From: Alkalispirochaeta sp.
GTDB taxonomy: Bacteria; Spirochaetota; Spirochaetia; DSM-27196; Alkalispirochaetaceae
Assembly: GCA_965601925.1 (NCBI GenBank)
Contig: OZ271854.1
Coordinates: forward strand, 3,360,001 to 3,424,000
Direction of reading: 5' to 3'
DNA length: 64,000 nt
The first letter of the stretch is position 1. Every line of letters begins with the position of its first letter. Positions 1-64,000 of the stretch are shown one piece after another. The position numbers and the translations under genes were made by a program. Under the pieces are notes generated by a model that saw only the letters and a program-made list of their open reading frames with translations, was not told where the DNA came from and did no database searches.

Positions 1-4
1 CGTC

Positions 5-2020
5 GTGGTGATGATGCTCATCATCCCCCTTCCGACGGTGCTTCTCGATACCTTGATGGTGACCAATCTTCTATTGAGCCTACTCATCATCTTGATCGTG
101 CTGTACACCAAAAATGCCCTCGAGTTCTCGGTCTTCCCGACGCTGTTGCTGGTGAGTACCGTATTCGGGCTGGCTCTCAACGTCTCATCGACGAGATTGA
201 TCCTCAGCCAGGGAGCCGCCTTCGGGGGACAAATCGTGCGCGCCTTTGCGCGCTTCGTCGTCGGATCGGAGGGCAGTGAAGGGCTCGTCATCGGATTGAT
301 CATCTTCGTAATTCTCGTGGCGGTGCAGTTCATCGTCATAACCAAGGGCGCAACCCGGGTTGCCGAGGTCGCTGCGCGCTTCACCCTCGACTCGCTTCCC
401 GGTAAACAGATGGCGATCGAGGCCGAATACAACAGCGGGTCGCTCACCGAAGAGGAGATGACGCGCAAGAAGACGGAGCTCGAACGGGAGGTCGATTTCT
501 ACGGCGCGATGGACGGTGCCAGCAAGTTCGTATCGGGAAACGTCAAGGTCGGTATTCTCATCACCGTCGTGAACATCGTCGGCGGGCTGATCGTCGGAAC
601 GACGATCCACGGAGAGCCGATAAACGCTGCGTTGGCCACCTACGTCTCTCTCACCATCGGCGACGGGCTCGTATCGCAGTTTCCGGCGCTCCTCATCAGT
701 ACCGCGACCGGTCTTATCGTTACGCGCGCCATCTCCGACGGGACGTTCGGCGACGACATCACGAGCCAGTTCTCGCAGCAGTCGCGCGTGTACTGGATCG
801 TCACGTTCTTTCTGATTATTCTGGCGATCCTGCCCGGTTTCCCGTGGTATGTATTGATTCCCATGGCGGGGCTCACCGCTTTTGCGGCCTTTCGCCTGCA
901 GCGGCGCGACCAGAGAGTGGCCGCCGAGGAGGCGGCCGCGGCTCCCAAGGCGCCGGCGCAGAGCCAGGTCGAGCCGACTCACGTCGCACCCCTCGATCCC
1001 TTGTCCATGGAACTCGGTTACGGCCTTATTCCTCTGGTGGATAAGGAGAAGGGTGCGGAGCTTTTGGATCGGATCACGAGTATTCGTCGGGAGACCGCCC
1101 TTGAGTTGGGGCTGGTCGTACCGCGGATTCGCATTATCGACAACATGCGTCTTGGACCGAGCGAGTATAGCCTCAAGATACGTGGTGTGGAGGTCGGCCG
1201 CGGTTCCATAAAAATGGGGCGGTATCTCAGTATCAATCCCGGCGGGGTTCGCGAGGAGATAGCGGGCGAGGCGACGACCGATCCGGCATTCGGACTTCCC
1301 GCGACGTGGATCACCGAGGACGACAGGGAGCGCGCCGAGCGCGCCGGCTACACGGTCGTTGATCCGCCGTCCATCGCGGCCACGCACCTTACCGAGGTCA
1401 TCAAGCACAACGCTTCGGACTTGCTGGGGCGTCAGGAGGTCCGTCAAATGCTCGATCAGCTCAAACAGGACTATCCGGCGGTCGTGGATGAGGTCAATAA
1501 TGCCCTCGGTCTGGGACAGGTCCAGAAGGTGTTCCAAGGGTTGTTGATCGAACAGGTCTCGATTCGCAACCAAGTCGTCATCCTGGAGGCGTTGGCCGAT
1601 TTCGCGGCGGTGAGCAAAGATACCGGATTTCTGGTGGAAAAGGCGCGGCAGGCCTTGGGACGCCAGATATGTCTACAGTACTCCGATGACGAGCGGACGC
1701 TTCACGTAGCGACGGTCGCACCGCCGTTGGAGAACGAGATCGTGGAGAGTCGCGTCGAGACCGCCGCCGGCGCTATCGCGGCCCTCCCGCCGCCGCGCCA
1801 TCGTCGTTGGATCGAAGGGGTCTCGGCCGCGGTACACCGGATGCAGGAGCAGGGGTTTCTGCCGGTCATCCTCGTCTCCGAAGCCGCGCGGCCACTGGTT
1901 AAACAGAGCACGCGGCGCGAGATACCCGATGTGGCCGTCTTGTCCATCCCGGAGATCGCCGCCGACATTCGGGTCGAGTCGGTGGGTGAGATCGCAATAG
2001 AGGAAAGTGGGGGCACGTGA
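5..2020 (+). CDS. flhA: Flagellar export apparatus protein FlhA (5' end probably just upstream of the window)
   Basis: N-terminal TM helices; FHIPEP motifs RVAEVAARFTLDSLPGKQMAI and FYGAMDGASKFV; followed by flhF/flhG. Confidence 0.97.
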   Translation: MVMMLIIPLPTVLLDTLMVTNLLLSLLIILIVLYTKNALEFSVFPTLLLVSTVFGLALNVSSTRLILSQGAAFGGQIVRAFARFVVGSEGSEGLVIGLIIFVILVAVQFIVITKGATRVAEVAARFTLDSLPGKQMAIEAEYNSGSLTEEEMTRKKTELEREVDFYGAMDGASKFVSGNVKVGILITVVNIVGGLIVGTTIHGEPINAALATYVSLTIGDGLVSQFPALLISTATGLIVTRAISDGTFGDDITSQFSQQSRVYWIVTFFLIILAILPGFPWYVLIPMAGLTAFAAFRLQRRDQRVAAEEAAAAPKAPAQSQVEPTHVAPLDPLSMELGYGLIPLVDKEKGAELLDRITSIRRETALELGLVVPRIRIIDNMRLGPSEYSLKIRGVEVGRGSIKMGRYLSINPGGVREEIAGEATTDPAFGLPATWITEDDRERAERAGYTVVDPPSIAATHLTEVIKHNASDLLGRQEVRQMLDQLKQDYPAVVDEVNNALGLGQVQKVFQGLLIEQVSIRNQVVILEALADFAAVSKDTGFLVEKARQALGRQICLQYSDDERTLHVATVAPPLENEIVESRVETAAGAIAALPPPRHRRWIEGVSAAVHRMQEQGFLPVILVSEAARPLVKQSTRREIPDVAVLSIPEIAADIRVESVGEIAIEESGGT

Positions 2021-3255
2021 TGGATTATTTTGTCGAGCAGGCTGCAACGGATCAGGAGGTCCAGGCGATCATCCGGAGGAAGTACGGCGATCGCGCGCGT
2101 ATTCTTGCTCGAAAAGAGATACACACCGGCGGTATTCTCGGACTGTTTCGAAAGCGGGCGGTAGAGGTCACCGGTTACTGCAGCCACGCACCCCAAACCC
2201 GCGTGCCGGGACGGGGATCGATGGTGGAGGAGCGCCGCAAAATACTCGAAACGGTACGTCAAGGCGCACCCGCTTCACGCGCTCCCTCGAGCCGCGAGGC
2301 CGCGCCGGTCGTCGCCGCCGAACCGCGGGCGGACAAGGTCGAGAGCGGCATCGGCCTCGATGTGGTGCTCTCGGAGCTGCGCTCCCTCAAGGAGCATATG
2401 GGGCACGGCGGCCCGGGGGCGTCACCCGGCGACCACGAGACGATCGTTCGGATTCGGGATATTCTGGAGGAGAACGACTTTTCCCCCGCATATATTCGCG
2501 ATGTGATAGACCGATTACGGAGCGAATGCTCGGTGGAGGATCTTGAAAACGCCGCGGAGATCGACGAGCGCGTCGTACGGTGGATCGCCGCTTCGATTCA
2601 CGTCTATCCGTGGCAGGAGAGAGCGCGACGTCCCCACGTCTTTGTACTCGTCGGACCGACCGGCGTCGGCAAGACGACGACGATTGCGAAGCTCTCGGCG
2701 ATGTACGGCGCGGTCGCGGACCCCTCCTACGACGTGCGTATTCTCACCATCGACAGCTACCGAATCGGTGCACTGCAGCAGATCGAGAAGTACGGTGAAA
2801 TCATGAACATTCCGGTCCACGCCGTGGAGACGGCCACCGAGATGCGTAAGCTCCTCGATCTTAATCGGGAGGCCGACTTTGTCTTCGTGGACACGATCGG
2901 TAAGAGTCCCAACGATCTCACGAAGCTGGCGGAGGTAAACCAACTCATACGGAGCGCCGGAGGAGAGGTGCACTTGGCGGTCAGTGCTACAACCAAGCGG
3001 GGCGATATCGGAGAGATTCTGCGCCAGTTCGAGCCGTTCAACTATCAAGCGGTGGTCGTCACCAAGCTCGACGAGACCGCCACGGTGGGCGGGATTATCA
3101 GCGCCCTCCACGAAAAACAAAAGTCCGTGAGTTTTATTACCGATGGTCAAAGCGTGCCACAGGATATTGAACGTGCCCGGGTCGAAACGCTTATTACCCG
3201 TTTGCGCGATCTCCCCGTTCACCGGTGGGAGAGAGAAGCGAGCACGAAGGAGTAA
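2017..3255 (+). CDS. flhF: Flagellar SRP-family GTPase FlhF
   Basis: GPTGVGKTTT P-loop, DSYRIGA, DTIG, TKLDET, GQSVPQDI; 4-bp overlap with flhA. Confidence 0.95.
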   Translation: MMDYFVEQAATDQEVQAIIRRKYGDRARILARKEIHTGGILGLFRKRAVEVTGYCSHAPQTRVPGRGSMVEERRKILETVRQGAPASRAPSSREAAPVVAAEPRADKVESGIGLDVVLSELRSLKEHMGHGGPGASPGDHETIVRIRDILEENDFSPAYIRDVIDRLRSECSVEDLENAAEIDERVVRWIAASIHVYPWQERARRPHVFVLVGPTGVGKTTTIAKLSAMYGAVADPSYDVRILTIDSYRIGALQQIEKYGEIMNIPVHAVETATEMRKLLDLNREADFVFVDTIGKSPNDLTKLAEVNQLIRSAGGEVHLAVSATTKRGDIGEILRQFEPFNYQAVVVTKLDETATVGGIISALHEKQKSVSFITDGQSVPQDIERARVETLITRLRDLPVHRWEREASTKE

Positions 3256-3258
3256 TTC

Positions 3259-4128
3259 ATGACGGATCAGGCAGAAACTCTCCGTGAGATCATGCGACAA
3301 CGGGGACGCGAGTCCGACGACGCGAGAAAGACCCGAATCATAACGATTGCCAGCGGCAAGGGCGGTGTCGGCAAGACGAACATCGCAACCAACCTGTCTT
3401 TAGCCTACGCCGCGATGGGACAAAAGGTCGTTCTGATGGATGCCGACCTCGGGCTTGCGAACGTCAACGTCGTCTTGGGTATCATACCCAAGTACAACCT
3501 GTATCACGTCATTCGGAAGCAGAAGCAAATGCGCGATATTCTCATGGACACCGACTACGGCATCCAGATCGTAGCCGGCGCCTCGGGATTTGCCAAGATA
3601 GCCAATCTCACCGAGGATGAACGGCAGAGTTTCATTGAGGAGCTTCAGCAGCTTTCGCACGCCGACGTCATCATCATCGACGCCGGTGCGGGTGTCGGGA
3701 ACAACGTACTCGCCTTCGTCGCCGCCGCCGACGAGGCGATCATCGTCACGACGCCGGAGCCGACGGCGATCACCGACGCGTACGGAATCATCAAGATCAT
3801 CGCGACGGAGGTCGACAACCTCAACCTCGGCCTCAAGCTCGTGGTCAATCGCGTAAAGTCGGTGACCGAGGGCAAGAAGGTGGCCGAGCGTGTGATCAAT
3901 ATCGCCGGACAGTTTCTCAATCTCAAGATCGACTATCTCGGATACGTATATGACGATCAGTCCGTACAGCAGGCGATCATCAAACAGAAGCCGTTCCTGC
4001 TGATGGACCCGCGGAGCAAGGCGAGCACGTGCGTGCAACAGATCGCCGGACGCCTGGAAAGGGTCGAGTATCGAGAAGGAGGGGGAGTTGGACAATTTCT
4101 TAAGCGCCTGTTCGGCCGATTACAGTAA
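3259..4128 (+). CDS. flhG: MinD/ParA-family flagellar ATPase FlhG (FleN/YlxH)
   Basis: MTDQAETLR N-terminus, SGKGGVGKT, DADLGLAN, TTPEPTAITDAY. Confidence 0.95.
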   Translation: MTDQAETLREIMRQRGRESDDARKTRIITIASGKGGVGKTNIATNLSLAYAAMGQKVVLMDADLGLANVNVVLGIIPKYNLYHVIRKQKQMRDILMDTDYGIQIVAGASGFAKIANLTEDERQSFIEELQQLSHADVIIIDAGAGVGNNVLAFVAAADEAIIVTTPEPTAITDAYGIIKIIATEVDNLNLGLKLVVNRVKSVTEGKKVAERVINIAGQFLNLKIDYLGYVYDDQSVQQAIIKQKPFLLMDPRSKASTCVQQIAGRLERVEYREGGGVGQFLKRLFGRLQ

Positions 4129-4129
4129 C

Positions 4130-4159
4130 TTGACGGTAATTTTGTATATACCTTACTCT
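4130..4159 (+). promoter_or_regulatory. Putative internal sigma70 promoter upstream of the flgV-like/fliA genes
   Basis: TTGACG (4130-4135)-N18-TACTCT (4154-4159) in an AT-rich gap. Confidence 0.45.
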
Positions 4160-4171
4160 GTAATTTGTTAG

Positions 4172-4894
4172 ATGGAACGATATGTGAAGATCGCCGTCCC
4201 TGCGGGTGTCGGCGCGCTCGTACTTTCTGTACTGGTCGGACTGATCGCCGGAGTATCGTTCGGTACCGTCGTGGTACGCGCCGTTGCATGGGCCGCTCTG
4301 TTTGCCGGTGCCGCGGTCGGGCTTGCGGCTCTCGTCGAACGTTTTATCCCGGAACTCGTGGACGGTGACGCGTCGCCGGGATCGGAGGCCGCATCGCGCT
4401 CCTCCGCAGGAGCGCGCGTCAATATCGTCGTGGAAGACGATGACACGGACGCGGGTGTCGAACGAGAGCCCGCGGCGACCGGAGCCCGCGCCACGGTTCT
4501 GCCGGTCGGAGACGACGAGAGCGACGCCGAACGGCAGGCGGGACCCGCGTCGGCGGAGTTGGTCGACGCGGTTGCAGAGCAGCTCGCCGACGACGAAGAG
4601 GCGGTGATGAGCCAGGCGATCGAAGAGGAGAGGAACGGCGCAGCGGTCGAAGTAGACGACGGCGCGATCGACGAGATGCCCGATATCGGCGCCTTTGCCG
4701 GTTCGTTCGTTTCTTCGGATTACGAACAGACCGAAGGATCGCCGGACGGGGAGATGGATGATTCCGTCTCGCTACCGGACCCCACACGAACCGACGGTTC
4801 GCGGTCAGGGGGGAGCGGCGAGGTAAATGCCGGCAATGATCCGGCTACGATCGCGCGCGCATTGCAGACGATGTTAAAACGTGACGGCGGTTAG
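4172..4894 (+). CDS. flgV: FlgV-like flagellar membrane protein (2 TM, acidic disordered region, C-terminal helix)
   Basis: Two N-terminal hydrophobic helices, long D/E-rich linker, C-terminal DPATIARALQTMLKRD; position between flhG and fliA. Name rests on architecture and synteny. Confidence 0.6.
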   Translation: MERYVKIAVPAGVGALVLSVLVGLIAGVSFGTVVVRAVAWAALFAGAAVGLAALVERFIPELVDGDASPGSEAASRSSAGARVNIVVEDDDTDAGVEREPAATGARATVLPVGDDESDAERQAGPASAELVDAVAEQLADDEEAVMSQAIEEERNGAAVEVDDGAIDEMPDIGAFAGSFVSSDYEQTEGSPDGEMDDSVSLPDPTRTDGSRSGGSGEVNAGNDPATIARALQTMLKRDGG

Positions 4895-4921
4895 GCCGTT
4901 CGCAGAGCACTGGGGAGGGGA

Positions 4922-5710
4922 ATGAGCGACCGCGTTCTGACCGAGAAGACAGAAGAAGAACTCTGGAGGGCTTACCGCAAGACCGGTGACGACGCCATCC
5001 GGAATCGTCTCGTGAAACAGTACCTTCCACTCGTGAAGTACGTCGCCGGCAAACTCGCCGTCGGCATGCCTCAGAATGTGGAGTTCGACGATTTGGTGAG
5101 CTACGGTGTTATCGGTCTGTTCGACGCGATCGACAAGTTCGATCCCGACAAGCACGTCAAGTTCAAGACCTACGCGGTGACGCGCGTGCGCGGTTCGATC
5201 TTTGACCAGTTACGGCAGCTCGACTGGGTTCCGCGATCGATCAGGCAGAAGACGCGTGAGTTGGAAGACGCGGTTCGGCGTCTGGAGGCGCAACTCGGCC
5301 GATCGGCGACCGACCGCGAGATCGCTCGCGAGCTGGGTATCTCGGAGCGCGATTTCGAGAAACTCATACTCAAGATAAGCGGTACGACGGTGCTCTCCCT
5401 CAACGATGTGTGGTACCCGGGGGACGACAACGACCGGATGTCCATCGGCGACAGCATCGAAAGTCCTCAAAATCGAAACCCCGACGCCATTGTAGAAAAG
5501 CAGGAGATTAAGCGCGTCATCGTTGAGGCGATCAACGATCTTCCCGATAAAGAAAAGAAGGTCCTCGTACTGTACTATTACGAAGATCTTACCTTGAAAG
5601 AGATCGGCGCCGTCCTGGGAGTGACCGAGTCCAGGATTTCTCAGCTACACACCAAGGCGATTATGCGACTCCGTGGACGGCTGACCAGTGTGAAGCGAGG
5701 TATCATGTAA
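4922..5710 (+). CDS. fliA: Flagellar sigma factor sigma28 (FliA/WhiG)
   Basis: [61 protein letters not shown]. Confidence 0.96.
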
Positions 5711-5712
5711 CC

Positions 5713-7683
5713 ATGGTAACGATGGAGCAACTCCAGGCGTTCATGCGCAAAGCGGCTCAGGACGACAACACGAAGAAGTATGTCAACGTGAGCGGCGATA
5801 GTCTGGAAGATGCGCTCCGCGAGGCGGCCGTCGAACTCGGACTTCCCATAAAGAAGATCGAATATGAGATCTTGGAACGCGGCTCGTCGGGGATGCTCGG
5901 CATGGGGAAGCGGCCGTTTCTCCTGGTCGCCTATCCCGCACAGGTACAAGCCCAGGGAATCGTCGGCGACGACTCTTTTGATATGGATTTCGGTTTCGAT
6001 TCCGAGGACACCGCCGACGCCAACGGACAAGCCTTTGTCCGTCTCACTCCCGAAGGAATCCTGCTCAAAGTGACGCCGCCGGAGGGCGACGGGGAGCGTG
6101 TGACCGAGCGTCAGGCGATGCACGTCATCACACATCGCACCAGAGACAAGGTAGACACCTCGCTGATCGCCAAGGTCGTGAAGCGCGCCGACGCCGAGTG
6201 GGTACGGATCGGTGAGTTCATGTACAACCCTGCCAACGACGCATACGTCTCCTGCGACATCGTCGAGGCCGAAATGAAGGCGATCGTGACGTTGACCGCC
6301 CCCGGAACGGGCGGCGCCGATCCGTCGGTGGATGCGATACGCGGCGTACTGGAGGCGAGCGGCATCGTTCACGGCATCAAGGAAGATGCTCTGTCGGCGT
6401 TGGAGGACAATCCGATCTATCGCGAGCCGTTGGTTGTGGCGGAAGGTACGAAACCGCGTCACGGCGCCGATGCCCGCATGGTGTTCAACTTCAAGACCGA
6501 CTCGCGGGAGATTCACCTCCAGCAGACCAAGGACGGAAAGGTCGACTTCAAGGAACTGAACAGAATCGAGAACGTCGTCGCGGGACAGGTACTCGCTCGC
6601 AAGGTTCAACCGGAGGCCGGGGAGCCGGGCGAGACGGTAACGGGACGCATGATTCCTGCAAAAGACGGCAAAGACATACCCCCGCCCTTGGGAGACAACA
6701 CGCGACTGTCGGACGACGGGCGCAGTATTCTGGCCGAGATTAACGGTCTGGTGAAGCTCGTAAACGGCAAGGTAACCGTCGAGCCGATTTATCTGGTGGA
6801 CGGCGACGTCAACATAAAAGAGGGCAACATCCACTTTCTTGGTACCGTCATCGTCAAGGGCAGTGTCGATGACGGTTTCAGCGTGAGCGCCGCCGGCGAC
6901 ATCGAGGTCATGGGGAGTGTCGGCAGAGGCGTGCTGGAGGCCGAAGGCGACATCATCGTACACCAAGGTATCGCGGGTAAGGGCGACGGTACGGTGACCG
7001 CCGGCGGGTCGATTTGGTCCAAGTTCATCGAAAACGGTAACGCCCAGGCCGGCGAGATGGTCGTCGTCTCCGACGGTATCATCAACAGTTCCGTCTTTGC
7101 CGACAAGCGCATCATTTGCCGAGGCCGTAGAGCGTCGATCGTAGGGGGACACATTCGAGCCGCTGAAGAGGTCGACGCGAAGACGCTCGGATCGGTCGCC
7201 GGTATGGAGACGATCGTTGAGGTGGGATACGATCCCAAGAGCCGGGAGCGATTGCTCGAACTCGAGGCGTCGGACGGCGAGCTGGCCAAAAACCTGGAAG
7301 AGCTCTCGCTCAATATGTCGACGATCGAAAACATGCGCAAGAATAAGCGCAAGATCAGCCCGGAGAAGATCAAGCACTACGCCGTTATGAAGATGCAGCG
7401 CGAGAAGGTGCTCAAGAGTCGCCAGAAGATCGGACGGGATATCAAGGCGATCCAGGATTATCTCGACGAGTTGAAGACCCACGGGAGGATCAGCGTTTCC
7501 GGTACCGTCTATCCCGGTGTCAAAGTGGCGATCAAGGACGCCCAGTTGCCGGTGCGTCACGAGGCCAGGGCGGTGACCTACGTCGCCGAGGCGGGTATGG
7601 TAAAAGTCACTCGTTACGAGGAGAGCCAGGCGGATATTTCGATTCGCAAGAAGGGGGGCAGGGATGTCGATACAGCCGATTGA
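5713..7683 (+). CDS. fapA: FapA/DUF342 family protein with N-terminal Jag_N-like domain
   Basis: N-terminal EILERGSSGMLGMGKRP; GKVDFKEL; GNIHFLGTVIVKGSV beta-helix repeats; C-terminal coiled coil and GTVYPGVKVAI. Confidence 0.85.
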   Translation: MVTMEQLQAFMRKAAQDDNTKKYVNVSGDSLEDALREAAVELGLPIKKIEYEILERGSSGMLGMGKRPFLLVAYPAQVQAQGIVGDDSFDMDFGFDSEDTADANGQAFVRLTPEGILLKVTPPEGDGERVTERQAMHVITHRTRDKVDTSLIAKVVKRADAEWVRIGEFMYNPANDAYVSCDIVEAEMKAIVTLTAPGTGGADPSVDAIRGVLEASGIVHGIKEDALSALEDNPIYREPLVVAEGTKPRHGADARMVFNFKTDSREIHLQQTKDGKVDFKELNRIENVVAGQVLARKVQPEAGEPGETVTGRMIPAKDGKDIPPPLGDNTRLSDDGRSILAEINGLVKLVNGKVTVEPIYLVDGDVNIKEGNIHFLGTVIVKGSVDDGFSVSAAGDIEVMGSVGRGVLEAEGDIIVHQGIAGKGDGTVTAGGSIWSKFIENGNAQAGEMVVVSDGIINSSVFADKRIICRGRRASIVGGHIRAAEEVDAKTLGSVAGMETIVEVGYDPKSRERLLELEASDGELAKNLEELSLNMSTIENMRKNKRKISPEKIKHYAVMKMQREKVLKSRQKIGRDIKAIQDYLDELKTHGRISVSGTVYPGVKVAIKDAQLPVRHEARAVTYVAEAGMVKVTRYEESQADISIRKKGGRDVDTAD

Positions 7684-7987
7684 TCTGCAAACTCTCTTTG
7701 TCCGGTTGAGTCAAGTCGGGCGCGAGCAAGCGGCGATCAAACAGTCGGTTGCACAGAACCAACTCGTTACGGGAAATGAAATTGCAGAGCGGTCCCAAGA
7801 GGTGGGCCACACGGTGGAGGAGACCAAAGAGGTTTCCGAAGGACCGGAAACGGTGCACGAGGACGGATCGCCGAACGAACAACCTCACGGTGAGCAGCAC
7901 CGTGAGTCGGATTCGAAGCCGGAGGAGCATGCCGATGAAGCCTTTCGCGATCCGGATCTGGGACAGAATATCGATCTCACGGGATAG
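7664..7987 (+). CDS. Conserved flagellar-operon hypothetical protein
   Basis: MSIQPIDLQ...DPDLGQNIDL ends typical of small proteins following fapA; overlaps fapA. Confidence 0.75.
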   Translation: MSIQPIDLQTLFVRLSQVGREQAAIKQSVAQNQLVTGNEIAERSQEVGHTVEETKEVSEGPETVHEDGSPNEQPHGEQHRESDSKPEEHADEAFRDPDLGQNIDLTG

Positions 7988-7990
7988 GGC

Positions 7991-8572
7991 ATGACGTTCG
8001 GCCTGTATCTCCTTCTCAACCTCGCTCTATTGAGTATCCTCGTCGTATGGTTGAGACGGCTCGTGGTACGTCGCCTCGCTCCTGAGCGCATCCTGCAGGA
8101 TTTGTACGGTGAAATTCAAACCCTCGTCGCCGAGGTCAATCAGACGAGCGACCACAACGTATCCATCATAGAGGACCGGATCTCGTCGCTCCGTGAGCTG
8201 GTGCATAACGCGGATCGGCAAATTGAAGAGTTGGAGGGGCTTCTGCAACGAGTCACCGAAACGGTACCGGAGGAGGTCTATTCTCTTCCGTTGCCGACGA
8301 CGCGGCACGAGGAATCAGCGTCGACCGACGATTCCGGAAGGTCTGCCGATGAGACGCTATCCGCCGTAGGGGGCGGCGTGGGGGCGATGGACGACCAGCG
8401 GCGGAACGCTTCCGACGATCCACCCAGCGCAGCGGAGAAGGACCGCCGAACGAGAGTGGCGGAGCTCTACGAGCAGGGACTTTCCACCGAGCTGATCTCG
8501 TCCCACACCGGCGTCGCGATCGGTGAGGTCGAGTTGATTATCTCTCTGATACAAGGGCGGGCGCGACGATGA
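7991..8572 (+). CDS. Membrane-anchored coiled-coil protein with C-terminal HTH-like domain (SwrB/DUF6115-like)
   Basis: N-terminal TM, coiled coil, C-terminal LYEQGLSTELISSHTGVAIGEVELII. Confidence 0.65.
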   Translation: MTFGLYLLLNLALLSILVVWLRRLVVRRLAPERILQDLYGEIQTLVAEVNQTSDHNVSIIEDRISSLRELVHNADRQIEELEGLLQRVTETVPEEVYSLPLPTTRHEESASTDDSGRSADETLSAVGGGVGAMDDQRRNASDDPPSAAEKDRRTRVAELYEQGLSTELISSHTGVAIGEVELIISLIQGRARR

Positions 8573-10233
8573 CGGTCGGCATCGATCTGGGAACGACCAA
8601 TTCGTTGATCGCCTTTCTCGATGGGGATTCCCCGCGGTTGATACCGAACCGGCGCGGCAAGACAATTACACCGTCGGTCATCGGAGTTGATGCCGCGGGC
8701 GGGCTCTTGGTGGGTGAGGCGGCTCGCAATCAAGCCGTCGGTGCCGTCGATAGTACCGCGTATCACGTGAAGCGGCTGATGGGACGGCGAACCACCGTCG
8801 CACTGGGTGGTATCGGTCGGAGCCCTGAGGAGCTCAGCGCCGCCATACTGCGAGACTTACGCGCCCAGGCGTGCGCCTTTCTCGCCGGCGATCAGCACGA
8901 GGCGGTCGTTACCGTTCCGGCGCATTTCGACGAGCGGCAGCGCCTATCGACGACCGAGGCGGCATTTCTTGCCGGGTTTGACGCCGTGAGTCTCCTTAAC
9001 GAGCCCACGGCGGCCGCCTTGCCGTACGCCGCCCGCGACCGCAACCATGAACGGCTGGTCGTCTTCGACTTCGGAGGCGGTACCCTCGATGTGACCTGTC
9101 TGGAGCGCACGGGGCGTGAGTTTACCGTACGCTCGACCACCGGCGACGGTGAGCTCGGCGGCACTGATATCGATCATATCATCTGCGAGCGTCTCGCGGT
9201 TGAGTTTCGCGATCGCACGGGGAACGATCCGATGAACGATCCCCGACTACGCTACGTGATGTTCCAACTTGCCGAGCGGGCAAAGATCGATCTGTCGGAA
9301 ATGGAGGAGACGACCGTGAGCATGCCGTTCATCGGCGGCGGTCGGCAGGCGGTGCACCTGAACGTGAGGGTGACACGCGACGAGCTCGATGAGGCGATCG
9401 GCCCCTTGGTTGCGCGCGCTCGCGCCGTCGTCGAGGACGCGCTGGAGTCGGCGGGCTATCGCCGCGGCGGGTTCGACCGGTTGATCCTATCGGGCGGCAG
9501 CAGCCGGCTACCGGTGATACGAACGATGCTCCGTTCACACTACGACGCCCCTATCGCCGATCGGATAAACCCCGAAGAGGTCGTAGCCGTCGGCGCGGTC
9601 ATGTACGGCGAGAGCCGGAGGAGCGGCGCGTTTGCACTTCGTGAGGCGCTGTCGAGTACCCTCTCGGTCGAACTTGCCGACGGGAGCTGCGTGCCGATTC
9701 TTCGTAAGAATCAGACCGTTCCGACGCAGCAGACGCGTATCTTTACTACCGTCGCCGAGGATCAACAGGAGGCGGAAGTCCACCTCCTACAAGGCGATCA
9801 TCTCGACGCCAGCAGCAACCAGACACTCGGACGGTTCGTCCTCCGTGACATACAACGCGCTCCGCAAGGGGCCGCGCGTATTGTGGTGACCGTGTCGGTG
9901 AATGAGGAGGGACTCGTCAGTGTGCGTGCCGGTGACCGCGATACCGGTGCGTCTCGCGAGCTCGTCACACGCGCGTTACCTAAGGCCGAACGGCGGGAGG
10001 TCGAGGGAGATCGCAGGTATTATGCCGAGTCGGTCTTGCGCAGAGCCGAAGGGTTGTGTCGAATCGCGACCGAGGCCCTCCGTAAAGAGGTGGAGCAGAT
10101 TCTGTCCTCCGTGCGCTCGCGCGACGACTCCGGTCTTCCCGAGGACACGGTGGTCGTACTGGAGACGCTTATTCAGGAAATCGTCACCTCTCGGACGACC
10201 GTACCGGAAAGGAGCCATCGTGCAGCGTCGTGA
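8569..10233 (+). CDS. Atypical Hsp70 (DnaK-like paralogue)
   Basis: GIDLGTTNS, TVPAHF, NEPTAAAL, DFGGGTLD, LSGGSSRLP, substrate-binding beta domain; divergent linker and short lid; ATGA overlap with upstream gene. Confidence 0.92.
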   Translation: MTVGIDLGTTNSLIAFLDGDSPRLIPNRRGKTITPSVIGVDAAGGLLVGEAARNQAVGAVDSTAYHVKRLMGRRTTVALGGIGRSPEELSAAILRDLRAQACAFLAGDQHEAVVTVPAHFDERQRLSTTEAAFLAGFDAVSLLNEPTAAALPYAARDRNHERLVVFDFGGGTLDVTCLERTGREFTVRSTTGDGELGGTDIDHIICERLAVEFRDRTGNDPMNDPRLRYVMFQLAERAKIDLSEMEETTVSMPFIGGGRQAVHLNVRVTRDELDEAIGPLVARARAVVEDALESAGYRRGGFDRLILSGGSSRLPVIRTMLRSHYDAPIADRINPEEVVAVGAVMYGESRRSGAFALREALSSTLSVELADGSCVPILRKNQTVPTQQTRIFTTVAEDQQEAEVHLLQGDHLDASSNQTLGRFVLRDIQRAPQGAARIVVTVSVNEEGLVSVRAGDRDTGASRELVTRALPKAERREVEGDRRYYAESVLRRAEGLCRIATEALRKEVEQILSSVRSRDDSGLPEDTVVVLETLIQEIVTSRTTVPERSHRAAS

Positions 10234-10867
10234 AGCGTTTCGGATACTCGGGCTTGATCCCGGCGCGCCCGTACAGACGGTAAAGGCCCGTTTTCGCGGC
10301 CTGGTTAAACGCGTGCATCCCGATGCGCGGCCGGCCGTGGGCCGCGCCGAGAGTATGGATGTCGGGACGATTACCGAGGCGTATCGTGTCATATCGCAGA
10401 CGTGGAGCGGGACACCTCGCTCGGCGCCCGACGGTCGGGAGCGGCGCGAAGCGGGAGCGGCGGGTAGGCGTGCGCCAAAGAGTACGCGTGTAGACCGGGG
10501 GAGTCGACTGTTCGATTTAGGGCGACTGGCGACGTCGGCGGCTCGTTCGGAGACGAGACGGTCGGCGCTCAGGGAACTCGGTCGCTCCGATATGTTCTCC
10601 GCGGTCGTCTACGTACAGCGCGCCTTATTCGATCCCGATCCGTCGGTGGCGTGCGAGGCCGCATCGATACTGCCGACGCTTCCCGGTATCGGTACCGAGA
10701 GGCTCCTCCTCGAGGTGTTCGATCGACTATCGGTAGCGCAGCGGCTGTGTGTACTGCGCACGATTCGGGACGCGTCGCTTCGAATGCCGCGCCTCGTTGC
10801 GTATGCTACGGCCGATTTGCATCCTCCCGTTCGAAGGCTTGCGGGAGATTTATACCGGTGGACGTGA
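10220..10867 (+). CDS. J-domain protein with C-terminal HEAT-like repeats
   Basis: GTG at 10220 after AAAGGAG; AFRILGL...ARFRGLVKRVHPD J-domain with intact HPD; ALFDPDPSVACEAA HEAT-like motif. Confidence 0.85.
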   Translation: MQRREAFRILGLDPGAPVQTVKARFRGLVKRVHPDARPAVGRAESMDVGTITEAYRVISQTWSGTPRSAPDGRERREAGAAGRRAPKSTRVDRGSRLFDLGRLATSAARSETRRSALRELGRSDMFSAVVYVQRALFDPDPSVACEAASILPTLPGIGTERLLLEVFDRLSVAQRLCVLRTIRDASLRMPRLVAYATADLHPPVRRLAGDLYRWT

Positions 10868-12531
10868 CCGAACCGTTGAAAAATAGACTCGCTCGGCTCG
10901 CTGAGACGGTAGAGCTTCATCTCTTGGAAGAATCGGATCCACCGTCGTCTTTGACGCCGGATATCGCCTCGGTCTTGGATGAGGTGCGTTTTCTCGGAGC
11001 CGACGACGTCGTCAATGTGCTCGAAGGTATTCGTCATCATCTCGAAGCGGATCCGCAATCGACGGACGATGAGTCGGATGAGCTTCTACCGCTCGTGTTT
11101 CGTCTCCGCGACCTTAGCGACGAGGCGGTCGAGATCGAAGAAGCCGCGACGGGCGAAAACGAGTATGTCGATCTCGATCTTCGTCCGGAGGTCGAAAGGG
11201 TTCTGATGCTCACCGAAGCGGACGAGCGATTGGTTAATGCCGGGGTCCAAAGCGGTGCGCGGATCTTTCTTATCGAGGTACGCGCGGAGACACGCGCTCT
11301 CGATGCGGTCCACGATGCGGTTGAGGCGCACTTTCGCGTCGTGCGGAGTCTTCGCCACGAGCAATCAGGTCGACTCACCTCCTTGGTCGTCGACACTACC
11401 GAGCCGGACGTGCGCCGGGCGCTCGAAGAGCGTCTCGATATCAAAGGGGTCGAAATTGCGGTACGCCCGGTGGACGGAGACGAGTTGCACCACCGGACGA
11501 TCGTCGCGTCCGGAGGGTATCGAGCGCTCCCGCGAATATCGGTCGCGGCGGACGCCGCAGCGCTGGAACGCATCTGGCTGTTTGCCGCGTTACTCGCGCC
11601 GAAGGTGGACGAAGCGGCTACCTCGGGATTGTGGAGCGACTTTCGTGCCGCCCTCGGTGAGGCGTTGACTATTGACGTTCCGACGCTTCTGGCGGATCTG
11701 CGAGAGCCGCTGGAGACGATGGCGCGCGCGAAGCATAGACCGGTACGTATTATCTTTTCCGGGGAGCCGCAACCGATCGGCGCGGAGATCGCCGAGAGTC
11801 TCCGCGAGACGGTCTTTGAGCTGTTGTCCAACGCAATTGCCCATGGAATCGAGACTGAAGCGGAGCGCGAGAGCGCCGGCAAACGAGCGATTGGAACGAT
11901 TCGGTGTATCGCCCAGTCTCGTCATCCCGGCCTCACGCTGAGGGTGCAGGACGACGGGCGCGGCGCCGACGAGACTGCGGTACGTCGGGCATTCTCCGGA
12001 CGTCGTCGCGGAGGACTCGCACGGGCGCGAAAGCTCGTTCGGGATCATCTGGGCGGGTGTATCGGCCTTCGTTCGAGCTCCCGCGGCACCACCGTGACCA
12101 TAGACCTACCGGCGGTCCGGGGAGTCTTTAGGGGATTGCCGTTTCGGAGAGGCGAAATCGACTTTGCGATTCCCGCCGCAATCACCGAAGCCGCGGAAGC
12201 GATCGTCGCGGAGCGAGTCGTTGTCGATGGGGCCGGCGGACGCTTTCTACGCTACCAACGGCGCGTCGTGCCGTTGGTCGAACCCCAACCGTCCGTCGCG
12301 CGGCAGGACGAGGGAGCGGAGGCGTCCGAAGCGCCGATCGGCCGCGACGACGATGGGCTCGACAATCGGCCGACCGCCGCGGTAGTGATACGTATCGGCG
12401 GGGCCCCGATCGCCCTGGCTGCCGACTACGTCGGAGACGAGACGGTGATGGTGTCTATGGAGGATGGAACGGTTTCTTTGCCGTCCGACCAAGGGCGCCG
12501 CCTCGCGGCGGTCTCGCTACGCGGGTTATAA
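10858..12531 (+). CDS. Degenerate CheA-like protein (probable pseudokinase)
   Basis: ELLSNAIAHGIETEAERESAGKRAIGTI and VQDDGRG (CheA P4), C-terminal CheW-like region; no HxxKG in the N-terminal helical domain; start codon inferred. Confidence 0.8.
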   Translation: MDVTEPLKNRLARLAETVELHLLEESDPPSSLTPDIASVLDEVRFLGADDVVNVLEGIRHHLEADPQSTDDESDELLPLVFRLRDLSDEAVEIEEAATGENEYVDLDLRPEVERVLMLTEADERLVNAGVQSGARIFLIEVRAETRALDAVHDAVEAHFRVVRSLRHEQSGRLTSLVVDTTEPDVRRALEERLDIKGVEIAVRPVDGDELHHRTIVASGGYRALPRISVAADAAALERIWLFAALLAPKVDEAATSGLWSDFRAALGEALTIDVPTLLADLREPLETMARAKHRPVRIIFSGEPQPIGAEIAESLRETVFELLSNAIAHGIETEAERESAGKRAIGTIRCIAQSRHPGLTLRVQDDGRGADETAVRRAFSGRRRGGLARARKLVRDHLGGCIGLRSSSRGTTVTIDLPAVRGVFRGLPFRRGEIDFAIPAAITEAAEAIVAERVVVDGAGGRFLRYQRRVVPLVEPQPSVARQDEGAEASEAPIGRDDDGLDNRPTAAVVIRIGGAPIALAADYVGDETVMVSMEDGTVSLPSDQGRRLAAVSLRGL

Positions 12532-12576
12532 AAAAATGGAGGCGGCTCGCCTGGACGTCGTTCGCGTGCCGCCTCC
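12530..12576 (-). terminator. Rho-independent terminator (minus strand)
   Basis: GGAGGCGGC (12538-12546)/GCCGCCTCC (12568-12576) stem followed by 7 T on the minus strand. Confidence 0.8.
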
Positions 12577-12602
12577 GTGAATGATCACATAATCACTCGT
12601 TG
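12530..12602 (-). ncRNA. Candidate ~70-nt sigma28-dependent small RNA
   Basis: Lies between a sigma28-like promoter (12609-12636) and the terminator; no ORF; two predicted hairpins. Confidence 0.45.
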
Positions 12603-12608
12603 CTTTTA

Positions 12609-12636
12609 TTATCGGAACGGCGCACAGTCGACTTGA
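12609..12636 (-). promoter_or_regulatory. Sigma28-like promoter
   Basis: TCAA-N16-TCCGATAA on the minus strand, versus consensus TAAA-N15/16-GCCGATAA. Confidence 0.55.
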
Positions 12637-12663
12637 TTCTTTATTGCCTCCTCCCGAATCCAC

Positions 12664-14535
12664 TCAGGCGCAATAGCGCAGCAGAAGCGCTCTATGGTAC
12701 TCCGCCGCTTCACTCAGGGCGGTATAGATCACGCGCGCCTGCGAAATACTCTCACGCGCGGTGGTGGGAACGCGTGTCGTCGCCTCTTCCAACGCCTCGG
12801 CGGCGAGAAATCCGGCGAGCTCACGATGGGTGAGGGAAGATAGGCGACGGTCGATCTCGTCGAGAGCACCGAGCGCCTTCCGTACTGTCGCCCCGTCGTT
12901 GTGCGCGTCGTCGGAGGAGAGCGCGTCGTCGGCGGCATCACACGTCGTCAAACCGTCGACGGCGATGGTGCGTATCTCGCATAGGCTCGCAGTCAGGCGC
13001 TCCACGAGGTCGTCCCCTCCGGTTCTCGTCCTCGCGGCTACGGCGGCAAGCGCCGAGCGCGCCGCCTCAAGCGCCTTTCCGGTCGCAGGAGTATCGGTAA
13101 GCCATTCTCGAGGACTTGTGTATGGAACGCCGCGAATTGCGCTGCTCTCCGGTGAGAATAGTACCGTCCGAATCTCCGGATGGCGCTGCGCCTGCTCCTC
13201 GAACCATCCGCGATAGACATCCATCCGTGCATCGCTCACTACCGGTTTGCCGGCGGCGGACGGCACGAACGCCGCCTCGGCACCGTGAAGGTACTTCCAC
13301 AGACCGTGTTCCGCGGGGCGTAGTCGTGCGGCGATGCGCTGTAGGCGGACTTCGAAAAATGAATCGCGGCAGTGCGTCTGGTAGCCGGGAAAGCCCAAAT
13401 CGACCCCGGCAAGGGCGATGTGCGTCGCGCCGAGGACGCGGGCGAGATCCCACGCCGATGTCGCTACCGAGCCACCGGCCCCCAACTTGAGAGTCCGTCC
13501 GACAAGGGCATCGAAAAACGAGCCCAACGGAAAGAGCGACGCGGAGACGAGGGTCGGGCCGGTCCACAACCGCAGTGTCCGAGGGTGGGTGGCGGGTTCG
13601 GCGACCAGAACCGTCGCGGCGCCGCGGACCGAGTCGAGGTGGCGGGTATTCCAATACTGCGGATCGGCGATGATCGCGATGTCGGCATCCAGACCCACAC
13701 GTTGCAATGCGGAAACCGCCGTATCGACCGCAATAACCAAAGCGTGACGAGTAAGGCTTGCGAGGTGCGGCAGCGTGGCATCCAGGGTGGGGCCCGCTCC
13801 GCATACGACCGCCGGGACTCCGGCGGCGATACCCGCCAATCGGTCGATATCGGGAATGACACCCCACCGGCGAATCGTATGCAGCGTGTTGCGCACCCAC
13901 AGTTTTCCGAACCGGCGGAGGGTGTTACGGTTCACGCGTCGTCGCTGCATATAGCGACGCAACTCGTCTCGAATGCGTTCAAAGCGTTCTTTTTGGGCCG
14001 CGGCGAGGCTCGCCAGTTCTGCGCATACCGGGTCGTCAATACCGAGGTCGCGCAGAATGGGCGCCAGCGTTCCGGGCAGCCACGCCGGAACGAGTCGATC
14101 GGGACCGTAAGCGCACCACCACGCCGCATTGCGATGGGCGAGGGCCGCGCTCAGAATCGCAGGCGACAGACAGATCACGACGATCGATCCGCCGAGATAT
14201 GACGACCCGCGCGCCTCGGCCAGCGCTTCGAGATGGTGGCCGAGGCCGAGGCCGATGATCACGACGCCGGCTCCCGCGTTGTCCGCCTTCTCCGCCTCGA
14301 CGACGAGCCCTGCGGCGATACGGTCGGCCTCTTTGCGCGGATCTATCGAGCTATGTATCCACCGTCCCGCGACGCGTAGGCTCGTATCTCCGGTGCGCGT
14401 GGGGCGGAGCTCGACGTGCAGACGCTCGTCGTCGTCGATCGCGGTGGCGTCGTTCAAGGCTGCGCGAATATCCTCGGCGAGGTGCGGCCGGCAGCGCATC
14501 AAAACGGAGAGATCGGTACTATGGGACCTCGTCAT
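12664..14535 (-). CDS. Motility-associated factor (Maf, MAF_flag10/DUF115) family glycosyltransferase
   Basis: IHSSIDPRKEA, IIGLGLGHHL, VVCGAGPTL, IAVDTA, GGSVATSAW, LAGVDLGF motifs. Confidence 0.8.
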   Translation of the reverse strand: MTRSHSTDLSVLMRCRPHLAEDIRAALNDATAIDDDERLHVELRPTRTGDTSLRVAGRWIHSSIDPRKEADRIAAGLVVEAEKADNAGAGVVIIGLGLGHHLEALAEARGSSYLGGSIVVICLSPAILSAALAHRNAAWWCAYGPDRLVPAWLPGTLAPILRDLGIDDPVCAELASLAAAQKERFERIRDELRRYMQRRRVNRNTLRRFGKLWVRNTLHTIRRWGVIPDIDRLAGIAAGVPAVVCGAGPTLDATLPHLASLTRHALVIAVDTAVSALQRVGLDADIAIIADPQYWNTRHLDSVRGAATVLVAEPATHPRTLRLWTGPTLVSASLFPLGSFFDALVGRTLKLGAGGSVATSAWDLARVLGATHIALAGVDLGFPGYQTHCRDSFFEVRLQRIAARLRPAEHGLWKYLHGAEAAFVPSAAGKPVVSDARMDVYRGWFEEQAQRHPEIRTVLFSPESSAIRGVPYTSPREWLTDTPATGKALEAARSALAAVAARTRTGGDDLVERLTASLCEIRTIAVDGLTTCDAADDALSSDDAHNDGATVRKALGALDEIDRRLSSLTHRELAGFLAAEALEEATTRVPTTARESISQARVIYTALSEAAEYHRALLLRYCA

Positions 14536-16403
14536 TCGAGTTCCAGCCGGATGTTCATGCCGTGTTGGAACACGGTTCCCGGTGGAGGGGTCTGTCGCAC
14601 GACCCAGCCGCTGCCCTCGATGAGGACGCGGACGTCTTCGCGTCCCAAGAGCGGTAACAGTGCGCGGATCGGCAGACCCGTATAGTCGGGAATCGTACCG
14701 TCGATCGGCGGGAGTTGCGGCTTGCGGGTAGTAATGGTCCCGGGGTGCGACACGACAATATCGGTATCGCGCGGTATGTCCCAGTACGGCACAAGGAATT
14801 CGATCAGCCGGTCGACTGCCGGTGCGGCGATTCGTCCGCCGTAAAAGCTCTCGCCGCGGGGATAGTCAATGACGACATACACGATTAACTGCGGATCCTC
14901 GGTCGGAAACAACGCCAGAGTCGAGGCGATGAAATGCTCCTCCGAGTACGTTCCCGTCTCGGGATCGAAGACCTCCGCCGTTCCCGTTTTCGCTGCGACC
15001 GAGATACCTTCGACTTGAATCCGCCGCCCCGTGCTGTTGGGGTCGGTCGCACGGTCCATGAGCGAGAGCATCGTCGAGGCGGTACCGGGGGACAGCACCT
15101 CGCGAATCGGATCGCGCTCGAGACGCCGCAGCACCTCTCCGGAGGGTGAGACGATGCGATCGATGATTTGCGGGCGAAGGAGTATGCCGCCGTTTGCGAG
15201 TGTCGTTGCGGCGGCGAATATCTGGATCGCCGTCGTGCCGATCTCCTGACCGATCGCCAAGGTCGGGCGGCTGCGCGTCGACCACTCCTCAGGCGGCGCC
15301 AATAGGCCGTTCTCCTCGCCGTTCAAGTCGACTCCGGTGCGCCGGCCGAAACCGAATTGTGTCAACATCGTGTAGAAGGCGCCGGAGTCCACCCGCTCGG
15401 ATGCGTAAGCCGCGCCGACATTGCTCGAGAACTTGATGATCTCTTCGGCGTCGACCCACCCGTAGTCGGCCAAGTCGGTGATAACGTATCCGCCGTCCTG
15501 TGACCGATATCCGCCCGAAGTATTGAAGCGATCGTCGGTATCGATGCCGCCGAGCTCAAGAAAACCGGCCACGGAGAACGCCTTGAATACGCTTCCGGGC
15601 TCGTATATCTGCGATATGATGCGGTTGCGCCGCTGTTCGTCCGAGTAGTTGCGAAAGTTGTTCGGATCGAACGAGGGTTGGCTGGACAACGCGAGGAGCG
15701 CGCCGGTCCGCGCCTCTCCGACGATGATCATGACCGAGTCGGCATCGTGTTCGTCCAGAAGATCCTGTGCGATTTGGTCGGCCTCGCTCTGTATCGCGAG
15801 ATCCAGAGTGAGAAAGATTTGGTTGCCCATCATGAGCGAGAGATCGTCCTCTCTACCGGTGGGCGGCGCCAACTCTCCGGAAAACATGTACTCGATACCC
15901 GAGAGCCCCACGTTATCTACACCGGTAAAGCCGATCACCGCGGCCGCGGCGTCGCGTTCGGGGTAGCTCCGACCGGTGTCGGGTTCCAGGCGTATGCCTT
16001 GCAGACGACCCTCGCTGCGTTCGATGCGAATGCGTTCGCTCTGGCTGGGCGTGATCGTACGCTCCACGATGAGAAAGCCGTTCGCCGCGGCGAGTCGGTC
16101 CGCGAGTTCATCCTCCGATAGGTCGAGAATCTCGGCCAGAGTCCGCGCGGTAGCCTCGATGTCCTCGATCTCCGGCCTCCACGCCGTTACCGTATCCAAG
16201 CGGGTCTGAATCGCCAGAATGCGTCCCCGACGATCCATGATAGGACCGCGTTCCACCTCACCGAGCGCCGCCGAGCGCGCGGCCACCGAACCGGGAAGCA
16301 TGATCGAGGCGTACCTGAGAATGACAAGCGCGGCCAAAGACGCCACGACGATTCCGACGATCGTGAGCCGCGGCGACCGTTTGTCCGTGCTATTATGATC
16401 CAA
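14532..16403 (-). CDS. Class B penicillin-binding protein (FtsI/SpoVD-like) with PASTA-like C-terminus
   Basis: RGPIMDRRG, RSYP, EPGSVFK (SxxK), SSN, KTGT; TTG start at 16403 after GGAGG. Confidence 0.92.
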   Translation of the reverse strand: MDHNSTDKRSPRLTIVGIVVASLAALVILRYASIMLPGSVAARSAALGEVERGPIMDRRGRILAIQTRLDTVTAWRPEIEDIEATARTLAEILDLSEDELADRLAAANGFLIVERTITPSQSERIRIERSEGRLQGIRLEPDTGRSYPERDAAAAVIGFTGVDNVGLSGIEYMFSGELAPPTGREDDLSLMMGNQIFLTLDLAIQSEADQIAQDLLDEHDADSVMIIVGEARTGALLALSSQPSFDPNNFRNYSDEQRRNRIISQIYEPGSVFKAFSVAGFLELGGIDTDDRFNTSGGYRSQDGGYVITDLADYGWVDAEEIIKFSSNVGAAYASERVDSGAFYTMLTQFGFGRRTGVDLNGEENGLLAPPEEWSTRSRPTLAIGQEIGTTAIQIFAAATTLANGGILLRPQIIDRIVSPSGEVLRRLERDPIREVLSPGTASTMLSLMDRATDPNSTGRRIQVEGISVAAKTGTAEVFDPETGTYSEEHFIASTLALFPTEDPQLIVYVVIDYPRGESFYGGRIAAPAVDRLIEFLVPYWDIPRDTDIVVSHPGTITTRKPQLPPIDGTIPDYTGLPIRALLPLLGREDVRVLIEGSGWVVRQTPPPGTVFQHGMNIRLELE

Positions 16404-16749
16404 CGAAAAAAACCCTCCCGCGGATAAGCGATGCCGGTACCGCTCCAAAGTGTCTCGAATCGATGGAGTGGATCGCGTTGTCGCCACGTACAAAATATCG
16501 GTCTCGATCGATCGTTCGCTCAAGTCTTTTGATCAAAAGTGTTCCATTCTTCGGGTGATGAAACACGACGATATCCCCGGGACGCGGAGATCGTAGAAGA
16601 AAAGCCAGCCGATTAACGAGAACGACGCGCCCCTCCGGAAGGGTAGGCTCCATGCTGTGTCCGTCTACGGCGTACAACGCCACCGTCGCGTGCAGCGTCA
16701 CGCCGAACATCAAAACGGTCAACGCAACCGTGAGTACCGGAAAACGCAC
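16393..16749 (-). CDS. Minimal signal peptidase I (S26 family)
   Basis: GHSMEPTL (Ser), LIKR (Lys), GDNAIHSIDSRHFG; one N-terminal TM; 118 aa. Confidence 0.88.
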   Translation of the reverse strand: MRFPVLTVALTVLMFGVTLHATVALYAVDGHSMEPTLPEGRVVLVNRLAFLLRSPRPGDIVVFHHPKNGTLLIKRLERTIDRDRYFVRGDNAIHSIDSRHFGAVPASLIRGRVFFVGS

Positions 16750-16795
16750 ACGGAACTATAATACGCTCCATTTTTCTTGTCGATACTGCTAATGT

Positions 16796-18058
16796 ATGGT
16801 CAGTGTGATCGAGCATCAGAAGGTCGAACGACGTAAGCGTGTTCAGCGCAAACTCAAAGTCACTACGAGCGGCCCCTCCTCTCGACGACGCGTATCCGGT
16901 ATACGGCTGGTCGTATCACGCGCGCTCTCGAAGCGGATATCCGGCGGGCGTCACCCTTCGACAGTCTCGCGGACGATGCGCCCATCGACCACAGGTGTTA
17001 CGTCCGTCGTCCTTCGGCTCGCCCGTGCCGTAAAGCGACGCGCAGTCGAAGCGCTGGGACGAGGAGCCAAGCGCGTTGCTCTCCGTGGCGCCGGCATGCT
17101 CATGTTTGACGAGCGCGACGTGCCGCTCCACGGCGCCGCCCTCGCCTTCGCACTGATCGCCAATATGGTTCTCGTCTCCATGAACATCGATCGTGTGCTG
17201 CTCTCCGGAGCGGTGGCGACCGTTACGCTGCCGCCTCAGGGAGAGTTGATCGTCCGCTCGTCCTTGACGCCCCAACGGGACGAGTTTGCCGTTATCGGCG
17301 AGGTTGCCGGCGTCGATCCGTCGCGCTTCGCCGCGTTGGAGGTCGCCTCCTATACCGTGCAAGCCGACGATACGCTGGGAGAGATTGCGCTCCGGTACAA
17401 CCTCGAACTCGATACGCTTATCAGCTTTAACCAGATTGAGGACGTGCGGCGACTGCAGGTCGGCGATGTGTATCAGATTCCCAATCGCGACGGATTGCTC
17501 TACACCGTAAAGCGTGGCGACAGTGTCTCTTCGATCGCCTCGGAACACGGCACGACGGTAAACGAGATTCTCGACGTCAACGACCTTCCGACGCGCATGA
17601 TTACCGCCGGACAGGTACTCTTCGTGCCCGGTGCGCGGCTCAACTCGACCGAACTGCGAATCATCCTGGGCGAGTTGTTTGCCTGGCCGACGCGCGGCAG
17701 ATTCACCAGCGGTTTCGGTATGCGGGCCGATCCGTTCACCGGCCTGCCGCGATTTCACAACGGCATCGACCTCGCCAACCGCGTCGGCACGCCCATCCGG
17801 GCCGCCGCGTCGGGGCGGGTCGTGCACGTCGAGAGCCAAATCGGTAACTATGGGCGCTTCGTCATCGTGCGCCATCCCGACGGATTTCAGACGCTGTACG
17901 CGCATCTGAATGATTTCTCGGTACGTACCGGACAGTACGTAGAAAGGGGACAAACTGTGGGAACGATGGGGAATACGGGACGGAGCACCGGCCCGCATTT
18001 GCACTTCTCGGTGATTCACAACGGTACATTTGTAAACCCGTTGCGTTATCTACATTGA
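16796..18058 (+). CDS. LysM-containing M23 family peptidoglycan endopeptidase
   Basis: Two LysM repeats (YTVQADDTL, YTVKRGDSV), HNGID and GRSTGPHLHF; start uncertain. Confidence 0.92.
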   Translation: MVSVIEHQKVERRKRVQRKLKVTTSGPSSRRRVSGIRLVVSRALSKRISGGRHPSTVSRTMRPSTTGVTSVVLRLARAVKRRAVEALGRGAKRVALRGAGMLMFDERDVPLHGAALAFALIANMVLVSMNIDRVLLSGAVATVTLPPQGELIVRSSLTPQRDEFAVIGEVAGVDPSRFAALEVASYTVQADDTLGEIALRYNLELDTLISFNQIEDVRRLQVGDVYQIPNRDGLLYTVKRGDSVSSIASEHGTTVNEILDVNDLPTRMITAGQVLFVPGARLNSTELRIILGELFAWPTRGRFTSGFGMRADPFTGLPRFHNGIDLANRVGTPIRAAASGRVVHVESQIGNYGRFVIVRHPDGFQTLYAHLNDFSVRTGQYVERGQTVGTMGNTGRSTGPHLHFSVIHNGTFVNPLRYLH

Positions 18059-18079
18059 TCATATTAGACTTTATTCATC

Positions 18080-18154
18080 ATGCGCAGATTGGTTATTGCC
18101 GTGGTAGTGCTGTTGGCTGTGTTTTCGTTTATTAACGCGTACGCACCCGTGTAG
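18080..18154 (+). CDS. Candidate 24-aa hydrophobic small protein MRRLVIAVVVLLAVFSFINAYAPV
   Basis: ATG-TAG ORF below the ORF-track cutoff; preceded by TTGCGT-N18-TAGACT. Confidence 0.4.
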   Translation: MRRLVIAVVVLLAVFSFINAYAPV

Positions 18155-18187
18155 GCGTTCTTCACCCTGATATTTTTTAACGTTTCG

Positions 18188-20932
<2,745 letters not shown>

Positions 20933-20942
20933 AGGAACTTAC

Positions 20943-21000
20943 AGTATACCTCCCGCAAATCGGCGGTCAAGTTGACAGGTGGTCGAGGCGCGGCTACTAT
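20943..21000. promoter_or_regulatory. Back-to-back sigma70 promoters for secA and the lipoprotein operon
   Basis: Plus strand TTGACA (20972)-N17-TACTAT; minus strand TTGACC (20970)-N16-TATACT. Confidence 0.7.
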
Positions 21001-21008
21001 CGGCCCAC

Positions 21009-22253
21009 GTGGCCAGACGTAGCACGAGAGATTCCGTTTCTCGCTTCCCATCCGTATTGTCGGTTATCCTCATATTCGGTTTGACCACGGTTATCGCCGC
21101 GGGGTGCGCCGCGAATCGTTCTGCAGTTCTCGATCGAGAACCCCTTTTCGATCTCGAAATCGGCCGACTCGAAGATCAGCTCGACCTCATCAGTCGGGAG
21201 GGAATCATGCCGAGGGTCAGCACCTCGGTGGTGATGCGCGATGGAATCGTCTACATCGGCGACGGCGCCGCCAATAAAATCATGGAGTTCACCTCATTCG
21301 GTGATTTGGTGCAACTCATCTACCATCCCCAGGAGAACCCGCAGCCGGTGACCCTCGGAGACGACGGTGCGTCGGCCGCGGGAGGTGTGGTTACACGGAC
21401 CGCCGCGGAGTATCCCTTCAACCAGTTGGGGCGTATCGCCGTAGATTCTCGGCGCTTCGTCTACGCAGAGGATCGGTTATCGGCGGAGCGATCGGTGTTC
21501 GACGAGGAGTTGGGTGTCCAACTCAACCGGATCGTCTTGCGCTTCGACGACCGCGGTGAGGCGGTCGACTACATCGGCCAGGAGGGTATCGGTGGGACGC
21601 CGTTTCCCTTTATCGAGAGAGTTCAGATCACCGCTCGCGACGAGGTCGTAGTCGTTGCCAGTACCATGGATACCAAGTTCGTCTATTTGTACGATCCGTC
21701 CGGCGAGCTGATCTACACCGTGCGCGTCGGTCTGGATCGTCTCCCGATCCCGACCGAAGACGATGAGCTGATAACCGTGCTCGAGGAGTTGGTGGCGGGT
21801 GTCGATGCGTATCGTATCTATCTCAAGATATCCTACTATCGTACCGCGGTAGCCGAGGATACCGGCGAGGAGTACGGCATCAATTTCGACCATAGTCGCG
21901 TCTATTGGCTGGACCTGCAATCCGGACGATATACCGGATTCGTAGAGTTGCCGCGCGGCGCCGACGGGGGCGAAGGCGAACACCACGAGCTTATCGGCGT
22001 CGTCGACGGGGAGCATATCTTCCTCCTTTCCCGTCAAGATGCGGGCCAGACGAGACTCCTCATCATGAACGATGCGGGACGCGTCATTCGGCGCCGAACC
22101 CTCGCGATCTCGGAAACCGACCTCATAGCGCGGAGTTTCTCCCTTACCACCGACGGCGTATTGACGGCGCTCTTGGGATATCCGAGCTTCGCCCAGGTGG
22201 TATGGTGGCGCACCGATCGACTCCTTCCCACGGCGCGGTCCGACGATGGTTGA
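21009..22253 (+). CDS. Conserved hypothetical lipoprotein, probable beta-propeller
   Basis: Signal peptide with lipobox IAAG-C; NHL-like strands; GQEGIGGTPF motif; GTG just after the promoter. Confidence 0.7.
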   Translation: MARRSTRDSVSRFPSVLSVILIFGLTTVIAAGCAANRSAVLDREPLFDLEIGRLEDQLDLISREGIMPRVSTSVVMRDGIVYIGDGAANKIMEFTSFGDLVQLIYHPQENPQPVTLGDDGASAAGGVVTRTAAEYPFNQLGRIAVDSRRFVYAEDRLSAERSVFDEELGVQLNRIVLRFDDRGEAVDYIGQEGIGGTPFPFIERVQITARDEVVVVASTMDTKFVYLYDPSGELIYTVRVGLDRLPIPTEDDELITVLEELVAGVDAYRIYLKISYYRTAVAEDTGEEYGINFDHSRVYWLDLQSGRYTGFVELPRGADGGEGEHHELIGVVDGEHIFLLSRQDAGQTRLLIMNDAGRVIRRRTLAISETDLIARSFSLTTDGVLTALLGYPSFAQVVWWRTDRLLPTARSDDG

Positions 22254-23868
22254 ACGCGATCGCCTCGTCCGTTCCGCGGAGATGGCCTCAATCGATCGCG
22301 CCGCACAGGAACGCTACGGTATTCCCGGCATCGTACTCATGGAGAATGCCGGGCGGAAGGCGTGGGACGTCCTGCGCGTCGAGATTGCCGAAACCTACCG
22401 TACCGACCGCGCCGGGGATAGTCGTTCGCCTCTTAGGATCGTATGTGTCGTGGGCGGTGGAAACAACGGCGGCGACGCGCTGGTTATGGCGCGACACTGC
22501 CTCATCGAGGAGGTCGCGAGTATAGCGTGCGTTACCACCACGCGCGAGCTCACCGGTATCGTCGCCGAACAATGGACCGTCGTCGAACGCCTCGGAGCGG
22601 AGCGGGTGGCGTGGGAGGATGATCCGCACCGGTGCATCGCCGCGCTTTCCGGAGCCGATTGGATCGTCGACGGCATAGCCGGGACGGGTCTCTCGGGGCC
22701 TTTGCGCCCCTCGTCGGTCTCGTTGGTTGAGGCGATACAAGCGTCCCGGGCACGGGTCGTTTCGGTGGACGTCCCCTCGGGCATGCGTGACGGAGGCGCC
22801 GGTGACGAAGTGACGGTGCGGGCGGACTTAACGATCGTAACCGGGTATGGAAAGGCGTGTCTCTACGAGGCGGCCCGGCGGCCGGCGGTCGGACGGGTTA
22901 CTCAGGTAGATCCCGGCTTCCCACCCGACCTGGTGCGCGATACGGCGCTCGTCTCGTCGCAAATCCGGTTGATAGACGACGGAACGACGCCCCGCGACGT
23001 GGGGCGGCCGGCGGTTCGCGCCCGCCTATCTTCGGCACCGCCCGATGCGCACAAAGGAACGAGGGGCAAGCTTGTCGTGGTGGGCGGAAGTTCGGGTGCC
23101 TCCGGAGCTCCGATCCTCTCCGCGCTTGCGGCATTCGGCGTCGGCGTCGGAATGGTGCGTCTCTGTACCTCCCCCGAGGGTGTCGCCGCGGCGCTCAGTC
23201 GGGAGCCGGGCATCATGGCGCGGGAGTTTGCCGCGGACGGTGAGGAGGACGACATCCTGCGATGGGCGGACGCCGCCGTTGTAGGACCCGGGTGGCTCGA
23301 GGTCGACGATCGTACCCTTGCGCGTTGGATCGACGGCGCGGCGGCTCGCGGCATTCCCCTGGTGATCGACGCCTCAGCCCTGATTCCCCTCGGTAACCGT
23401 CGAGGCCGGTCGTGGAAGGCGCTCATGGAGAGCGAGGGAGATATCGTCGTGACCCCGCATCTCGGAGAGTTCTCCTCTCTGGCCGACCGCGCGATTGAGG
23501 ATGTCCGTTCGGACGCCGTATCGATCCTGACGGAGTTTCCCCTTCGCCGAGGGATGACCGTGGTGCTCAAGGGATCGGTGACGATGGTGAGGTACGGTGA
23601 CGGAGAACTCCATGTGGTGGACGGGCGATGTCCCTCCCTCGGGGTCGCCGGGAGCGGCGACGTACTGGCCGGGGCGATAGGGGCGGTCGTCGCCCGATGC
23701 GCGGCGCAACGCGACTCCGCCGTCGGGCCTGCGGTGCGCGATGCGGTCTTACGACATCTCGATGCGGGGCGGGCTCTCGCGCGTCGCCGTCAATGGTTCT
23801 CCGCGTCGGAGCTTGCCGTCTCCCTCGGCGATACACCGTCGCACCGGAGAGGTACCGATGGGCAGTGA
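22246..23868 (+). CDS. nnr: Bifunctional NAD(P)H-hydrate epimerase/dehydratase
   Basis: LMENAG, GGGNNGGD, DGIAGTG, VDVPSG, HKGTRG, TPHLGEF, AGSGDVLAG. Confidence 0.93.
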   Translation: MVERDRLVRSAEMASIDRAAQERYGIPGIVLMENAGRKAWDVLRVEIAETYRTDRAGDSRSPLRIVCVVGGGNNGGDALVMARHCLIEEVASIACVTTTRELTGIVAEQWTVVERLGAERVAWEDDPHRCIAALSGADWIVDGIAGTGLSGPLRPSSVSLVEAIQASRARVVSVDVPSGMRDGGAGDEVTVRADLTIVTGYGKACLYEAARRPAVGRVTQVDPGFPPDLVRDTALVSSQIRLIDDGTTPRDVGRPAVRARLSSAPPDAHKGTRGKLVVVGGSSGASGAPILSALAAFGVGVGMVRLCTSPEGVAAALSREPGIMAREFAADGEEDDILRWADAAVVGPGWLEVDDRTLARWIDGAAARGIPLVIDASALIPLGNRRGRSWKALMESEGDIVVTPHLGEFSSLADRAIEDVRSDAVSILTEFPLRRGMTVVLKGSVTMVRYGDGELHVVDGRCPSLGVAGSGDVLAGAIGAVVARCAAQRDSAVGPAVRDAVLRHLDAGRALARRRQWFSASELAVSLGDTPSHRRGTDGQ

Positions 23869-24457
23869 CGAGCACGGTCCCGAGCGACCGACGCCATGGC
23901 GCGGCGCCGACGGTGAGCGCCTTACGTTCCACTACGATCGTGCGGAGCGGGAGGCGATGCGTCAGCGGATATGGGAGGCGCCGACCGGCAACTTTTTTCG
24001 CCGAAATCGCGGGCTCACCTTAACGCTCATCGATCTTGTGTTCGTAATCGCGCTGTTCGGTATATTCGTGTTCATACTGCGCCCGATGACCGGACGGGTA
24101 CGGATCGATCGTTATCGCGTGGAAGCGGAGGCGCTCCACTTCGACGGAGAGGTACTCGTCTCGGTCTCGGTAACGGATACGCGATACGGCAGGGGCGACG
24201 AAAGGGGGAGCGACAGCACTTCGAACGAACCGCCCGGGGGCGCGGAGAATCTGGTGACGGTGCGTGTTATCGATATGAGCGAAAGCGATCTCCTGCCGAC
24301 GCTCTCGCCGGTGCGCACGATTCGATTTCGACTCCCCGTCGAGGACGTTCCGATGTACGAGGACGACGAGGCGGCGCTTCTCATCCACGTGGAAATCGGT
24401 GAGGAAGAGCGATCGATACGCACTGCCATCGAGGGCGAGCCGCTTCCGGCGAAATGA
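23858..24457 (+). CDS. Hypothetical single-TM protein
   Basis: ATG after GGAGAGG, overlaps nnr end; FHYDRAER motif and one TM. Confidence 0.7.
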   Translation: MGSDEHGPERPTPWRGADGERLTFHYDRAEREAMRQRIWEAPTGNFFRRNRGLTLTLIDLVFVIALFGIFVFILRPMTGRVRIDRYRVEAEALHFDGEVLVSVSVTDTRYGRGDERGSDSTSNEPPGGAENLVTVRVIDMSESDLLPTLSPVRTIRFRLPVEDVPMYEDDEAALLIHVEIGEEERSIRTAIEGEPLPAK

Positions 24458-24509
24458 CGACGAAACCCGAGATTGACCTGGACGGGCGGATGCGACATAC
24501 TATTGCATC

Positions 24510-24923
24510 ATGTACCAGATCTACTTCCTGTCCGTCCTGACCAATATCATCGCAGGGATAGCACTGGCCTTTGATCGCATGGACGAACGCCTGCGTCTCC
24601 ACGCGGTGTTCAATCCCGAGCTCTTTCAGCACGCGGGATTTCGCCTGGCGATCGGGTTGATTACGTTCGTCGTCGGATTTCTCAAGCTTCTCTCGGTGAG
24701 TCCGGGTGACGCGGCGATCGTCGGTGATCTCGTTCCCGCCGTAACCGGCCTTCTGACCGGTTTTGCGTTGGCGTTTCAGTACTATCAGGAGCGGACCGAG
24801 GCACAGAGCAGCACCGTCCAATCCCTCGACAAGGTGTTCGGACGCCATAGCTCATCGTTGGGAATGGTCGCGTTGTTGGCCGGAGTGGTGCACTTCTTCC
24901 TACACCGTGTTCTCTTTCTCTAA
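24510..24923 (+). CDS. Hypothetical 4-TM membrane protein
   Basis: Four hydrophobic segments; upstream TTGACC-N17-CATACT. Confidence 0.8.
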   Translation: MYQIYFLSVLTNIIAGIALAFDRMDERLRLHAVFNPELFQHAGFRLAIGLITFVVGFLKLLSVSPGDAAIVGDLVPAVTGLLTGFALAFQYYQERTEAQSSTVQSLDKVFGRHSSSLGMVALLAGVVHFFLHRVLFL

Positions 24924-24935
24924 TCGGCATTCTCG

Positions 24936-25343
24936 GTGACGTCCATACATCGCGGCGGACGCCTGGTGACCACCGCCGGTGTTGCCGAGCGCCACGGCAC
25001 CTACTTTCTCGCGCGCCGCAAGATCGGGGGAGCCCAATCGGGTCGGTGGGAGTTTCCGGGCGGAAAGTGCGACCAGGCGGACGGCCTCGAGGCGCGCTGC
25101 CTCAAGCGTGAGTTCCAAGAGGAGTTCGAGGTCGATATCAACGTGCATGAGGAGTTGGGTGCGGTCCCCTTCGATCACGGCGACGTGCGCTACCTCCTCG
25201 TTGCATTTCGCATTACATTTTTGACTGAGCCGACTACTCTGTTGGAACATACCGACGCCGGATGGTTTACACCCGTCGAGTTACGTGCCCTCCATCTGGC
25301 GGACTCCGATCGGACGCTCGTCGACACGGTGCTCCTTTTGTGA
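24936..25343 (+). CDS. NUDIX hydrolase (MutT/NudG-like)
   Basis: WEFPGGK...CLKREFQEE Nudix box. Confidence 0.9.
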   Translation: MTSIHRGGRLVTTAGVAERHGTYFLARRKIGGAQSGRWEFPGGKCDQADGLEARCLKREFQEEFEVDINVHEELGAVPFDHGDVRYLLVAFRITFLTEPTTLLEHTDAGWFTPVELRALHLADSDRTLVDTVLLL

Positions 25344-25385
25344 CCTCCTGTATGTGCGGCCCCAACGTCTCGGCCTTCCCGCCGG

Positions 25386-26198
25386 TTGATCTCCTGCATG
25401 TCCCCCTATCAACCATTTGAAGTTGAACTCGCAACCGGCATTGACGGACGGCGCGTCGAGTCGTGGACGATTCGCGCAGGCGTAGTTCTACGGCGCGGTA
25501 CGACCGGCAATCCCGCAGGCGTGTCCTTTCGGCCGGCGGGTTCTTTTGCTCCCCGCGAAGTTCTCTTGACACAGCGCCAAATTGCCGCAGTTCTCGGGCG
25601 CGAGCCCGAGGATTTTAGAGCGCTGCAGCAGGTGCACGGCGCGACGGTCGTACGAAGGCGACGCGACGAGTCGCCGGATCGTGCGTCTCCCGAGGCCGAC
25701 GCACAGTTCACCACCGATCCGGGTCTTGTGCTGTGTGCGAACGTTGCGGATTGCTGCCCGGTCGTCTTGTCGTGCGACGCGCCGGCGATGGTCGGCATCG
25801 CACACTCCGGGTGGCGCGGTACCGCCGAGAAGGTTGCCGTTGCGCTGGTACGGGCGATGGTCGAGGCGGGCTCTCCGATCGACGGGTTGCGGGCGTGGCT
25901 CGGTCCTTGCGCGGACGGAGACCGGTATGAGGTCGCCTTGGACGTCGCATCGCGCTTTGCTCCGTGGGACGACGCGATCGCGCCGCACCCCGACCGGCGC
26001 GATCGTGTTCTCTTGGACGTCGGGCGAGTAATCGCCGCGCAGCTCGCCGACGCCGGTGTGGGCCATATCGCCGTAAGCGCAGGCGGAACGATTTCACACA
26101 CGCGATACCATTCCCACAGGCGGGACGGCTTTGCGGCCGGTCGTATGCCGGCGTTCGTTACGATGGATGGGTCGCTCGATATCGTTGGACGCCGGTAG
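25386..26198 (+). CDS. pgeF: PgeF/YfiH (laccase-domain, purine nucleoside phosphorylase-like) protein
   Basis: QVHG, EADA, VADCCPV, HSGWRG, LGPC..YEV, SHRR..GR. Confidence 0.88.
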   Translation: MISCMSPYQPFEVELATGIDGRRVESWTIRAGVVLRRGTTGNPAGVSFRPAGSFAPREVLLTQRQIAAVLGREPEDFRALQQVHGATVVRRRRDESPDRASPEADAQFTTDPGLVLCANVADCCPVVLSCDAPAMVGIAHSGWRGTAEKVAVALVRAMVEAGSPIDGLRAWLGPCADGDRYEVALDVASRFAPWDDAIAPHPDRRDRVLLDVGRVIAAQLADAGVGHIAVSAGGTISHTRYHSHRRDGFAAGRMPAFVTMDGSLDIVGRR

Positions 26199-26263
26199 GG
26201 GCTCTTCCGTACTTTATGTCTGATTTATACAACGATTCAGTACATGAAAGGGGACGAGGCAAC

Positions 26264-26827
26264 ATGGCAGATATCATTCCGGAAATCGCGACACGGCGGG
26301 CGCGACGAGCATATTCAACCCAACCGATCGACCGATCGATCTTGGAGCGACTCTTTTCCGCCGCGACGATGGCGCCGAGTTGTAACAACAAGCAGCCGTG
26401 GCGTTTTCTCATTTGCAACGACGATGCGGCACTTGAAAAGGCGCGCGAGGCGCTGGCCGGAGGAAACTACTGGGCCAAGGAGGCGGCGGCGTTGGTAGTC
26501 GTCACTACGCGCGACGAGTTTGATTGCCAAATCCCCGACGGACGCAATTATGCGCAGTTCGATACCGGTATGGCGGTGATGGGATTGTTACTCCAGGCGA
26601 CGCGGGAGGGGCTGTACGCCCATCCCATGGCGGGATTCGACCCGGCGACGCTCCGTAAGCACTTCGATATCGAGGATGAGACGCGGATCATCACGATGAT
26701 CGCCGTCGGCCATCCCGGTGACGGGACGAATCTCAATGAGAAACACACCGAGTCGGAGCGGTCGGACCGACAGCGCAAGGCACTCGATGAGGTCGTCCAA
26801 TGGAATGATTGGCGGCCGTTAGCGTAG
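26264..26827 (+). CDS. Nitroreductase family protein
   Basis: RRARRAY, APSCNNKQPWRF, HPMAGFD. Confidence 0.92.
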   Translation: MADIIPEIATRRARRAYSTQPIDRSILERLFSAATMAPSCNNKQPWRFLICNDDAALEKAREALAGGNYWAKEAAALVVVTTRDEFDCQIPDGRNYAQFDTGMAVMGLLLQATREGLYAHPMAGFDPATLRKHFDIEDETRIITMIAVGHPGDGTNLNEKHTESERSDRQRKALDEVVQWNDWRPLA

Positions 26828-26876
26828 ACCGCGGACTGCGGGGCACGTACGGTATCGACGTCGATACCGGCGTGCC

Positions 26877-28046
26877 TCATTGTGCGTGTGCGACCGTCCG
26901 CGGTTTAACGACACCCAGTCCCAAGCGTCGGGCCACCGCCTTGGCGTAGCCTGCGAGACCGGCGTGATCCTCGAGGCGTGTTTGTTCCCACACCGATAGG
27001 CAGGACAGATTCTCATCGCATTCGTCGCCGAGGGCGTGGGCGAGGTGCATCGCGTCATCGACGGCCTTGGCGGTTCCAGAGCCGATGTGCGGACGAACCA
27101 GACTCGCCGCGTCGCCTATGAGGACCGTGCGACCGAACACGAGTCGCGGCACGGTCAGATCCTCAACTTTTTGCACGAACGGCTCTTCCGACTTCATAAC
27201 GACCTCAGCGAAGGGTCCGCACAGATCGCGGGCAACCAACTCGTGCATCCGCGAGAGCGTCTCGGAGGTCATCACGCCGCGCGGAACGGTGCTACGGTGC
27301 ACATAGCCCTCGGTATCGGTCATGAGTGAGGTGAGTCGCTCTCCCGGCGACACATTTTGATACCAGACCCAGTTGATACGCCGCCGCCCCGGCCGGATGT
27401 CACCGTCGGACCGTGGAACTTCGTACAAAATGATCGTCGTTTCATCCCCGCTGTGTGTGCAGAGGCTATCGAGAAACAGTTCGACCGTTTCCGGCTCCAG
27501 CCGGTCCTCCTCCACCATACCGCGCCACGCCACGTACCCCGCGTACTGCGGCGCGGCACCGGGCAGCAGCAGCTGTCGCGCCCTCGATCCGATACCGTCG
27601 GCGCCGACGACGAGGTCGGCGGACAGGACCTCTCCCGTGTCGAGGACGACTTCGCCCCGTTCGCCCGACTCGGGAAGATCGACCATCGTGACGCCGCGTC
27701 GAATGCGACTCCCGTCGACGATCGTCTCCAACTCCCGCAAGAGAACGTCCCAAGAGGTGTAGGCGGCCGCGCTTTCCGGCATGCGAACGATCGAGCCGTC
27801 TCGATGGAAGATTTTGCGCGTTCGCGCCGGAATGCTGGCTACATTGGGCATCGCGACCCCGTGACGCTCGAGGTACTCGAGCATACGGGGCTGCACGACG
27901 ACACCGCCGCCGGTACGTAACCGTTCGGTCGATTTCTCGATGATCTGTACGGACCAACCGTTGCACTGGAGCCCGACCGCCGCGACGAGACCTGCGTATG
28001 ATGCGCCGATAATAATCGCATGCCCGTCCGATGATGGTGATTTCAT
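26877..28046 (-). CDS. FAD-dependent monooxygenase (2,6-dihydroxypyridine 3-hydroxylase-like)
   Basis: GASYAG, GADGIGS, YAGYVAWRG, RINWVWY, GDAA..RPHIGSGTAKA. Confidence 0.85.
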   Translation of the reverse strand: MKSPSSDGHAIIIGASYAGLVAAVGLQCNGWSVQIIEKSTERLRTGGGVVVQPRMLEYLERHGVAMPNVASIPARTRKIFHRDGSIVRMPESAAAYTSWDVLLRELETIVDGSRIRRGVTMVDLPESGERGEVVLDTGEVLSADLVVGADGIGSRARQLLLPGAAPQYAGYVAWRGMVEEDRLEPETVELFLDSLCTHSGDETTIILYEVPRSDGDIRPGRRRINWVWYQNVSPGERLTSLMTDTEGYVHRSTVPRGVMTSETLSRMHELVARDLCGPFAEVVMKSEEPFVQKVEDLTVPRLVFGRTVLIGDAASLVRPHIGSGTAKAVDDAMHLAHALGDECDENLSCLSVWEQTRLEDHAGLAGYAKAVARRLGLGVVKPRTVAHAQ

Positions 28047-28137
28047 GCAAAAAAAATACGCGCCCTCGCGCGTGAGGTAAAGCGGCTTGCGACATAGAAG
28101 GGACCTTGCGGCCTCGGAGGAGGCGCGGTATGGTACT

Positions 28138-28482
28138 GTGGTGGCCGATCAGAACGACCTGCGCGAGGAACTTCTCCGTCATAGAGATACACTGGACGCC
28201 TTGGATCGACGGCTCGTCGAGATGCTGGGGGAACGCTTCGCGGTGACCGAACGCATCGGATTGATAAAAGCGCTTCTGGACCTGCCGTCCCTCGACTCGG
28301 AACGCGAGAGCGCGCAGCGTACGCGACTGCGGGATTTATCGATGCGCACCGGAGTCGACGCCGACTGCGTGCAAACGGTGTTTGAGACGGTGACCGCCGC
28401 CGTTAGACGCCGTCACGAGGAGATACGTTCCGCACTTGCTAACCGTTCTCCCGTTCAACCTCCGTCTCGTCCTCAGGATTGA
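28138..28482 (+). CDS. Chorismate mutase, AroQ type
   Basis: LLRHRDTLDALDRRLVEMLGERF...IGLIK...DSERE; start approximate. Confidence 0.8.
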   Translation: MVADQNDLREELLRHRDTLDALDRRLVEMLGERFAVTERIGLIKALLDLPSLDSERESAQRTRLRDLSMRTGVDADCVQTVFETVTAAVRRRHEEIRSALANRSPVQPPSRPQD

Positions 28483-28996
28483 TCGGCTTGTTGGCGAGAA
28501 TGAGGGCACCCAAGGGGTCGGTATCGGTGACGAAGTCACGGATACGAAAGAACTGCGGATTCTCTTGTGCGTCGGGAGGGTTCCCGCCGTCCACGCGGCT
28601 CTGATAATCGTGAAAGTTCTGGAGCTCGCCGTAGAGACGTGAGAAACGATCGTGCCATTGAAGCGACTGTCGCTGGTGGCGGACAAGATAGTCCAAGAGC
28701 TCGGCTCGATCGATCTCGCGTATACGGCGCTCAGCCTCCTCTGCGGCGTCGCACACACCGGTCAACAGGGTGTGCCATACTGCGAAGTAGACGTGCTGCG
28801 GGCTCTCGTTGCAACTCGCGCAGTACAACTCCTCGCGTATCACACCGTTGAGAACCGGAGATCCGTCAATCACATCGCCGACCCGATACTCGTGTAGACC
28901 CGGTTCGAACGCTTTGGTTTGTACCTGATCGATCTCCGCGCCGCAGTTTTTGCACCGTCGAGGCGGGTCAAGAAAAACGGTATCGAACAGTCCCAT
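28439..28996 (-). CDS. Hypothetical protein with two CxxC motifs (zinc ribbon)
   Basis: MGLFD..CKNCG..QTK..YCASC; upstream TTGCAT-N18-TATGCT. Confidence 0.7.
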   Translation of the reverse strand: MGLFDTVFLDPPRRCKNCGAEIDQVQTKAFEPGLHEYRVGDVIDGSPVLNGVIREELYCASCNESPQHVYFAVWHTLLTGVCDAAEEAERRIREIDRAELLDYLVRHQRQSLQWHDRFSRLYGELQNFHDYQSRVDGGNPPDAQENPQFFRIRDFVTDTDPLGALILANKPINPEDETEVERENG

Positions 28997-29054
28997 ATCA
29001 ATCAGCATAAGAGGGGATCGCGCGTCGATGCAAGCGCTTTGCGGGGGGCGATCG

Positions 29055-30284
29055 TTAACGCACGCGCGGGCGTGTCCATCCTCGGTGAGCGATCGCGAGA
29101 GTCTCCGGCGCAACGAGCACCATGACCGCCGTTCCCACGAGACCGGCCGCTGCGACCGTCGCAACCGCCGGAGCGAGGGCGACGCCGGCCGCGAGCGAGC
29201 CGACGATCACGGGGCCGACGGCGGAACCGACGTCCCCGTACAGGCGCCATATACCGAGAAACTCCGCCACCGCTCCCTCCGGTGCGAGGTCGGTGCCGGT
29301 CGTCATGTTAATACCCGCCCCGAATCCGTTGCCGGCGCCGATCAGAGCGACGGCGGCAAAGAACCCGATCGCGCTTTGGGTAGGCAGGAGGAGAAGCAGT
29401 CCCATGCTGAAGACGCCGAGACAGAGTCCGGCGGCGACTTTGCGCCCGTAACGGTCCGATATGAACCCCGACGGGAGAAACAGTATGAGATCGAACGCCG
29501 CGCCGACACTCATGACGACACCGATCGAGGCCACATCCAAGCCGATGCGGTGACCCCACATGGGAAGGATGATTTCGCGTGTCGAACGCAGTATCGAGAG
29601 GATCAGGATGGAGAACCCCACGGTTGCCAGCGCGAACCAGCGCCCCCGCAATCCCACTGCGAGTCGCCGGAGATCCCGAAGCACCGTCGACGCGCGCTCC
29701 GGGCCGTCGGTAAGCGTATCTGCCGGAAAGCGGGCGCGAAACGATATCAACCCCAGCATCAAGCTCACCGAGCGCAGCGCAAAGAGCGCCGACACACCCC
29801 AACTGCCGGCGATCGCGCCTCCTGCGATCGGTCCCAGAAGCATTCCGACGCGTAGCGCGCCGCCCAACATCGCCAAAGCGCGCCCGCGCATCGTCGCCGG
29901 CACCGACGCCCGTATGAGAGTCATGAACGAGGTCATCAGAATCGAGGTGAAGAAACCGGAGGCGAAGACGAGCAACGCGATAAGCGCGACATTCGTTATG
30001 AAAACGAGGCCGATATTTGCGAGTGTCGCCAGGACAAACCCGACGGTGGTTACTCGTTTGAGCCCCCAACGAGGTATCGCGAGTCCACCCGGAACGTCGC
30101 TTACCGCCTGGCCGATACCGCGCATCGAAACGACCAGCCCCACGAGCGCTACACCGGCACCGAGGCCGGTGAGATACTGTGGAAATGCGGGAGTAATCGA
30201 CGACTGAGCCCATGCAATAAACAGCACGGGCACGTAGGCGGACCATGTCAATGCACGCAGGTGTTTCGAGACGGCGTCTTCCAT
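29055..30284 (-). CDS. MFS transporter
   Basis: About 12 TM; GFISDRYGRK motif A. Confidence 0.9.
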   Translation of the reverse strand: MEDAVSKHLRALTWSAYVPVLFIAWAQSSITPAFPQYLTGLGAGVALVGLVVSMRGIGQAVSDVPGGLAIPRWGLKRVTTVGFVLATLANIGLVFITNVALIALLVFASGFFTSILMTSFMTLIRASVPATMRGRALAMLGGALRVGMLLGPIAGGAIAGSWGVSALFALRSVSLMLGLISFRARFPADTLTDGPERASTVLRDLRRLAVGLRGRWFALATVGFSILILSILRSTREIILPMWGHRIGLDVASIGVVMSVGAAFDLILFLPSGFISDRYGRKVAAGLCLGVFSMGLLLLLPTQSAIGFFAAVALIGAGNGFGAGINMTTGTDLAPEGAVAEFLGIWRLYGDVGSAVGPVIVGSLAAGVALAPAVATVAAAGLVGTAVMVLVAPETLAIAHRGWTRPRVR

Positions 30285-30389
30285 CGCGGACCACTGTAGC
30301 AGGGATCCGCGCCGAGTTGGAGTCCGGGGCCGACTGAACCGTTCGGGACATGACGCCGAACGGGCGACGGCGTAGCGGCCGCCTGAAGA

Positions 30390-30412
30390 GGCCGTCGGTC
30401 GCCCCGACGGCC
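30390..30412 (-). terminator. Hairpin after the aldo/keto reductase gene
   Basis: GGCCGTCGG-N5-CCGACGGCC; no U-tract. Confidence 0.35.
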
Positions 30413-30419
30413 GTGGAGA

Positions 30420-31409
30420 TTATCGCCAGCGCTGCGGCTGATCCGGGCGGTTCTGCAGAATCTCTTCAACGGCATCCATCGTCGCATCGTCCAGTTTCTC
30501 GGACAACTCGAGTGCCTTCATGTTCTCCTCGACCTGCTCGGGCTTCGACGCCCCGGTGATGACCGTGCTCACATCGGGATTCTTGAGTGTCCATGCGATG
30601 GCAAGTTGAGCCAAGCTGACGCCGAGTCCGTCGGCGATCGGTCTGAGATTCTCGACCGTGGCGATGCGTCGTCGTCCCTCTTCACTCTCATACCGTTTGC
30701 GGAGCCACTCGTAGCCGGGGAGGGTGAGGCGGCCGTCGGTGATGCCCTTGCCGTACTTGCCGGTAAGTACACCCGAGGCGAGGGGACTCCAAATCGTCGT
30801 CCCGAGCCCGAAATCGCGGTAGAGCGGCGCGTATTCGACCTCCACCCGGTCTCGATGAAACATGTTGTACTCCGGTTGCTCCATCGTAGGCGGCGTCAGA
30901 CCGACTCGGAGGGCAACCTCATACGCCTGTCTTATCTGCTCGGCGCTCCATTCGCTCGTTCCCCAATAGAGCGCCCATCCGCGGTCGATGACATGACTCA
31001 TGGCGCGCACCGTCTCTTCGATCGGCGTCTCGTAGTCCGGGCGGTGACAGAAGACGAGGTCGACATACTCCAAACCGAGTCGATCCAGGGCGGCGCGCGT
31101 CCCTTCAACGATGTGCTTGCGTGACAACCCGCTGTCGTTCGGGCCCTCGCCGCCCCAAAAGATCTTGGTCGAGATGACGTAGTCGTTGCGGGCGAGGCCG
31201 AGCTTTTTGATCGCCTTACCCATGATGATCTCCGACCGTCCCGCCTCGTATACCTCGGCGTTGTCGAAAAAGTTCACCCCGCGATCGAAGACCATCTTCA
31301 TCTCCTCGGCGGCGCGGTCCACGTCGAGCTGTTTGCTGAATGTGACCCACGAGCCGAATGAGAGTGCCGATACTTTTAGGCCTGAGGAACCTAACCGTCG
31401 ATATTGCAT
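30420..31409 (-). CDS. Aldo/keto reductase (Kv-beta-like, AKR6)
   Basis: MQYRRLGSSGLKVS, FDNAEVY, STKIFWG, YWGTSEW, WSPLASG. Confidence 0.93.
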   Translation of the reverse strand: MQYRRLGSSGLKVSALSFGSWVTFSKQLDVDRAAEEMKMVFDRGVNFFDNAEVYEAGRSEIIMGKAIKKLGLARNDYVISTKIFWGGEGPNDSGLSRKHIVEGTRAALDRLGLEYVDLVFCHRPDYETPIEETVRAMSHVIDRGWALYWGTSEWSAEQIRQAYEVALRVGLTPPTMEQPEYNMFHRDRVEVEYAPLYRDFGLGTTIWSPLASGVLTGKYGKGITDGRLTLPGYEWLRKRYESEEGRRRIATVENLRPIADGLGVSLAQLAIAWTLKNPDVSTVITGASKPEQVEENMKALELSEKLDDATMDAVEEILQNRPDQPQRWR

Positions 31410-31459
31410 GTCGTGCTCCTTATGTATGTGTGAACCAAAGGTAATAGCGCTACGCCGAA

Positions 31460-32146
31460 TTACACAAATTTGGAGAGCGTGCGAGCGTCGATCTGCGTGC
31501 GTTCGTTCGCGCGACGCCGTGCGACTACGGCTACCGCCTGAGTTCGGTTGTGGACACCCAGCTTGGCAAAGATGCTGCTCAGGTGAAACTTAACCGTATT
31601 GACCGAGATATCGAGCTCCTCGGCGATCTCGCGATTGGACAAGCCGCGGTGGAGTGTCTCATACACCGCGCTCTCGGCGGGGCTCAAGTCCGTACGCAAC
31701 GGTGCATTCGTCACGTTCGGCGACCGAAGTACGGGCGGTGCGGTATGTTCCTCGCCGCCCGGTAGCGGTGCGGTAACGTTTAATCCGGCGAGAACCGCGT
31801 GGAGTGCGGCTGGTAAGCGCCGCTCGACGTCGCGACGATCGAGGAGCGCCGCAACGGGGGGCGTAGGCCACACGTCGTTCCGCGCGATCGAGAGGTCCTC
31901 GACAACGACGATGAGCGGCGGAACGAGAAGGTTCTCCGGCGGTGCGACGAGGGCGGTGGGAATTGAGGTCGCGACGATGAGGTCACTCCGCTCGAAGAGT
32001 GCCTCCTCATCGCCGACATCGAGTGACCAGCCGTATTGCGTCGCGGCCCTTCGCAGAATCCCGTGGAGCTGTCCGTCGGGAATGCCGTCCGCCGCCAGGA
32101 CGAGACGAACTATCCCATCATGTTCATCGTGGACCATCGCCGCCAC
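31460..32146 (-). CDS. LuxR/NarL-type HTH regulator with degenerate receiver
   Basis: GLSNREIAEELDISVNTVKFHLSSIFAKLGVHNRTQAV; no canonical receiver acidic pocket or Lys. Confidence 0.85.
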   Translation of the reverse strand: MAAMVHDEHDGIVRLVLAADGIPDGQLHGILRRAATQYGWSLDVGDEEALFERSDLIVATSIPTALVAPPENLLVPPLIVVVEDLSIARNDVWPTPPVAALLDRRDVERRLPAALHAVLAGLNVTAPLPGGEEHTAPPVLRSPNVTNAPLRTDLSPAESAVYETLHRGLSNREIAEELDISVNTVKFHLSSIFAKLGVHNRTQAVAVVARRRANERTQIDARTLSKFV

Positions 32147-33114
32147 GGTCTCCTCCCGCGACGACCGCCTCGTGCGTTCCCGTGCGTCTCTTGGTCCGAC
32201 GTCATCTCGCCGAGCGTCACCGACACGGTAGTCGGTTCTCCGGCGCGCACGATCCCGAGCGTCACCTCCTCGCCGCTCTCGCGTCCGTATAATCGGTGTG
32301 CGAGGCTGTGAGGACCGTCGACCTGCTCGTCGTCGATATGCGTGATAATGTCTCCGTAACGCAGTCCCGCTTGAGCCGCCGCACTGTCGTCCCCTACCGT
32401 AAGAACCACCGCCGCACTTCCCGTTTCTCCATCGCGGGGGAGGGTGATGGGCTCGGTCGTGACTCCGAGCACGCCCCGCCGACCTCGATGTGGGGGTGCG
32501 CTCCCCTCCAGAATCGCCGCGATTTGATCGATCGGGAGCACGACGCTGTCGTTACCGCCCCGACCGGGAAGCGTCATACCGGTGATTGAGCCCACCGCAT
32601 CGAAGACGGGGGCGCCGGCAAACCCGGGAAAGGCGGCGCTGTCGGTCTGAAAGTAGCTTCCGTCGCTTCCGATGCAGCGCACGATTCCCAGTCGCGCTTC
32701 GACGCCTTCGGGAGAGGGAAACGCCACCGTTATCGCGACGCTTCCGACCTTCATATCCGACGCATTCGTGTCGGAGGACGCGGTCGATTTCAGCGCCCGA
32801 ATTGCCTCGGTAAGCTCTGCGGGTGTCGACTCGGCGTCGGACGACGCAGCCTGCGGCGGTGATGACGTCAGGAGCGCCATGTTGACTCCGGGCCAAAATC
32901 GTACGACGCGCCCCTCGATACCCTCTTCCGGAGCGTCGGCACGGACGATGGTGACGTGCTCACCCGCTTCGGCCTCGATGGTCGGCGTAAGATAGAGTCC
33001 ACCTCCTATGGCCACGGCACTCCGCGGTGCGGCGCCGGGGGCGCTCACCATGGCTACCGCCGGGCGCGCCGCCTCGACGAGCTCCGAGAACCCCTGTGAT
33101 AGTTCTTGCATCAT
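32110..33114 (-). CDS. HtrA/S1C-like trypsin-fold plus PDZ protein, catalytic Ser absent
   Basis: FQTDSAAFPGFAGAPVFD in place of PGNSGGPL; PDZ LGV...SAAAQAGLRYGDIIT. Confidence 0.8.
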   Translation of the reverse strand: MMQELSQGFSELVEAARPAVAMVSAPGAAPRSAVAIGGGLYLTPTIEAEAGEHVTIVRADAPEEGIEGRVVRFWPGVNMALLTSSPPQAASSDAESTPAELTEAIRALKSTASSDTNASDMKVGSVAITVAFPSPEGVEARLGIVRCIGSDGSYFQTDSAAFPGFAGAPVFDAVGSITGMTLPGRGGNDSVVLPIDQIAAILEGSAPPHRGRRGVLGVTTEPITLPRDGETGSAAVVLTVGDDSAAAQAGLRYGDIITHIDDEQVDGPHSLAHRLYGRESGEEVTLGIVRAGEPTTVSVTLGEMTSDQETHGNARGGRRGRRPWRRWSTMNMMG

Positions 33115-33205
33115 GTATCATCTCCTTTCGCCCTTCCTATACCTCGATATCGAGGGGACGGCGATCCGTATGGAGAGAGGATAACGACGGCACAAAAGAG
33201 CGACA

Positions 33206-33221
33206 CCACCCGGATGGGTGG
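33206..33221. promoter_or_regulatory. Inverted repeat, candidate LuxR/NarL box
   Basis: CCACCC-GGAT-GGGTGG upstream of the protease-LuxR operon; second palindrome CCTCGATATCGAGG at 33142-33155. Confidence 0.45.
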
Positions 33222-33259
33222 GACCGGATACGTCGAGGGTACCGAATGGAGACGCGACC

Positions 33260-34414
33260 TCAGATGGCCAGGCGCATCTGCGTGGCGGTCTCTTCTCTCC
33301 GCTCGTCACGTTGCATGTCGGCGCCGAATCGTATTCCTACCTCCGAACACGCCTGCTCTACGTATGAAAGGTAATAGGTCCCCAGCATCGTATCCAATTG
33401 AGTCGGATTTTCCGTCTGATAGAAGTGTGCCAACGGCACTCGGCGAACGTTCCGTTCGCGCTTGGTAATGAGCTGCCGTCTACTCTCGTATCCTACCAGC
33501 CCCTTGTTGGTCACCGTTACCTGCATTTGGGGGCCCCGCTGGGGATTGTACGGATTGCCGGAGAACCGGTAGTTGAGACTGAGCAGACTGTTACTCGCCG
33601 CAGCGCGTTGGAACAGCTTCTCGCGGAACTCGGGACGGGCGAGGCGCGATGAGAGCTCATGTGGATGGGTGCGGATGTACTGATCTCGCTCGGCGAAGTT
33701 GAGAATCTGGGTTCGTTCGGCGTACTCCAGGAGCTCCATGAGCATTAATGCGATGTAGTCTGCGATCCGAAAACGGTTGGTATACATGAGTACCAGCTCC
33801 TGAATCGACCGCATGAGTTCCCGGCGGTCATGGGCGTCGGGGAGCACCGACAGGAGAAACCACGTCTCTCCGTCGATCGCGCTGATGATCTTGCGAATCA
33901 GCGCGATCCGCTCGGCGCGTTCATCCTCGCGCATGTCGCCGTCCTTCCGTATCTCCGTTACCGGTTCCAGGAGGAGACTGTGGCGGAGGACGCGAATCGA
34001 CCGCTCGTTCGTCTTGAGGTAATCCTGCATGTGGTGCGGCGAGGTCTCGGCGACGCGCTCTCGAATCAGCTCGAACGCCGAGCTCTCGCGGATGCGCTGT
34101 TTCAACTCCGGGCGAAATCGTTTCTCGAGCATCCCGATTACCGTTTGGCGCGTCACGGCCATAATAGCGCTCCGGCGAGTGAGGAACTCCGTCCGTTCGA
34201 TCTCGATTTCGTCAAGTAGTTCGTAGGCGACGAAGCGTTTCACGTTCTCCGGATCGTAGCGTCGCCATACGATGCCGCTGCCGCGATTGCCCTGCCGAGT
34301 GCGCAGCTCGCGTAGTGGAATCCGGCGGCGCGTGCAGTACTGAATGCCCGACTCGGTGAGAAGGTACTTGCCCGGTAAATCGACCATCTCGGCGCCCGGT
34401 ATTTGCGCAGCCAC
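33260..34414 (-). CDS. Hypothetical protein with possible degenerate GHKL/anti-sigma-like C-terminus
   Basis: LMLMELLEYAE, VTVTNKG, LGTYYL resemble N, G1 and G2 boxes; 3 bp downstream of the STAS gene. Confidence 0.6.
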   Translation of the reverse strand: MAAQIPGAEMVDLPGKYLLTESGIQYCTRRRIPLRELRTRQGNRGSGIVWRRYDPENVKRFVAYELLDEIEIERTEFLTRRSAIMAVTRQTVIGMLEKRFRPELKQRIRESSAFELIRERVAETSPHHMQDYLKTNERSIRVLRHSLLLEPVTEIRKDGDMREDERAERIALIRKIISAIDGETWFLLSVLPDAHDRRELMRSIQELVLMYTNRFRIADYIALMLMELLEYAERTQILNFAERDQYIRTHPHELSSRLARPEFREKLFQRAAASNSLLSLNYRFSGNPYNPQRGPQMQVTVTNKGLVGYESRRQLITKRERNVRRVPLAHFYQTENPTQLDTMLGTYYLSYVEQACSEVGIRFGADMQRDERREETATQMRLAI

Positions 34415-34417
34415 GGG

Positions 34418-34786
34418 TCACGCCCCGTTAAGAGCGGTGTGAATCGCCGCGATGCTCTCCGCCTCCGTATCGTCGATCGAGAAGGCCGAAACCAGATTGG
34501 TGAAGGTTAACACGTCGCGAACCGTGTTCGACATTTGGCAGAGGCGCATCGGGAGGCGCTCGGAGAGGCGGTAGTGGAGGTTGACGAATACCCCGACGCC
34601 CGAGCTGTCGATGTAGGGCACGTCGGCAAATGAGAAGATCATCCCCCTCGGGCGGTTCGTATCGACCCACTCCATGATGCTCGATCGAATCGTTTCGGCC
34701 TGGTACAGCTCGATACGATCGAGAAAACGAACGATTCCGATACCGTCGACATCCTCGATTTCAAATAGGGAATCGCTGTGGCTCAT
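34418..34786 (-). CDS. STAS-domain anti-sigma factor antagonist
   Basis: VPYIDSSGVGVF motif with the phosphorylatable Ser. Confidence 0.9.
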   Translation of the reverse strand: MSHSDSLFEIEDVDGIGIVRFLDRIELYQAETIRSSIMEWVDTNRPRGMIFSFADVPYIDSSGVGVFVNLHYRLSERLPMRLCQMSNTVRDVLTFTNLVSAFSIDDTEAESIAAIHTALNGA

Positions 34787-34952
34787 ATTGCAACGGTGGC
34801 AGGGGATTGTCAGTTTTTCGTCAGGACGCTCCATCTGCCGCACGGCGGGTGAACCGACGGAACGATAACCACTCCCCCGGCCTCTTCATCGGAGACGTGC
34901 ACAGAGAGGCGGTCGCCCTAAACTGGCCGTGCGTCCCGTTGTCGGGATGGTG

Positions 34953-35762
34953 TCATGCTCCCGCAGCGCTCCCGGGCGACGAGCTTTTGAGAAAGCGCGA
35001 CAGTACCGGCAGGAGAGCCTTCGCGTTCACCATATGATCTTGCCCGGCGAGTCGCTCGAGTCGCGAACCGGGGATCGCCTGCGCCAGTTGGTCTGCAACG
35101 CGGTGAATTGACGCGGGGCTCTTCTCTCCCACGACGATTTGTGTCGGTACGGTGAGCGTTGCGGCCCGCTCCACCGGCGGAAGGTCTTTGGTAAGGGCGA
35201 TGTCGTAGGCGAGCGTGGGCGCCAAGGCACGCATCGTCTTCCAACCGGGGAAGAGGGGCAGGAGCCACGCAAATAGACGGGGCATGCCGATTCCTATGAG
35301 GAATGTGCGCAGCGCCTTTGCAGGCGTACCGGCGTTGAGGAGGGCGTGCACCTCGCGGCTCAACTCGTCATAGCTCCGTCGTTCCGCTTCGTCGTGAACG
35401 TACGACGGGTCGTAGACTACGACCCGTTCGACCGAGCCGCTGAGGCGCAAGGCGGCCTCAAGAGCCAAGACGGCGCCCGACGAGTGGCCGTAGAGGTACG
35501 CCGTGCCGCCGGCGGCCTCGATCATTGCTTCGATGTCTTCGATTTCGCGCTCCAGTGCGTAGGGCGGCGTATCTCCGCTGTCGCCGCGCCCCCGACGGTC
35601 GTAGTTGTAGACGGTAAACTCCGAGGCAAAGGCAAGAGCGTCCTCGCGGATCGGAGCGTATGAGCGGAAACAGGTTGCTCCGGCAATGTAGATGAGGGGC
35701 GGTCCATCGCCGAACGTGTCGTAGGCCAGGATCGTTCCATCTTTCGATCGCGTCGTCTCCAT
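34953..35762 (-). CDS. Alpha/beta hydrolase
   Basis: YDRRGRGDSGD, GHSSG nucleophile elbow, GQDH. Confidence 0.92.
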   Translation of the reverse strand: METTRSKDGTILAYDTFGDGPPLIYIAGATCFRSYAPIREDALAFASEFTVYNYDRRGRGDSGDTPPYALEREIEDIEAMIEAAGGTAYLYGHSSGAVLALEAALRLSGSVERVVVYDPSYVHDEAERRSYDELSREVHALLNAGTPAKALRTFLIGIGMPRLFAWLLPLFPGWKTMRALAPTLAYDIALTKDLPPVERAATLTVPTQIVVGEKSPASIHRVADQLAQAIPGSRLERLAGQDHMVNAKALLPVLSRFLKSSSPGSAAGA

Positions 35763-35795
35763 AGTTGTGCCTCCTTATGAACGCTCGCATTCTGA

Positions 35796-35822
35796 AAATG
35801 AACTGGACGGTCCAGTTCATTT
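35796..35822. promoter_or_regulatory. Perfect 13-bp inverted repeat, likely TetR operator
   Basis: AAATGAACTGGAC-G-GTCCAGTTCATTT between the divergent hydrolase and TetR genes. Confidence 0.8.
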
Positions 35823-35889
35823 GCTTGAATCAAACTACACCGTCTGGTACTATTCGTCAACGAAAAACATGCAATCGGAAGAGAAGCGT

Positions 35890-36534
35890 ATGAAAGACGA
35901 AGGAGTTCCCGCGCTCACGGGGCGCTCGGCCCGAAAACACCGCGCGATACTGGAAGCCGCTACGGATATTTTTCTCGCAAAGGGATATCGCGACACGAGC
36001 ATGGACGAGGTGGCCGCCGGCTCCGGCGTCTCGAAGCAGACGGTCTACAAGCACTTTTCGAGTAAGGAGGCGCTCTTCATCGAGATCGTAGAGCGCATGG
36101 CCCTCTCTACGGGCGATCGTGTGCTTGCGACGATCGCTCGCTCGGACGACGGACCGACGGATATCGCCGACGTTCTCTACAGCTATGCCCTGCGTCAACT
36201 TCAAGAGGTGCTCAAACCGCGACTCCTTCAGCTTCGCCGGGTCGTTATAGGGGAGGCGGGGCGCTTCCCCGAGCTCGCACGGAGCTTCTACGAGAACGGA
36301 CCTCAACGGGCGATCGATGCTATTGCGGGTTTGCTGCGCGACGCCGACTCACGGGGATTCCTCAGGATCGAGGATACCGACGCCGCGGCGGCGCAGTTTA
36401 ACTGGCTTCTCATGGGCGAGCCGCTCAATCGAGCCATGTTTCTTGCCGACGCATCGATTCCGAGCGAGGATGGCATGAGACGCAAGGCGCGCGCCGCCGT
36501 TCGGGTGATGATCGCGGCGTACGCCGTGGGCTGA
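35890..36534 (+). CDS. TetR/AcrR family regulator
   Basis: TSMDEVAAGSGVSKQTVYKHFSSKEALF; GEAGRFPELARSFYENGP; alternative start 35869. Confidence 0.93.
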   Translation: MKDEGVPALTGRSARKHRAILEAATDIFLAKGYRDTSMDEVAAGSGVSKQTVYKHFSSKEALFIEIVERMALSTGDRVLATIARSDDGPTDIADVLYSYALRQLQEVLKPRLLQLRRVVIGEAGRFPELARSFYENGPQRAIDAIAGLLRDADSRGFLRIEDTDAAAAQFNWLLMGEPLNRAMFLADASIPSEDGMRRKARAAVRVMIAAYAVG

Positions 36535-36712
36535 GAAACGCCCTGAGCACAAACGGCTCTTCGATGTCGGCGGCGCATCTACGGGGAGCTCCGTAGAGTA
36601 TGTTCACCCGGGTACGATATCATTCGTCGCGGCGCATCACCCGTGTTCCTCTCCGCACGCCTCGGACCGCCGACGATCTTGGACAAGCAGTACGGTGTGA
36701 GTACGATGTCGT

Positions 36713-37549
36713 ATGGGACCGGTCGAGAAGGCGTTGTGGTTCGTCGAGAGCCACTCGCGCGAACCTATTACGCTCGATACTATATCTCAGGCGTGCGGTG
36801 TATCGAAGTTTCATCTTTCGAGGGCGTTCACGGCGGTCACCGGATCGCCCATCATGCGATACCTTCGGAGTCGACGCCTGAGTATAGCGGCCCACAGGCT
36901 CGCCGACGGGGCGTCCGATATTCTGGACGTCGCCCTTGAAGCCGGCTACGCCTCCCATGAGGCGTTTACCCGGGCGTTTCATAGCCAGTTCGGCATCGTG
37001 CCGGAACGGGTTCGGTCACGCGGGACCACCTACGGCATCGACCTCACCGAAGCGATGAGCGTCCCGAGAGACGGCAATTCCGATATCGCCGATCCCGTTC
37101 TCACGCCCGTCGAGGGACTTCTGCTGGCCGGGACGAGCGCGCGCTACTCCCACAGCGCACCGGGCGGCATCCCCGGCCAGTGGCAGCGCTTTGCGACGTA
37201 TATAGCGAGTATACCCGGGCGAATCGGTGAGGATGCCTACGGCGCCGGCTATGACTTTGATGAGGAGGGGTGTTACTCCTATCTATGCGGTGTTGCAATC
37301 GCCGGTGATACTGCAGTGCCGCGCGAGTTCAGCCTCGTCGAGGTACCGAGCCAGTGGTATGCGGTTTTTACCCACAAAGACCACATCGGCGGGATCGGCG
37401 GCTCATACGCTGCGATCTGGCGGGACTGGGTTCCGGAACGGGCCTTCTCCATTGCCGACGCCCCTACGATCGAGCGCTACACGCCGAGCTTCGACGCGAC
37501 GACCGGGCGGGGAGGCGTGGAGATCCGGATTCCCCTCGACCGTGCCTGA
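36713..37549 (+). CDS. AraC family regulator with GyrI-like effector domain
   Basis: N-terminal double HTH (ILDVALEAGYASHEAFTRAF), C-terminal GyrI-like domain. Confidence 0.92.
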   Translation: MGPVEKALWFVESHSREPITLDTISQACGVSKFHLSRAFTAVTGSPIMRYLRSRRLSIAAHRLADGASDILDVALEAGYASHEAFTRAFHSQFGIVPERVRSRGTTYGIDLTEAMSVPRDGNSDIADPVLTPVEGLLLAGTSARYSHSAPGGIPGQWQRFATYIASIPGRIGEDAYGAGYDFDEEGCYSYLCGVAIAGDTAVPREFSLVEVPSQWYAVFTHKDHIGGIGGSYAAIWRDWVPERAFSIADAPTIERYTPSFDATTGRGGVEIRIPLDRA

Positions 37550-37598
37550 CCGTGCGTTCCGCACCGCTTGCCATCGTCGCACGATCGAACGCGATCGA

Positions 37599-37985
37599 TC
37601 ATAGCCGGATCACATACGACGTCACGGACCGCACCGTATTCGCTTTCGTATTCTTGAAGGCGTAAACCTCGCAGAAGGCCTGCCTCTCCCCGTTCCCGAG
37701 TCGGCGCTCACCGTTGACGGCTCCCTCCCTGCCGTGGGTGATGATCTCGTACACGACGAGCTCCCCTATCTCGGACGCCCTCAGCACTCGGAAGGCCTCA
37801 AGAACGGCCGACGCGCCCGCTACGGTTTTATCGCCGACCACATCAAGGCGGATATCGTCCGTGACATTCTCGGCGATGAAATCCAGATTTCCCTCGGCGT
37901 ATGCGATGTGCCAGTCTCTGAGGAACCGCTTTCTCGGCGAAGGGCCGATATCGGCGTGGACGGCAATGTTCGGCATGAGATTCAC
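37599..37985 (-). CDS. NTF2/SnoaL-like protein
   Basis: FIAENVTDDI, IITHGREGAVNG, FCEVYAF...TSYVI. Confidence 0.8.
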   Translation of the reverse strand: MNLMPNIAVHADIGPSPRKRFLRDWHIAYAEGNLDFIAENVTDDIRLDVVGDKTVAGASAVLEAFRVLRASEIGELVVYEIITHGREGAVNGERRLGNGERQAFCEVYAFKNTKANTVRSVTSYVIRL

Positions 37986-38052
37986 CCCCTTGTATTGAAC
38001 GACGAGCGTCTCGCGGATTTCGCGCAGAGGACGGGGACCATGGGGCGATAGC

Positions 38053-39039
38053 TCACGCTACCGGCTCCGCTTTTTGCCGCAGGTTGTTGAAGACCTTCCG
38101 GGGAACCCGCAGGCGCTCATCTTCGCCGTACAGCCTCGCAAGTTCGTCAAACCGTTCATCGGGCGAGCGCGTCAGCGCCGCAAGGCGGTCGTAGAAAGCG
38201 AGATCCTCTTCCGAGAACGTAATCTGCGCTCCGGGCGCGGCGCCCCACACGTCCCACGGGAGCATCTCCATCTTGTTCAACGCCGCCGCGTCGCGCACGA
38301 GGTTTCCGGCGATGAACCACAAGCCCCGCAAGCCCTCGTAGAAGCTGATTCCGAAGTGTTCGGGGTCCGCATGATCCTCGCGACAGCGCGTCCAGGCGTC
38401 GGCGGCGACGAGGAACCGTTCCCTCGATACATCGAGCACGTCCCAGTCGACTGCCAGCTTCTCTCGCCACACCTCGTCTAACTGGGCATCCACAACCACC
38501 CAGCGCGCCTGGTTCTCGTTCCAGTATTCGCACACCCAGTGATCTTCGTAGTGTCCGGAGCTGGTCGCAATCCTGACGGATTGCTGCTCGCCTCGGACGC
38601 GTACCGCAGAACTTGTCGAGGAACGCGTCCATGTGCGGCCGGGGCTGAAGTAGGTGGAAAAACCGCATCGGGCCCGTGCCGGGATTTCCTTGGCGCGGAG
38701 CATCGTCACGATGAGCTTGGTGAAGGCGTGGCACCGGCATCCGATCCTTTTGTCCGGCCCGCGGCGTGAGGAGAGCGGGCGGTCGTCGACGGCGACTATT
38801 CGATCGAACATCTCCCTTGCGGCGCGTACGTGGATGTCGGCGGCGCGCTCCTCAGAAAGAGCCACACCGTAGAAATCCCCCGCCACGACATCGTATATCC
38901 CGAGATGGTGCACAATCCGCACCATCTGCTCCACATCGACGGGAAGGTCCCGTAGCCGCGCGGCGTGTCCGCCCGCATCGGTCAGCGGACCGGGCGTCGC
39001 GTAGTAGTCGAGAATCCTCTTACGAGTCGTTATGTCCAT
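38053..39039 (-). CDS. Transglutaminase-like superfamily protein carrying a 28-aa insertion
   Basis: GCRCHAF (Cys), ARARCGFSTYF, DHWVCEYW (His), VDAQ (Asp). Confidence 0.85.
   Translation of the reverse strand: MDITTRKRILDYYATPGPLTDAGGHAARLRDLPVDVEQMVRIVHHLGIYDVVAGDFYGVALSEERAADIHVRAAREMFDRIVAVDDRPLSSRRGPDKRIGCRCHAFTKLIVTMLRAKEIPARARCGFSTYFSPGRTWTRSSTSSAVRVRGEQQSVRIATSSGHYEDHWVCEYWNENQARWVVVDAQLDEVWREKLAVDWDVLDVSRERFLVAADAWTRCREDHADPEHFGISFYEGLRGLWFIAGNLVRDAAALNKMEMLPWDVWGAAPGAQITFSEEDLAFYDRLAALTRSPDERFDELARLYGEDERLRVPRKVFNNLRQKAEPVA
38555..38647. repeat. 84-bp palindrome-rich in-frame insertion with 9-bp imperfect direct repeats
   Basis: CCGGAGCTG (38555) and CCGGGGCTG (38639); internal hairpins GCAATCC/GGATTGC and GGACGCGT/ACGCGTCC. 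Confidence 0.6.
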
Positions 39040-39178
39040 ACCGGCCCTCCTCGATTCGATACGTGCCCACAGTAACAGTCATCGGCGGCTCTCGTTTGAT
39101 AGTTCTTGCTCTTTTCGTAGTGGATCGTCGCGTTGCAAACGGCCCGACGATTGTGGCGTATACGTCTCCTCGGTCGAC

Positions 39179-39227
39179 TTGACATTGTCTCTTGCCGACC
39201 TTATAGTACCAATTAGTTCTGGTACTA
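39179..39227 (+). promoter_or_regulatory. Sigma70 promoter with overlapping ArsR-type operator
   Basis: TTGACA-N17-TATAGT; TAGTACCA-N8-TGGTACTA (39204-39227); AGGAGG RBS. Confidence 0.8.
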
Positions 39228-39238
39228 GGAGGTTCTAT

Positions 39239-39574
39239 ATGGTTGATACGCTCGATGCGACGTTCTCGGCCCTTGCGAATGCCACTCGTCGTGCCATTCT
39301 TGCCCGCTTGCGGGAGGGAGATGCCTCGGTCGCGGAGCTCGCCGGGCCCTTCTCGATGACCGTGCGGGCCGTTTCGAAGCACATTGCGGTCTTAGAAGCG
39401 GCGGGTCTTATCACAAAGCGCGTCGACGGCCAGCGTAGAGTGAGCACGATCCGTCTGGAGCCGATGCGCAGGGTCGATGTGTGGCTTACGGAGTATCGCC
39501 GCGTGTGGGAGCACCGTTTCGATGCTCTCGAAGAACAGCTGTCCTACGAGAAAGGAGAGGGCGATGAACACTGA
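39239..39574 (+). CDS. ArsR/SmtB family regulator
   Basis: FSALANATRRAIL, AVSKHIAVLEAAGLI. Confidence 0.92.
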   Translation: MVDTLDATFSALANATRRAILARLREGDASVAELAGPFSMTVRAVSKHIAVLEAAGLITKRVDGQRRVSTIRLEPMRRVDVWLTEYRRVWEHRFDALEEQLSYEKGEGDEH

Positions 39575-40073
39575 TAGGTACGCCGATACGCACACGATCC
39601 ATATCGAGCGGAGCTTCGCCGCGGCCCGAGAGCGTGTGTTTCGATACTGGGTCGACGCGGAAGCGATGCGTCTCTGGTTTGCACCGAAGGGCTACACGAC
39701 GATATCGACGAGCGTCGACGCGCGACCGGGCGGGAGCTGGGACATTCGTTTTCGGTCGGATTCTCACCCCGACGAAGTGTACGACGAGTTCGGTATCTTT
39801 CGCGAGATTATCGCTCCCGCGCGTGTCGTGTTTACCTTGACTCAGCGGGATCGCCACGGCAATGCGGGTCCCGAGACGATGGTCACCGTCGAGTTGACCG
39901 ATACGGGAACCGGCACGCATATGCGCTTTACTCAAACGGGATTCGACTCAATTACCGTACGGGACGCCCATATCGTGGGTCTACACAGCTGTTTCGATAA
40001 GATCGACTTCGATCTTGCCCGTCGTGGAGTAACGGTGTCGGGCGGGCCGTCGGGCCCGGAGGGCCAGCAATGA
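39564..40073 (+). CDS. SRPBCC/AHSA1 domain protein
   Basis: IERSFAAARERVF..W, VDARPGG, ETMVTVEL; typical ArsR partner. Confidence 0.9.
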   Translation: MNTDRYADTHTIHIERSFAAARERVFRYWVDAEAMRLWFAPKGYTTISTSVDARPGGSWDIRFRSDSHPDEVYDEFGIFREIIAPARVVFTLTQRDRHGNAGPETMVTVELTDTGTGTHMRFTQTGFDSITVRDAHIVGLHSCFDKIDFDLARRGVTVSGGPSGPEGQQ

Positions 40074-41500
40074 CCGACAAGATCATCGAAGGAACGAGGA
40101 ACGGCGAACCGCGTCGCCGGTTGGTTCTTGGGCTTCTGTGTACCGCATTCTTCACCGTCGTGACCGATTCGACGAGTGTGTTTACGGCGCTCCCGTCGAT
40201 CCAAAGCGATGTCGACTTCAACGGTTTGGGCGTCCACTGGGTGGTTACCGCGTTTGCTCTGACCTCCGGAGGCTTTTTGTTGCTGGGAGGGAGGCTCTCC
40301 GACCACCTGGGGCGAAGGCGCATGTTCTTGTGTGGAACGGGAATCTTCGCGGCGGCGTCGTTTCTGTGCGGGGTCGCGTGGTCGCCGGTGGTGTTGATTC
40401 TCGCCCGCGCCGTACAAGGTGCGGCGGGAGCGATCACTACGCCGGCGGCCCTCTCCATTCTACTGCGAACCTTCCCCGACGGGCCGAGCCGTAACAGGGC
40501 GCTCGGTATCTGGGGCGCCTTGGGTGGGATTGGAGCCACTGCGGGTCTATTGCTGGGCGGACCGGTTACGGAGTTCCTCGGGTGGGAGTGGATCTTCTTC
40601 GTCAACATACCTTTGGGAATCGCGGTTCTCATCGCGGGACGACTGGTGCTGGAGCCCGACGAACGGCGATCGCGCGAGACGCCTCGCTTCGATATAGCGG
40701 GAGCGCTCGCGGTTACCGGCGCACTCACCGTACTCGTTCATACCATCGTCGGTATTCCGCGCTACGGCTTGTCCGACACACGCACCCTCGGCGGGGGAGT
40801 CGCATGCGCGTTGTTGTTCGGTCTCTTCGTACACATCGAACGTCGGTCGGCGGCGCCCCTCGTGCCGTTTCGAATCTTCAGCTCACCGGTTCTGGTCGGC
40901 GGAAACGTGGTCGTGCTGGTTGCCGGTATGGCCGTCGACGGGATGTTGTACCTCTTCACCGTCTATTCCCAAGCCGTGTTGGGATACTCGGCGTTGCAGT
41001 TCGGCCTTACGATGACCGTCATGACCGGCTCGTCCGTCGTCGCCGTCTATCTCGGCCAGGAACTCGTGAGCAGATTCGGGTTTCGAGTCGTCGCCTCAGT
41101 CGGTATGGGCCTTCTCAGCCTCGCGTCTCTCCTTCTTGCCCGTTCGGCGGAACGAGGTGGGGCGGCCGCAGTTCCCGCGCTCCTCATTTTCGGCATCGGC
41201 ATGGGAGCCGCCTTCGTCGCGTCTCAAATCGCCGCGCTGAGCGACGTCGCCCCATCCGACGAGGGGCTCGCGGCGGGGATCGAGGAGACGTCCTTTGCAA
41301 TCGGTAGCCCCCTGGGGGTGGCGGTCGTCGCAGCCGTCTCTCGTACCTATGCCGATCGACCCGACGGATCGAACCTATCCGGCGTGACCGACGGGTTCGT
41401 CGTAGCCTTTGCCGCCGTTGCGCTTCTCACGACTATCGGACTCGTCGTGGCGACCCTACCCTTGAAACGAAGCACGACGATCTCCTCGACGAATCGATAG
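40070..41500 (+). CDS. MFS drug efflux transporter (DHA2, 14 TM)
   Basis: GGRLSDHLGRRR, ARAVQGAAGA, WEWIFFVNIPLG. Confidence 0.92.
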   Translation: MTDKIIEGTRNGEPRRRLVLGLLCTAFFTVVTDSTSVFTALPSIQSDVDFNGLGVHWVVTAFALTSGGFLLLGGRLSDHLGRRRMFLCGTGIFAAASFLCGVAWSPVVLILARAVQGAAGAITTPAALSILLRTFPDGPSRNRALGIWGALGGIGATAGLLLGGPVTEFLGWEWIFFVNIPLGIAVLIAGRLVLEPDERRSRETPRFDIAGALAVTGALTVLVHTIVGIPRYGLSDTRTLGGGVACALLFGLFVHIERRSAAPLVPFRIFSSPVLVGGNVVVLVAGMAVDGMLYLFTVYSQAVLGYSALQFGLTMTVMTGSSVVAVYLGQELVSRFGFRVVASVGMGLLSLASLLLARSAERGGAAAVPALLIFGIGMGAAFVASQIAALSDVAPSDEGLAAGIEETSFAIGSPLGVAVVAAVSRTYADRPDGSNLSGVTDGFVVAFAAVALLTTIGLVVATLPLKRSTTISSTNR

Positions 41501-41625
41501 CGCCCGTAGCGCGCGGTCGCGGTGCGCCCGCTGCACGCGCCGCGATCGCCGCCGACGGGCCGGTCGCACCTCCTGCGTTCGGGTCGAGCCCAACCTCGAG
41601 ATTCTCCGCTTTCAGTCCGACGCAG

Positions 41626-41653
41626 TAAGATGCACCAACTAAGATGCACCAAC
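41626..41653. repeat. Perfect tandem duplication of a 14-mer
   Basis: TAAGATGCACCAAC x2. Confidence 0.9.
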
Positions 41654-41833
41654 ATAGAGGGCGACGCCGAGAAAGGTGCGAAATACCGACTTCACGACGG
41701 GTAACGACGGGCACACGCGACGGCGCTTTTTTGCGCTCCGACGATTCCCGCTCTTCGGGCACGGCAAAACGGTGCATGACTTGTAGGACGTACGGGACCA
41801 TACTTTCATCCAACGGGAGGATAGTAGGTGTGT

Positions 41834-42703
41834 ATGCAATGGCACGAAAAGATGAACGCCGCGGTCGACTACATCGAGGCGAACCTGACCGGCCAAATCG
41901 ATATTCTGCGGGCTGCGGGAATCGCCCACTGCTCGGAGTACCACTTTAGGCGCATGTTCGCCTTTGTGGCGGGTGTGCCGGTATCGGCGTACATCCGCCG
42001 GCGACGGTTGACCCTCGCGGCGTTGGATCTACACGCGAGGCGCGGCAGCTTGGGCGATGTCGCGGCGAGATACGGCTACCGATCACCGGAATCGTTTGCG
42101 CGGGCTTTTTCGGCCGTGCACGGGGTCGGTCCTGCAACGGCGACCGACGGAACGGCCGCGTATATCACGTGGCCGCGCATAGCCTTTTATCTCACGATCA
42201 AAGGGGGAACGCACATGGACGTTCGATTAGAAAAGAGACCGGAGTTCACGATCGTCGGGTTCAAGTGGCGCGTACCGGTTCAGTTTGAAGGGGTCAACCC
42301 CGCGATGGAATCGGCGGTGAACAGCCTCTCCGACGACGATTGGGCGCTCCTCGAGCGGCTTGCGGACACCGGACCGGGCGTCGTGCAGGCGATAACGAAC
42401 TTCGACGAGGCCCGCGCCGATGGGCGCGGCGAGTGCGACTATTACATCGGCGCCGCGACGAGCAGACCTGCGGGCGACCATGCGACCCTGCCGGTTCCGG
42501 CCGTTACATGGGCGATCTTCCGCTCCGTCGGGCCCTTTCCGCAGGCCCTGCAGCGAACGTGGGGCCGCATTTACGCTGAGTGGTTGCCGTCGGTGGATTA
42601 CGAATTGGCGGACGGTCCGGAGCTCTTGCGAACGCTGGACGAGGATACCGCCAAACAGGACCTCGCGTGCGACATCTGGGTTCCCGTTCGGAGGCGAATA
42701 TGA
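41834..42703 (+). CDS. AraC family regulator with GyrI-like/effector-binding domain
   Basis: AVDYIEANL, SEYHFRRMF, YIRRRRLTLAA, RIYAEWLPSVDYE. Confidence 0.92.
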   Translation: MQWHEKMNAAVDYIEANLTGQIDILRAAGIAHCSEYHFRRMFAFVAGVPVSAYIRRRRLTLAALDLHARRGSLGDVAARYGYRSPESFARAFSAVHGVGPATATDGTAAYITWPRIAFYLTIKGGTHMDVRLEKRPEFTIVGFKWRVPVQFEGVNPAMESAVNSLSDDDWALLERLADTGPGVVQAITNFDEARADGRGECDYYIGAATSRPAGDHATLPVPAVTWAIFRSVGPFPQALQRTWGRIYAEWLPSVDYELADGPELLRTLDEDTAKQDLACDIWVPVRRRI

Positions 42704-43050
42704 AGATCAATCACGTCAATCTCACCGTCGCCGATGCTCAAGGTTCGCGGCGCTTTTTCGAGCGCTACCTCGGGCTCGTGCCCATGGAGGGAACCTCCGA
42801 TACGAGTCGATTTGTGGGTCTTCGCGATAGCGGCGGGTTTGTTCTCTCGCTCATGCAGCCGAACGATGGGACGGCCGTCTCGTATCCCGATTCATTTCAC
42901 ATCGGATTTTTGGATGTCGGCATTGAACGGACGCGGGCTTTGTACCGACGTCTCAAAGACGACGAGTATGCGGTTAATCCTCCGGGTTTTTTTCGTGAGA
43001 ACGAGTTTTACTTTCACACGCCGTGGGGATTCACGGTACAGGTTTCGTAG
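42700..43050 (+). CDS. VOC/glyoxalase family protein
   Basis: INHVNLTVAD..FFERYLG, FHIGF; ATGA overlap with AraC. Confidence 0.9.
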   Translation: MKINHVNLTVADAQGSRRFFERYLGLVPMEGTSDTSRFVGLRDSGGFVLSLMQPNDGTAVSYPDSFHIGFLDVGIERTRALYRRLKDDEYAVNPPGFFRENEFYFHTPWGFTVQVS

Positions 43051-43078
43051 GAACCCGATCTATCTTCGGCGCGTGCTC

Positions 43079-43285
43079 CTATGTACCCGTGACTCGGTGA
43101 CTTTCACAACGCTGAACGATGATCGTCTCTACCGCTACGATGAATGTCGATGCGCATACGCGACGACCGACGACCCTCACATGGGCCGCGGCGGCATCCC
43201 GCGCGTCGAACACTGCATGAATATGGGGCGTTAGGCCGCGCTCTTCGACCATGCGCAGGAGGCGTTCGATGACGACGGCGCCCAT
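43079..43285 (-). pseudogene. Remnant resembling the C-terminus of an MDR/quinone oxidoreductase
   Basis: IERLLRMVEERGLTPHIHAVFDARDAAAAH matches the terminal motif of MDR reductases; the rest is missing. Confidence 0.45.
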
Positions 43286-43315
43286 GGATGAATGACAGGT
43301 CCCGTCGGGAGTCGT

Positions 43316-44017
43316 TCAGATTCCGGTCTGGCTCCGCGATAGACGTTCTCGCCGTCGCCAATGTTCGAACAGCGCCGCGTGGGACGTCGGAATCGACGCC
43401 GTCGAAGGAGACCACTCCGATATGCGATCGGTCCGGAAATGGCGGAAGTCGGAGCGTAGTTCGCACCACGCCGCGACGAGTTGTGAGGTTTCGAAGTACC
43501 CAATCGCCACGGGCCATATCGTGCGATCACTCGGTGTTCCGGCGGCGTCCCGGTATCGAATGCGAACTTTCCGCTCCGACCGGATCGACCTCCGGACGTA
43601 TCGCAGAAGCGCGTCGTCGACCGCAGACCGCTCGGCGTGCCCGATTACAAGACCGGCATCGCGTGCCACCTCTTCGACGGTGCGTATGCCGGTCGCCGAA
43701 ATCTTGTCGAGAGCGCTTCGCGAAGCGGTACCGAGAGCCGTATCGCCGTACGCGGCCACCCAACGGAGACCGAGGGCGAGGGCATCGATCTCGTCGCGGG
43801 TGAACGCGAGGGGAGGGAGCGTGTATCCATCACGCAACATGTACCCGACTCCCGCCTCACCTTCGATCGGTATCCCTTGGCGCCGGAGGGACGCTATATC
43901 GCGATAGATGGTACGCACGCTGACTCGGAACTCTCTCGACAGTTCGTGGGCCGTCACGGCGAACTCCCGTCTGAGGAAGAGGCTATTGAGCTGAAAGAGC
44001 CGTTCCGATCTCGTCAC
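43316..44017 (-). CDS. YafY-like HTH + WYL domain regulator
   Basis: RSERLFQL, VSVRTIYRDI, GEAGVGY, AWCELRSDFRHFRTDRI. Confidence 0.92.
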   Translation of the reverse strand: MTRSERLFQLNSLFLRREFAVTAHELSREFRVSVRTIYRDIASLRRQGIPIEGEAGVGYMLRDGYTLPPLAFTRDEIDALALGLRWVAAYGDTALGTASRSALDKISATGIRTVEEVARDAGLVIGHAERSAVDDALLRYVRRSIRSERKVRIRYRDAAGTPSDRTIWPVAIGYFETSQLVAAWCELRSDFRHFRTDRISEWSPSTASIPTSHAALFEHWRRRERLSRSQTGI

Positions 44018-44252
44018 TACCCATTTCTCGCAGAGATGTAGTCGAGGAGTCGGTTCGAAGGTACAGCGCTCACCGCGTTGAGTCCACCGCAGGCGCGGAC
44101 TGCCCAACGTTCTGCGGGACACCGTCTCGACTCCTCGCCGCCGCCCTCATCGAATCGGATACGTCGCAACCTCGATACGTATTGATACACGGCGGTCGGG
44201 AGCGATACGGTGAGGGAGAGGTTACACTCGAGAAAGGAAGGAAACTTCCGCT

Positions 44253-44618
44253 ATGATGTACATAGGACACGTATCGAAGCTCACCGGCGCCACACCGAAG
44301 GCCATCCGCCTCTACGAACGTATGGGGCTCATACCAACACCGCATCGCAAAGGGCGGTATCGTGTGTACACCGACCGCGACGTTCAATTGATCACGGTTA
44401 TCAAGAGGGCTCAAAGTTTCGGATTCCGGCTCGCGGAGATGAAGGAGTTGGTTCGCGGGCTCTCCTCGTGCGACGACTTTCCGTGGGAGCGAGCCGCCGT
44501 CTTGTTCACGCGCAAAATACGAACCGTCGATGCGCAGATCGCCCGACTGCAGACCCTCCATGACGAGCTGCGGAGCTTTGTGACGTTGCTCGAGGCGAAG
44601 CGGTGTAGCGACTCGTAA
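44253..44618 (+). CDS. MerR family regulator
   Basis: IGHVSKLTGATPKAIRLYERMGLI, RAQSFGFRLAEMKEL. Confidence 0.92.
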   Translation: MMYIGHVSKLTGATPKAIRLYERMGLIPTPHRKGRYRVYTDRDVQLITVIKRAQSFGFRLAEMKELVRGLSSCDDFPWERAAVLFTRKIRTVDAQIARLQTLHDELRSFVTLLEAKRCSDS

Positions 44619-44625
44619 AAACTCC

Positions 44626-44657
44626 TTGACTCTGCCCTTAGGGACAGACGGTACGTT
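44626..44657 (+). promoter_or_regulatory. MerR-type long-spacer promoter
   Basis: TTGACT-N20-TACGTT with imperfect dyad TCTGCCCTTAGGGACAGA across the spacer. Confidence 0.7.
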
Positions 44658-44689
44658 CCGCTCAGAAGACATACCGTAGGAGGGAGAAG

Positions 44690-45313
44690 ATGGTCAAAAC
44701 AGTGATTATCAACGGCAATCCGAAGAGCAACAGCTTCTGCAAAGCCGTAGCGAATTCGTATGCGGACGGTGCCGCGGGCGCCGGCGCCGATGTCGAGATC
44801 ATGCACATCGGCGACATGAAGTTCGATCCGAACTTAAAAGAGGGATACGATGAGATCCCGCCGTTGGAGGCGGATCTCAAGAGGGCGGATGAGGCGATCG
44901 GAGATGCCGACCATATCGTCATCATTTCGCCGACGTGGTGGGGTACCGTCCCTGCGAAGTTAAAGGGACTGTTCGATCGCATTCTCCTTCCCGGAGTTGC
45001 GTTTGCATTCGATTCCGGCACGCCCTTTCCGCGAAGACTGCTCGCCGGAAAAACGGCTCGCATAATCGTTACGACCGACGCTCCCGTTTGGTATCATCGG
45101 TTTGTGTCGGGCGATCCGGTGGTGAAAACGGTAAAAGGGCTTACCCTCGAGTTTTGCGGCGTCGCGGTTACCGGTGTTTCGCGGTTCGGTCCGATCAAAA
45201 GATCTACGGATTCCCTCCGTGCAACGTGGCTACGCGCGGTGCGCGACACAGGCGCTCGTGACGCTGCACGCTTGCGAGCAAAACGACGGGGATCTCGACG
45301 CCGCGCGGCGTGA
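44690..45313 (+). CDS. Flavodoxin-fold NAD(P)H dehydrogenase (quinone) family
   Basis: GNPKSNSFC, PTWWGTVPAKLKGLFDR. Confidence 0.9.
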   Translation: MVKTVIINGNPKSNSFCKAVANSYADGAAGAGADVEIMHIGDMKFDPNLKEGYDEIPPLEADLKRADEAIGDADHIVIISPTWWGTVPAKLKGLFDRILLPGVAFAFDSGTPFPRRLLAGKTARIIVTTDAPVWYHRFVSGDPVVKTVKGLTLEFCGVAVTGVSRFGPIKRSTDSLRATWLRAVRDTGARDAARLRAKRRGSRRRAA

Positions 45314-45403
45314 TCTCGTATCGCACGGGAATCGAAAAGGGACCGCATTCGGTGGAAGTTCGCGTACACGGCACGACCGTACCGTGTGGGCCGGCCGTCG
45401 CCT

Positions 45404-47572
45404 CTACACTGTCTTGAACCGCGAGACTTCGTTATTAAGCGATGCCGCGGCGTCGCGGAGGCGGCGGCTCTCCGTTGCGAGTAGTTGCATCGATGAGCGT
45501 ATGCCCTCGGAGTTGGAGACGATCTCTCCGACGCCCCTTGTGACGACCGCCGACACGTCGCGTAGAACGGTCTGGGTTTTCAGCATGAGGTCCGTACCGG
45601 TCCGAATCTCCTCCGACCCCGCCTTGACGCTCGCCGTTACGTCGTTCAACTCGCCTACCGCGTTGGTGATCTCGCCGCCGCCGCTGCTCAACTCTCTGGT
45701 CGTCCCGTTAATTTCGGTAAAGGCGTCGAGTGCGCCGCGTACCTCACCGACGATGAGATCGAAGTCTTTCGCCGTCTGACGCTGATTCTTGCTCGTATCT
45801 TCAACCGAGGAGATAATCGCCTGCAGCGTCTCGGTGATCTGTTTTGAGCTTCGCCCCGCCTCGTCGGCGAGTTTGCGAATCTCCGCGGCGACGACGGCAA
45901 ATCCGCGTCCCGCGTCGCCGGCGTGCGCCGCCTCGATGGCCGCATTCATGCTCAGTAGATTCGTCTGAGCTGCGATGTTTTCAATGGATTTCGTCATGTC
46001 GCGTATCTGATCGATGCGCGCTACGACACCGTCGTAGAAGTTGCGGTTGGTCGCTTCGAATTGCGACTTGCCGCGCATTACCACGTCGGTAAGCTGTTCT
46101 ACGCTCTTCGTTTTGCGTTCGGTTATGGCCGCTACATTGTCGATCGAACTCATTATCTCGGTGATTGCGGCGCCGGTCTGTTCGACCATCGTCGCCTGGC
46201 TACTCATCTGATCGATCATTCCTCGGATGTTGTGCGTAATCTCCTCTACGGAGGTCACCGAGGTCCCGACCGCCGACTCGAGCCGATCCATTTGCTCCTC
46301 GATGGAGGCGATGTTCGTGACGATCTCGTTCATCGAGGTGTTCGTCTCATCGATGGATGATGTGAGCTCATCGGAGGCTCGTTGTTCCATCTCCGACGCG
46401 TTTTTGATATTGACCACCAATGCACAGATCTTCCCGACGAAGGTATTAAAGTTATCGGCGAGGCGTCGGATGTCGTCTTTGGTATCGACCGCCAGATGTA
46501 CCGTGAGATCTCCGTCTCCTTCGGCGAGATCGCCCAAGCTTCGAGACACGAAGTTGAGAGGAGTAAGAATAGTACGCGCCGATATCAGGAATGCCGCGCC
46601 CAGTATGATGAGAAAGATACCCCCCGTGACGAGCAGAGGCGTGACGACGGCTGAAAAGGTCTCCTGCACGATGATTTGCTTATCCGCGACGAGAAGCACG
46701 CCCCACTCGGATACGCTGGGCACGCGCCCCGTGCGAATCATCACCGTGCCGGCTCCGTCGGTAAGATCACCCTCAAAGTAAAACGACGACTCCGAGGAGA
46801 TCTCCGCGCGTAACGCCGCCGCTTCGGTGGCGTCGTAGCCGAAATCGGCAACCACGCGTTCCAGAGGAGTTCCCCACGCCGCGCGGTCCTCACTCCATAT
46901 GAGATCGGATCCGCGGTCGGAGAAGATCGAAAAGGAGGCGCCGTACTCCCGTCGCGTCTGTTCGTGGATGCGTTCGATCCAGGCAAAGCCCGTATCGAGG
47001 GCCGCAACTCCCAACAGCCGCCCATCGCGCGTTATCGGATGGGCGAGGCTAATCACCAACTCCTCGGCGGCGTCGCCCTCGGCGGTAAGATACGGATCGG
47101 TGATGAGAAGTCGGCCGGTACGCGCCGTCTCGACGTACCACGGACGTGTGCGGGCGTCGAAATCCGCCGGAAGGTCGAGCCACAGATTGGCAAACACCGA
47201 CGCGTCGGCCTCCGAGCCCACATACAGAAGGTTTATCCCGTCGCTGGAACCGAGGTTTTGCATGATCGTACGCTGGACCGCCCACTCCGCCGAGTTATAG
47301 TCCGACTCGGTTTCGATTTCCGGCAGGCGCCGCGTCACCTCGGCGATCGGATCGAGTAACGCCAGGTTCCCGAGTAGTTGGGATCGCTCTCGGAGCGTCG
47401 CATCGATCCGGTGTACCACTTGTTCGGTGATTAAACCGAGTCGCTCCTGCTCCGAACGAAATACCCGATTGTAGTTGAGCACTCCCAAGGCGACGGTAAT
47501 CGCCGCGAAAATGATCAAGGGGACAATGAGGTTAAATATGAGGAGCTTGAACAGGGTTGGGCGATAGCGCAT
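45404..47572 (-). CDS. Methyl-accepting chemotaxis protein with dCache sensor
   Basis: 2 TM, FDARTRPWY/TDPY Cache motifs, [31 protein letters not shown]. Confidence 0.95.
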   Translation of the reverse strand: MRYRPTLFKLLIFNLIVPLIIFAAITVALGVLNYNRVFRSEQERLGLITEQVVHRIDATLRERSQLLGNLALLDPIAEVTRRLPEIETESDYNSAEWAVQRTIMQNLGSSDGINLLYVGSEADASVFANLWLDLPADFDARTRPWYVETARTGRLLITDPYLTAEGDAAEELVISLAHPITRDGRLLGVAALDTGFAWIERIHEQTRREYGASFSIFSDRGSDLIWSEDRAAWGTPLERVVADFGYDATEAAALRAEISSESSFYFEGDLTDGAGTVMIRTGRVPSVSEWGVLLVADKQIIVQETFSAVVTPLLVTGGIFLIILGAAFLISARTILTPLNFVSRSLGDLAEGDGDLTVHLAVDTKDDIRRLADNFNTFVGKICALVVNIKNASEMEQRASDELTSSIDETNTSMNEIVTNIASIEEQMDRLESAVGTSVTSVEEITHNIRGMIDQMSSQATMVEQTGAAITEIMSSIDNVAAITERKTKSVEQLTDVVMRGKSQFEATNRNFYDGVVARIDQIRDMTKSIENIAAQTNLLSMNAAIEAAHAGDAGRGFAVVAAEIRKLADEAGRSSKQITETLQAIISSVEDTSKNQRQTAKDFDLIVGEVRGALDAFTEINGTTRELSSGGGEITNAVGELNDVTASVKAGSEEIRTGTDLMLKTQTVLRDVSAVVTRGVGEIVSNSEGIRSSMQLLATESRRLRDAAASLNNEVSRFKTV

Positions 47573-47627
47573 AGCATTTCTCCGCCTACAGTCGAGCTTA
47601 TGAACGTTTCACCAGTATATATAGTTT

Positions 47628-47655
47628 ACATCGTGTATTTAGCCAATAGTGTTTA
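47628..47655 (-). promoter_or_regulatory. Sigma28-like promoter of the MCP gene
   Basis: TAAA-N16-CACGATGT on the minus strand. Confidence 0.45.
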
Positions 47656-47926
47656 AACTATACCTCCCGGAAGCTGGTGGGACGCCGCAGGGCACTCGAT
47701 CCCCGATCGGTCGACGATTCCGGCTCGAGGGCGGGGCGCGGAAAAAGCGTTCAATGTCGTGTTCGATTTTGTACCGTTTCCAGTTGTTCCATCGATTCGA
47801 CGTGCGGTGTGTGTGATCTTCTTTCACGCCGGCGACACGACGGAGCTGCGAGCACCTCCGAACGCGGCGGACGCCTGCTGATGATCGCTTGTGTCGGAAG
47901 CGAAAATACGTTACAGATATTGGAGC

Positions 47927-48913
47927 ATGGCTGAAACAACGCATACTCGACCTACCATTCGCGATGTAGCGGCCGCCGCCGCAGTATCGGTGGGTACGGT
48001 GAGCCGGGTTCTGAATCGCCATCCGAATGTACACGAACGGACGCGCAGCCGCGTGCTTGAGGCCATGCGCGCGATGGGCTACGAGCCGGTATTCGCCGCC
48101 CAGGAGCTCGGCCGCGGCGCACGTCCGAGAATCGGCCTGTCGACCTCTGCAGGAACTCGACGTCTCGTTCCCTTTTTTCAAGTCTTTCGGGAACATTTGA
48201 CCCGGTCGATAGCCAACGACGGACTCTGGTTCACCGAGATATCGACGGGTCAGGACGGTTTACCGGAGTTTCTCGCCGACGGGATGGTGTTGTTCGGCAG
48301 CCACGATGACGATGCGCGGGTATTGTACCTGAAGGAGCGTGACGTGCCGTTTGTGCTGCTCGGCGCTCATCCCGACTGCTTTTCGGTCTCTTCCGACGAC
48401 TTTAGCGGCGGAGTATTGGCCGCGGAGCACCTTTTGCGACTGGATCACCGCGACATTCTGGTGTTATCCGGCGAACTGTCGGGTCAAGCTTCCCGCGATC
48501 GACTGGACGGTGCGCTCCATGTATTCGAGAAGCACGGAGTGGAGCTCCCCCGCGACAGCATCATCGATACGGAGATGACGTCGCTGGAGGGGTATCGCGC
48601 GACCCTTCGCGCTCTGGACGACGGATCCACGTGTACGGCGATTCTCGCCGCCGCCGATGAGCTGGCGGTCGGCGCCCGCACCGCATGCCTCGATAGGGGG
48701 CTGCGCGTTCCCAGAGATATGTCGATCGTCGGCTTCGACGATCTTCCGGAGATCGGGGAAGAGCTCACTACCATACATCAAGATTTTCAGGCGTTGGCCG
48801 ACACCGTCATTCGTCTGCTGCGTCGCGCAATCGAGGGAGAGCAGCCGGAACAGATCCGCGTCCCGGTGCGGTTAGTAACCCGCGGTTCAACGAGTCGTCG
48901 ATATTCCGCTTGA
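47927..48913 (+). CDS. LacI family regulator
   Basis: TIRDVAAAAAVSVGTVSRVLN, VPRDMSIVGFDD, LTTIHQ. Confidence 0.95.
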   Translation: MAETTHTRPTIRDVAAAAAVSVGTVSRVLNRHPNVHERTRSRVLEAMRAMGYEPVFAAQELGRGARPRIGLSTSAGTRRLVPFFQVFREHLTRSIANDGLWFTEISTGQDGLPEFLADGMVLFGSHDDDARVLYLKERDVPFVLLGAHPDCFSVSSDDFSGGVLAAEHLLRLDHRDILVLSGELSGQASRDRLDGALHVFEKHGVELPRDSIIDTEMTSLEGYRATLRALDDGSTCTAILAAADELAVGARTACLDRGLRVPRDMSIVGFDDLPEIGEELTTIHQDFQALADTVIRLLRRAIEGEQPEQIRVPVRLVTRGSTSRRYSA

Positions 48914-48964
48914 CGTGCCCTTCAGAGGCGGTATAATCCAATGAGGAATTGGAAACGATTCCAA
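48910..48964 (+). promoter_or_regulatory. Sigma70 promoter and LacI-type operator of the sugar ABC operon
   Basis: TTGACG-N16-TATAAT; near-palindrome TTGGAAACGATTCCAA (48949-48964) with central CG. Confidence 0.8.
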
Positions 48965-48982
48965 AAGTTCAAGGAGGGCTGT

Positions 48983-50254
48983 ATGAAGATTTTTCGCCTC
49001 GTGTGCACGGTGGTTATGGCATGCGCATTGCTCGCCTCGGCGTTCGCCGGAGGAGCGTCCGAAAGCCCGGCGTCCGGGGATGACACCGTTACGGTGCGTA
49101 TCATGGGGTACGGCGGACCGGATCCCGCAATTGTGGTACGTCTTTTGGACGAAGTGATCGGCGCGGAGTTGGCGGCGGAGGGAATTGAACTGGTATACGA
49201 GCCCTTCGAAGGTGACTACAACGCACAGCTCTTCAATGCACTATCGGCGGGTACCGCAGGCGATATCGTCTACATTCCCGGCGAGACCGCCCCGGGCATT
49301 ATCGCGACGGGGCAGATACTCCCCATAGACGAGTACATCGATGCCGAACCCTATCTCGACTCGTTGATTGATATCTTCGTCGTCGACGGATCGCTGTACG
49401 GAATCCCAAAGGATTTCAACACGCTCGCGTTGCATTACAACCGCGATCTCTTTGATGAGGCGGGCGTCGCCTATCCCGACGAGACCGACACGTGGGACAC
49501 GCTGCGGGACAAACTGGCCGCCGTATCCGCCCTTGGACCCGATACATACGGTATCAGCATGCCGACCTTGTACGAGCGCTTCGGCTTTCTGCCGTTCTCA
49601 AACGGATGGTTGCAGTTCGATGCCGCCGGTGATTCGGACTTTCTCGATCCGCGCTTCGTCGATGCGATGGAATACCTGGTAGGATTGTATGACGACGGTA
49701 TCGCCGTACTACCGCAGGATCTCGGTCAGGGATGGAGCGGCGGTGCCTTGGCGACCGAGCGCGTCGGGGTCGCCGTGGAGGGTGCGTGGATACTCGGCTT
49801 TTTACGCGATCAAGCGCCCAATCTCTCGTTCGGTAGCGCGCCTCTCCCCCTCTCGCGAAGCGGAACGCGCGGAAACTTCGTCTACACCGTTGCATACGGT
49901 ATCAACGCCGCAACCGAGCACGTAGAAGAGGCCGTCGCCGTATTGAGGGCGCTGACCGGTATCGAGGCGCAGCAGTTTATTCTCGAGGAGGGATTGGCAA
50001 TCCCGAGCCGCGAGGCGCTGATTGATAACCCCTATTTTGATCGCGAGACGCCGGCGGCGCGGGCGAATCGCATCGTGTTCGAAGGAGCATCGGACGACCA
50101 CGTGCAGGGGTACCACTTCGGCGCGGTCGGTACCGACTGGTTTCAGCCGATCAACGCGGCGATTACCGCGGTCGTCACCGGGCAGGGTACGCTTTCCGAG
50201 GAGCTTCAGCGGGCACAAATCGATACCGAAGCGCTTATTGAGCGCAGCCGCTGA
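48983..50254 (+). CDS. Sugar ABC transporter substrate-binding protein
   Basis: Signal peptide ending AFAGGASE, LYGIPKDFNTLALHYNRDLFDEAG; AAGGAGG RBS. Confidence 0.92.
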   Translation: MKIFRLVCTVVMACALLASAFAGGASESPASGDDTVTVRIMGYGGPDPAIVVRLLDEVIGAELAAEGIELVYEPFEGDYNAQLFNALSAGTAGDIVYIPGETAPGIIATGQILPIDEYIDAEPYLDSLIDIFVVDGSLYGIPKDFNTLALHYNRDLFDEAGVAYPDETDTWDTLRDKLAAVSALGPDTYGISMPTLYERFGFLPFSNGWLQFDAAGDSDFLDPRFVDAMEYLVGLYDDGIAVLPQDLGQGWSGGALATERVGVAVEGAWILGFLRDQAPNLSFGSAPLPLSRSGTRGNFVYTVAYGINAATEHVEEAVAVLRALTGIEAQQFILEEGLAIPSREALIDNPYFDRETPAARANRIVFEGASDDHVQGYHFGAVGTDWFQPINAAITAVVTGQGTLSEELQRAQIDTEALIERSR

Positions 50255-50332
50255 CGAGCGAGCGGTTCTACGGTAATCACGCTCGACGGAAGACGATACG
50301 GTCGCGTCGAGCGGAATGGGGTGGGAAATACG

Positions 50333-51418
50333 ATGTCAAAACGATCAACTCTGGCGGCGTTCCTGTTTTTGCTCCCATTTCTTCTGGTGCTTTCGGTATT
50401 TTTTCTGTACGCTGCGGCGCGCGCGATCTGGTTCAGTTTCACCGATTTCAATCTCTTCAATGAGGCGTCGTGGGTCGGGCTACAGAACTATCTCGCACTC
50501 TTTCGAGAGCAGAACTTTCTCCGTGCCTTGCACAATTCGCTCGCGTTCGCCGCGGTCGTGACGACCGCACAAACTGTCGGAGCGTTACTCGCGGCGGCGG
50601 CGCTCAATAACAAGATCCGCGGGGTCCACGCCTTTCGCGCCGCCTTCTACATCCCGAGCACGGCGAGCTCGGTCGTTACGACCATCGTGTTTTTGTGGCT
50701 CTTTCAACGACGAGGCCTGATCAACCATCTGGCTACGCAGATTTCGGCGCGCGGGCCGTCGATTCTTACCTTTCTTGTGCTTGTCGTCGCTATTCAGACG
50801 GCCCAGGTCGCCGTAGCGCGTGTGCGCCGTCGTCCGGCCCACGCGGCGGAGCCCGCGTTTTTGCTGGGTGCGATCATATTGGCCGCCGCAATCACCTCCG
50901 GCGCTCGTATGTTGGGTGTGATCGAGATACGCGCCGTGGAACCGGTTGGATTCATTTGGTTGCAAACACGCCAGCGCATTCTCGGTGTTCCGATTCCTCT
51001 GATCGCGATCATGATCCAGAATACGTTCACGACGATCCCGACGTTCATGCTGTTGTATCTGGCGGCGCTTCAGGACGTCTCGCCCTCGCTATACGAGGCC
51101 GCGGATCTGGACGGAGCGGGGTGGTGGCAACGGTTTGTCGCGATCACGTTGCCCTCTGTTCGACCGATCACGTTCCTGGTGGTGACGCTCGGGTTGATCG
51201 GCACGCTTCAAATGTTCGACCAGGTGGCCGTCTTCGGCGATGCGGTTCCCCTGGAATCGGTCATTACCCTTTCGTACTTCGTATACGATCGCATGTTTCC
51301 CGGTGCGCAACTGCCCGAGGTAGGGCTTGCCAGCGCCGCGGCGCTTTTTTTGGCGCTGTTGACTCTCGTTATCGTTGCGATCCAGCGCGTGTGTATCGCC
51401 TCGGAGGTGGAGCGATGA
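50333..51418 (+). CDS. Sugar ABC transporter permease
   Basis: WVGLQNY, LYEAADLDGA (EAA loop), ITLP. Confidence 0.92.
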   Translation: MSKRSTLAAFLFLLPFLLVLSVFFLYAAARAIWFSFTDFNLFNEASWVGLQNYLALFREQNFLRALHNSLAFAAVVTTAQTVGALLAAAALNNKIRGVHAFRAAFYIPSTASSVVTTIVFLWLFQRRGLINHLATQISARGPSILTFLVLVVAIQTAQVAVARVRRRPAHAAEPAFLLGAIILAAAITSGARMLGVIEIRAVEPVGFIWLQTRQRILGVPIPLIAIMIQNTFTTIPTFMLLYLAALQDVSPSLYEAADLDGAGWWQRFVAITLPSVRPITFLVVTLGLIGTLQMFDQVAVFGDAVPLESVITLSYFVYDRMFPGAQLPEVGLASAAALFLALLTLVIVAIQRVCIASEVER

Positions 51419-52836
51419 ACGAACTCCTTACGACCGACGCGTACCTTCAGCGTCGTCGATGGGCCCGCTTGGGGTTACTCTACGTGGTGTTGCTCAGCTT
51501 CGGGATGGTTTTTCTGGGACCGTTACTCTTTTCTACGCTGATGAGTCTCAAGGTCAACCCCTTGGACTATCCGCCGTCTCTCAGCATTCCGCAGCTCAAT
51601 CCGCGCAACTGGGCACAGGCGGGACGCCTGGGACGAGAAGGTGCGGGACGGCCGCTTCTCGGCGGGTTTGCACCGGGCGGCGAGGTCTCGTTTGCGTTCG
51701 AGGTGGTATTGCCCGACTCGGCTGAGAGCGAAACACCGATCGACGAAGGCAATGCCGTCGCGGTGACCATTCCCCGGCGGCGTCCCGGCGCCGGTCTTGG
51801 GGCGGTGATAGCTATCGACTACGCCGCCGACTACGCCGTTCAGCGGCTGGAGGTCATCGGGCGTAGCGAGATCGATACCGATGTCGGCGGCGGTACCTTA
51901 GTGACGTACCGACTCCGTGTAACCTATCCCGAACGCCCGGACGCGCCGACGATCGATCGACTGCCGGTGGAGATCGAGCTATCTCCGGGGGTACTCTTTG
52001 CCGCAGCCGATCTCGCTCCGAGCAGGTTGGAGCGGCGCGGGCGTATCGTAAGCTACGACAACGTTACCCCGGGGAGTCTCGGTTACATCCTTCATAACTA
52101 CGTTCGTGTGTTCCGGGAGGCCCGAAGCGTCTCCTCGGGAGAGAGTTTGTTCTTGCGCTGGATGGTCAACTCCGGGATCTACGCGATATTCCGCGTGATC
52201 AGCAACGTCATACTGGCGTCGATGGCCGGGTACGCGTTGGCGCGGTACCGCTTTCGTGGCCGGACGATCCTCTTTTTCGTCGTACTCTTTGCGCAGATGG
52301 TGCCGGCCCAGGTCACCTTCATCTCCAATTATCTGGTCATTCGCGACGGTGTCTTCGGGTTGTCCCGCATATTCGGCCGTACTACGCTGCTCAATACGTT
52401 AGCCGGCGTCATTATCGGCGGTACGGGGCCTTCCGCCTTCATCGAGGCGGGTAAGGTCTTTATCATGAAGCAGTTTTTTGAGACGATTCCCGCCTCGACG
52501 GAGGAAGCGGCGATCATCGACGGCGCGAGTCACTGGCAGCGCTTCGCGTTGGTGATGTTTCCGCAGGCGCGCCCCGCCCTCGGAGCCGTAGCAATCCTTA
52601 CGTTTCAAAATGCGTGGAACGATTTTTTCTGGCCCCTGGTAGTACTGACCTCGCCGGAGGAGGTGAAGACGTTGCCGATCGGACTACTCTCGTTTCGGCA
52701 AACGTACGGTTCCGCCGGCGACTGGGGACTCATTTTGGCCGGAGCCGTTCTGAGCGCCGTACCGGTCGTCACGATATTCCTCGTTTTCCAAAAATACTTC
52801 CTCCAGGGAATATCGCTCGGCGGAAGTAAAGAATAG
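51415..52836 (+). CDS. Sugar ABC transporter permease with large extracytoplasmic insertion
   Basis: ATGA overlap; EEAAIIDGAS, WNDFFWPL; long soluble loop after TM1. Confidence 0.9.
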   Translation: MNELLTTDAYLQRRRWARLGLLYVVLLSFGMVFLGPLLFSTLMSLKVNPLDYPPSLSIPQLNPRNWAQAGRLGREGAGRPLLGGFAPGGEVSFAFEVVLPDSAESETPIDEGNAVAVTIPRRRPGAGLGAVIAIDYAADYAVQRLEVIGRSEIDTDVGGGTLVTYRLRVTYPERPDAPTIDRLPVEIELSPGVLFAAADLAPSRLERRGRIVSYDNVTPGSLGYILHNYVRVFREARSVSSGESLFLRWMVNSGIYAIFRVISNVILASMAGYALARYRFRGRTILFFVVLFAQMVPAQVTFISNYLVIRDGVFGLSRIFGRTTLLNTLAGVIIGGTGPSAFIEAGKVFIMKQFFETIPASTEEAAIIDGASHWQRFALVMFPQARPALGAVAILTFQNAWNDFFWPLVVLTSPEEVKTLPIGLLSFRQTYGSAGDWGLILAGAVLSAVPVVTIFLVFQKYFLQGISLGGSKE

Positions 52837-52859
52837 ACGCGAAAGGGACCGACCGACAC

Positions 52860-54788
52860 ATGCTGAAGACGTCCGCGATTACGATCAACTCACAGCGCAA
52901 CCGGGTCATAAAAGAGGACCGGACGTTTTGGGTCGCCGACGGGGCGGGAGATACCACATCGTCCGAACACGGGTTCTACGTCGGCGATACGCGTATCCTC
53001 TCGAACAATCGATGGGAGTACGACGCTCCGATGACGCTCCTGCAGGCCCATAGCCCACAGCCCGATCGTGCGGAGTTCCAACTCGCCGAAATCGACGGTC
53101 CGCACCAAACGACGGCGATCGCCCGAACGGTAACGATCACCCCCGGGTCCCTCTCAGACCGTATCACGATCCGGAACTTCACCGCCGCTCCCCGGCGTCT
53201 GTGCATCCGGTACTGCGGCGAGGCCGATTTTTCCGACCTATTTACGGTGCGCGGATTTCCGGCCGCCGCGAGCGGCGCGATCTCGGTCATGACGCCTCAG
53301 GAAGGCGACGACGAGGGTGAGACGCCGCCGCGTTTGTTCATGACCTATCGAAGCGCAACGTTCGGCGGGTTCTTCAAGCTCCACGCCGAGGGGTGCGGCG
53401 AGAGCGCGGTATCCCCCGACGGTGCATTTTCTCTGACGACCCGCATGACGCTCCGACCGAGGGAGACGTACACCGTTGAGGTCGTGCTCGTCGGTGACGC
53501 GGCGCCTATCGGTTTCGCGAGAGAGAGGCCGGTCGTGTCGTTGCCGACGTACGAGGCGTGGGAGTCCTCATTTCCGACGAACGGACACGACCGTTTCGAT
53601 GCGTTGCACCGTCGGGCGCTGCGCACTGCGATCTCCGATGTTCGCGCCCTCCTGCTTGCGACCGAAGACGGCCCGTTTCCGGCGGCCGGTGTTCCGTGGT
53701 ACGTGGCGGTCTTTGGGCGCGATGCCCTCATCACCGCCTATTTTTTGCGTCGCTGGCGGCCCGACCTCGTCGTGGCCGTGTTGCGCCATTTGGCCCGTTT
53801 CCAAGGAATGGACTATGACGGCGAAACCGAGGAGGCCCCCGGGAAGATCCTGCACGAGCTGCGACACGGAGAGTTGTCCGCGGAACGACGCATCCCGCAT
53901 CGCCCGTATTACGGTACGGTCGACGCGACCGCGCTGTACGTCATCGTGTGCGGCGTCGTCGACGATGTAGAGGTTGTGCGTGAACTTCGACCCCATTGGG
54001 AGGCGGCCCTTCGATGGATCGTAACCGACGGCGACGCCGATTGCGACTCCTTTGTAGAGTACGACGGCGGATCGACGAGCGCCGGAGGTACGGTCGTCCA
54101 AAGCTGGAAAGATAGTCACGACTCGATGTCACACGCCGACGGATCACTCGCCGACGGCTTGGTGGCCGGCGTCGAAGTACAGGGATACAGCTATGCCGCG
54201 TTTTGCGCCGCCGCGCGGATGTACCGGTCACTCGGCGACACCGCCGCCGCGCGGGACTGGGCTCGTCGCGCACGGATGTTGCGCTCGGCGTTCGATCGCG
54301 CCTTTTGGGTCGACAATCCGGGAACCTACGCGATGGCGTTGGACGGACGCAAAAGGCCGCTGTGCGTGCTATCTTCAAATGCCGGTCAACTATTGTGGAC
54401 CGGAATCGTTCCGAAGAGGCGTGCACGGTCTCTCGTGCGCGTCTTGTTCGGCCCGGAGATGTGGACCGGCTGGGGTATTCGCACCTTGGCGTCCACCGAG
54501 GAGCGATACAATCCCGTAAGCTATCACAATGGATCGGTGTGGCCCCACGACACCGCGATTATTGCACTGGGACTCATACGGTACGGGTACTACGCCGAAG
54601 CGGCGCGTATTCGTACGGCGTTGTTCGACCTCGCCGCCGGCGAAACGGATGCACGTCTACCCGAGCTGGTCGCCGGATACCCCCGCGGTGACGGTCCGCC
54701 CGTTCCGTATCCCGTCGCGTGTCGCCCTCAAGCGTGGGACGCAGCGGCCCTCATCGCCCTCGCACTCGAGCCGAATCCGGTGGGATAA
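52860..54788 (+). CDS. Amylo-alpha-1,6-glucosidase/glycogen-debranching-family glycoside hydrolase
   Basis: AGVPWYVAVFGRD, PGKILHELR, YYGTVDAT, QSWKDS, YHNGSVWPHD, RLPEL, ACRPQAW. Confidence 0.88.
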   Translation: MLKTSAITINSQRNRVIKEDRTFWVADGAGDTTSSEHGFYVGDTRILSNNRWEYDAPMTLLQAHSPQPDRAEFQLAEIDGPHQTTAIARTVTITPGSLSDRITIRNFTAAPRRLCIRYCGEADFSDLFTVRGFPAAASGAISVMTPQEGDDEGETPPRLFMTYRSATFGGFFKLHAEGCGESAVSPDGAFSLTTRMTLRPRETYTVEVVLVGDAAPIGFARERPVVSLPTYEAWESSFPTNGHDRFDALHRRALRTAISDVRALLLATEDGPFPAAGVPWYVAVFGRDALITAYFLRRWRPDLVVAVLRHLARFQGMDYDGETEEAPGKILHELRHGELSAERRIPHRPYYGTVDATALYVIVCGVVDDVEVVRELRPHWEAALRWIVTDGDADCDSFVEYDGGSTSAGGTVVQSWKDSHDSMSHADGSLADGLVAGVEVQGYSYAAFCAAARMYRSLGDTAAARDWARRARMLRSAFDRAFWVDNPGTYAMALDGRKRPLCVLSSNAGQLLWTGIVPKRRARSLVRVLFGPEMWTGWGIRTLASTEERYNPVSYHNGSVWPHDTAIIALGLIRYGYYAEAARIRTALFDLAAGETDARLPELVAGYPRGDGPPVPYPVACRPQAWDAAALIALALEPNPVG

Positions 54789-54932
54789 CACGAGGGCGAG
54801 CATCGCTCAGCTCTCCCACGCCGATCGGCCCCGACGGCGTGGCAACCCGGCCTCCCGTGCGTACCGGTCATGGCCCGGTCGATCGTACGGCTCTTCGGCA
54901 TGCACATGGTTCGCTAACACCGAGATGGCACG

Positions 54933-56642
54933 ATGGGCGCTATGAGCAGTCGGGACGAGGCGGAAAAACTATCGGTCGTGATGGAACTGTTAAAGGAGAT
55001 CGACAACTTTCCCGACCATCCGCAGTCATTTTATCACCGGCTTCTCGATGTTGCGGTACGAGTGATTGACGAGGCGGAGTTGGGTACCGTATCGCTGGTT
55101 CGCGAAAAACGGTGGCGGTACGTTGCGACGATCGGCCACACGATGGAGAAGATGCTCGATTTGGAGCTGAACGCGGACTGGGAGCTATCCGGCGGCGAGG
55201 TGAAGATCGTCAATAACTTGGAGACACGGTATCAGGAACGCTTTCCACCGGACGTACGCCGGAGCTTCTTTGAGGCGGTGAGACCGACGCGCTACTCTCT
55301 CATCGGAAGTTACACTCTCGACGACGAGGCGCGGGTGGTAATCTCCGTCGACATTCCGATGGAACGAGATCGGACGTTTCGTCCCTTCTCCGTACGAGTC
55401 TTTGAGTCGTTTCTCAAACTGGCGGGGTCGTACCAGCGTTCCGTCTATAATCGAGAGCATCTACAACGAGCCAACGACCAACTCTTGCGCGTGAACGAGG
55501 ACCTGCAGCGATCCTACGACGAGATAAGCACACTGAACCACAAGCTCAACCAGATACTGGGGCTAACGAATTACTTTTCTCGAGACGAGCTCGATATCGC
55601 GGAGTTTTTCGATCAGTTGTTGGCGACGGCGCTCCTGGTCGTCGACGAGGCGGACTACGGGAGCGTGAGCGTCGTCCGCAACGGAGCGTGGCAGTTTCTG
55701 ACCGCCGTCGGCCACGACATCGATACGTTGCGACGTTTGGAGCTTCGGTCGCAGTGGTTCGATCTCGAAGAGGGGACTCGGGTTCACGCCGATATCGTCG
55801 GACTCAACGAAGGGCTCATGCCGGAGGAGGCGTATCGCGCCCTTGCACAGGCGACTCGGCCGATCGGGGTGACGGCGAGTATAAACGCCCGTGTCGCCGA
55901 GGACTTCTGGGTCGTTATCTCCCTCGATCGAGCCGCGGGGCGTGTGGGCGGATTCTCGTCATCGGCGACGCGTGTGATCGACGCGTTCAGCGCGATGGCG
56001 CGAGGATTCCTCAAGACGCGGCTCTACGCCGAACTCATGCACGCCGCGTATCTGCGGTTTGCCAACAAGCTCGCGATGGTCGCCGAGCGTCACCACAAAG
56101 ATACCGCCGCGCATAATGAGCGCGTATCGCGAGTATCGAGCGTGCTTGCCGATGCCCTCGGCATGGCTCCCCACCGCATTACCGAGATCGCCGATTTCGC
56201 CTCGTTGCACGACATCGGTAAGGTCTTCATCGATCCGTCGATCCTCACCAAGCCGGAACGACTGACGTCCGATGAGCGACGGGAGATCCAGAAGCATACG
56301 GCCTACGGCGAACAGTTACTCGACGATCCGTGGTTCGCAACGGCGCGCAACATCGCGCGCTACCACCACGAGCGATGGGACGGGAGCGGCTATCCCGACG
56401 GATTGGGCGGATCGGCGATACCGATGGAGGCGCAGATTGTCGGCGTGGCGGACGTATTCGACGCCCTGCGCTCTCGGCGGAGTTACAAGGCGGAGATACC
56501 CGCCGACGAGGTTCTCCGCCGCATGCGGGAGGGCGACGACCGCATGGCTCCGGGGCAGTTTTCTCCCGCCATACTCGCTGCGTTGGAGGCGAAGTTGGAT
56601 CTCATCGAGAGAGACGTATACGGCGGCAACGGCCCGGGGTAA
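54933..56642 (+). CDS. HD-GYP phosphodiesterase with two GAF-like repeats
   Basis: HDIGK, HHERWDGSGYPDGL, ADVFDAL; duplicated N-terminal module. Confidence 0.9.
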   Translation: MGAMSSRDEAEKLSVVMELLKEIDNFPDHPQSFYHRLLDVAVRVIDEAELGTVSLVREKRWRYVATIGHTMEKMLDLELNADWELSGGEVKIVNNLETRYQERFPPDVRRSFFEAVRPTRYSLIGSYTLDDEARVVISVDIPMERDRTFRPFSVRVFESFLKLAGSYQRSVYNREHLQRANDQLLRVNEDLQRSYDEISTLNHKLNQILGLTNYFSRDELDIAEFFDQLLATALLVVDEADYGSVSVVRNGAWQFLTAVGHDIDTLRRLELRSQWFDLEEGTRVHADIVGLNEGLMPEEAYRALAQATRPIGVTASINARVAEDFWVVISLDRAAGRVGGFSSSATRVIDAFSAMARGFLKTRLYAELMHAAYLRFANKLAMVAERHHKDTAAHNERVSRVSSVLADALGMAPHRITEIADFASLHDIGKVFIDPSILTKPERLTSDERREIQKHTAYGEQLLDDPWFATARNIARYHHERWDGSGYPDGLGGSAIPMEAQIVGVADVFDALRSRRSYKAEIPADEVLRRMREGDDRMAPGQFSPAILAALEAKLDLIERDVYGGNGPG

Positions 56643-56651
56643 CGGGCGCCG

Positions 56652-57656
56652 CTACGGTATCAGGAGTATTTTACCGATCGAGTCCCGTCGTTCCAAAAGC
56701 CCGTGCGCGTCGCGCGCATCGCGAAGCGGGAAGCGACCGGCGACCGTCACCGATACGTCGCCCGCGGCGACCCAGTCGAGGACCGTGGCCGCGCGTTGAA
56801 GCATCACTTCTCGATCGTCGTTGTAGGTCGAGAGGCTCGCCCACGTCAGCGACAGGGAGCCGCGGCTTGAGTATCCGGCAATCCCCGAAAGACGGTTGAT
56901 ATCAAACGGCGCTACATTGCCGCTCGCTAATCCGTATACCACCATATGACCGCCGGCGCGTAACGCCTCGAGCCCGGCATCGAAGGTCGTTCGCCCAACC
57001 GCGTCAAACACGGCGTGAACGCCGACGCCCGCGGTAATGCGCGCTACCTCCTCGACGACGTCGGTTTGGGTATACAGAATGGTTTCGTCGCCGCCGGCCG
57101 CACGAACGGCGATCGCCTTTTCCTCCGTGGAGCACGTACCGATCACGGTCGCGCCGCGCATTTTGGCGATTTGCGTCAACAGCAGACCGACGCCGCCGGC
57201 GGCGGCTTGAATCAACACGGTGTCGCCCGCTCGGATCGGGTACGCCTCGTGGCTTAGGGCGTGCGCCGTCATACCTTGGAGGAGGCTCGAGGCGGCCTGT
57301 TCGTAATCGACCGTCTCCGGTAGGGGAATGGTGAGCTCCTCCGGACAGGCGAAGTACTCGGCGTAGATACCGACCATGTGGCCCGCTACCGCGACACGTT
57401 GACCGACCGCAACGGTCCGTACCTCCTTACCGACGTCAATTACCTCGCCCGCCGCCTCTATGCCGAGAATCAACGGAAGTTCAATCGGATACGGATGACC
57501 CGAGCGGTGCTGGACATCCACGAAGTTGACTCCGATCGCGCGATTTCGAATCAGTACTTCATTCGCTTTGAGAGTAGGGCCGGGCACACGGCGAATGCGT
57601 AGGCTCTCGGCATCTCCGAATGCATCAATGGAAACGGCGTTCATCATCCTATCCAT
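56652..57656 (-). CDS. NADPH:quinone oxidoreductase (MDR family)
   Basis: GVNFVD, LGIEAAG, LQGMTAH, AAAGGVG, GKILL. Confidence 0.92.
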   Translation of the reverse strand: MDRMMNAVSIDAFGDAESLRIRRVPGPTLKANEVLIRNRAIGVNFVDVQHRSGHPYPIELPLILGIEAAGEVIDVGKEVRTVAVGQRVAVAGHMVGIYAEYFACPEELTIPLPETVDYEQAASSLLQGMTAHALSHEAYPIRAGDTVLIQAAAGGVGLLLTQIAKMRGATVIGTCSTEEKAIAVRAAGGDETILYTQTDVVEEVARITAGVGVHAVFDAVGRTTFDAGLEALRAGGHMVVYGLASGNVAPFDINRLSGIAGYSSRGSLSLTWASLSTYNDDREVMLQRAATVLDWVAAGDVSVTVAGRFPLRDARDAHGLLERRDSIGKILLIP

Positions 57657-57667
57657 CTCTATCGCTC

Positions 57668-58687
57668 CTATATCCAGTGGAATCGATTGGGGCGTACATC
57701 GGCAAACGAATCGTCGATGTAGTACGGTACGATCGACCCGGTGGGACTCGATACGCGATCAAGACGTTCGAGCTCCGCGTTACTGAATGAGACCTCGGAA
57801 GCGTCGAGCACCTCGCGCGCCTGTTCAACCGTTTTGGGGCCGACGGCGACGTTGCACACCGCGGGATGGTGGAGACACCATCCGATAGCGAGTTGTGCCG
57901 GGCTACACCCTTTTGCTCCTGCAAGTTCGACCACCGCTTCCACCACGTCGAAGGCTCGCGGCACGAAGTGACGATCGGCCCAGTCGTTCGAATCGCTCAG
58001 CCGAGAGCCCGTCGGACGTTCCGCGTCGCGTCGGTACGTCCCGGTGAGAAAGCCTCCCGCCAGGGGAGACCACACCGTGACGCCTATCCCGTACGATTGC
58101 GTCATCGGAAAGAGTTCGCGTTCGGCGCGGCGGTCCAGCAAATGGTATGCCGACTGCTCGCATACAAAGCGGTTGAGTCCGTACTCTTTGGCGACCCACA
58201 GCGACTCGATGATCCTCCATGCGGCAAAATCGCTCGAAGCGATGTAGCGCACGTCGCCGGCGCGTACCAGGTCGTCGAGAGCCCGAAGCGTCTCGTCAAT
58301 GGGAATCCGCGTGCTGGGACGATGAATGTAGAAGACATCGATGTAGTCGGTGTCCAACCGCCTCAATGACGCACGGCACTGTTCAAGGATGTGTCGTCGG
58401 TGATTATTGCCGCTGTTGGGATCATCGGGATCCATCTGAACGTGGACCTTGGTCGCCAACACGACGCGATCGCGCCGTCCCGTATCTCGCAGTGCGCCGC
58501 CGACGATCTCCTCGCTCCGCCCCGCATTGTAGATATTCGCAGTATCGATGCAGTTAACACCGCGGTCCAACGCCTCGGCGATAATGGTCGTGGCCGCGCC
58601 GCGGTCGGTTACGCCCCCGAAGTTCATCGTACCCAGGCACAATCGGCTCACTTGAACTCCGGTACGTCCCAAAGAGACATAGTCCAT
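57668..58687 (-). CDS. Aldo/keto reductase
   Basis: LCLGTMNFG, DTANIY, LATK, WSPLAGG. Confidence 0.93.
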   Translation of the reverse strand: MDYVSLGRTGVQVSRLCLGTMNFGGVTDRGAATTIIAEALDRGVNCIDTANIYNAGRSEEIVGGALRDTGRRDRVVLATKVHVQMDPDDPNSGNNHRRHILEQCRASLRRLDTDYIDVFYIHRPSTRIPIDETLRALDDLVRAGDVRYIASSDFAAWRIIESLWVAKEYGLNRFVCEQSAYHLLDRRAERELFPMTQSYGIGVTVWSPLAGGFLTGTYRRDAERPTGSRLSDSNDWADRHFVPRAFDVVEAVVELAGAKGCSPAQLAIGWCLHHPAVCNVAVGPKTVEQAREVLDASEVSFSNAELERLDRVSSPTGSIVPYYIDDSFADVRPNRFHWI

Positions 58688-58758
58688 ACTCTCACCTCCG
58701 TCTTGTATCGAGGGTACGAACGGACGGTGCCGGAGAGATAGTAATTTTGCGTCAGATT

Positions 58759-59646
58759 TCAGTCGGCGAGCCAGCGTGCGATATTGGCCGCCACACCGAC
58801 GCTGAAGAACTCGTCATCGCTATGAAAGCGGCGCGTGAAGTAGTCGGACGGCGTTCCACCCATAAAGTATCTGAAGTCTTTGATGAAGTGATTCTGGTCG
58901 TAGTAGCCGAACTGAAGATAGCCGTGTCGCTTGACCGCCGACTCGTGCTCTTTCAGATGCTTCAGCGTCGCCTTGAAGCGAATCACGCGGGCAAACCGTT
59001 TTGGAGATATCCCTACTGAGTCCAGGAAACGGCGCTCCAGCGTTCTGCGAGACATATGGGCGTCTTCACCGAGGAGTGCAATGGACGTTGCGCCGCGGCT
59101 CCGCAATATCTTCCCGACGAGGTACCCGATCGCTCGGTCCGGTTCGTGTCGCAAGAGGCGTCGTGTGAGAGCAGCCTCCAAGAGGTCGACACGCGCCTCG
59201 TTGCCGGATACGTGATACAGTTGCTCTTCCACTTCTACGAGGTCGTGCGACAGCTGGGCGAACGGGACGATCCGCCGGTAGAACTCGCCGGCCGGGATTC
59301 CCGTGAGGGCTCGCAATCCGAGGGGACGGAGCTTCACACCCAGCAGGTTGAGCCGCTTCGTTTCCGTCAAAAAGACGGTGCTTGTACGCTGACCCACGAT
59401 GTGACCGGTCTGTATAGCCGTAACGCCTCCGGTTGCACGTTCCCGACGCATGTAGCCGTCACCAAAACAAAAGATGAGGTCTACGTATCCGTCGGGCACC
59501 ATAAGCTCCCGTTTCCACGCCACGCTTTTCTTTTCGAGCGTCCAATAGCAGCGCACGTAGTTCCTCAGATGCGGACCGGGCCGATAGAGTGCGTAGCGCA
59601 ACGAGGGAGTATCAAAAAGGGTGTGGGGCGTGCGGTCTCGATTCAT
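58759..59646 (-). CDS. AraC family regulator (DUF6597-type N-terminus)
   Basis: PDGYVDL, SRRTLERRF..VGISPK, GYYDQNHFIKDF. Confidence 0.9.
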   Translation of the reverse strand: MNRDRTPHTLFDTPSLRYALYRPGPHLRNYVRCYWTLEKKSVAWKRELMVPDGYVDLIFCFGDGYMRRERATGGVTAIQTGHIVGQRTSTVFLTETKRLNLLGVKLRPLGLRALTGIPAGEFYRRIVPFAQLSHDLVEVEEQLYHVSGNEARVDLLEAALTRRLLRHEPDRAIGYLVGKILRSRGATSIALLGEDAHMSRRTLERRFLDSVGISPKRFARVIRFKATLKHLKEHESAVKRHGYLQFGYYDQNHFIKDFRYFMGGTPSDYFTRRFHSDDEFFSVGVAANIARWLAD

Positions 59647-59736
59647 CTTGTACGCCTACGGTACGCGCGGATACGGTCTACGCTAAGATACTCATCGAAG
59701 GAGCCGTTGCCGACCGTGCCGGCATCGATCGCGCCG

Positions 59737-61563
59737 TCAGACGCGATCGATGCGGAGTGCGGCGAGCTCTTCGGGGTCCGGCCCGTCTTGCGTCGACTCC
59801 TCGACTTGAAATTGCCGAATGCTTTCGTCGGTTCGTTCGATGAGCCGCCGATTTTGCCCCGTGAGATCGCGGACGTGGTCGACGGCTTTGTTGATCTCCG
59901 CCGTGCCCGCCGCAACCTCCTCTATCCCCGCGCGTACGGCGCCGCTCACCTTCGACAGCTCGTCCATACCGGTCTGAACGCCGATACTCCGCTGGCGCAT
60001 GTCGTTGGCCCGGTCTTGAACGTCGGTGGTCGATGAGGTGATCTCCTCCAAGGCGGCCAGAATTTGTCGGCTTCCCTCCGACTGCTCTTGCATGGCGTTG
60101 TGCACTTGGCCGTTGATATCCGTGACGATACCGATGCGTTTACTCACGTCGCTGAATGCCTGATCTACGACGTTCGATTGCGCGGATACCTCTTCAATCG
60201 CCGTGTTGATCTCCCGTAGTCGTTCACGAATCGAACTACTTTGCTCGTTGGAGTTGACGGCCAGCGTGCGAATCTCACTTGCGACGACCGCGAAACCGCG
60301 TCCCGATTCACCGGCGTGGGCCGCCTCGATCGCGGCGTTCATGGCCAACAGATTCGTGCGCTCGGCGAGATCGGAGATGATGGTATTGGCGCTTTGCAAT
60401 GCGTCGGACTGCTCGGTAATGGTGCGAATCATCGACAAGGTCGAGGCGAGCATCTCTTGTCCTTTGTCGCTCGCCGCCACGAGTCCCGCTATCTCGCGCG
60501 AAGCGTTCTCCACGTTGTCGGTGACGCTTTTGATGTTGGCGACCATCTGCTCGATACTCGCCGAGCTTTGCGTCACCGCGGCACTCTGTTCATTGATGAG
60601 GTCCGACACGTGCGTAATCTGGGCGATGATGTCGTCGGCGGCCGATGTCGCCGATTCGACGTGACGGTGCTGCGCTTCGATCCGGCCGGCGATCGAATCG
60701 GTCGTCGAGGCGATTTGGGAGACCGCGGCGGCGGTCTGTTCCGCGTTCGAGGCGAGCTCACCTCCCGACTCCGAGAGACCGGACAACGACGATCTCACGG
60801 CGACGACGATATCGTGGAGCTTGCCGATGAACTCATTGAAGTTCACCGCGACGCGCCCCACCTCGTTGCGGGATGTGGCGAAGTTGAGACGCACCCTGAG
60901 GTCACCGTCGCCCTGTGCGATATCGCCGATCGTCGCCTCCAAACGTCGTAGAGGACGTTGGAGGGACACTGCGGCCAGTAGTCCGAGTATCGCCGTCACG
61001 AGGGTAACGACGATACCCACCGTAAGCGTCGTCGCGGCGACGTTCCGTACGTTGCCGCTCACGTGAGTTATCGCCTCCTCGGCGCCGGCTTCGGAAAACG
61101 CCAGTAACTCACCGACGTGTGTGCTGAGCTGCTCGAACAACAGGTAGGTCTCCTCGACCGTCTTGTTGGCCTCGTTGTACGCATCCAGCTCTTGGCGCAC
61201 CAACGCAATCAGTTCCAACTCTTCGTCGCTAAGGTCGATGTTTTCCCTGGTCGCGAGAAATGCCTCGAGACGCGCTTCCAGTTCGTCCTGGGCGGCAAAC
61301 GTCTCGTATACGATGCGCTCGAACGGGATTTGCTGAATGTCCTGTTGCGCCAACAGTTGATAGCGCTGCTGATTGATACCGAGCTCGATCACAAATTGGC
61401 TGAGCTGAACGTACGCCTCGATCTCGGTATCACGAGCGAACTCAAGCTCGGTGCGCGCCGTTTGTATAAGGCGAATGGTAACGAGAGATTGACCGGCCAG
61501 GACGAGAACGAGCGGGAAGAAGACTATCAGGAGAATGCGGCGAATACTTGCATTTTGTAACAT
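59737..61563 (-). CDS. Methyl-accepting chemotaxis protein with helical (4HB-like) sensor
   Basis: 2 [33 protein letters not shown]. Confidence 0.95.
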
Positions 61564-61575
61564 CTGTCCGTCCTT

Positions 61576-62559
61576 TTATTGAACTGCGTCCACCATGGTA
61601 CGAAGGGCGAGCTGGACCCCGCGCATGTGGGCAAACACGTCGGCCGGTATCGTCTCGGCCTGGAGGGGAGGAGGGGGTACACGCTCCTGTAATTCCAAGA
61701 CGACCTTGATGCGGTGGAGCTCTGCGAGGATCGCAAGAGTCGTGTCGTACACATTGGTCGGTGTGATGGCACCGCCGGGGATCGGTGGGACGTAGAACGG
61801 AGGCATCTGCAGTCGCCGCTGCAGGCGTCCCAGGAGATACATGTTTACGAACGACTCCTGAATAACGTCGCGCGGCACGATCTCGCCGCTACCGGGTCGG
61901 GGATCGAGCGTTACCGCGACGTCCAGTCTGTCGGCTATGAGCGTCACCTCGGCGGCGATCGCCTGCGTGTTCTGCAACACGTACGACGGGCTGATCTCGT
62001 TGGTGAGTGCATCGAATGCGTAGCTCGCCTCCCACAAGGCGCGGTAGACGTCGGAGGGAGTTCGGCCGTCGACGAACACCGGCTCGACGATGCCGTCGTC
62101 GATGCCGAGCGCCGTTTTCAGGATACGTAATTCCGCAAGTATGCCGTCGATGTTGCGATATACGTTTTCGGGCAATACATCGACGAACGGGAGCGGCGGA
62201 ATCCGGATCGGGTCCATACCCATCGCCGTCTGAAAGCGTCCGATCTTGAGACGGAGTTCATTTGCCTTTGAAAAAACGTGTAGCGGTAGGCGGTTTGTCT
62301 GCCGTCCCGGATCGCGCACTTCACCGAGGGCGTCGCGGGCATTACGGATAACGTCGATCTCCGCGCGAACGCGGAGAACGTGTTGGTACACGTCGCTCGG
62401 TGTAATCGCCAGCCCCGAGAAATCGGGAGACGACTGCGCCGACGCCGGGTACGTCGATCCGACGGCCAGGGCGATGACTCCCCACAGTACCGCCGCGCGG
62501 GTGGATCTCCCCCGCCTCGACGGCGAGTCGCCGATGTCTTCTATTAATGGCATATACAT
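61576..62559 (-). CDS. Secreted hypothetical protein with 8 P-x-[DNHY]-V helical repeats
   Basis: Signal peptide ending ASA-Q; repeats TPSDVY, LPLHVF, LPENVY, TPSDVY, SPSYVL, VPRDVI, TPTNVY, IPADVF. Confidence 0.8.
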   Translation of the reverse strand: MYMPLIEDIGDSPSRRGRSTRAAVLWGVIALAVGSTYPASAQSSPDFSGLAITPSDVYQHVLRVRAEIDVIRNARDALGEVRDPGRQTNRLPLHVFSKANELRLKIGRFQTAMGMDPIRIPPLPFVDVLPENVYRNIDGILAELRILKTALGIDDGIVEPVFVDGRTPSDVYRALWEASYAFDALTNEISPSYVLQNTQAIAAEVTLIADRLDVAVTLDPRPGSGEIVPRDVIQESFVNMYLLGRLQRRLQMPPFYVPPIPGGAITPTNVYDTTLAILAELHRIKVVLELQERVPPPPLQAETIPADVFAHMRGVQLALRTMVDAVQ

Positions 62560-62712
62560 GTAAGATAAGAATTCATACCCGCGGACTGCAAGGCTTTCGT
62601 GTGAAATGTGACGGCCTCCGGCCGCGCTTCGCTGAACCCGATCGAGGCCGCACCGTCACGAGACTCGGGTTCGGCGCCATTCATCCACCGCGGGACGGCG
62701 GCGCGAAACGGC

Positions 62713-63099
62713 CTACTCGTCCGAGTCGGGACATCCCCGGGGATGGATCAAAATTCGGTCGACGGCTTTGAGGACTCTCGCCGGCTCGAACGGTTTGACC
62801 ACGAAATCGCACGCTCCTTGAGCGAGCGCCTCGAGTACAATACGCTGCTGACCGACGGCACTGACAATGACGACGCGTGGATCCTCGAATTGCTCAACCA
62901 GACGCCTGAGCGCCACGATTCCGTTCGTTTTCGGCATCGAGATATCGAGCGTGACGAAATCAGGCTTGTACTGCGCGTACATCTCGATCGCCTCGTCGCC
63001 GTCACCCGCTTCCGCTACGATCTGGTACCTCGGTTCAAGGATTTCGCGCAGGCGAAGCCGCATTATAGCGGCGTCGTCCACGATAAGACCGCGCGCCAT
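62713..63099 (-). CDS. cheY: CheY-like single-domain response regulator
   Basis: IVDD, LDISMP, VSAVGQ, FVVKPF. Confidence 0.85.
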   Translation of the reverse strand: MARGLIVDDAAIMRLRLREILEPRYQIVAEAGDGDEAIEMYAQYKPDFVTLDISMPKTNGIVALRRLVEQFEDPRVVIVSAVGQQRIVLEALAQGACDFVVKPFEPARVLKAVDRILIHPRGCPDSDE

Positions 63100-63101
63100 T
63101 C

Positions 63102-63569
63102 CTACTCCTCTTCGACCAAGGCGATGTTGATCTCGAGCACTCCCATCTCGGACAGCATCCTGAGCGAGACCGTGGGGACGCGCAGAAAATCGAACCAGAT
63201 ATCCGATCCGGTAAACACGGCGGGTGTAGTCAGTTGAATAACCTTGTCCTGCCCCGCCAGTGCGATACTGGCTTGCCCGGTAATGATGTTTGCGATTTCG
63301 CCGACCGCGCTATTGACCAGTTTGCGAAGCTCGCTGGGGAGTTTGTTGGGAATCATCGCGTGGGTGATGTCTTGTGCGAAACTTCGGTCGACCGAATAGA
63401 CGACCTGGCCGCGCATGGAGCCGGTGATGCCGAGGATGATGCATACCGGCAGGCCCGGCAAGGGCGCCTCTTTTCGCATGAGGCTTTGACGAGTGAGTTT
63501 GATGCCGAGCTCTTTCTCGAACACGTATACGGCGCTGCGAATGAAAATATTCGCGTACTCTGCCTTCAT
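63102..63569 (-). CDS. cheX: Chemotaxis phosphatase CheX
   Basis: YANIFI, ILGITGSMRGQV, SAVGEIANIITGQA (ExxN), LTTPAVF. Confidence 0.92.
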   Translation of the reverse strand: MKAEYANIFIRSAVYVFEKELGIKLTRQSLMRKEAPLPGLPVCIILGITGSMRGQVVYSVDRSFAQDITHAMIPNKLPSELRKLVNSAVGEIANIITGQASIALAGQDKVIQLTTPAVFTGSDIWFDFLRVPTVSLRMLSEMGVLEINIALVEEE

Positions 63570-63575
63570 GGTACG

Positions 63576-64000
63576 CTACGCTCCGATCTCTTCACTCGGT
63601 ATGACGAGCGAAAACTGCGTGCCGCGCCCTTTTCGCGTCGAGAGGCCGATCCGTCCCCCCAAGGCGCGCACCGAATCGCGTACCACCGAAAGCCCGACGC
63701 CGCGTCCGGAGACGGCGGTAACCGCCTCCGCGGTTGAAAATCCCGAGACGAATACCATCTTCATGAGATCCTGCGGTTTCGTCTGATCGTCCATAGTCGT
63801 CATGCCGCGCTCCACGGCGCGCTCCTTTATCTTGTCCATCGGTATTCCGGCGCCGTCGTCCGATATCTCAATGCGAATCGAACCGTCCTCTTTGCTGGCA
63901 GCTACTCGTATCGTGCCCACCGGACTCTTGCCCGCTTTTTCACGATGCCGTGGGAACTCGATTCCGTGATCGACCATATTACGAACGAGGTGCTGCAGCG
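63576..64000 (-). CDS. C-terminal part of a CheA-type histidine kinase ending after the ATP-binding domain (partial)
   Basis: HLVRNMVDHGIE, DDGAG, GFSTA, SGRGVGL; stop a few residues after FSLVIP. Confidence 0.88.
   Translation of the reverse strand, partial: LQHLVRNMVDHGIEFPRHREKAGKSPVGTIRVAASKEDGSIRIEISDDGAGIPMDKIKERAVERGMTTMDDQTKPQDLMKMVFVSGFSTAEAVTAVSGRGVGLSVVRDSVRALGGRIGLSTRKGRGTQFSLVIPSEEIGA

Follow-up and report, generated by a model that had tools for sequence, protein, structure and literature searches.

The flagellar gene run from flhA to fapA closes with three overlapping genes, which encode an Hsp70, a J-domain/HEAT protein and a CheA-like protein. In the reading we favor, held at about even confidence, these genes are two separable additions to the flagellar run: a private, ATP-driven Hsp70/J-HEAT pair that serves a motility protein, and a non-catalytic relative of CheA that binds CheY. 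This reading draws on gene order, gene overlaps, conserved residues, tree position, purifying selection and independent gain and loss. Gene context links the chaperone pair to the motility machinery, which it probably serves. The CheA-like protein is probably an accessory in its own right; related bacteria often have it but not the pair.

Organization of the locus

The window, the 64,000-nucleotide stretch of DNA analyzed here, carries the end of the run on its forward strand. A conserved open reading frame at the flgV position (4172–4894, assigned by position only) is followed by a sigma-28-type fliA (4922–5710, named from position and domains), fapA (5713–7683) and a conserved frame of 107 residues (7664–7987) at the position called YjfB in PMC11607428 and likewise assigned by position only. 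The next gene encodes a DUF6115 protein with membrane and helix-turn-helix regions (7991–8572) and is the fixed upstream neighbor of the genes for the specialized Hsp70 (554 residues, 8569–10233), a class C J-domain protein (215 residues, 10220–10867) composed of a J domain, a low-complexity linker and HEAT repeats, and the CheA-like protein (557 residues, 10858–12531). The overlaps are those initially annotated: the DUF6115 stop and the Hsp70 start share the ATGA at 8569–8572, the Hsp70 and J genes overlap at 10220–10233, and the J and CheA-like genes overlap at 10858–10867. The J gene begins with GTG, 5 nt downstream of an AGGAG ribosome-binding site (10210–10214) that lies within the coding end of the Hsp70 gene, and the two genes overlap in 32 of 35 loci when starts are chosen by rule. 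The run ends at a terminator-like hairpin with a T run (12540–12552, reverse strand), which faces a convergent maf-type gene. There is no grpE at this locus, as had been reported, and the single grpE of the genome adjoins the housekeeping dnaK in a grpE-dnaK-dnaJ cluster 1.2 Mb from the trio. No exact match to the sigma-28 consensus occurs within the window, and a sigma-70 scan of the window returned 5 sites versus 2.4 expected, none of them convincing.

A specialized Hsp70 and its J-domain/HEAT neighbor

The window Hsp70 matches the Pfam HSP70 family with an E-value of 8.7e-111 and joins an actin-like ATPase domain to a β-sandwich substrate domain. Its ATPase motifs are retained, in agreement with the initial annotation, with equivalents of E. 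coli DnaK D8, K70, E171 and T199. The allosteric residues are kept too: across an alignment of 34 orthologues D8, K70, E171, P143, R151, P419 and Q442 are invariant, and T199 is found in 33. The interdomain linker (9628–9645) is divergent, as first described, although the exact string given then, FALREA, is one residue off: DnaK DVLLLD (388–393) aligns with AFALRE, which places a polar residue at the L392 position. The arch residues are also changed. The lid is indeed short, the segment past the last β strand measuring 85–102 residues in the 34 orthologues versus 136 in DnaK, and the predicted structure (pLDDT 89) has three lid helices. The position of R167, the HPD contact in DnaK, is a serine in the window protein, and the arginine is kept in only 3 of 11 close relatives, which counts against the favored reading. 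The GrpE loop is 13–16 residues long in 34/34 orthologues, compared with 15 in DnaK and 9 in HscC, and one of two cleft salt bridges remains. The gene evolves with a dN/dS of 0.05–0.09.

The J protein keeps its HPD motif (residues 33–35, 10316–10324; Pfam DnaJ, 1.5e-6), which is invariant in all 34 aligned orthologues. It has a basic helix II and no G/F–Zn-finger architecture, placing it in class C, and the CxxCxGxG motif is absent from 34/34 orthologues. The HEAT repeats score 9e-4 against HEAT_2, under the cut-off in the window copy and over it in orthologues. The HPD motif, and HEAT-like repeats in place of the G/F and Zn regions, had been recognized at the outset. The dN/dS of the gene is 0.04–0.24. 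The J/HEAT protein is likely the private partner of the flagellar-operon Hsp70.

Phylogenetic position and the Borrelia counterpart

Two more familiar identities for the Hsp70 were ruled out. Placement in a clade with spirochaete housekeeping DnaK, which would have refuted the initial proposal, is rejected with a p-AU of 1.1e-5; the protein falls under both NCBIfam DnaK cut-offs (398 versus 822 and 402 versus 648 bits), and the housekeeping cluster lies elsewhere. A duplicate of the housekeeping gene was rejected. HscA-HscB resembles the pair in being an operon-encoded Hsp70 and class C J protein dedicated to one process. However, the window Hsp70 scores under the HscA cut-off (327 versus 708), has no N-terminal extension, keeps the GrpE loop and has no accompanying isc genes, and HscA, unlike the window protein, groups with DnaK in the tree. 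In these quick and FastTree trees a branch with support 100 separates the Hsp70s of order DSM-27196, of family f14 and of Borrelia from the others. A single clade of all flagellar-operon Hsp70s, including those of other classes, was neither recovered nor rejected (p-AU 0.52). When named genomes were scanned with the Hsp70 alignment, 79 of 80 matches were general DnaKs, which were used only as an outgroup.

E. coli HscC with DjlB/DjlC is among the closest known systems. We consider it unlikely that the Hsp70 and J/HEAT proteins are specialists of this kind, acting in stress or on membrane proteins and merely riding the flagellar transcript. HscC is likewise an Hsp70 of 550–580 residues beside a class C J protein, with 87 residues after the β domain in both HscC and the window protein; the length of 554 residues, the lobe-I deletion and the lid length thus match HscC as described in the available text of PMC8215388. 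The same text reports the lobe-I deletion as common to many non-proteobacterial DnaKs. A branch with support 99 also leaves E. coli HscC on the window protein's side, the neighborhood of one related pair (L174) shows a two-component system and no motility gene, and the pair is frequently lost in flagellated lineages. Against this reading, identity to HscC is only 29%, the GrpE loop is kept, the L1,2 loop insertion (4–8 residues, an HscC feature) occurs in 0/34 orthologues, and the partner is a soluble J/HEAT protein, not a tail-anchored one. The placement of HscC depends on one sequence with a long branch (1.7), joined with support 86 to a non-flagellar pair. Different classes retain the gene position behind DUF6115, and copies that have moved lie near che genes in two of three cases, one (L169) within a cheD-cheR-cheB cluster with its own grpE and one (L173) ∼3 kb from cheR-cheD.

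The statement in the initial annotation that Borrelia carries a second Hsp70 at this locus proved correct: the gene directly follows DUF6115 in 3/3 Borrelia-family genomes. These proteins have no J/HEAT neighbor and almost no lid (18–35 residues), a further point against the favored reading. B. burgdorferi BB0264 (DnaK-1) is the counterpart by synteny, size and position, the comparison covering the syntenic Borrelia-family Hsp70s, which share the clade of the window protein (support 100), rather than BB0264 itself; unlike the window gene it has no J/HEAT or CheA-like neighbor, and its lid is nearly absent. According to the available text of the sources, bb0264 is the final gene of the flgB superoperon and is co-transcribed with bb0268 (PMC11607428), is dispensable in culture, and gave intermediate mouse infectivity in one insertion clone (PMC3485029). 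The searched papers describe no function for BB0264.

Borrelia also bears on whether FliA, the flagellar sigma factor, is under control of the pair in the way that sigma-32 is under control of DnaK/DnaJ. The pair sits in the same operon submodule as fliA, and Borrelia, reported to have no sigma-28 (PMC11607428), is likewise without the J/HEAT gene and the greater part of the lid. Yet Borrelia retains the Hsp70 despite having no sigma-28, and fliA is present at pair-less loci both in order DSM-27196 and in other families. We therefore regard FliA control as very unlikely.

The pair and the CheA-like gene are gained and lost independently

The initial annotation treated the three genes as one module, expected to co-occur in relatives, with the CheA-like protein as client or adaptor of the chaperones. 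The first part holds for the pair: throughout the order, and in other spirochaete classes as well, the Hsp70 and J/HEAT genes travel together as the last members of the flagellar operon. The CheA-like gene is separable. Among 70 readable loci in order DSM-27196, 46 have all three genes, 18 have the CheA-like gene only and 3 have a decayed pair. The Hsp70 and J genes are lost or decay together, both being absent from the 18 loci and both damaged, or the Hsp70 cut, in the 3. The 18 pair-less genomes occupy at least five separate places on the fapA tree, and a check of 4 of them found no relocated Hsp70 paralogue of the flagellar-operon type. Outside the order, 5 genomes, two from another family and three from other classes, carry the pair without a CheA-like gene, after DUF6115 in each case and after fapA where the contig reaches it. 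The pair is absent from 9/9 loci read from treponeme-type and other families in which the flagellar operon is present. These absences and the 18 pair-less loci of the order count against the favored reading.

Because CheA-like-only loci and pairs without a CheA-like gene both occur, the trio is not one obligatory machine, and an obligatory client or adaptor role for the CheA-like protein is not supported. The idea of a dedicated flagellar or chemosensory chaperone keeps its other elements, namely a non-housekeeping Hsp70, a J/HEAT neighbor and a place at the flagellar operon end. The reading in which all three proteins form one machine, with the CheA-like protein bound by the HEAT repeats as client or adaptor of the pair, is doubtful. 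All 46 read-through loci of the order with an intact-looking pair also hold the CheA-like gene, the J and CheA-like genes overlap in 22 of 29 loci, and genome G474 has lost the J domain and the larger part of the Hsp70 by deletion, with the HEAT region still in frame and followed by an intact CheA-like gene. The nesting is also expected by chance from a gene that is rarely lost, however, and in six independent pairs differing in Hsp70/J the CheA-like status is unchanged in about five; genome G003 has a J gene without a CheA-like gene. Complex prediction for the J/HEAT and CheA-like proteins scored 0.00 in two runs and was not used as evidence.

These counts come from reading loci directly, because the J/HEAT profile at an E-value of 1e-25 missed a divergent true copy in genome G058 and search absences were replaced accordingly. 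A search of cluster representatives with this profile gave matches mixed with long HEAT-repeat proteins, with no names or context. A metagenome scan with a Synergistota-labelled Hsp70 found no HEAT-type J neighbor or flagellar run at any of 80 loci.

Some copies are broken or split (G023, G030, G039, G053, G474) and the Hsp70 of G001 is strongly divergent, as would be expected if the three genes were decaying relics. That is extremely unlikely and largely refuted: dN/dS never exceeds 0.24 for any of the three genes in the 11 pairs compared (10 for the CheA-like gene), including 4 pseudo-CheA pairs, all 18 aligned CheA-like copies in Alkalispirochaetaceae are full-length open frames, and the predicted folds are confident (pLDDT 80 for the CheA-like protein).

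A CheA relative without its phospho-histidine

The CheA-like protein has a P1-like bundle without the phospho-histidine, a P2-like domain, a short P3, a P4 with the lid and F box deleted, and a P5 without the GDG hairpin, which is absent in all copies. Pfam detects only HATPase_c in the window protein and leaves P2 undetected; Hpt, P2 and HATPase are found in orthologues. The model and fold search recover the P1, P3, P4 and P5 folds of CheA kinases, with an E-value of 8e-20 against CheA P3–P5 structures. The phospho-histidine is missing from the degenerate P1 helix (10951–10995; HSLKSEA in orthologues outside Alkalispirochaetaceae) in all 18 copies inside this family and present in 53/53 outside it. 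The initial label of pseudo-CheA thus fits within Alkalispirochaetaceae and fails elsewhere, where kinase motifs are intact. The protein forms its own family, separate from the CheA types compared (support 100). It stays under purifying selection in Alkalispirochaetaceae, with dN/dS of 0.11–0.20 for pseudo-CheA; the values for intact CheA-like copies are 0.08–0.11.

The window protein is likely a non-catalytic CheY-binding protein. Two copies are strongly decayed, and P2 is the one domain that Pfam can still recognize in them. A pure CheY sink leaves unexplained why P4, not P2, is the best-conserved domain in the lineage of the window (43% versus 28%). In the 14 copies of this lineage the N-box asparagine is retained in 13, and the histidine and the G1 aspartate and glycine in all. 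The N-box (E321-x-x-x-N325, 11818–11832) has glutamate in place of the histidine of the CheA HLLRN motif in 14/14 copies and in 0/53 outside Alkalispirochaetaceae, where the N-4 position is histidine in 44 and glutamine in 9. Some histidine kinase classes also have glutamate at N-4, used for Mg binding.

Such features might point to an ATPase or non-histidine kinase of GHKL type instead of a dead enzyme, in keeping with the role of the N-4 glutamate as general base of GHKL ATPases given in the available text of PMC3904827 and PMC13614785. We consider this quite improbable. The F box is gapped in 14/14 copies, the ATP lid is 10–17 residues in 13/14 (30 in one) versus 21–75 outside Alkalispirochaetaceae, and only the last glycine of the G2 box is conserved, the first two not. 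Sister genera keep the protein after losing the N and G1 boxes entirely, and the 14 copies, being kin, represent one origin. A bolder combination is a long shot: an ancient flagellum-dedicated Hsp70/J-HEAT remodeler, of which Borrelia DnaK-1 would be a lid-less remnant, together with an orphan CheA that, in the lineage of the window, turned from a histidine autokinase into a GHKL-type ATPase through the His-to-Glu change at the catalytic-base position. This protein would receive a motor or CheY client handed over by the pair, much as Hsp90 receives clients from Hsp70.

Proposed mechanism

For the favored reading of two separable additions, all three products would be made from the flhA-fliA-fapA transcript. 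The HEAT repeats would recognize a single client, which would be a motor, export-gate or chemosensory protein, and the HPD motif would trigger ATP hydrolysis in the flagellar-operon Hsp70, with the altered J-contact residues insulating the pair from DnaK/DnaJ. The short lid may favor fast, J-directed binding and release, suited to assembly or remodeling rather than general refolding. Because the GrpE loop and one cleft salt bridge remain, ADP release could be assisted by housekeeping GrpE in trans or be partly spontaneous. The CheA-like protein probably began as an orphan kinase in the ancestor of the order, lost catalysis in Alkalispirochaetaceae and was retained because it binds a partner, with P2 as the most likely binding domain.

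Relation to known motility systems

The searched literature yielded no description of the trio, and no specialized Hsp70/J pair for flagella; specialized bacterial pairs are known for Fe–S assembly and pilus-based motility. The available text and 6 supplements of PMC11607428 do not name the trio genes, which its Figure 2 operon diagrams could show. Functional parallels are cyanobacterial DnaK1/DnaJ1, required for phototaxis (PMC13710413), and Myxococcus StkA (PMC4319316). In both cases a dispensable Hsp70 paralogue works at a step between chemosensory signaling and the machinery of movement; they serve type IV pili or exopolysaccharide, not flagella, and the available text of either paper describes no J/HEAT partner. 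The haloarchaeal HEAT_PBS protein OE2401F, from a motility region, is needed to couple chemotaxis to the motor according to the available text of PMC2666748; it has no J domain and serves an archaellum, so the likeness would be one of analogy only.

Spirochaete CheA of the cheA-cheW-cheX-cheY type shares the P1-P2-P3-P4-P5 layout, and its P5 "EE.VV" motif resembles that of the CheA-like protein. Unlike CheA, the CheA-like gene is an orphan: the locus in the window, to which this absence refers, shows neither cheW nor a receptor gene beside it. Its P5 lacks the hairpin. Rhodobacter CheA3 has a dead kinase domain (PMC10782961, available text) and keeps the P1 histidine, which the window protein has lost too.

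The Hsp70/J-HEAT family gives a testable context for BB0264, an uncharacterized gene of the flagellar superoperon of the Lyme disease spirochaete, and identifies the partner that it has lost. The trio is present in cultured, non-pathogenic relatives, which makes it accessible to direct tests. Copies of the CheA-like gene grade naturally from ones with intact kinase motifs to a complete pseudokinase under constant purifying selection. The gene therefore bears on spirochaete motility, in which the motor bundles at the two cell ends must be coordinated, and points to a non-catalytic CheA role there.

An Hsp70–J-domain pair and a CheA-like gene close a flagellar run

As initially annotated, three overlapping genes close a run of flagellar genes on the forward strand. 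They encode an Hsp70 (8569-10233, 554 aa), a J-domain/HEAT protein (J/HEAT; 10220-10867, 215 aa) and a CheA-like protein (10858-12531, 557 aa). The run starts with flhA (5-2020, +), followed by flhF, flhG, an ORF at the flgV position, fliA, fapA, a 107-aa ORF and the membrane and helix-turn-helix gene DUF6115; gaps are all ≤43 bases and five junctions overlap. Beyond 12531, a hairpin with a T run (12540-12552) opposes a convergent maf-type gene. The 5.05 Mb genome encodes a single other Hsp70, the dnaK of a grpE-dnaK-dnaJ cluster at about 4.556 Mb. The same genome has five further CheA-type kinases.

The module is real and conserved, and apparently undescribed: a specialised-type Hsp70/J pair next to a lineage-specific pseudo-CheA. 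Source annotation of proteins from the same genus (Alkalispirochaeta) and order (Spirochaeta africana) goes no further than Hsp70 family, J-domain and ATP-binding. The literature searched, which mostly excludes subscription papers, yielded no account of either the pair or the CheA-like family, and the accessible text of a J-protein census (PMC10410713) has nothing on J proteins with HEAT repeats, in flagellar systems or in spirochaetes. Unnamed DnaJ/HEAT clusters with 74-138 members are present in the ESM Atlas, with Spirochaetota commonest in the two that carry taxa.

The Hsp70 is distinct from housekeeping DnaK

The initial annotation set the Hsp70 apart from housekeeping DnaK, and our trees agree, separating these Hsp70s from every canonical DnaK; with a support of 100, one branch divides those of the order, of f14 (a family outside it) and of Borrelia from the rest. 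A tree constrained to group them with spirochaete housekeeping DnaK was rejected (p-AU 1.1e-5). E. coli HscC lies on the same side as these Hsp70s, though its branch is long and its identity 29%, and the order's Hsp70s lack three of the HscC hallmarks given in the accessible text of PMC8215388 (absent GrpE loop, L1,2 insertion, tail-anchored DjlB/DjlC partner). Their orthologues have GrpE loops of 13-16 aa, versus 15 in DnaK, 6 in HscA and 9 in HscC.

Comparison with E. coli DnaK, HscA and HscC (DnaK numbering) bore out the claim of a divergent linker and short lid with ATPase residues retained. D8, K70, E171, P143, R151, P419 and Q442 are kept in 34/34 orthologues and T199 in 33/34, and the K55-E267 salt bridge is mostly retained. 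The DVLLLD linker of DnaK corresponds to AFALRE here, and the L392 position is polar in all 30 aligned sequences; R56 is replaced by Asn, and the arch residues M404 and A429 by A/S/E/D and V/I, respectively. The segment C-terminal to the beta domain spans 85-102 aa, versus 136 in DnaK. The predicted structure (pLDDT 89, pTM 0.88) shows a lid of three helices and best matches ATP-state DnaK. Several of the positions that touch the J domain in DnaK (R167, T215, E217, Q378, D477) are altered, R167 being Ser in the window's Hsp70. These changes may reflect either weaker coupling or co-evolution with a J domain private to this Hsp70.

The G001 orthologue (L026:8055-9614), the longest branch of the first tree, has a 28-aa lobe I deletion and T199 changed to Ser; its ATPase is probably impaired. 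Four genomes (G018, G044, G022, G037; L177, L179, L180, L181) carry an extra full-length DnaK paralogue near the housekeeping clade, with dnaJ absent from the stretch examined. Housekeeping dnaK lies at most about 2.4 kb 3' of the CheA-like gene at L039:113-2736 (G033, with grpE) and L041:2716-4659 (G025), and also follows it at L240 (G465).

The pair behaves as a unit and the CheA-like gene is separable

A J/HEAT profile (E 1e-25) matched 57/84 genomes of the order, and at least 11 matches covered both domains among the best 150 of 393 in a phylum sample of 401 genomes. Loci were surveyed in 87 genomes of the order, of which 70 remained after removal of 4 unread and 13 interrupted by contig ends. 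The proposed co-occurrence held in part: 46/70 loci, the window included, have all three genes in order (one frameshifted), but 18/70 have the CheA-like gene directly 3' of DUF6115 with Hsp70 and J both absent. Three more carry a decayed pair upstream of the CheA-like gene, and one each a split CheA-like remnant, J without CheA-like, or none of the three. The CheA-only state arises in at least five separate places on the fapA tree, which requires eight changes for Hsp70/J and three for CheA-like (G030 scored as lacking it). No relocated Hsp70 paralogue of this type was found in four CheA-only genomes checked (completeness 85-95%).

Outside the order, the pair follows DUF6115 without a CheA-like gene in two f14 genomes and three of other classes; one genome (G441) has J/HEAT and CheA-like behind a cut Hsp70, and nine loci of other families have neither pair nor CheA-like. 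Three further pairs occur in non-flagellar contexts. One (L169:1084-13381, G143) belongs to a trio of chaperone genes embedded in a cluster for chemosensing and c-di-GMP, ordered cheD-cheR-cheB, Hsp70, J/HEAT, grpE, HEAT plus cyclase, Hpt, REC-GGDEF-EAL and PilZ; the second is near cheR-cheD and the third beside a two-component system. By these distributions, Hsp70 and J/HEAT behave as one unit, next to which the CheA-like gene is younger and separable. The idea of one dedicated chaperone system is thus supported for the pair, but not, as stated, for the CheA-like protein as an obligatory client or adaptor.

Some copies are unusual. At L255:6146-6670 (G474) an in-frame deletion joins the first ~45 Hsp70 residues to the J protein's HEAT portion, preceding an intact CheA-like gene; the cause could be decay, a faulty assembly or selection that favours the HEAT domain. 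At L210:8249-8818 (G023) the Hsp70 is cut to a 190-aa substrate-binding part with J/HEAT and CheA-like intact, and in this assembly housekeeping dnaK-dnaJ lies immediately upstream of fapA. In the complete genome G030 (L206:5320-7214) the CheA-like gene is split in two, a P1-like ORF in which a His is kept and an ORF of 503 aa that carries P2.

Kinase residues are lost only in the window's family

The CheA-like proteins form a family distinct from 15 canonical CheAs (support 100), and the predicted structure (pLDDT 80) matches CheA structures. The label "pseudo-CheA" fits only the window's family, where the P1 His is found in 0/18 copies, versus 53/53 outside it; orthologues there carry the domains Hpt, P2 and HATPase. 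The P5 GDG hairpin is missing from every copy. The 14 copies of the window's genus and nearest sister keep N-box Asn (13/14), His (14/14) and G1 Asp/Gly (14/14), but the F box and the greater part of the lid are missing; in two other genera of the family (4 copies, 519-597 aa) the N and G1 boxes are gone too. Nei-Gojobori dN/dS, with dS >1 in several pairs, was 0.11-0.20 in four pseudo pairs and 0.08-0.11 in six intact pairs (fapA, 0.02-0.09).

The His of the CheA HLLRN motif is Glu in 14/14 window-lineage copies and 0/53 others. Because these copies share one origin and have degraded lid glycines, and Glu is also found here in some classes of histidine kinase, this residue is a lead. GHKL ATPases use a Glu here as their general base, and histidine kinases typically have another residue in its place (PMC3904827, PMC13614785, accessible text).

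At 63102-64000 (−) lies the final part of a CheA-type kinase that lacks P5 (a 724-aa open frame in the genome), with a gene resembling cheX next.

Proposed mechanism

The most likely arrangement is a J-directed Hsp70 remodeller plus a separate CheA-derived binding protein. The short-lid Hsp70, targeted by its J protein, would assemble or remodel one motility protein, which the HEAT repeats may recognise, and the CheA-derived protein would probably hold CheY through P2. CheY binding is favoured by P2 being the last domain that Pfam detects in two decayed copies, but P4 is conserved better than P2 in the window's lineage. Functional analogies for the module, from the accessible text of each report, are cyanobacterial DnaK1/DnaJ1 (PMC13710413), Myxococcus StkA (PMC4319316), Rhodobacter CheA3 (PMC10782961) and a haloarchaeal HEAT protein (PMC2666748).

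The Borrelia counterpart

The second Hsp70 initially noted for this locus in Borrelia was confirmed directly after DUF6115 in 3/3 Borrelia-family genomes, in the order fapA, DUF6115, Hsp70 (485-500 aa, lid 18-35 aa), lepB and LysM peptidase; neither J/HEAT nor CheA-like is present at these three loci. The lepB and LysM genes also occur after the module in the window (12664-18058: maf-type gene, penicillin-binding protein, lepB, LysM/M23 peptidase), an order conserved across much of the order. The accessible text of PMC11607428 defines the flgB superoperon as bb0294-bb0264 and reports bb0268 co-transcribed with bb0272-bb0264; that text and six supplements do not mention the Hsp70. The accessible part of PMC3485029 lists BB0264 as dnaK-1 (277090-278565), transposon-disrupted, with one clone positive at 7/15 sites at both of two time points and classed as intermediate.
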